The notes under the pieces: generated by a model | What the model saw: only the letters and a program-made list of their open reading frames with translations | Databases searched by the model: none | Told to the model about the DNA's origin: nothing | In this document: positions 1 to 26,282 of the stretch, in pieces | How the letters are laid out: the number at the start of each line of letters is the position of its first letter | Position numbering within the stretch: position 1 is the first letter of the stretch | Origin: Candidatus Omnitrophota bacterium | GTDB lineage: Bacteria > Omnitrophota > 4484-213 | Assembly: GCA_030640885.1 (NCBI GenBank) | Contig: DAOWIN010000083.1 | Coordinates: 1 to 26,282 of the forward strand | DNA length: 26,282 nucleotides | Reading direction: 5' to 3' | Position numbers and translations under genes: made by a program

Positions 1-41
1 AGCGAGGCGCGAGCCAAAGCCAAATTATTTAGTTGAACTTT

Positions 42-96
42 ACCCAGCACTAATTTTTCAAGGATGCTTAACCATAGTAGAAAATTAGTGCTGGGT
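42..96. repeat. 16-bp perfect inverted repeat (long hairpin)
   Basis: acccagcactaatttt (42-57) is the exact reverse complement of aaaattagtgctgggt (81-96); 23-nt loop. Confidence 0.9.
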
Positions 97-103
97 TCAA
101 TGC

Positions 104-144
104 GCACAGCAACTTACGTTCACTGCGTTCCGTAAGATGCGTGC
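104..144. repeat. REP-like hairpin
   Basis: cttacg (113-118)/cgtaag (131-136) stem extended by gca/tgc and gcac/gtgc; the loop contains cactgcgttc, identical to 21293-21302. Confidence 0.65.
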
Positions 145-153
145 TTATTAAAA

Positions 154-720
154 ATGGAAAATGAATTGTTGGAAAAAAAAGGCGAATTTTTTAAGCAGTT
201 TATCAGCGACTGGAAGAGGGTACTTTTAAAGCCCAAAGACTTTTTTGCTGAAACAACAATGGAATATGGAAAAGCCATAAAGTTTGCCGCTGTTAATATT
301 CTTGTTTATAGCATAGGAGCAGTTCTTGTTGGTCAAGCTTTAGGCGGAAAGTTTGCTCTCGTTGATAATCTGCTATTGTCTTTTCTTTATGTTTTTGTTT
401 CTATTCTTTTGGCACTTTTTGTAACCGGACTTATTTTCCATTGCTTCTTTAAAATTTTTGGAGGCAAGGGAAGTTATAAGGAAAGTTTGGCAATTCGGGC
501 ATATTCTTATGTCGTATTGGCCTTTTCATGGATTCCAATTTTGGGAATTATTGCTAATATTTACGGATTGTATATTGTTATTCGTGGAGGAGAAATAAAG
601 CATAATCTTTCTTTAGGGAAATCAATCGCGGCGGTAATTCTTTCAACAATAATTCCTGCATTGTTAGCTATTGCGCTTTTTGCTACTTCTTTAGGAATGC
701 TGAAGACAATTAGCGGATAG
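154..720 (+). CDS. YIP1 family membrane protein
   Basis: 188 aa, about 5 hydrophobic segments; WKRVLLKPKDFF N-terminus and FGGKGSYKES...AYS motif typical of bacterial Yip1 proteins. Confidence 0.8.
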   Translation: MENELLEKKGEFFKQFISDWKRVLLKPKDFFAETTMEYGKAIKFAAVNILVYSIGAVLVGQALGGKFALVDNLLLSFLYVFVSILLALFVTGLIFHCFFKIFGGKGSYKESLAIRAYSYVVLAFSWIPILGIIANIYGLYIVIRGGEIKHNLSLGKSIAAVILSTIIPALLAIALFATSLGMLKTISG

Positions 721-765
721 TTTAGAATAAACAACGAAAAATCCAGCAATTAGCTAAATTAGGGG

Positions 766-841
766 GGGCGGTTAGCTCAGCCGGGAGAGCGTTTCCTTGA
801 CGTGGAAAAGGTCACAGGTTCGAGCCCTGTACCGCCCACCA
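766..841 (+). tRNA. tRNA-Val(GAC)
   Basis: Acceptor GGGCGGT (766-772)/ACCGCCC (831-837), D-arm TAGCTCAG, anticodon stem TTTCC/GGAAA with GAC at 799-801, GGTTCGAG T-loop, encoded CCA; 76 nt. Confidence 0.97.
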
Positions 842-848
842 ACCCTTC

Positions 849-1129
849 CAAATTTGCCCGAAGGGAAATTTGAGCCTGCGATAGTGAGCGTGAGCGAACG
901 GACGCAGGATAAAGGCAAGGTTGTGCGAAGCGAGAGCCGAGGAGTGCGCGAGCAAAGCGAGCAAGCGACGAGGATAGAAAGGTTTGCGAAAGCAAACTTT
1001 CGCTGTTCCATTTTCCTTTTTCGCCGTTAGGCAAGACATTGCCGAAAGCGATGTCAGGTTCTTTGCGAAGCGAGAGCCTGAAGAGTGAGCGAAGCGAGGC
1101 TCTTCAGGATAAAGGCAAGATTGTTCGAA
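849..1129 (+). repeat. Cluster of about 3 modular REP-like hairpin units downstream of tRNA-Val
   Basis: caggataaaggcaag(g/a)ttgt(g/t)cgaa at 905-929 and 1105-1129 (23/25 identical); gcgaagcgagagcc at 925-938 and 1065-1078; stems cctgcg/cgcagg (875-908) and cctgaagag/ctcttcagg (1077-1108). Confidence 0.85.
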
Positions 1130-1141
1130 TGGTAAATCCCA

Positions 1142-2863
1142 ATGTCAAAATCCCAATTTCCAACAATGAACCTTCAAACCCTAAGACATAGCACTGCTCA
1201 TATTCTTGCCCAAGCGGTAAAAGAGCTTTATCCGCAAACTAAATTGGGCATTGGTCCGGCTATTGAAAACGGCTTTTATTACGACTTTGATTGCCCCGAA
1301 GGATTTGAGCCGCAAGACCTGAAAAAAATAGAAAAAAGGATGCGCGAGATAATTGCTCGCAATCTTCCTTTTTCCCGAGAAGAGATTTCCAAAGAAGAAG
1401 CGACTAAGCTTTTCAAAGAATTGAATGAAGACTATAAATTGGAGTTGATTGAAAAAATAGGAGATGATAATCTTTGCGTGTATAAACAGGGGGATTTTGT
1501 TGATTTGTGCCATGGCCCGCATATAAAATCCACAAGAGAAATTAAAGCGTTTAAACTAATTAGCATTGCTGGAGCATATTGGCAGGGTAATTCACAAAAC
1601 AAAATGCTGCAAAGAATTTATGGTACTGCTTTTGAGAAAAAAGAAGAGTTAGAAGAACACATTAGAAATTTAGAAGAGGCAAAAAAAAGAGATCACCGCA
1701 AATTAGGAAAGGAATTGGATTTATTCAGTTTTCATCCCGAGGCGCCAGCTGCTCCCTTTTATCATCCTAAAGGAGTTATCCTCTATCAAAATCTAATCAA
1801 TTTTTGGCGAAAAGAACACCAAAAAGAGGGCTATTTAGAGATTAAAACTCCTTTGATTTTAGAAGAAGATTTATGGAAACAAAGCGGACATTACGAACAT
1901 TACAAGGACCACATTTATTTTAGCCAAATGGCAGGAAAAAGATACGCAGTACGACCAATGAACTGTCCCGGTTGTTTATTATTTTATAAAGAAAAACAGC
2001 ATTCTTATCGCGAGTTTCCCCTAAGAATTGCCGAATTGGGTTTAGTGCATCGGCAAGAACTTTCCGGTGTTACACACGGGTTGTTCAGAGCGAAGGCTTT
2101 TACTATTGATGATGCTCATATCTTTTGCCTACCTGAGCAACTTACAGATGAAATAGTTAAGGTAAGTAATTTGATTTTAAGAATTTACGAAATCTTGGGA
2201 TTCGAAAAGTGTAGTATTGAACTCTCTACCCGTCCGGAAAGCTCAATTGGCAGTGATGAAATGTGGGAAAGGGCAACTAACTCTCTTCATAACGCATTAA
2301 AAAAAAGCAAAATAAACTATAAAATAAGAAAAGGAGAAGGGGCTTTTTATGGACCCAAGATTGATTTTCACATTAAAGATTGCTTGCAAAGAATGTGGCA
2401 ATGTGGTACAATTCAAGTTGATTTTTCAATGCCGGCAAGATTTAACATAGAATATACCGACAAGGATAACAAAAAGCGATCAGCGGTAATGATTCACCGA
2501 GCCGCATTTGGTTCTATAGAAAGATTTCTGGGGATTTTAGTTGAACATTATGCTGGGGCATTTCCTTTTTGGCTTGCCCCTGTTCAAATAAGAATTATTA
2601 CTATTGCCCAACGGCACATTTCCTATGCTCAAAAAGTAAAGGAGAAATTGGAAACCGCTTTTTTAAGAACCGACATTGATGCCCGCGATGAAAAAATGGG
2701 TTATAAAATTCGCGATGGCGAACTACAGAAAATCCCTTATCTTTTACTTGTTGGGGACAAAGAAGAAAAGGACGGAAATATTGCTGTTAGAGAAAGGGGG
2801 AAGGGGGATTTGGGAAAGAAGAAAATAGAAGAATTTATAATACAAATCCCAAGTTTCAATTGA
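1142..2863 (+). CDS. thrS: Threonine--tRNA ligase (short form lacking the N-terminal TGS domain); start may be ATG 1166
   Basis: LRHSTAH editing motif, DHRKLGKELDLF, PMNCPG, GEGAFYGPKID, IHRA, and a C-terminal anticodon-binding domain (KMGYKIR). Confidence 0.97.
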   Translation: MSKSQFPTMNLQTLRHSTAHILAQAVKELYPQTKLGIGPAIENGFYYDFDCPEGFEPQDLKKIEKRMREIIARNLPFSREEISKEEATKLFKELNEDYKLELIEKIGDDNLCVYKQGDFVDLCHGPHIKSTREIKAFKLISIAGAYWQGNSQNKMLQRIYGTAFEKKEELEEHIRNLEEAKKRDHRKLGKELDLFSFHPEAPAAPFYHPKGVILYQNLINFWRKEHQKEGYLEIKTPLILEEDLWKQSGHYEHYKDHIYFSQMAGKRYAVRPMNCPGCLLFYKEKQHSYREFPLRIAELGLVHRQELSGVTHGLFRAKAFTIDDAHIFCLPEQLTDEIVKVSNLILRIYEILGFEKCSIELSTRPESSIGSDEMWERATNSLHNALKKSKINYKIRKGEGAFYGPKIDFHIKDCLQRMWQCGTIQVDFSMPARFNIEYTDKDNKKRSAVMIHRAAFGSIERFLGILVEHYAGAFPFWLAPVQIRIITIAQRHISYAQKVKEKLETAFLRTDIDARDEKMGYKIRDGELQKIPYLLLVGDKEEKDGNIAVRERGKGDLGKKKIEEFIIQIPSFN

Positions 2864-2926
2864 TCCCGTCTAAATAATCATTTTGGTTATTGAATATTGT
2901 AATTTGGTGTTTGAAATTTGAGATTT
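2844..2926. repeat. Imperfect inverted repeat spanning the thrS stop codon
   Basis: aaatcccaagtttcaa (2844-2859) versus ttgaaatttgagattt (2911-2926): 14/16 complementary. Confidence 0.7.
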
Positions 2927-2970
2927 ATCAATTTTGGCAAGATGCCAAAATTGAGTCAGGGGGTGATAAT

Positions 2971-3495
2971 ATTTCTAAAAGACCTATAAGAGAAAAGAGA
3001 ACAAGGATAAACAGGCAAATCTGGGCAAAGGAGATTCGGCTTATTGACGCAAAAGGAACGCAAAGAGGAATTTTACCTTTGGAAGAGGGGTTAAAATTGG
3101 CGCAAGAGGAGGAGTTGGATTTAGTGGAAATTGCTCCCAATGCCAAACCTCCGGTATGCCGAGTTATCGATTTCAGTAAATTTAAATACGAGCAAAATAA
3201 GCGAAAAAAGGAGGCACAAAAGAAGCATAAAAAAGGAGATTTAAAAGAGATTAGGGTGCGTCCTTATATCAGTGAACATGATTATAATACAAAACTCCAA
3301 CAGGCAAGCAAATTTTTGCAGGAAAGGCATAAAGTAAAAATAAGATTGTTTTTTAAAGGGAGAGAAATAAAATTTCTGGATAATGGGCGAAAGGTTATAG
3401 AAAGATTTGTTGAGGCATTGAAGGATAAAGGAAAAGTAGAGGTTTCTCCTTTCAAAGAAAGAAGAAATATAGTAGTAGTAATAGCGCCTATGTAG
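2971..3495 (+). CDS. infC: Translation initiation factor IF-3, probable ATT start
   Basis: RINRQI...IRLID...LDLVEIAPNAKPPVCRVID...KYE...LKEIR...HDYNTK is the IF-3 pattern. SD-like AGGGGGTGA (2958-2966) lies just before in-frame ATT at 2971, and there is no in-frame ATG upstream. Confidence 0.93.
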   Translation: MSKRPIREKRTRINRQIWAKEIRLIDAKGTQRGILPLEEGLKLAQEEELDLVEIAPNAKPPVCRVIDFSKFKYEQNKRKKEAQKKHKKGDLKEIRVRPYISEHDYNTKLQQASKFLQERHKVKIRLFFKGREIKFLDNGRKVIERFVEALKDKGKVEVSPFKERRNIVVVIAPM

Positions 3496-3497
3496 GT

Positions 3498-3525
3498 TAC
3501 AAGCCACAAGCTTCAAGCCACAGGT
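3498..3525 (+). repeat. 7-nt-period tract after the infC stop
   Basis: tacaagc cacaagc ttcaagc cacaggt. Confidence 0.8.
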
Positions 3526-3551
3526 TAAAAAATCAATGCAGGATTAGTAAA

Positions 3552-3746
3552 ATGAAAAGGAAAACTAAAAAAAGTATTAGCAAGCGTTTTAAAATAACCA
3601 AAACAGGCAAGGTAAAAAGAAGCAAGGCTTACGGCAACCATCTTTTGAGTAAAAAAAGCGGCAAAAGAATGCAACGATTAAAATCAGCAGATTTGGTGAA
3701 TAAAGCCGATAGCAAAAAGATTAAAACTTTATTGGCGCATAAATAG
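3552..3746 (+). CDS. rpmI: 50S ribosomal protein L35
   Basis: 64 aa, basic; KTKKSISKRFKITKTGKV...HLLSKKS. Confidence 0.97.
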   Translation: MKRKTKKSISKRFKITKTGKVKRSKAYGNHLLSKKSGKRMQRLKSADLVNKADSKKIKTLLAHK

Positions 3747-3748
3747 GT

Positions 3749-3776
3749 TTTAAGCTACAAGCTGCAGGTTGCAAGT
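3749..3776 (+). repeat. 7-nt-period tract after the rpmI stop
   Basis: tttaagc tacaagc tgcaggt tgcaagt. Confidence 0.8.
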
Positions 3777-3889
3777 AAGAAAAAGAAAGGATAATGAATA
3801 GATTCTGCGGGTTAACCGCAGAATGATACTCGATGTCTTTTTGCAGAATAGATAAATATTTTTTTTAAAAGGCAACGAAAGGAGAAAAT

Positions 3890-4237
3890 ATGTCGCGGGC
3901 AACTAACGCACCGGCTTCTCGCAGAAGAAGAAAAAAGATTTTAAAATTAGCAAAGGGGTTTCGCGGGGGAAGAAGTAAGCTTTTTCGAACAGCTGCCGAA
4001 ACAGTAAAAAGGGCTTTGGCTTACAACTACCGCGACCGTAAGGTTAGAAAAAGAAATTTTAGAAGCCTATGGATAATCCGCATAAATAACGCCGCAAGAA
4101 TTAACGGCACCACCTATCGCAGTCTTATTCAAGGCTTAAAGAAAGCAAATATTGAATTGGACAGAAAGATGTTAGCAGATTTAGCAGTCAATGATGCCGA
4201 GGCGTTTAAGAAGATTGTGGAAGTGGTGAAAAAATAA
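3890..4237 (+). CDS. rplT: 50S ribosomal protein L20
   Basis: [16 protein letters not shown]...[23 protein letters not shown]...[10 protein letters not shown]; SD gaaaggag. Confidence 0.98.
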
Positions 4238-4312
4238 AAACAAGAGTTTTACAAAAATTCCTCCGCCCCGAAGTTTCGGAGTTTCGACTCAAATTTTGCC
4301 TTGCCTTCAGAC

Positions 4313-4364
4313 AGAACCTTTAACCTGCTCCATTCCCCGCCTCAGGCGGGAGAAAGGAAAGGAG
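4313..4364 (+). repeat. REP-like hairpin plus shared 15-nt RBS segment upstream of trkA
   Basis: cctgctccattc (4324-4335, identical to 11637-11648); cccgcc-tca-ggcggg hairpin (4336-4350); gagaaaggaaaggag (4350-4364). Confidence 0.85.
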
Positions 4365-4371
4365 ATTTCTA

Positions 4372-5061
4372 ATGCGACAGTTTGCTGTAATTGGTTTAGG
4401 AAGATTCGGTTCAAGCGTAGCAAAAACTTTAAGCGAAAAAGGCCATCAGGTTTTAGGAATTGACATCAACATAGAAAAAGTGCAAAATATTTCTTCCTTG
4501 ATTACGCAAGCTGTGCAAATAGATGCCACAGATGGAAAAGCGTTAAGAAAATTAGCGGCTAAGGATGTAGATGTAGCTATCGTCGCTGTTGGCAAAAATT
4601 TAGAAGCAAGTATTTTAATTACCTTAATTTTAAAAGAAATGGAGGTAAAAGAGATTGTAACAAAGGCGGTTGAAGAAATTCAGGGTAAAGTTTTGCGAAA
4701 AATAGGGGCTACTAAAGTTGTTTTTCCAGAACGAGATATGGGAATCCAGTTAGCCAATAGTTTAATATCCTCGCAGATTATTGAATATATTAATCTTTCT
4801 TCGGATTATGGCGTTATCGAGATAGTTGCCCCTTCAATTTTCATTGATAATTCTCTGCAGCAATTAAATATTCGCAGTAAATATAAAGCAAATGTCATTG
4901 CTATAAAAAAGAAAATCCCTTCTATCACAGATAAAGGAGACACAGAAATAAAACAAGAAATTAATATTTCTCCCGCAGGTAACGACATAATTAAAAAGGG
5001 TGATACTCTAATAGTAATAGGCAAAAGTAAAGATATTGAAAAACTGCAAAAGCTAAAATAA
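4372..5061 (+). CDS. trkA: TrkA/KtrA-type K+ uptake regulatory subunit (RCK_N + RCK_C)
   Basis: FAVIGLGRFG NAD-binding motif, DATD, VVFPERDMG, and a C-terminal RCK_C domain. Confidence 0.92.
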   Translation: MRQFAVIGLGRFGSSVAKTLSEKGHQVLGIDINIEKVQNISSLITQAVQIDATDGKALRKLAAKDVDVAIVAVGKNLEASILITLILKEMEVKEIVTKAVEEIQGKVLRKIGATKVVFPERDMGIQLANSLISSQIIEYINLSSDYGVIEIVAPSIFIDNSLQQLNIRSKYKANVIAIKKKIPSITDKGDTEIKQEINISPAGNDIIKKGDTLIVIGKSKDIEKLQKLK

Positions 5062-5065
5062 ATAG

Positions 5066-6166
5066 ATGCCAACCGTTCATGTCAATTTAGATAAAAGGAA
5101 TTATCCTATTGTTGTTGGTAATGAAATTTTAAAAGATATAGGCGATTCGCTGCAGAATTTTGAAGCAATTTCTAAAATAGCAATTGTCATCAATCCTCTT
5201 GTTGCAAGCTTTCATTTAAAAAGCGTCAAAGAAAGCCTGCTTAATAAAGGATTTAAGGTATCTGTTATTATTGTTCCCGATGGGGAAAAATTCAAGGATT
5301 ATAGACAGCTATTAAACATACACAGAAAGTTGGTTCAAGAAAAATTAGACCGCAGGTCTTTGATTATAGCGTTAGGTGGCGGAGTAATTGGCGACATAAG
5401 CGGCTTTGCCGCTGCTACCTTTATGCGTGGAATTCGTTATGTCCAGATTCCTACTTCTTTATTGGCACAAGTAGACAGCTCAATTGGCGGAAAAACAGGG
5501 ATAAATTTTTTAAAGATTAAAAACTTAATCGGCAGTTTTTATCAGCCTAAATTGGTTTATACGGATGTTTCTTTGCTTCGCACACTTTCCCAAGAAGAAT
5601 TGCATAATGGTTTGGCAGAGGTAATTAAATACGGCGTAATTAAAGACGCAGGTTTTTTTCAATATTTAGAAAAAAATATAGAGAAAATTTTGGATTTGGA
5701 TCTTTCCTGTTTGGAAAAAGTAGTTTTTCAATGTGCTGAGATTAAAGCAAAGATTGTTCAAGAGGACGAAAAGGAAAAAGGGATAAGGACAATTCTGAAT
5801 TATGGACATACATTGGGACACTGTTTCGAAACAGTGAGTAAATTTAGCTATAAACACGGGCAGGCGGTTTCTTTAGGTATGGTTTACGCCGGCAAAATTG
5901 CCCAAAAAATAGGGTTGCTGAATAGAGAAGATGCAAAAAAGATAGAAAGGTTATTGCAGAAGGCGCATTTGCCGGTATCTCCCTTAAAAAAGTTCAATCC
6001 TCAAGAAATATTGGCAATATTAGAAATGGATAAAAAGAGAAGTGCAGGCAAACAAAAATTTGTTCTTCCCAAAAAGATCGGTCAAGTAATTATCAAAGAC
6101 GACATCCCCATAGAGTTACTTAAAGAGGTTTTGCTAAATGCTAAAGAAAATAATATCTTTTCTTAA
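5066..6166 (+). CDS. aroB: 3-dehydroquinate synthase
   Basis: ALGGGVIGD, FMRGI, PTSLLAQVDSSIGGKTG, LNYGHTLGH, HGQAV. Confidence 0.97.
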   Translation: MPTVHVNLDKRNYPIVVGNEILKDIGDSLQNFEAISKIAIVINPLVASFHLKSVKESLLNKGFKVSVIIVPDGEKFKDYRQLLNIHRKLVQEKLDRRSLIIALGGGVIGDISGFAAATFMRGIRYVQIPTSLLAQVDSSIGGKTGINFLKIKNLIGSFYQPKLVYTDVSLLRTLSQEELHNGLAEVIKYGVIKDAGFFQYLEKNIEKILDLDLSCLEKVVFQCAEIKAKIVQEDEKEKGIRTILNYGHTLGHCFETVSKFSYKHGQAVSLGMVYAGKIAQKIGLLNREDAKKIERLLQKAHLPVSPLKKFNPQEILAILEMDKKRSAGKQKFVLPKKIGQVIIKDDIPIELLKEVLLNAKENNIFS

Positions 6167-6283
6167 AAAGATATTCGCCGCAGAGAAGTTCCTCTGCGAT
6201 AGCTGCAGATATAACTACAGCAATGTTTGTTTTCGCAGAGAAAGACCAAATGCTGAAGAATGCCCAAACTATAAAAGAAAATA

Positions 6284-7834
6284 ATGAAAAATGTTTTCAA
6301 GGTAAGCATTTTTTGCCTTTTTTTGTTTTTTTTAATCCTTATTTTTTGCTTTTCTTTTTCCCGTCCATCCTTGTCTCAACCTTGGGAGAAAGAAATGAGT
6401 GAACAGATAAGAAAACCTGCTGTGGCGGGGATGTTTTACCCATCAGGAGCAGAAAAATTAAGCAGTCAAATAAACGATTATCTAAATAAAGTTCCTCCAC
6501 TGCATATAGAAGAAAAAATTGTTGCTATTATCAGCCCACACGCCGGTTATGAATTTTCTGGGGGTGTAGCGGCTTATAGCTTTAAAGCAATTGAGCAAAG
6601 GGATTTTTCTACAGTAGTTATAATTGGTCCCAGCCATTATGTTTATTTTAAAGGCATTTCTGTTTATGCGGAGGGATATTACCAAACACCATTGGGAAAT
6701 GTAGAAATAGATAGAGAGTTGAGTAAAGCAATAATTAATAATTCCAATATCCATTTCTATCCGTCCGCTCATCAACGCGAACATTCTATAGAGGTGGAAA
6801 TTCCCTTTCTTCAAACAGTCTTAAAAAATTTCAAGATTGTTCCTATAATAATGGGCGATTGTTCTTATCAAGATTGTTTGGACTTGGGCGAGGCAATCGC
6901 CGAGAATTCAAAAGATAAAAAGACGCTTATTGTGGCAAGCACTGATTTTTCTCATTTTTATCCCTCTGAGAAAGCAAGAATTTTGGATAAAACAAGCTTA
7001 GATGAAATCAAAAAATTCAACCCTCAAGAGCTATACAAGAAGGTCCAAACCGAAGAATGCCAGCTCTGCGGAGCAATGCCAGTAGTAACTACGCTAATTG
7101 CGGCTCAAACATTGGGCGCGGATAAAATTGAACTTTTGAAATATCTTCATTCCGGCGATGTTACCGGCGATAACTCACGGGTGGTAGGTTATGGGAGCAT
7201 GATAGTAATCGGCTCCAAGCCGCAAGTTGCAGGCTACAGGCAAGAAATAAAAAAAGATAAGAAAGGAAAATTAAGCAATGAAGAAAAGAAAAGATTACTT
7301 AGTATTGCCCGGGAGGCGATTGGAAGCTATGTAATCAAGCGGAAAAAACCGGAAATGCATGAAACTAATCCTGAACTCATAAAAAAAAGAGGCGTCTTTG
7401 TAACGCTTACCCAAAATGGACAATTAAGGGGTTGTATCGGCTATATTCAGGCTGTAAAACCATTATGCGAAGCAGTAACAGATATGGCTATTGAAGCGGC
7501 GGTTAACGACCCCCGTTTTAGTCCTTTGCAAAAAGAGGAATTAAGCAAAATTAAAATAGAGATTTCTGTTTTGTCGCCGTTAAAAAGGATTAAAGATACG
7601 CAAGAAATCAAGATTGGTAGAGATGGAATTTTTATCCGCAAAGGATTTGACTCCGGTTTGCTCCTGCCTCAAGTAGCTACAGAAAATAATTGGAATAAGG
7701 ATGAATTTTTGAAGCAGGGTTGTTATAAAGCTGGTTTGCCCGCTGATGCGTGGAAAAAGGGAGCAGAAATTTATACTTTCAGTGCAGAAATATTTGATGA
7801 ATCACTGATTACGCTGATAGAAAAACCCCACTGA
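6284..7834 (+). CDS. amrB: AmmeMemoRadiSam system protein B (Memo-like) fused to protein A (AMMECR1-like); alternative start ATG 6395
   Basis: RKPAVAGMFYP, PHAGY, IGPSH, EHSIEV, STDFSH, CG, SGD...VVGY (Memo domain), followed by RGVFVTL...LRGCIG...DPRF...EISVLS...LLLPQV (AMMECR1 domain). Confidence 0.92.
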   Translation: MKNVFKVSIFCLFLFFLILIFCFSFSRPSLSQPWEKEMSEQIRKPAVAGMFYPSGAEKLSSQINDYLNKVPPLHIEEKIVAIISPHAGYEFSGGVAAYSFKAIEQRDFSTVVIIGPSHYVYFKGISVYAEGYYQTPLGNVEIDRELSKAIINNSNIHFYPSAHQREHSIEVEIPFLQTVLKNFKIVPIIMGDCSYQDCLDLGEAIAENSKDKKTLIVASTDFSHFYPSEKARILDKTSLDEIKKFNPQELYKKVQTEECQLCGAMPVVTTLIAAQTLGADKIELLKYLHSGDVTGDNSRVVGYGSMIVIGSKPQVAGYRQEIKKDKKGKLSNEEKKRLLSIAREAIGSYVIKRKKPEMHETNPELIKKRGVFVTLTQNGQLRGCIGYIQAVKPLCEAVTDMAIEAAVNDPRFSPLQKEELSKIKIEISVLSPLKRIKDTQEIKIGRDGIFIRKGFDSGLLLPQVATENNWNKDEFLKQGCYKAGLPADAWKKGAEIYTFSAEIFDESLITLIEKPH

Positions 7835-7864
7835 TTACACTGACATTTTCTCAATGGCATCAGT
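7799..7864. repeat. gattacactga/catcagt short-period repeat overlapping the amrA 3' end
   Basis: cactgattacgctga (7803-7817), cactgattacactgacat (7829-7846), complementary arm catcagt (7858-7864). Confidence 0.75.
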
Positions 7865-7884
7865 ACTAATAAGGAGCGTAAAAA

Positions 7885-8781
7885 ATGAAAATGAGTTTTT
7901 GGAAAAGCTTGGGACAGAGTTTTAATCCCAAATTTTATAATGAGATTGCCGAACAAGGTTTTGGAAAAAGCTTCAAATATTTAGTTTTATTTTTGCTTTT
8001 GGTAGGTTTGCTTATTGGAGGAAAATTTAGTTTTGTAATAAAAACTGGACTGCAGCAGGCAAATCAGTGGATAAGCGAAAATCTTCCCGGAAAGATGAAG
8101 GAATATTTACCTCAGCAGATAGAGATAAAAAATGGCAAGCTCTCTGTTGATGCAGAACAGCCGTTTATCCGTCTGTTAGCAGAGGAAGGGGCATTTATTG
8201 TTGACACAACCGGCAAAATTACCTCATTAGACGATTATAAAAATGGGCTTCTAATAACCGAAACTAAGCTAATTTTTAAACAAACAAAACCAACTGGCGC
8301 TGTAGAAACAAAAGAACAGAGCTTTGCAAATGTGCCTTTATTAAATATAAAACCAGGGGACAATAGCAGAGGAGAAATTATTAAACTGGCATGGAAAAGT
8401 TCACCGACAGAACCTGAACAGTTTTTTGTCTTAACCTATGAGCTCCTTGACAAATGGGCAAGGACCCTCTGGAAAATTGCTTTTCTTCCTTTCTTTATGT
8501 TTTTATTTGTTTATTTTCTGATTAGCAAACTTTTGCAATTATTTTTGTTTAGTCTTGTTTCTTTAATTACAAATGCAATCATAAACGCAAAACTGCAATA
8601 TAAAAATTTACTTAATATTGGGATTTATGCTCTCACTCCGGCAACCTTCTTAGCCACCTTATTTATTCTATTTAATGTGCGCATCCCAGCGTTTGGACTT
8701 ATCTATATTCTCATTTACTCAACATTTTTGGCTTTGGGTGTTGTCCATGTTTCACGCCAGAGACTGCAGGTTGCAGATTAA
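7885..8781 (+). CDS. DUF1189-like membrane protein
   Basis: 298 aa; SFNPKFY...GKSFKYLVLFLLL N-terminal TM, a soluble middle region, and 3 C-terminal TMs with IYALTPA; SD aaggag. Confidence 0.7.
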   Translation: MKMSFWKSLGQSFNPKFYNEIAEQGFGKSFKYLVLFLLLVGLLIGGKFSFVIKTGLQQANQWISENLPGKMKEYLPQQIEIKNGKLSVDAEQPFIRLLAEEGAFIVDTTGKITSLDDYKNGLLITETKLIFKQTKPTGAVETKEQSFANVPLLNIKPGDNSRGEIIKLAWKSSPTEPEQFFVLTYELLDKWARTLWKIAFLPFFMFLFVYFLISKLLQLFLFSLVSLITNAIINAKLQYKNLLNIGIYALTPATFLATLFILFNVRIPAFGLIYILIYSTFLALGVVHVSRQRLQVAD

Positions 8782-8800
8782 ATTTGCATTATTCACAAAT

Positions 8801-8865
8801 GAATCATTGATTACACTGACATCTTCATCAGTGCCATCAGTGTTTCTTCATCAGTGCCATCAGTG
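8801..8865. repeat. gattacactga element plus 21-nt tandem duplication
   Basis: tgattacactgacat (8808-8822) is identical to 7832-7846; tcttcatcagtgccatcagtg occurs at 8822-8842 and 8845-8865. Confidence 0.85.
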
Positions 8866-8883
8866 CTAAAATGGAGGTCTAAA

Positions 8884-9810
8884 ATGCAGGGAGACAAAAA
8901 AAAAGAACATATTGTTCTATGGATTGTTTTAGTTTCATTTGCCCTATTAGCTCTTTTAGCGCCAATAATACTAATCCCGAATTTTTTTCGCGCGAAAGAA
9001 AAAGCAAAGCAAAGAAGTCTTCAAACTTCTCGTCAAATATCCTCTAAAAAATATAGTTCTTCGCTGGATACAAAAAAGAAAAGAAGAGCTTCTAAAGTTA
9101 AGAAAAAGTCTGCCAGAGAAACAAGTCTTGAGGCAATTGCCGAAATTGAAAGAAAAATAGCAGAGATAAAAAGTTATCGGGTGGATTTTAAGTCTAAAAT
9201 TATTCGCAAAGGAAAGTCTGCAACGGAAAAAGAGGGCTACGGGATTTCTTTGCAGCCTGATAATCTTAAAGTCAAACTTACCAATAAAGTAAAACTTATT
9301 GATGAAGCAAAATTTAACAATAAAAATAAATTTTCGCTTCAACAAACAGATATTCTTATAGATAGAACCAACCTCTGGCAGCTCAAACCTGATCAGAAAA
9401 CTGCTTATTCTTCAAATGTGAGCAATTTAAGCCCCGCGGCAAAGGAAATAACTGCGGGAGGAATACTACATTTTAGTACTGATATTGGCGCTTTAAAAGA
9501 GACGTTGACAAATGGTTCGGCAAAATTGAAACGCACAGAATATTTAAATGGAGAAAAGATTTTTGCAATTGAACTATCTTTCCAATCTTTAAAAACAAAC
9601 TCTACTTTGAACTTTACACCTTTTGCCGGTAAAATACTTAGTTATCTTAGCGCTGAAAATGGTCTTCCTAAAATGAATATTTTCTACAATAAGCGAGGAA
9701 AAGAAATTATGACTATTTTCTTAAAATTTTCGCGCATAAACCAAATTAGCAAAGACGAATTTAACATTCTTCCTGATTGGGAAATAGTAGATATAAGACA
9801 TAACAGATAA
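8884..9810 (+). CDS. Membrane-anchored LolA-like (lipoprotein carrier fold) protein
   Basis: SD GGAGG (8873-8877) before ATG 8884; the ORF-track GTG start lies inside a repeat. N-terminal TM, Lys/Ser-rich linker, then IKSYRVDFKSKI and ILIDRTNLWQLKPDQKTAY, which resemble LolA-like domains. Confidence 0.6.
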   Translation: MQGDKKKEHIVLWIVLVSFALLALLAPIILIPNFFRAKEKAKQRSLQTSRQISSKKYSSSLDTKKKRRASKVKKKSARETSLEAIAEIERKIAEIKSYRVDFKSKIIRKGKSATEKEGYGISLQPDNLKVKLTNKVKLIDEAKFNNKNKFSLQQTDILIDRTNLWQLKPDQKTAYSSNVSNLSPAAKEITAGGILHFSTDIGALKETLTNGSAKLKRTEYLNGEKIFAIELSFQSLKTNSTLNFTPFAGKILSYLSAENGLPKMNIFYNKRGKEIMTIFLKFSRINQISKDEFNILPDWEIVDIRHNR

Positions 9811-9827
9811 TTTGATAGAAAATTTGC

Positions 9828-9846
9828 ACTTGAGTTTCGCTCAAGT
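9828..9846 (+). terminator. Possible intrinsic terminator hairpin
   Basis: acttgag/ctcaagt stem with tttcg loop, 17 nt after the stop at 9810; the U-tract is weak (cttct). Confidence 0.35.
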
Positions 9847-10027
9847 CTTCTATGGACCAACATTATTCCACTTTAGGCGAATCAAGTTAAAAACAGAATA
9901 ATTTATCAAAGAACGGTAAAAGAAGCTAGATAACAAAATTTGCTTTGCAATAGGGTTTCACGAGACTGAAGGTGTAGAAACTGGTTTGTCGTTATGGAAG
10001 CTGGTATCGAAACTGGAATCTTGGTGT

Positions 10028-10150
10028 GGGAACGGAACACGAAATTAGGCTTAAAATGCGAAAAAATCGAGCTTCGAGTTTCCGCAACGAGCATCGATAC
10101 GAGCATTGACAACCTTAAACAATATGTTATGAATTTCGTGTTCCGTTCCC
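10028..10150. repeat. 19-bp perfect inverted repeat enclosing 85 bp
   Basis: gggaacggaacacgaaatt (10028-10046) is the exact reverse complement of aatttcgtgttccgttccc (10132-10150). Confidence 0.92.
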
Positions 10151-10202
10151 CGCCTAAGGCGGGTCATCTCGCAGGCTCTCGCTCTGCGAGAAAGGAAAGG
10201 AG
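10149..10202 (+). repeat. REP-like double hairpin plus shared 15-nt RBS segment
   Basis: cccgcc-taa-ggcggg (10149-10163), ctcgcag/ctgcgag (10168-10190), gagaaaggaaaggag (10188-10202). Confidence 0.85.
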
Positions 10203-10208
10203 GATATC

Positions 10209-10475
10209 ATGTCACAACATCCAAGTTTAAAATCAAACACAATGGGACGGCATCGTAGCGTGCTTAAGCGTTTAGAAAGAATTAAGATCTTAAAAGAGAA
10301 CGAAAAATGGAAAGATGAAGATTCTCCTTTGGGATTACCCAAGGTTAAAAGCATAAAAATCAAAGTAAAGAAACAAAAAGCGGAAAAAGCTAGCGAGGAA
10401 ACGAAAAAAGAAAAACCAGCCGTAGAAGCAAAAGGCAAAGAAGTGAAAAGCAAGGAATCAAAAGGTAAGAAATAA
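10209..10475 (+). CDS. Small basic protein (PVC-superphylum signature family, TIGR04137-like) with Lys/Glu-rich tail
   Basis: MSQHPSLK...RSVLKRLERIKIL...W...SPLGLPKVK matches the family pattern as recalled. Confidence 0.85.
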   Translation: MSQHPSLKSNTMGRHRSVLKRLERIKILKENEKWKDEDSPLGLPKVKSIKIKVKKQKAEKASEETKKEKPAVEAKGKEVKSKESKGKK

Positions 10476-10476
10476 A

Positions 10477-10962
10477 ATGCATATCCGGAAGTTTAGAGCG
10501 CAAGATAATGAAAGGGTGGAAAAATTTATCCGTTTTATTTTTAAAAATGAATTTTCTGATATGCTTCCTGTTTTTTCTGAAGACGACTTAAAAGACATAA
10601 AAGAACACTATTCAGGCAAAAAAGAGGGCTTTTTTGTAGCGATAGAAAAGAATGAGATTGCCGGAACAATTGGAATCAAGGAAGATGATAAAGTTGAAAA
10701 TAAGGCTTTGCTTCGCCGTATTTTCGTTCATCCCAAACACCGCCGCAAAGGATATGGTTTAAAACTGTTAGATAAAGCAATACAATTTTGCAAAGATAAA
10801 AGCTATGCTACAGCAATTTTCCGCTCTACAAACAAAATGTCTGCGGCAAATAACCTTGTCCAAAAGAGAAAGTTTGTAGAAAGAGAGCATTTGGATTTCC
10901 CTTTAGATAAAGGAAAACAGATTGAGATTGTTAAATTTGTATTGAATTTGAACAATTTTTGA
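10477..10962 (+). CDS. GNAT family N-acetyltransferase
   Basis: FFVA...IAGTIGI, LRRIFVHPKHRRKGYGLKLL (acetyl-CoA-binding motif A). Confidence 0.9.
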   Translation: MHIRKFRAQDNERVEKFIRFIFKNEFSDMLPVFSEDDLKDIKEHYSGKKEGFFVAIEKNEIAGTIGIKEDDKVENKALLRRIFVHPKHRRKGYGLKLLDKAIQFCKDKSYATAIFRSTNKMSAANNLVQKRKFVEREHLDFPLDKGKQIEIVKFVLNLNNF

Positions 10963-11014
10963 TTTCGCAGATTAAAAACAAGTATCCGTCACAGACGGAT
11001 AACAGGAGGAAAAA

Positions 11015-11599
11015 ATGAAATTGTTATTTGCCCTAATCGCTTTTTTCTCTGCTTTACTTTTCTTATTGCTGGGCGGTGTATTAATTGCAGCGGTAATAAA
11101 CCCATTTACTTTAGGTTTACTTTTCGATTTTTTATTTAGAATTTCTCAGATTCCTAATTTCTCTTTTTTTGCTGTAACATTAGGAATACTTTTTATTCTT
11201 ACGGCTTTTTTGATTCTGTATCTATTAGAAAAAAACTACCGAAGAGAGAAAACCATTGCCCTAAACGGAAAAAACGGAAAAATCACAATGGCTGTTTCGG
11301 TAATTGAAGATTTGATAAAAAGGTCAGTGGAGAATTTATTGGATATAAAAGAAATAAACTCAAAAATACTGCTCAAAAAAAAGAGCATAAAAATAATATC
11401 CAAAATTACACTTTTTTCCACGGCAAATATACCCAAAATTACTGATGAAACTCAAAAGATAATAAAGGCGCAAATAGAAGAGGCATTAAATATCAAAGAA
11501 GATGTAGATGTAGAGATTTATGTATCTAAAATTGTAGAAAAAAGCGATAAAGAAAGGATAAGAGAAAAGAAAGAATTGGCAAAACAGATATCTATATGA
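11015..11599 (+). CDS. amaP: Alkaline shock response membrane anchor protein AmaP-like
   Basis: Two N-terminal TMs, then GKITMAVSVIEDLIK and an Asp23-like C-terminal domain; SD aggagg. Confidence 0.75.
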   Translation: MKLLFALIAFFSALLFLLLGGVLIAAVINPFTLGLLFDFLFRISQIPNFSFFAVTLGILFILTAFLILYLLEKNYRREKTIALNGKNGKITMAVSVIEDLIKRSVENLLDIKEINSKILLKKKSIKIISKITLFSTANIPKITDETQKIIKAQIEEALNIKEDVDVEIYVSKIVEKSDKERIREKKELAKQISI

Positions 11600-11626
11600 T
11601 AGAAAAGGAAAGAATGGAAAAGGAAA

Positions 11627-11695
11627 AGAACCTTATCCTGCTCCATTCGCTTCGCTCACTCTCGCAGGCTCTCGCTTCGCGAGAAAGGAAAGGAG
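11627..11695 (-). repeat. REP-like unit (reverse complement of 1065-1115) plus shared 15-nt RBS segment on the + strand
   Basis: tcgcttcgctcactct (11647-11662) and caggctctcgcttcgc (11665-11680) are exact reverse complements of 1082-1097 and 1065-1080; gagaaaggaaaggag at 11681-11695. Confidence 0.9.
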
Positions 11696-11701
11696 GAGAA
11701 A

Positions 11702-12718
11702 ATGCGCGTAGGAATTTTGACAGGGGGAGGGGATTGCCCTGGCCTCAATGCAGTAATTAGAGCGGTTACCAGAAAAGGGCTACAGGAAGGTTTTGAAATA
11801 ATCGGATTTAAAAATGGTTGGCAGGGTTTGATAGAAAATGATTTTGTCAATTTAGATTTGAATTCGGTGTCGGGAATTTTGCCTCGTGGGGGAACCATTT
11901 TAGGAACCTCACGCACTAATCCTTACAAAAAAGAAGAAGACACCCGTAAAGTAAAGGAAAATTTCAATAATATTGACAATTTAATCGCTATAGGAGGAGA
12001 AGATACCTTAGGAGTTGCTTTTAAGTTGTTCGAAGAGGGATTGAATGTAATAGGGGTTCCCAAGACCATCGATAATGACCTCTCTTGCACGGATTACACC
12101 TTTGGTTTTGACACAGCCATTAATATTGTCAGCGAAGCCATTGACCGCTTGCACACTACTGCTGAATCACATCACCGGGTAATGGTTGTAGAAGTTATGG
12201 GAAGGCATAGCGGATGGATTGCTGTTGAGGGAGGAATTGCTGGTGGCGCCGATGTTATCTTAATTCCTGAAATTCCTTTCGATATTCAAATGGTTTATGA
12301 ATTAATAAATAAACGGCATCAGCGAGGAAAAAAATTCAGCATTGTAGTAGTCGCTGAAGGAGCAAAGTTCAAAAAAGATTTTGCTCTTCAAGAAGAAAAT
12401 CGCGACGCCTTTGGCCATGTGCATTTAGGGGGAATTGCTAATTTGCTGGCTGAAGAGATTGAAAAAGGAACAGGGTTTGAAACGCGAGTTGTAGTTTTAG
12501 GTCATCTCCAGCGCGGAGGAAGCCCTTCTGCTTTTGATCGAATATTAGGAACGCGATTAGGAATAAAAGCAATAGAGTTAGTAAAAGAGAAAAACTTCGG
12601 ACAAATGGCCGCTTTACAGGGGAATAAAATAATTTCCGTGTCTCTGAAAGACGCTGTAGGAACCCTAAAAGTAGTGGATGAAGAATTTTACAAGATTGCT
12701 GAAGTATTTTTTGGGTAA
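11702..12718 (+). CDS. pfkA: 6-phosphofructokinase (PfkA family, group III-like)
   Basis: TGGGDCPGLNAVIR, GGTILGTSR, GGEDT, PKTIDND, EVMGRHSGW, LGHLQRGG. Confidence 0.95.
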   Translation: MRVGILTGGGDCPGLNAVIRAVTRKGLQEGFEIIGFKNGWQGLIENDFVNLDLNSVSGILPRGGTILGTSRTNPYKKEEDTRKVKENFNNIDNLIAIGGEDTLGVAFKLFEEGLNVIGVPKTIDNDLSCTDYTFGFDTAINIVSEAIDRLHTTAESHHRVMVVEVMGRHSGWIAVEGGIAGGADVILIPEIPFDIQMVYELINKRHQRGKKFSIVVVAEGAKFKKDFALQEENRDAFGHVHLGGIANLLAEEIEKGTGFETRVVVLGHLQRGGSPSAFDRILGTRLGIKAIELVKEKNFGQMAALQGNKIISVSLKDAVGTLKVVDEEFYKIAEVFFG

Positions 12719-12720
12719 TT

Positions 12721-12736
12721 TATACGCTATACGCTA
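12721..12736. repeat. 7-nt-period tract (tacgcta)
   Basis: tatacgctatacgcta is the exact reverse complement of 18236-18251. Confidence 0.75.
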
Positions 12737-12744
12737 AAAACAAA

Positions 12745-13332
12745 ATGCAAGAAAAAATACAAAAAATTCTTGAGGAAAGCATTAATGTTAAGCAAAAATT
12801 AAAAGAAAGCTATTGTACTGATTTAATTTCCAAAATCATAGGTTTAATAATTCAATGTTTGCAGAATAAAGGGAAAGTGATGCTCTGCGGTAATGGCGGC
12901 AGTGCAGCTGATGCTCAGCACTTAGCCGCTGAGTTCGTAAATAGATTTAAAAAAGAAAGAAAGCCCCTGCCGGCGCTTGCCCTTACTACCGACACCTCCA
13001 TTATTACCAGCATTGCTAATGATTATTCTTACTCGGAGATCTTTTCTAAACAGATATTGGCTCTGGGCAAAAAAGAAGATATTCTGCTCGCCATTTCTAC
13101 CAGCGGACAAGCCGATAATGTGATTACTGCTGCGCAGATGGCTAAAAACTTAGGAATAAAAACAATCGCTTTAAGCGGTAAAGACGGAGGGAAATTGAAA
13201 GAGGTTGCTGATATTTGTTTAATTGTTCCTTCTGATGACACCGCCCACATCCAAGAAACCCATATTACTATCGGGCATATTATTTGTGAGATTGTAGAGG
13301 AAAAAATATTTAGCATCAAAAGCAATGAATGA
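12745..13332 (+). CDS. gmhA: D-sedoheptulose 7-phosphate isomerase
   Basis: CGNGGSAADAQHLAAE, ALTTDTS, ANDY, ISTSG, HIQETH. Confidence 0.97.
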   Translation: MQEKIQKILEESINVKQKLKESYCTDLISKIIGLIIQCLQNKGKVMLCGNGGSAADAQHLAAEFVNRFKKERKPLPALALTTDTSIITSIANDYSYSEIFSKQILALGKKEDILLAISTSGQADNVITAAQMAKNLGIKTIALSGKDGGKLKEVADICLIVPSDDTAHIQETHITIGHIICEIVEEKIFSIKSNE

Positions 13333-13723
13333 AAAAACTATAAAATATTGGATGGAAACGGCTAAATATGATTTGGAAACTGCAAAGGCTATGCTTAAAA
13401 CCAAAAGATACCTTTATGTAGGTTTTATGTGCCATCAGTGTATAGAAAAATCTTTGAGAGGATATTATGTAAGCATCAAAAACGAAATCCCTCCCTATAT
13501 TCATAATTTGCTATTTTTGTCTGAAAGAAGCGACTTGTATAATTATTTTTCAGAAAAACAGAAAGATTTGTTGAACGAATTGCAATCTTTAAGTATGGAA
13601 GTTTCTTATCCCAAAAACAGAGATGAGCTATCTAAAAACCTCTCAAAAGAAAGATGCAAGCAAATTATAAAAAGAACAGAGGAGTTATCAAAATGGATGA
13701 CAAAGAGATTGAAGATAAACTAA
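13325..13723 (+). CDS. HEPN domain protein (MNT-associated type)
   Basis: WMETAKYDLETAKAM...YLYVGFMCHQCIEKSL...PPYIHNL...SYP; overlaps the adjacent MNT gene. Confidence 0.88.
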   Translation: MNEKTIKYWMETAKYDLETAKAMLKTKRYLYVGFMCHQCIEKSLRGYYVSIKNEIPPYIHNLLFLSERSDLYNYFSEKQKDLLNELQSLSMEVSYPKNRDELSKNLSKERCKQIIKRTEELSKWMTKRLKIN

Positions 13724-14025
13724 ATAGATATGTAACCAAATTAAAAAACTTTTTTGATTTGAAAATGGTGGTTTTGTATGGTTCCTATGCTAAAGGAAGC
13801 GGGGGAGAAGACAGCGATATAGATGTTGCTGTTTTTATCAAAGAAGAAAAGGGGGCAGATTACTTAGAGAAAGAAAAGCTTTTGTATAAATTAAGTGCGG
13901 ATATAGATAAAAGAATAGAGGCGGATTTATTTTATATAGATGAAATCAAGGGATTAGAAAAAGCAAGTTTTGTGCAAGAAATTTTAAAAAAAGGAAAAAT
14001 ATTTTATAATAAAGTAGAACTTTGA
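13693..14025 (+). CDS. Minimal nucleotidyltransferase (MNT)
   Basis: LYGSYAKG...DSDIDVAV (GSx10DxD motif); SD aggag before ATG 13693; 110 aa. Confidence 0.9.
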   Translation: MDDKEIEDKLNRYVTKLKNFFDLKMVVLYGSYAKGSGGEDSDIDVAVFIKEEKGADYLEKEKLLYKLSADIDKRIEADLFYIDEIKGLEKASFVQEILKKGKIFYNKVEL

Positions 14026-14507
14026 TGCCTGATAAAAAGATTAAAAAAATAGCTGAATTAAAAGAGATAGTTGAAAATCTAAAAAGGGAAGGGGGAAAGA
14101 TAGTTTTTACTAATGGCTGCTTTGACCTTCTACATATTGGACATATTAATTATTTAAAAAAGGCGCAAAAGCAAGGCGATATTTTGATTATCGGTTTAAA
14201 CAGCGATAGTTCGGTAAAGAAGATAAAAGAGAAAGGACGACCAATAATTCCGCAAAGCGAAAGGGCAAGGATTTTAGCCGCTCTGGAGTTTGTGGATTTT
14301 GTGACTATCTTTGAGGAACAAATTCCTTTAAATCTGATAAAAAAGATAAAACCAAATGTTTTGGTAAAGGGGGGAGATTGGAAAAGAAAAGAAGTGGTAG
14401 GGAGTGATTTTGTGAAATCTTATGGAGGTAAAACACTTGTTGTTCCTTTTACCAAAGGCAAATCTACAAGTTTGATTATTGAAAGGATAAGACGTTGCAA
14501 AAAGTGA
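14025..14507 (+). CDS. rfaE2: D-glycero-beta-D-manno-heptose 1-phosphate adenylyltransferase (stand-alone HldE domain II)
   Basis: FTNGCFDLLHIGH, GLNSDSSV, LVKGGDW, KSTSLII; TGATG overlap with the MNT stop. Confidence 0.95.
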   Translation: MPDKKIKKIAELKEIVENLKREGGKIVFTNGCFDLLHIGHINYLKKAQKQGDILIIGLNSDSSVKKIKEKGRPIIPQSERARILAALEFVDFVTIFEEQIPLNLIKKIKPNVLVKGGDWKRKEVVGSDFVKSYGGKTLVVPFTKGKSTSLIIERIRRCKK

Positions 14508-14538
14508 CGCCTTTGATTACACAGATCTAAATATTTAT

Positions 14539-14934
14539 ATGGATAAAGAAAGGAATGCTTATCGACTTATTGACGCTAATTTTAACCGAACATCAGAGGG
14601 ATTAAGGGTATGCGAGGATATAAGCCGTTTTATTTTAGACAATAAAGGATTAAATGAAAGGTTTAAGAAATTGCGGCATTCTCTATTTCTGGCTAAAAAA
14701 GATTTTTCGCATAAGCAACTTTTGCAGGCAAGAAATGTAAATACAGATGTAGGAAGAAAAATTGAAGGGAAACCGAAGCAAAATTGGCAGGAAATATTGG
14801 CTGCTAATCTTGCGCGCATAAAAGAAGCCCTGCGATGTTTGGAGGAGTTTTCTCAATATTTGGATCCAGAGAAGTCTAAGATGTTTCAAGAAATGAGATT
14901 TGAAATTTATGAAATTGAAAAGGGGATTGGGTAA
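14539..14934 (+). CDS. ThiD2-like protein (homologous to the N-terminal domain of long-form ThiE)
   Basis: YRLIDANFNRTSEGLRVCEDISRF...ARNVNTDVG...ANLARIKEALRCLEEF...RFEIYEIE. Confidence 0.8.
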   Translation: MDKERNAYRLIDANFNRTSEGLRVCEDISRFILDNKGLNERFKKLRHSLFLAKKDFSHKQLLQARNVNTDVGRKIEGKPKQNWQEILAANLARIKEALRCLEEFSQYLDPEKSKMFQEMRFEIYEIEKGIG

Positions 14935-15547
14935 AGAATTTAGATTATATGTTCTTGTAAATTATTCGCCTAACCATAGGGAAGAAAAAGTTTTGCGTTT
15001 TGCCCAGGATATTATAGAAGCAGGGGCTGATGTTGTTCAATTAAGAACAGAAAAGAAAACAGATAAGGAGTTTTTAAGCATAGCCAGCAAAATAAAAGAA
15101 TGGACTCATAAAGCCGGAATTTCCTTTATTGTCAATAATCGTCCTGATATTGCTTTAGCTGTTGACGCTGAAGGTGTGCATTTAGGTCAAAATGACCTTC
15201 CGATTGACTGCGTCCGAAAAATTATTTCCCAAAAGATTGTTGGCAAATCTGCACATAACATTATAGAGGCTATAGAAGCAGAAAGGGAAGGAGCGGATTA
15301 TATTGGCATTGGACCGGTGTTTCCTTCATCTACAAAACCAAACCTTTTTCCCACGGGATTAAGTTTAATTCAAGAGGTTAAAGAAAAAACAGCCCTTCCT
15401 TTTACAGCCATTGGAGGAATAAATTTGAGCAATATCAAAGAGGTTATTAAGGCTGGTGCAAAAAGCGTGGCTGTCTGTTCCGCAATAAAAGAAGCAGAAA
15501 ATCCAAGAGCAGTTGTCAAAGAGTTTAAAAGAATATTGCGGGATTAA
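14909..15547 (+). CDS. thiE: Thiamine phosphate synthase
   Basis: VQLRTEK, FIVNNRPDIA, GVHLGQ, GKSAH, ADYIGIGPVFPSSTKP, AIGGI. Confidence 0.95.
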   Translation: MKLKRGLGKEFRLYVLVNYSPNHREEKVLRFAQDIIEAGADVVQLRTEKKTDKEFLSIASKIKEWTHKAGISFIVNNRPDIALAVDAEGVHLGQNDLPIDCVRKIISQKIVGKSAHNIIEAIEAEREGADYIGIGPVFPSSTKPNLFPTGLSLIQEVKEKTALPFTAIGGINLSNIKEVIKAGAKSVAVCSAIKEAENPRAVVKEFKRILRD

Positions 15548-15612
15548 CTCAGTCGGTAGAGTGCCAGCTTCCCAAGCTGGATGCGCGGGTTCGATTCCCG
15601 TATCCCGCTCCA
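15538..15612 (+). tRNA. tRNA-Gly(CCC)
   Basis: Acceptor GCGGGAT/ATCCCGC, U73 discriminator, encoded CCA, anticodon stem CCAGC/GCTGG with CCC at 15571-15573, GGTTCGATT T-loop; 75 nt. Confidence 0.96.
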
Positions 15613-15660
15613 GTATCGCCAAAACGCAAAAAAGAAAACAGTATCGCCAAAACGCAAAAA
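15611..15660 (+). repeat. 22-nt exact direct repeat at the tRNA-Gly 3' end
   Basis: cagtatcgccaaaacgcaaaaa at 15611-15632 and 15639-15660. Confidence 0.92.
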
Positions 15661-15677
15661 TAAATATAAAATAAAAA

Positions 15678-16358
15678 ATGCAAAACCTATTTTTATCTAA
15701 AAAAAAATTCTGTTTTTTGTTTTTTGTTTTCTGTCTTCTGTCTTTTTTCGCCGGTTGTGCTGCTATAGACTACCATCCTTTACCAACTAAGCCAAAAATC
15801 TCCGGAGTTTATCATCAGGTTAAAAAGGGAGAAACCTTATGGAAAATCTCGCAAGCTTATAAAGTTTCCATTGGAAATATTGTAGCAATAAATAAACTCT
15901 CTGATATGGATAAAATAGATAAGGAGCAATTGCTATTTATTCCTTATGCCGAAAATGTGCTGAACATTGATGTTGGCAAAAAAGATGAGGCTTTTATTTG
16001 GCCCTTAAAAAGAAAAGTAATTGCATTCTATGGAACAAAAAAAAACGATATAAGACAAAAGGGAATAAATATTCGGGGCAGAGAGGGTGAAAACATAATC
16101 AGCGCAAAAAGTGGAAAGGTTTCTTTTTGCGCTGATTATGTGAAAGGATATGGAAAATTAATTATTATTGACCATTCCGAGAATTTTCAAACCATTTATG
16201 CCCATAACTCTCAAAATTTGGTTAAACAGGGACAGAAAGTGAAACGGGGGGAAATTATCGCTAAAGTAGGCTCTACTGGAAGGGTTTCTACTCCTCAACT
16301 CCATTTTGAAGTCAGAAAGAATTCCCACCCCAAAAATCCTTTTTATTACCTTCCCTAA
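15678..16358 (+). CDS. LysM + M23 peptidase-family lipoprotein (NlpD-like)
   Basis: Lipobox FAGC, LysM domain (YHQVKKGETLWKIS), M23 domain (YAHNS, GSTG, PQLHFEVR). The HxxxD motif looks degenerate (QKGIN), as in non-catalytic NlpD. Confidence 0.88.
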   Translation: MQNLFLSKKKFCFLFFVFCLLSFFAGCAAIDYHPLPTKPKISGVYHQVKKGETLWKISQAYKVSIGNIVAINKLSDMDKIDKEQLLFIPYAENVLNIDVGKKDEAFIWPLKRKVIAFYGTKKNDIRQKGINIRGREGENIISAKSGKVSFCADYVKGYGKLIIIDHSENFQTIYAHNSQNLVKQGQKVKRGEIIAKVGSTGRVSTPQLHFEVRKNSHPKNPFYYLP

Positions 16359-16385
16359 ATATAACCAATAGGCAACAAAGATAGT

Positions 16386-16413
16386 TAACAGTTTACAGTC
16401 AACAGAGGACAGA
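16386..16413 (+). repeat. 7-nt-period tract (nnACAGn)
   Basis: taacagt ttacagt caacaga ggacaga. Confidence 0.6.
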
Positions 16414-16543
16414 TAAGAAAAGATAAAAAACAGAAGATAAAAGGTAGTAGATAATAAAGAAAGATAGGAAAGTTGCCAAAGACAACTATAAATGCAAAAT
16501 TTTTTTGTTAAAAACTAATTTTACAATGTAGTAGTGTCTGCTA

Positions 16544-18223
16544 ATGGAAAAATCCTTTTTCGCTCACAAAGAAACACTTGATTTACTAAATAAGAGAATT
16601 TCCAATTTTGAAGATAGATACCGACAAAACATTGCTATAATTGGAAAGGAGGGAAGCGGTAAAACATTTCTTTTGTTTCATTTTCTAAATCTTTTTTTCT
16701 CGCGAGAAAAAAAGAGAAAAACAGAGGAAAGAAAAAAGGCAATCCTTCCTGTATATCTGGAGTTAAAAAAAGGGGGGAACTTTGAGCATTTCGCTATCCA
16801 ATTTATCAAAAAGTTCCTTTTCTATTTTTTGGGAACTAAAATAGAACTGCAGCAAAAAGCTGATTTTAAACTTGATTTTTTATTGCGGCAATCTAAAAAA
16901 TATTTTCCCCTTGCTACAGCAGATATTGTTCGAATAAAAAATTATCTAAAAGACAAAAAGATTGATTCGGCCTATTCCCTGATTTTAAAATTACCTCATT
17001 TATTAACCCAAGAAAGTAATACAAAGCTGGTAATACTTTTGGATGAATTTCATTACTTGGGTCATTTCAAAATTGCTTCTCCCTTTTCAGTTCTGGCAAA
17101 AGAGATAGTAATACAAAAGGATGTCTTATATATTCTTACCAGTTCCGCTGTTAATCTGTCTCGGAAAATTTTATCTCAAAAGCTATCTCTTCTCTTAGGA
17201 AATTTTGAAGTAATCAAAGTAGAACCATTCGGCTTTGGAGAAACTGAAGAATTTTTTAAACAAGATAATCCATGGATAACTATTTCTTCTTTATGCAGAA
17301 ATTTTTTAATCGCCTTTACTGATGGCCACCCAGCTTATTTGAAAGCGATTAGCAAAAGAATGAAAATAGTGGTTCAAGAAAAAAGGGTAAGCCACATCTC
17401 TTTTACTTCACTGCAAAAATGCTTATATGAAGAGCTCTTTCTCGAAGATGGCCGAATAAATCAGCTTTTATCAGAAAGGATAAATAATATAAAAAGCCGT
17501 CATTTTGATAACTTTATCTGCATTCTGTTTTCTTTGGCAGAAGGTGACAAAAAAATCGCTGAAATAGCAAAAAAGACTGGCGAAAAAAGAAAAAATATTT
17601 CTAAGTTTTTGTCTCATTTTTTAGAAAAGGATATTATCCGTAAAAATGGTTTATTATATGGATTTAAGGATTCCTTGTTAAAATTTTGGTTAAATAATAG
17701 CTATCGCCTTAAAAGAGAGGACTTAAGTTTTGGTCTTGAATATGCAAAAAAGGAGTTTTTAGAGAGAACAGAAAAGGCATTTCTCGATTTTAGTTCGGAA
17801 AACAAGAGGGATCTTTCGGAAAGAGTAAAAGATTTATTAGATTGTTGGCGGAACGAGATATTATTAATAAATAACAAAAAGCATAAATTGCCTCATTTTG
17901 TCAGAGTGCAATCCCTCCAAGATCTTTCTCGAAGTTCAAAGCAAAATAAAGAAGTATATTTAGTGGCTCAGGCAAAGAATAGAAGCTGGGTAGGAAAGAT
18001 TGAAAAAAGAAAGGTTGGCCCGAAAGCGATCAGCGAGTTTATAGAAAACTGCAAGAAGGTTAATCACAAGTATAAAATCGCTCGTAGATTCTTGATTGTT
18101 TTAAAAGGAATAGAAATAGATGCAAAGATTTTAGCAAAAGAAGAAAAGATATGGATTTTAGGGATAAAGGAATTAAATTTTCTATTGGATTTTTATGGCA
18201 AATCTAAAATAGTGATTGGCTAA
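16544..18223 (+). CDS. AAA+/STAND-like (archaeal ATPase-type) ATP-binding protein with wHTH and an uncharacterised C-terminal domain
   Basis: Walker A GKEGSGKT, Walker B VILLDEF, FTDGHPAYL, and helix-turn-helix-like KKIAEIAKKTG...ISKFL; 559 aa. Confidence 0.8.
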   Translation: MEKSFFAHKETLDLLNKRISNFEDRYRQNIAIIGKEGSGKTFLLFHFLNLFFSREKKRKTEERKKAILPVYLELKKGGNFEHFAIQFIKKFLFYFLGTKIELQQKADFKLDFLLRQSKKYFPLATADIVRIKNYLKDKKIDSAYSLILKLPHLLTQESNTKLVILLDEFHYLGHFKIASPFSVLAKEIVIQKDVLYILTSSAVNLSRKILSQKLSLLLGNFEVIKVEPFGFGETEEFFKQDNPWITISSLCRNFLIAFTDGHPAYLKAISKRMKIVVQEKRVSHISFTSLQKCLYEELFLEDGRINQLLSERINNIKSRHFDNFICILFSLAEGDKKIAEIAKKTGEKRKNISKFLSHFLEKDIIRKNGLLYGFKDSLLKFWLNNSYRLKREDLSFGLEYAKKEFLERTEKAFLDFSSENKRDLSERVKDLLDCWRNEILLINNKKHKLPHFVRVQSLQDLSRSSKQNKEVYLVAQAKNRSWVGKIEKRKVGPKAISEFIENCKKVNHKYKIARRFLIVLKGIEIDAKILAKEEKIWILGIKELNFLLDFYGKSKIVIG

Positions 18224-18227
18224 AAGA

Positions 18228-18340
18228 ATAGCGGTTAGCGTATAGCGTATAGAAAGATAAGAAAGCTATAAATTCCAAAGATTTTTATTTTTTACCATTC
18301 ATTATCCGCTATGTGCTATACGCTATAACGAAGTTATAGC
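18228..18340. repeat. Inverted pair of 7-nt-period tracts plus GAA-triloop hairpin before the lemA SD
   Basis: atagcg gttagcg tatagcg tatag (18228-18252) versus ccgctat gtgctat acgctat (18306-18326); gctataac-gaa-gttatagc (18322-18340). Confidence 0.8.
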
Positions 18341-18350
18341 AGGAGAAGAC

Positions 18351-18917
18351 ATGAAAAAAGGTTTAATAATAGGAATAGTAATTATCTTTGTTTTGGTGGG
18401 TTTTTTCATTAAAGGATTAAATAGAGTAGTTACTTTGGATGAAAATATTAAAGAAGCATGGTCACAGATAGAAAATCAACTTCAAAGACGTAATGACCTC
18501 ATTCCTAACTTAGTGAATACGGTAAAGGGTTATACTGTTCACGAAAAAGAAATTTTTAAACATGTTGCTGATGCGCGAGCAAAATTAGCCGGAGCTATTT
18601 CTCATAATAAATCCATTTCGGAAAAAATCACTGCCGCCCAAAATTTGGGGGGAGCCCTTTCTCGATTATTGATGATAGTAGAAAACTACCCGGATTTGAA
18701 AGCCAATCAGAATTTTGCTCAATTAATGGATGAATTGGCAGGAACAGAAAATAGAATTGCTGTGGAAAGAATGCGTTATAATAGAACAGTAAAAATATTT
18801 AATGCCCATATAAGAAGAATCCCCGGAAGTTTTTTTGCCAGCTTAAAAAATCTTTCCTCAGCTTCTTATTTTAAAGCAGAGGAAAAAGCTGCGCAGCTTC
18901 CTGAGGTAAAATTTTAA
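18351..18917 (+). CDS. lemA: LemA family protein
   Basis: N-terminal TM, WSQIENQLQRRNDLIPNLVNTVKGY, ENYPDLKANQNF, TENRIAVER; SD aggag. Confidence 0.96.
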   Translation: MKKGLIIGIVIIFVLVGFFIKGLNRVVTLDENIKEAWSQIENQLQRRNDLIPNLVNTVKGYTVHEKEIFKHVADARAKLAGAISHNKSISEKITAAQNLGGALSRLLMIVENYPDLKANQNFAQLMDELAGTENRIAVERMRYNRTVKIFNAHIRRIPGSFFASLKNLSSASYFKAEEKAAQLPEVKF

Positions 18918-18928
18918 CCAATACTACT

Positions 18929-19711
18929 ATGAAATGGACAATCATGGATAGGAAAAAGATAAAAGAATTAGAAAAAGCGATTAAGTACCGTTTCCGTCAT
19001 AAAAACCTTCTTTTTCAAGCCTTAACTCATAAATCTTCTCTGCCTAATTCAAAAGAAAGCACATCTATTTACCAACAGAACGGAAATAACGAAAGATTAG
19101 AATTTTTGGGAGATGCAGTACTAGATTTGGTTATAAGTAATTATCTTTATCGCTCTTATCCTAACTATCAGGAAGGGGAGTTGACTAAATTTAGGTCGCA
19201 TCTTGTTAATGCCACGCGTCTCTTAAAAAAGGCTCAGGAAATAAGCCTCGAGAAATATATTATCTGGAAAGAAGAGGAAACCAACAATGAAAAGGAAAGA
19301 AGAAATTCTGGGCTTTCCGATACTTATGAGGCAATAATTGGGGCAATTTATATTGATAGAGGGATAAAATGGGCGACAAAATTTATTTCCTTTCATTTTA
19401 GCAAGGAAATTAGATCAATAGAACAAGGAGAGTATGAAAAGGATTATAAATCCTTTTTTCAAGAGTTTAGTCTAAAAACCTTTAAAGAAATGCCTGTTTA
19501 TGAGATTATTTCAACGGAAGGGAAGGAACACCGTAAAAATTTTAATGTAAAGGTAAGTATTAAGAATGAGATTTATGGGCAAGGTTCTGGTTGGACCGTA
19601 AAAAAGGCTCAACAATCAGCTGCTCAAGCGGCTTTAAGACATTTTGGCGAAGAGGCTGAGGAAAAGTTTGTTTCAAAAATCCCATCAAAAAAAGTTAAAG
19701 GAAGAATTTAA
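18929..19711 (+). CDS. rnc: Ribonuclease III (start may be ATG 18944)
   Basis: ALTHKS, NERLEFLGDAVL, DTYEAIIGAIYID, and dsRBD (DYKS...F...G.G...KKAQQSAA). Confidence 0.96.
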   Translation: MKWTIMDRKKIKELEKAIKYRFRHKNLLFQALTHKSSLPNSKESTSIYQQNGNNERLEFLGDAVLDLVISNYLYRSYPNYQEGELTKFRSHLVNATRLLKKAQEISLEKYIIWKEEETNNEKERRNSGLSDTYEAIIGAIYIDRGIKWATKFISFHFSKEIRSIEQGEYEKDYKSFFQEFSLKTFKEMPVYEIISTEGKEHRKNFNVKVSIKNEIYGQGSGWTVKKAQQSAAQAALRHFGEEAEEKFVSKIPSKKVKGRI

Positions 19712-19804
19712 GTTATTATTTCTCTTTATTTTTCCCTTTCTATTTTACATAATAAGTATTATACGACATAAAATATTTCCCTTAAAACGAATAATATCTA
19801 CTTT

Positions 19805-20092
19805 TCAATCGCTATTTTTTCCTTTGAGTATCTTATCAATAGCTTCCCACACCTTTTTTCTTCCTGCTCGACACTTATTAACTTCGGTTTTTTTTTCTAC
19901 TACCGCTTGGGCAAAGGCATCACAACTGCTAAAACCACAGGCGCCGCAATTTGCTCCCGGGAGAACCGTACGCACCTTTTCTATCAAAGGATCCACCTGC
20001 GGAGCAAATTTCCGAGAAAAGCAACCCAAAATCCAACCTGCCGATATTCCTAAGAAAGTTAAGCATAAAATAGAAGAAATAAAGATACTCAT
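19805..20092 (-). CDS. Short RnfB-like protein (TM helix + single FeS domain only)
   Basis: 95 aa; N-terminal TM, then VDPLIEKV...LPGANCGACGFSSC...C, the RnfB N-terminal FeS motif; no ferredoxin repeats follow. Confidence 0.85.
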   Translation of the reverse strand: MSIFISSILCLTFLGISAGWILGCFSRKFAPQVDPLIEKVRTVLPGANCGACGFSSCDAFAQAVVEKKTEVNKCRAGRKKVWEAIDKILKGKNSD

Positions 20093-21081
20093 TTTTTCAA
20101 AAGAGCTGTGCTAATGTCTTTATTAATTTGGTGACCTACAAATTCATAAGCAACACGGATAGCATTCTTAATCGCTCTGCTTGAAGAAACACCGTGAGCG
20201 ATAATACAAACCTTTTGCGTTCCTAAAAGCGGCGCCCCTCCATATTCAGAATAATCCAATTTCTTTTTAAAGCTGCCTAATGAAAATTTGAATAAAGAAC
20301 TGGTGATTTTTGCAAAAATATTTCTATTTAATTCCCTCTTTAACATCAAATTTGTTACTTCTCCTAAACTTTCAGATACCTTCAAAATAATATTCCCTAC
20401 AAAACCGTCGCAAATTACGCAGTCAACTTCCCCGCTGAATACATCATGACCTTCTATGTATCCAATAAAATTGAGTGAACTTTCCGCTTTCAGAAAATCG
20501 AATGTTTCCTTAATGAAACCGGTACCTTTGCTCTCCTCTGTCCCGATATTAAGTAAACCAACCTTAGGATTCACTCTGCCTAAAATTTCCTCAGAATAAA
20601 CTTTAACCATTATGGCGTATTGCAACAAGTGCAAAGGTTTAGGGCTAATATTTGCTCCTACATCTATGAGTAAAGAAGGTTCTTTTAAGGTAGGAATAAC
20701 TACAGCAATTCCTGCGCGTTCAATACTGGGCAAAAGCCTTAATTTCAAAGTAGCGGCGGCTACAACGGCACCGGTGTTGCCTGCGCTAACTAAGGCATCA
20801 GCTTTTTCTTCTTTAAGCAAATCAATAGCAACACCAATGGAAGAACCCTTTTTCTTTTTCAAAGCTGCGACAGGAGTCTCTCCCATCTCGATAGTCTCTT
20901 TGGCTGATTTAATAGAAATTTTTTCGACCGGGTAATTATATAAAGAAAGCTCTTTTTTAATCCTCCGCTCATCTCCCACCAAAAGAACATTAGAGGGGAA
21001 CTCTTTTACTGCCTCAACTGCCCCTTTCACAACCACCTGCGGCCCCTTGTCTCCACCCATTGCATCTACGGCAATAATCAT
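20089..21081 (-). CDS. plsX: Phosphate acyltransferase
   Basis: IAVDAMGGD, VSAGNTGA, DVGAN, LLNIGTEESKG, CDGFVGN, YGGAPLLG, HGVS. Confidence 0.97.
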   Translation of the reverse strand: MIIAVDAMGGDKGPQVVVKGAVEAVKEFPSNVLLVGDERRIKKELSLYNYPVEKISIKSAKETIEMGETPVAALKKKKGSSIGVAIDLLKEEKADALVSAGNTGAVVAAATLKLRLLPSIERAGIAVVIPTLKEPSLLIDVGANISPKPLHLLQYAIMVKVYSEEILGRVNPKVGLLNIGTEESKGTGFIKETFDFLKAESSLNFIGYIEGHDVFSGEVDCVICDGFVGNIILKVSESLGEVTNLMLKRELNRNIFAKITSSLFKFSLGSFKKKLDYSEYGGAPLLGTQKVCIIAHGVSSSRAIKNAIRVAYEFVGHQINKDISTALLKK

Positions 21082-21278
21082 TTCTTTTCCTTTTTTTCCT
21101 TTATTTTTATCTCCAAAACCTGTCTGTCTTTATAATACCCGCATTTAGGACAGGGTTGATGGGGCATTTTAAAAGCTGCGCATCTTGGACAAACGCCCAG
21201 AGAGGGCTTAGAAAGCTTCTGCTGCCCCCTTCTTTTGTCTCTTCTGGTTTTAGAATGTCTTCTTTTGGGTAAAGCCAT
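21078..21278 (-). CDS. rpmF: 50S ribosomal protein L32
   Basis: MALPKRRHSKTRRDKRR, CPRC...CPKCGYY; SD ggagg. Confidence 0.97.
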   Translation of the reverse strand: MALPKRRHSKTRRDKRRGQQKLSKPSLGVCPRCAAFKMPHQPCPKCGYYKDRQVLEIKIKEKKEKK

Positions 21279-21287
21279 AATACCTCC

Positions 21288-21310
21288 TCGCTCACTGCGT
21301 TCGCTCGTCG
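21288..21310. repeat. REP-like motif abutting the rpmF SD
   Basis: tcgctcactgcgttcgctcg shares cactgcgttc with 121-130 and the gtgagcg/gagcgaa motifs with 884-899. Confidence 0.65.
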
Positions 21311-21311
21311 G

Positions 21312-21419
21312 AATGTCTAATTTCTAATTGCTCTAATTCCTAATGTCTAACCAAATCCCGAATTCCTGATTGGGCATTGAGTTTTATTTAGATCAATTAG
21401 ACATTAGGTTAATTAGTCA
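21312..21419. repeat. ctaat-period tracts arranged as inverted arms
   Basis: aatgtct aatttct aattgctct aattcct aatgtct aa; ctaatgtctaa (21340-21350) is the exact reverse complement of ttagacattag (21397-21407). Confidence 0.75.
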
Positions 21420-21442
21420 TTTATAATAATTCTCTCTACTTG

Positions 21443-22438
21443 CTATCTTTTTAACTCCTTAATCAACATCGGCACAATTTTAAACAAATCTCCCACGATC
21501 CCATAAGTAGCAACCTTAAAAATGGGGGCTTCGGCGTCCTTATTAATAGCAATGATTATCTTGGAAGATTGCATTCCTACTAAATGCTGAATTTGTCCGG
21601 AGATTCCGCAGGCAATATACACCTTTGGACAAACCGTCTTGCCGGTCTGCCCTACCTGATGAGAATAAGGAAGCCAATCGTTATCTACTGTAGCCCGCGA
21701 GGCACCCACTGCTCCTTTTAAGACCAAAGCAAGTTCCTCTATTAAGCCAAAATTCTCTTTTTTTCCCAATCCTCTGCCTCCGGAAACAATAATGTCTGCT
21801 TCGGTTAAACGCACTGTTTTATCTATCTCTTTAACAATGTCCTCTATCTTAATATCAGAAAATAAAGGCGTTTGTGGTTGAACAGAAATTATTTCTCCTT
21901 TCCTTTTTTCATCAACCTCTGCCTCCGACATTACCTTATGCCGCACAGTAGCCATTTGCGGACGCCGTTCAGAACAAACAATGGTTGCCATAATATTGCC
22001 CCCAAAGGCCGGTCGGGTTTGAACCAAAATCTTTTTCTCGTCATCAATTTCCAAAGCGGTGCAATCGGCAGTCAAACCTGTTTTTAGGGCGGCGGCAAGG
22101 CGAGGCATTAAAGACCTCCCGGTTAAAGTTGCTCCGCCAAGAACAACGCTTGGTTTATATCTGTGAACTAAATCAACCAAAACACTACTATAAATATCAG
22201 AACGGTAATTTAAAAACTCCTCGCTTTCTATTAAATAGACCTTACTTGCTCCTCGCCAAATTAGCCCCTTTGCTTTTTCTTTTATCTTATGACCCAACAA
22301 AACTGCGCATAGCTTTGCCTGCAATTGTTCAGCCAGCTCGCTCCCCTTTCCTAAAAGTTCATAAACTACTGAGTGAATGCTGCCAGCATTTTGCTCGGCA
22401 AAAATCCAGATTTCTTTATTTGCTTCGTTTGTATTCAT
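21443..22438 (-). CDS. etfA: Electron transfer flavoprotein alpha subunit
   Basis: GLTADCT, QTRPAFGGN, VSGGRG, GASR, QVGQTGKTV, GISGQIQHLVGM, INKD. Confidence 0.96.
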   Translation of the reverse strand: MNTNEANKEIWIFAEQNAGSIHSVVYELLGKGSELAEQLQAKLCAVLLGHKIKEKAKGLIWRGASKVYLIESEEFLNYRSDIYSSVLVDLVHRYKPSVVLGGATLTGRSLMPRLAAALKTGLTADCTALEIDDEKKILVQTRPAFGGNIMATIVCSERRPQMATVRHKVMSEAEVDEKRKGEIISVQPQTPLFSDIKIEDIVKEIDKTVRLTEADIIVSGGRGLGKKENFGLIEELALVLKGAVGASRATVDNDWLPYSHQVGQTGKTVCPKVYIACGISGQIQHLVGMQSSKIIIAINKDAEAPIFKVATYGIVGDLFKIVPMLIKELKR

Positions 22439-22454
22439 AAATAATCTAAGTTTC

Positions 22455-23231
22455 TTAAATGCTTCTTAACACCTCTGCCATTTCCTTAACTATTTCTTCG
22501 GCATCTCCCTCAAAAATTTTTCCCTTTTCTCGTTGGGGAGGAGAAAAAATTCTCTTTACCTGCGTGGGCGAACCTTTTAGACCAGTTTTTTCTCTGTCAG
22601 CGTTTATATCCTCCAAAGTCCATTTTTTTATCTCTGCCTTTTTAGCCCTCATTTTCCCTTTCAGTGAAGGCAGTCGGGGTTCGTTTATCTCTTTTACTAC
22701 GGTAATCAAACAAGGTAATTTCGCTTGGATAACCTCATACCCCTCTTCGCTCATTCGGCGAACCTTAATTCTTTCCTGCTCAACCTGTTCAATCTTGCTT
22801 ACATAGGCAATCTGAGGAATATTTAGCCAAACAGAAACCTCCGGACCAACCTGAGCCGTATCTCCATCAGCGGCTTGTTTCCCGCAAATAATTATGTCAT
22901 AACCGTCTATTTTTTTAATCCCCTGAGCTAAGGTGTAAGAGGTAGCAAGTGTATCTGCTCCGCCGAATTTTCTATCGCAAAGCAAAATTGCTTCATCTGC
23001 CCCTAAAGAAATTGCTTCTCGCAGAGATTTCTCTGCCTGAGCTGGCCCCATACTCAAGACAATAACCTCGCCGCCCAACCTTTCTTTTAGGCGAATACCC
23101 TCTTCTATAGCATACATATCAAAGGGACTAATAATACTTTTTACCCCGGCCCGAATTAGGGTATTTGTTTCAGGGTCAGTCTTTATCTCTGTTGTATCCG
23201 GAACCTCTTTTATACAAACAATTATTTTCAT
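22455..23231 (-). CDS. etfB: Electron transfer flavoprotein beta subunit
   Basis: MKIIVCIKEVPD (ATG at 23231), SMGP, ADTLATS, GKQAADGDTAQVGP, EPRLPS. Confidence 0.96.
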   Translation of the reverse strand: MKIIVCIKEVPDTTEIKTDPETNTLIRAGVKSIISPFDMYAIEEGIRLKERLGGEVIVLSMGPAQAEKSLREAISLGADEAILLCDRKFGGADTLATSYTLAQGIKKIDGYDIIICGKQAADGDTAQVGPEVSVWLNIPQIAYVSKIEQVEQERIKVRRMSEEGYEVIQAKLPCLITVVKEINEPRLPSLKGKMRAKKAEIKKWTLEDINADREKTGLKGSPTQVKRIFSPPQREKGKIFEGDAEEIVKEMAEVLRSI

Positions 23232-23233
23232 TT

Positions 23234-23395
23234 TCAATGACGCCATAATATTGACAAACAAGCTTCAACGGCTTCATAAATATTGCCGAGAAGTTCCTCA
23301 AATGTTTCCCCCTGAGTTGCACAACCCGGTATTGCTGGCACTTCTGCCCAATATCCGCCTTCCTCGGCTTGATGAATAACTACTTTTAATTTCAT
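23234..23395 (-). CDS. hicB: HicB-family antitoxin, short/probably C-terminally truncated (53 aa; missed by the ORF track)
   Basis: Manual translation: MKLKVVIHQAEEGGYWAEVPAIPGCATQGETFEELLGNIYEAVEACLSILWRH*; SD ggagcaggag upstream. Confidence 0.85.
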   Translation of the reverse strand: MKLKVVIHQAEEGGYWAEVPAIPGCATQGETFEELLGNIYEAVEACLSILWRH

Positions 23396-23476
23396 AGTTG
23401 CGTTCTCCTGCTCCGCATCGTTAGAAGTCCTGTCAGAAAAAAATTCAAGTATTAAGCTTACGGTGTAGTATGTCTT

Positions 23477-23898
23477 TTAATAGTCCTTTAGATAATTTTT
23501 GATATAGATAATAAATTTTTTAAAGTCCGGCAGACGCTTTTGCAAAACTTGATAAACCTGTTCCAAATCCACTTTAAGATATTCATGCACTAAAATATTC
23601 CTAAAACCAGCCATATTGCGAATATTATAGGCAAAAGAAGGAGGTATTATCTCTTTTTCTCCTAATCTATCAATAATATCAACATAATCCTCAATCTGAT
23701 TTTCACCTATTTCTACCAAAATATGGTTGCCTATATCAATAACTAATTGAATCGCCAATTGTTATTCATGCTCTATTGCCCAACTATTTTGCAAAGAATT
23801 TTTTACATCCTCAAAGGAAAGCTTTTTCAACTCCTCTAATTTTTTCACATAACGCTTTAGTTCTAACAACTTTTTTCAACAATTTCCTTATCTAACAT
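23477..23898 (-). pseudogene. DUF86/HepT-type HEPN toxin, disrupted by a frameshift and an in-frame stop
   Basis: ATG 23898 reads MLDKEIVEK, then shifts frame in a 6-A run (23871-23876), giving KLLELKRYVKK...AIEHE*QLAIQ with TAA at 23762-23764; the Rx4H motif RNILVHEY is intact. Confidence 0.88.
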
Positions 23899-23908
23899 AG
23901 TTCGCTTT

Positions 23909-24307
23909 TTAATAATGCAAACTCAGCAATCTTTTTACATCATTGTATTCATTAAGAGTTTTTACCTGAAACTCTATTCTTTCCTTCTCCGCTTGGCAGT
24001 AAATAAGTTTGCCAAAATAAACTGCACGATGCCTAAGCAAAGGAGAAGCATCATTAAGGATAACCAAATCTAAATCATTGATGCTAAAAATTTTTAGCAA
24101 ATCGGTTAAAATTTTAGCCTTATAGCCATAAGGATAGTCATTTTTTTTCAGTAAAGATTTATCTATAAGAATGGCAATATCTATATCGCTTTTCTTATTG
24201 GCTTCATTTCTTGCCCGCGAGCCAAATAGATAAGCAAATTTTATTTCATTTCTTATGGAAAAGTAAGCGGAAGTTTTATTTTTAATGTTTTGAATGGATA
24301 AATTCAT
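23909..24307 (-). CDS. MntA-type nucleotidyltransferase antitoxin
   Basis: AYLFGSRARNEANKKSDIDIAIL, DLVILNDASPLLR...G.LIY; lies directly upstream of the DUF86 gene. Confidence 0.92.
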   Translation of the reverse strand: MNLSIQNIKNKTSAYFSIRNEIKFAYLFGSRARNEANKKSDIDIAILIDKSLLKKNDYPYGYKAKILTDLLKIFSINDLDLVILNDASPLLRHRAVYFGKLIYCQAEKERIEFQVKTLNEYNDVKRLLSLHY

Positions 24308-24417
24308 CTTTGCTTCTCGCTCGCCTTTGGCTCAAAATAACGAGTAACTATCTGTAATTTAGTTTACAGTGCACTAATCGCAGTTTCATTTATAAAAATC
24401 TGCGTAATTGAACATTC

Positions 24418-25572
24418 TTATACTTTTAAACTTTCTTTAATCAAATTACTCGCAATAATCTCTCTTTGAATTTGATTTGTGCCTTCATAAATCTGTGTAA
24501 TCTTGGCATCGCGCATAAATTTCTCAATTGGGTAATCCCGCATATAACCATAGCCGCCAAATATTTGCACGCAATCGGTAGTTACCTTCATTGCTACATC
24601 CGAGGCAAAGAGTTTAGTCATCGCTGAAAACTTGGCAATATTTTTTTCGCCGCCGTCAATTGTTCGCGCCGCCGCATAAATTAACGCCCGCGCCGCCTCA
24701 ATTTCAGTAGCAATATCGGCAAGCATAAATTGAATTCCCTGAAATGAGGAAATCGGTTTGCCAAACTGAATTCGCTGATGAGCATAATTCACAGTCAAAT
24801 CCAACGCCCCTTGAGCAATACCTAATGCCTGAGCGGCTACACCCGGTCTGGATTTATCAAATGTTCTCATCGCAATAATAAAACCAAACCCCTCTTTTCC
24901 CAAAAGATTTTCCTGCGGAATTTTGCAGTCATTAAAAATTAACTCGGAAGTGGCAGAGGCGCGAATCCCCATTTTGTCCTCTTTTTTGCCAAAACTAAAC
25001 CCGGGGGTTCCCTTCTCCACAATAAAGGTAGAGGCTCCGCGGCTACCCTTATTTTTATCAGTCATTGCCACTACAGTATAGATATCAGCCACCTCGCCAT
25101 TTGTAATAAAATGCTTGGTGCCGTTGAGGATATAAAAATCGCCTTCTTTTTTAGCAGTGGTTTCAAGCCCGCCGGCATCTGAACCGGCATTGGGTTCAGT
25201 TAAACCAAAAGCCGCTATTTTTTTGCCGCTTGCTAAATCGGGAAGATATTTCTGCTTTTGGGCTTCACTGCCAAATAAAATTATGGGATAAGTTCCAAGA
25301 GCGCTGGCGGCATAACAAACAGCAATCCCACCGCAGGCTTTGCTTAACTCTTCAGTAGCAATAACCAATTCCAAAACCCCGCCGCCGCTACCGCCGTATT
25401 TTTCCTCAACAAAGATACCGAACAGATCACTCTGGGCAAGAACTTCCATAATCTGGCTGGGAAATTCCCCACTCTTATCTAATTCGGCGGCAATAGGTTG
25501 AATCTTTTCCTTAGCAATCTGTCTTGCCAACTCTTGAATCATCATCTGCTGTTCATTTAAAAAATAGTTCAT
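24418..25572 (-). CDS. Acyl-CoA dehydrogenase (butyryl-CoA dehydrogenase-like)
   Basis: AFGLTEPNAGSD, NGTKHFITNG, KMGIRAS, RIQFGKPI, QIFGGYGY, KITQIYEGTNQIQR. Confidence 0.96.
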   Translation of the reverse strand: MNYFLNEQQMMIQELARQIAKEKIQPIAAELDKSGEFPSQIMEVLAQSDLFGIFVEEKYGGSGGGVLELVIATEELSKACGGIAVCYAASALGTYPIILFGSEAQKQKYLPDLASGKKIAAFGLTEPNAGSDAGGLETTAKKEGDFYILNGTKHFITNGEVADIYTVVAMTDKNKGSRGASTFIVEKGTPGFSFGKKEDKMGIRASATSELIFNDCKIPQENLLGKEGFGFIIAMRTFDKSRPGVAAQALGIAQGALDLTVNYAHQRIQFGKPISSFQGIQFMLADIATEIEAARALIYAAARTIDGGEKNIAKFSAMTKLFASDVAMKVTTDCVQIFGGYGYMRDYPIEKFMRDAKITQIYEGTNQIQREIIASNLIKESLKV

Positions 25573-25712
25573 CTCAACTCCCTTTGCAATTTTATTGTTT
25601 TAAAACTTTTATTTATCTCTGTTAAAAAGCGTAATTTTAATCACTAACAATCTTTGGATCTCTGCTCGGAAAGTATTTGGGGCAGAAATGACAAGCAATA
25701 AGAACTTTGCCT

Positions 25713-26282
25713 TTAGTTAGTTTGTATAGCGATTGCAAATGTTCCGCATGCACCGTCTTCTGATTTTTTCTTACAATGGCTGCTACAACCGAAAGTCAAA
25801 CTATTACTGATAGTTGTTGGCCCCATATCACCTATATTAGTTTGACCACAAACTCTATCAGCTGAAGGATTTGCACATCGACCAGCGGTGTTTGAACCAC
25901 TAGACGTATTTCCCCCGATGTAATGAATAGTTTGCAGAACATCCTTCGCCTTTTGGGCATATATTACAACATAACCCTCTGGGATATCAACTGAGCAATT
26001 AATTGTATCACTACCTCTACCATAAACAGAGCCACTATCACTCAAACTAAATACCCGAACCAACCCGCCTACTCCTCCTCCCCCGCCACTCACTTTATAA
26101 ACTGTATCACTATCGTTTGGAAAACCAGAACTATAATCATATTGATGATTGCTTCCAGAACCCGAGCCATTAGAGGTATCTTCAAAGATAACTACATCAT
26201 TAACATTAAAAGTTATCTCGGTTCTACTGTTATCTGGGTTAATCCTATATCCTCCTGTTGCATTGCATCCTCCGCTTGCTAT
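25713..26282 (-). CDS. 3' part of an unknown Gly/Ser/Cys-rich protein (5' end outside the window)
   Basis: The frame is open from the window edge: IASGGCNATGGYRINPDNSRTEITFNVNDVVIFEDTSNGSGSGSNHQYDYSSGFPNDSDTVYKVSGGGGGVGG...GTFAIAIQTN*; at least 189 aa with 7 Cys. Confidence 0.75.
   Translation of the reverse strand: MASGGCNATGGYRINPDNSRTEITFNVNDVVIFEDTSNGSGSGSNHQYDYSSGFPNDSDTVYKVSGGGGGVGGLVRVFSLSDSGSVYGRGSDTINCSVDIPEGYVVIYAQKAKDVLQTIHYIGGNTSSGSNTAGRCANPSADRVCGQTNIGDMGPTTISNSLTFGCSSHCKKKSEDGACGTFAIAIQTN

Follow-up and report, generated by a model that had tools for sequence, protein, structure and literature searches.

The window, i.e. the whole stretch of 26,282 nucleotides analysed here, belongs to an Omnitrophota MAG and contains three forward-strand genes with related leaders: trkA (4372..5061 in the ORF list; TrkA_N and TrkA_C domains by Pfam/NCBIfam), a gene for a small basic protein (10209..10475; TIGR04137, 75.4 bits at a cut-off of 50) and pfkA (11702..12718; PFK domain, E=6e-114). 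The initial annotation described an identical 15-mer before each of them, and this is indeed found exactly at 4350-4364, 10188-10202 and 11681-11695, always on the plus strand, the ATG following after 7 nt (trkA, 4372), 6 nt (small basic protein, 10209) and 6 nt (pfkA, 11702). When up to two mismatches are allowed the window has five matches against 0.13 expected, and none of 100 shuffles reached five. The hairpin modules reported to be fused to the 15-mer are also in place, cctgctccattc at 4324 and 11637, ctcgcaggctctcgc at 10168 and 11661, cccgcc-tca-ggcggg at 4336 and cccgcc-taa-ggcggg at 10149.

The pfkA leader contains a full-length copy (11612..11695, plus strand; covariance model R1, E=1.6e-17). 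It consists of an A/G-rich linker containing gaatggaaaagg, the 5' motif gaaccttatcc, hairpin 1 with arms cctgc (11637-11641) and gcagg (11664-11668), hairpin 2 (ctcgc-ttc-gcgag, 11671-11683) and the tail (11681-11695), and is identical to a copy on contig C110 at 79 of 80 positions. The copy before the small basic protein gene (10115..10202, plus strand; R1 E=3.9e-6, fold z=-3.2) is a mosaic: cccgcc-taa-ggcggg (10149-10163) occupies the hairpin-1 position and is followed by linker ctcgcaggctct, hairpin 2 (ctcgc-tct-gcgag, 10178-10190) and the 15-mer as tail (10188-10202), and a separate 19-bp inverted repeat contributes its right arm as the 5' part. The trkA copy (4299..4364, plus strand; R1 E=3.6e-6, fold z=-2.8) is a shortened form, composed of 5' motif aacctttaa, cctgctccattc (4324-4335), hairpin 2 (cccgcc-tca-ggcggg, 4336-4350) and the 15-mer tail (4350-4364), and lacks the 3' arm of hairpin 1. 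Two further copies lie on the minus strand, one at the 3' end of tRNA-Val (766-841) with its SD tail lost (837..933; R1 E=3.9e-5) and one between tRNA-Val and thrS (1008..1133; R1 E=3.6e-5). The unit at 1065-1115 had been called the reverse complement of the pfkA copy; it is a reverse-oriented member of the family, matched at 1008..1133, but not an exact reverse complement, since its hairpin-1 stem is the variant CCTGAAGAG/CTCTTCAGG.

Judged from sequence, the leaders in the window represent an intergenic repeat that is mosaic, specific to the lineage, about 85 nt long and built around two hairpins. Its order from 5' to 3' is an optional A/G-rich linker, the pyrimidine motif ACCTTTATCC, hairpin 1, GGCTCT, hairpin 2 and a purine tail. 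Several interchangeable stems are found at both hairpin positions, those of hairpin 2 with triloops. The genome (1.30 Mb, 85.7% complete, 167 contigs, many of which end in copies) gives 58 matches to R1 and 52 to an nhmmer profile at E<1e-3; 42 copies were included in the copy alignment. The element thus deserves the description modular and dispersed, given the 58 model matches and the alternative hairpins at fixed positions. Because the genome is incomplete and contigs end in copies, these counts are minimum values, and the absence of a gene says little.

The purine tail reads GAG-AAAGG-AAAGGAG, its GAG closing hairpin 2. The terminal AAAGGAG(G) lies 2-12 nt upstream of start codons, with a mode of 7, and is complementary to the 16S 3' tail CCUCCUUU, as taken from sister-genus genome G001. 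All 20 exact genomic copies of the 15-mer have a hairpin directly on their 5' side, and for 18 of them an ORF of at least 30 aa starts 4-11 nt downstream. Nor is the tail background SD sequence, as 33 of the 42 AAGGAAAGGAG 11-mers lie inside element matches and two more occur with hairpin 2 alone. The tail is lost in reversed copies adjoining tRNAs and in five upstream members of tandem pairs, which have GAGAAGAAAGAA... in its place. It is kept where used: a decayed copy before a metagenomic pfkA (locus L185) still has an intact tail.

An ORF of at least 30 aa begins 2-12 nt past the tail in 37 of the 52 profile matches, a count that leaves out one contig C52 'ORF' corresponding to the reverse complement of a tRNA. 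With gene context defined by a simple ORF picker (minimum 90 aa), 29 of the 52 copies lie between genes co-oriented with the copy on both sides and four are opposite to both. Most downstream ORFs (27 of 36) score above the cut-off for curated families, which include ACP, L21, S2, S20, EF-Tu, HU, DnaN, pilin, OmpA, porin and PFK; copies in the sister genus precede genes for GroEL/ES, EF-Ts, CspA and L19. The strict orientation and spacing to starts support the core proposal of the initial annotation, that the element supplies SD sites to unrelated genes. A consensus scan detected neither promoter nor terminator inside copies; for 3800-12800 the sigma-70-like scan gave 19 sites where 22.8 are expected and none in the three window copies, with a consensus that may not be the host's. 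A coding reading, as mini-ORF or N-terminal extension, was rejected: the ATG in the left linker falls in different frames between copies, and indels in the hairpin modules whose length is not a multiple of three prevent a common reading frame among copies. In the pfkA copy the sole ORF extends beyond the pfkA start, in another frame.

Both hairpins covary. Pairing is found in 93.7% of 527 alignment cells, compared to 38-51% in slid controls, and changes on both sides occur in 48 cells versus 13.7 in shuffles, 0 of 500 of which reach 48, where the cells represent paralogues rather than independent events. On the gene strand G·U pairs outnumber A·C by 27 to 7, an excess that favours the gene, i.e. 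transcribed, strand as the predicted folding strand. Sense folds of copies have z-scores from -1.6 to -3.2, whereas the antisense pfkA copy has z=-0.09. In copies with a TTC loop the minimum-energy fold prefers another hairpin over hairpin 1. The covariation itself would equally fit a role at the DNA level, in single strands. Furthermore, the decayed hairpins of L185 and the shortened trkA copy indicate that a gene does not need the complete structure.

Predicted SD accessibility is lower in element leaders (0.38) than in 200 other SD-bearing leaders (0.52, p=6e-4), which argues against a simple enhancer that acts as an 'exposed strong RBS'. It would suit a post-transcriptional regulon in which the SD is hidden by pairing of the purine tail with the conserved 5' pyrimidine motif CCUUUAUCC, such that temperature, a binding protein, or a helicase or cold-shock protein would co-switch some 50 genes. 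The tail contains two AAAGG units, to which the nearly invariant 5' motif is complementary; minimum-energy folds often pair motif and tail, and the source is probably a cold-seep metagenome. The pairing partner varies between copies however, the sister genus has a different 5' motif (TTTCTATCC), and motif and tail do not covary, both sides being invariant. A closing helix of 5' motif and tail, also considered, gives no covariation signal owing to that same invariance. Neither does the repeat match an Rfam family: Rfam 15 yields only two tRNAs and one chance snoRNA match for the window at E<=1, and only tRNAs for seven other loci at E<=0.01. No CsrA gene turned up in five family genomes, and a CsrA regulon acting via the two GGA motifs of the tail was rejected on that account. 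The SD-masking regulon is in our view very unlikely.

The leaders are not kept vertically without polymorphism, since orthologous sites are found filled or empty at trkA, the small basic protein gene and pfkA. At pfkA the element is present in the source genome (G000) only among four family genomes, with none in G001, G003 and G002, and 78 of 79 metagenomic pfkA loci have no copy upstream. The small-basic-protein site is filled in one of four genomes (missing in G001, G003 and G002). At trkA three of five genomes have the element, G003 with a full copy and G004 with a variant, while G001 has another repeat and G002 none. For 19 copies of the sister genus the G000 orthologue is clear (24 homologue rows minus five weak or partial ones), and G000 has a copy at eight of these sites and none at 11. 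All 52 G000 copies have another G000 copy as nearest neighbour; orthologous copies are 65-76% alike whereas paralogues reach 79/80 (99%). Seven genes have a copy in both genera, as would be expected of leaders that are vertically inherited and independently conserved. Together with an assembly artefact of a repeat-rich MAG, likewise without any spread, that explanation is largely refuted, and we consider it extremely improbable, given the presence/absence at all three window genes and at 11 of the 19 clear orthologues, and the greater likeness among paralogues than between orthologous copies. Among listed sequencing runs the stretch occurs in no RNA run and in a single DNA one, a cold-seep metagenome that is probably the source. 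Its independent Logan contigs end inside the pfkA copy, which leaves some room for an artefact, but they span the trkA and small-basic-protein copies, the gene order around the pfkA copy is that of relatives, and the same architecture occurs in three separately assembled sister-genus genomes.

The range comprises only the source genus and the sister genus, among 151 phylum genomes screened with R1 and 201 with a frame pattern; in 197 other genomes the latter gives 0-3 scattered matches, mostly without hairpin, versus 0-1 for the reversed control. R1 missed a decayed sister-type copy at a metagenomic pfkA locus; as the model is tuned to source-genome copies, sister-genus counts are underestimates. 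A look-alike in G018 was rejected as family member, being a singleton by BLAST. Separately, a pattern scan of wider genome contigs recovered mostly an unrelated repeat of other phyla.

The initial annotation proposed a search for RAYT genes flanked by the same motifs. None was found: R1 has no match at E<0.2 at distances up to about 2 kb from PF01797 (RAYT-like) genes. Such genes are present in G000, G001, G003 and G004 with 65-70 bits, compared to the NF047646 cut-off of 80, and those of the sister genus are flanked by other palindromes. As PF01797 occurs in 32 of 41 phylum genomes, co-occurrence with the repeat says little. The label REP-like therefore holds as an analogy but not as REP/RAYT membership, with RAYT-like genes that carry other palindromes and no copy nearby; the repeat is not a REP/RAYT member. 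In the copy alignment the element ends share only CCTTT/AAAGG, 5 bp, and no terminal inverted repeat is seen. Filled and empty pfkA sites reveal no target duplication, in relatives that are only about 75% identical at the nucleotide level and too distant to define insertion ends, and no closer empty site was found among 80 metagenomic loci. A duplication of the start-codon region at pfkA was considered and rejected: unrelated genes also have the left motif AGAATGGA(A/G)AAG, which hence belongs to the element. As for a parent or autonomous element, in the 85.7%-complete genome the 5' motif, core or linker occur outside element matches two to four times each, none of them flanking a gene.

These data bear on a purely selfish DNA repeat, whose hairpins would serve single-stranded-DNA mobilisation in the manner of MITEs or REPs and have no role in RNA, and whose SD tail would merely make insertions tolerable, like the coupled ORF of MIRUs. 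We regard this as possible, if somewhat unlikely. Filled or empty orthologous sites and near-identical paralogues agree with it, as do contig ends that often fall in copies, the decay of the L185 hairpins while the tail stays, and the occurrence of both orientations, including reversed copies after tRNAs; MIRUs provide a precedent (PMC12548453). It is at odds with the lack of terminal inverted repeats, target duplication and cognate transposase among what was found, RAYT-like genes having other palindromes, with the G·U excess and sense-only fold z-scores, which point to the transcribed strand, and with the presence of copies before abundant-protein genes in two genera, mostly different genes in each.

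We favour the explanation that this lineage-specific mosaic repeat is a leader cassette, either spreading or homogenised by conversion, that supplies an SD site, and consider it probably correct. Gain, loss or overwriting of copies would take place on the 5' flank of genes, for the most part where neighbours are co-directional, and an inserted copy would swap the native ribosome-binding site for its own, so that the downstream gene stays translatable. Recent spread or gene conversion would keep copies alike within a genome. With less confidence, the hairpins would fold in mRNA on the gene strand, where they may form a structured boundary that acts in processing or stability of the following cistron. 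RNase Y is present in the genome; RNase J and RNase E/G were not found in the 85.7% covered. Precedents for RNase Y are cggR-gapA and the sae operon. Both the 'non-autonomous' mobility and the role in translation or RNA stability named in the initial annotation are putative.

A more far-reaching version is that in a family of streamlined Omnitrophota the repeat has become a domesticated, self-renewing 'standard leader' in charge of translation initiation for some 4-5% of genes, serving different abundant proteins per genus, kept uniform by gene conversion, and under a shared post-transcriptional control by the anti-SD-like 5' motif and RNase Y-type processing. In effect it would be the natural equivalent of an RBS part that is both insulated and regulated; we think this unlikely. 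Returning to the leader cassette, dispersed bacterial repeats usually lie at gene ends with an incidental effect on expression, whereas here the repeat family itself would give an RBS to dozens of genes, some of them with core functions in translation or encoding chaperones, and turns over between sister genera. If the hairpins also act in mRNA, an uncultivated lineage with small genomes could owe the translation and stability of much of its highly expressed proteome to one small cassette, which would be a compact natural model for portable leader/RBS parts. In practice, gene callers and regulatory-RNA screens will misread copies as gene-specific leaders, and copies fragment assemblies.

With REP/BIME and the REPINs associated with RAYT the repeat shares short G+C-rich palindromes, compensatory changes, mosaics with other motifs, sometimes tandem arrangement, and lineage specificity. 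It differs in having no physical link to RAYT-like genes, in its single orientation facing gene starts and in carrying an SD. REP copies lie mainly at gene 3' ends or in inverted pairs, with no fixed relation to starts. No description of this repeat family was found in the papers searched, among them PMC3184786, PMC4679880, PMC12548453 and PMC3049150 in part. The TAACTGA direct repeats of marine Beggiatoaceae are abundant, intergenic, oriented to start codons and end a few nucleotides upstream, and a role in translation has been proposed (PMC4679880). The present repeat resembles them in these aspects of placement; they are however heptamer tandems without hairpins that mostly replace a recognisable SD, where ours provides one. 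MIRUs, 40-100 bp in length, lie between co-directional genes in gene orientation at sites that are filled or empty (PMC12548453, PMC3184786). Size, placement, orientation, filled and empty sites and a design by which a downstream gene with an insertion at its start continues to be translated are shared, but MIRUs achieve this through translational coupling, with an internal ORF that overlaps the stop and start codons of the adjacent genes, while the present repeat appears to supply an SD instead. Neisseria REP2, and similar Borrelia IR sequences, are dispersed, lack terminal inverted repeats, contain two internal stem-loops and an RBS, and lie directly upstream of many unrelated ORFs as 5' leaders (PMC3184786). 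The RBS, the position directly upstream of ORFs and the two internal stem-loops are all found here, in a comparison by description rather than sequence. REP2 is reported to include a promoter and the ATG (PMC3184786), while the present repeat ends 2-12 nt before starts and leaves spacers and starts gene-specific; in addition most of its copies are intercistronic and its hairpins are interchangeable modules. By analogy, the element is best read as working like Neisseria REP2 or MIRUs.

The 15-mer GAGAAAGGAAAGGAG, which the initial annotation had placed before three unrelated genes, occurs exactly at positions 4350, 10188 and 11681 of the plus strand, and five matches with at most two mismatches were found in the window versus 0.13 expected. 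It lies 7 nt from the start codon of trkA (4372; TrkA_N/TrkA_C), 6 nt from that of a TIGR04137 'small basic protein' gene (10209) and 6 nt from that of pfkA (11702). All hairpin modules named for these leaders were found at the positions claimed. The unit at 1065-1115, taken earlier for the reverse complement of the pfkA copy, is indeed a reverse-oriented member of this family, but its hairpin-1 stem differs and it is therefore not an exact reverse complement. In the whole metagenome-assembled genome (1,298,994 bp in 167 contigs, of which the window is C1; 37.7% G+C, 85.7% complete) the 15-mer occurs 20 times, each time immediately preceded by a hairpin, and in 18 cases it lies 4-11 nt before an ORF start. 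A profile made from the 15-mer copies gave 52 hits at E<1e-3, and R1, a covariance model made from an alignment of 42 copies, gave 58 matches at E<=0.01. The reading of a dispersed modular element that supplies a Shine-Dalgarno (SD) sequence was essentially right: the repeat is structured, oriented and present in many copies, and its end constitutes the SD of the gene that follows.

The element consists of an optional A/G-rich linker (AAGAATAAAGAAATAAG...GAATGGAGAAG); the pyrimidine motif ACCTTTATCC; hairpin 1, either CCTGCG...CGCAGG around TTCGCTTCGCTCA or CCTGAAGAG...CTCTTCAGG; GGCTCT; hairpin 2, being CTCGC-TTC-GCGAG, CCCGCC-TNA-GGCGGG, CCGACG-CTTC-CGTCGG or a CCCGAT... variant; and a purine tail. 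The 3' arm of hairpin 2 ends in the GAG of the 15-mer, which covaries with its partner (CTC/GAG, CTT/AAG, CAT/ATG). The tail AAGGAAAGGAG occurs 42 times in the genome, 33 times inside element hits and twice more with hairpin 2 alone. The window copies span 4299-4364 (trkA), 10115-10202 (small basic protein) and 11612-11695 (pfkA), all on the plus strand.

Neighbour orientation was read from a crude ORF map for 52 copies, 29 of which have both flanking genes co-oriented and 11 one co-oriented neighbour and a contig end; seven lie between one co-oriented and one opposite gene, four are opposite to both, and one, at a contig end, has an opposite neighbour. In 37 of the 52 copies, a count that leaves out one tRNA read backwards, an ORF of at least 30 aa begins 2-12 nt past the tail, most commonly at 7 nt. 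A curated family was matched above cut-off by 27 of 36 downstream ORFs. Products encoded downstream include ACP, L21, S2, S20, EF-Tu, HU and DnaN, pilin, OmpA, porin, a thioredoxin-domain protein, a DEAD-box helicase, bactofilin and RibH, as well as PFK, TrkA, GH94, a papain-like protease and two GLUG proteins. Among copies that lack an ORF, five are upstream members of tandem pairs, with another tail (GAGAAGAAAGAA...) that passes into the following copy's linker, and four are reversed, adjoin tRNA 3' ends and have degenerate tails. At C26:6662-6760 and C23:3652-3785 of this genome and at G004:C23:9349-9480 (L177) in a relative, a conserved stretch TAGGGGCAACTTCTCTATCG... follows the copy in place of an ORF; this stretch, for which no Rfam match was found, is also present at C132 and upstream of trkA in G004.

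The two-helix structure is paired in 93.7% of 527 alignment cells, and changes on both sides affect 48 cells, which stem from paralogues and hence are not independent events, versus 13.7 in shuffles (0 of 500 as high). Slid controls, with partners moved by 1-3 columns, showed only 38-51% pairing. The helices contain 27 G·U or U·G pairs versus seven A·C or C·A. Gene-strand folds of the three window copies have z-scores of -1.6, -3.2 and -2.8, and the antisense fold of the pfkA copy has z=-0.09. The G·U excess and the fold z-scores moderately favour a predicted RNA structure on the transcribed strand. In copies with a TTC loop the minimum-energy fold is a competing hairpin of CTCGCAGGC with GCTTCGCGAG in place of hairpin 1.

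The 16S rRNA gene of G001, a genome of the sister genus, ends in ...GGATCACCTCCTTTAT, so that AAAGGAGG is fully complementary to the 16S tail and the upstream AAAGGA forms a second, partial complement; the 16S gene of the window's own genome was not found at 85.7% completeness. Shortly before its 3' end, the G001 gene (L184 about 3200-3940, G001:C77) carries an insertion of ~700 nt with an open frame, and only past it stands the conserved ...AACAAGGTAGCC...GGATCACCTCCTTT end. The 37 element leaders fold at a mean of -30.0 kcal/mol versus -18.5 for 200 other SD-bearing leaders, and predicted SD accessibility is 0.38 versus 0.52 (p=6e-4). The lower accessibility stems from a tendency of the 5' pyrimidine motif to base-pair with the purine tail, a pairing for which no covariation support was found. 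As predictions, the greater structure and the lower accessibility speak against a simple enhancer role. A consensus scan identified no promoter-like or terminator-like site inside the three window copies. RNase Y is present (714.8 bits), and neither RNase J nor RNase E/G was found in this 85.7% of a genome. The element would displace the native ribosome-binding site and bring its own, and its hairpins may work in the mRNA, where they might form a boundary for processing or stability.

Beyond this genome, R1 matched three genomes, all from a single sister genus, with 21, 21 and 18 matches, and in the third genus of the family and 36 genomes of other families it gave only two marginal single hits. 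At E<=1e-4, four of 151 phylum genomes were positive. The frame pattern TTATCC...GGCTCT...AAGGA gave 27, 13, 5 and 3 matches in these four, compared with 0-3 scattered hits in the remaining 197 genomes (reversed control 0-1). Among the genomes searched, both R1 and the pattern place this sequence family in two genera only. The frame TATCC-[hairpin 1]-GGCTCTCGCC-NNN-GGCGAG-nAAGGAAAGGAG plus start codon is retained in sister-genus copies, which have different hairpin-1 modules and precede genes for GroEL, GroES, EF-Ts, cold-shock protein, L19, IlvC, IlvD, glutamine synthetase, SecD, pilin and one tRNA.

Presence/absence in relatives, proposed earlier as a check, proved variable at all three window leaders. 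At trkA the copy is truncated here, full in G003 and a variant in G004, and G001 has a different repeat and G002 a 17-nt gap. Among the family genomes compared, the small basic protein gene has a copy of the element only here, as does pfkA, before which a native GGGAGGTGA-type site overlaps the upstream stop in G001, G003 and G002. R1 matched none of 80 metagenomic pfkA loci (68-83% aa identity); by eye, one of 79 has a decayed sister-type copy. This copy (L185 650-736, metagenome contig Ga0164310_10099485, pfkA relative at 83% aa identity) has broken stems and an intact AAGGAAAGGAGG tail, and constitutes a second occupation of the site by a different type. A downstream ORF follows 31 sister-genus copies, and 24 of these ORFs have a homologue in the window's genome, with a copy at 8 (7 genes) and none at 16; for the 19 clear orthologues the numbers are 8 and 11. 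Orthologous sites are thus filled or empty, and the copies resemble paralogues: the nearest relative of every copy (52/52) lies within the same genome, and orthologous copies share 65-76% identity, paralogues up to 79/80 (pfkA copy versus contig C110). The copies are hence either spreading recently or being homogenised.

Other repeats were also observed. The stretch 9811-10208 (~400 nt), which precedes the small basic protein gene, lacks an ORF and contains a 19-bp perfect inverted repeat (about 10028-10046 with 10132-10150); the corresponding place in G001, G003 and G002 is the end of a TPR-like gene. A second hairpin family, ACTGATTACACTGAT units facing ATCAGTGCCATCAGTG units, lies at 7799-7870 and 8801-8870, flush with the SDs of a DUF1189 gene (7885) and an ORF at 8854; it comprises 36 units on about 20 contigs and was also matched in G001 and G004 by DNA search. 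A third leader-type repeat of ~130 nt, with the end ...AACTTACG-loop-CGTAAGTT..CTTATTAAAA directly at the ATG and no SD, has four copies here (C56:1329, C68:2771, C97:4352, C149:5203), and its kind occupies the trkA and small basic protein sites of G001 (L065, L066), where the window has the SD-carrying element. The pattern TTCGCTTCGCTCA-N3-5-GCAGGCTC occurred at 38 loci in genome contigs (L072-L109) versus roughly one expected; about 30 belong to unrelated phyla (Chloroflexota, Dehalococcoidia, Gammaproteobacteria, Planctomycetota and others), within a different repeat, cccTTCGCTTCGCTCAAGGGCAGGCTC.

RAYT-like genes are widespread in the phylum (32 of 41 genomes). Membership of the REP/RAYT system was rejected: no copy lies near such genes, which have other palindromes on their flanks. 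In the window's genome the RAYT-like Y1 transposase gene (C156:1-480, L148) contains an in-frame TAG and is cut off by the end of the contig; sister-genus homologues (L144-L147, 224-243 aa) have their own flanking palindromes, e.g. ACTTGCACC-TACG-CGGTGCAAGT.

Rfam gave no match for the element, and a literature search found no published description of such an element in Omnitrophota. By function, the closest analogues are Neisseria REP2 repeats and MIRUs and, for mosaic make-up, which the element shares, BIMEs. REP2 is described as two stem-loops plus a ribosome-binding site upstream of many ORFs (PMC3184786), and MIRUs as inserting at start codons while preserving translation (PMC12548453; PMC3184786). 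The element has the REP2 arrangement and position but, unlike REP2, neither promoter nor ATG inside the repeat and, unlike MIRUs, no coupled ORF. The finding is real and the element a variant of dispersed repeats that carry ribosome-binding sites; its interest lies in how strictly it is placed, in the modularity of its hairpins, in its hold on core genes with high expression and in rapid turnover.
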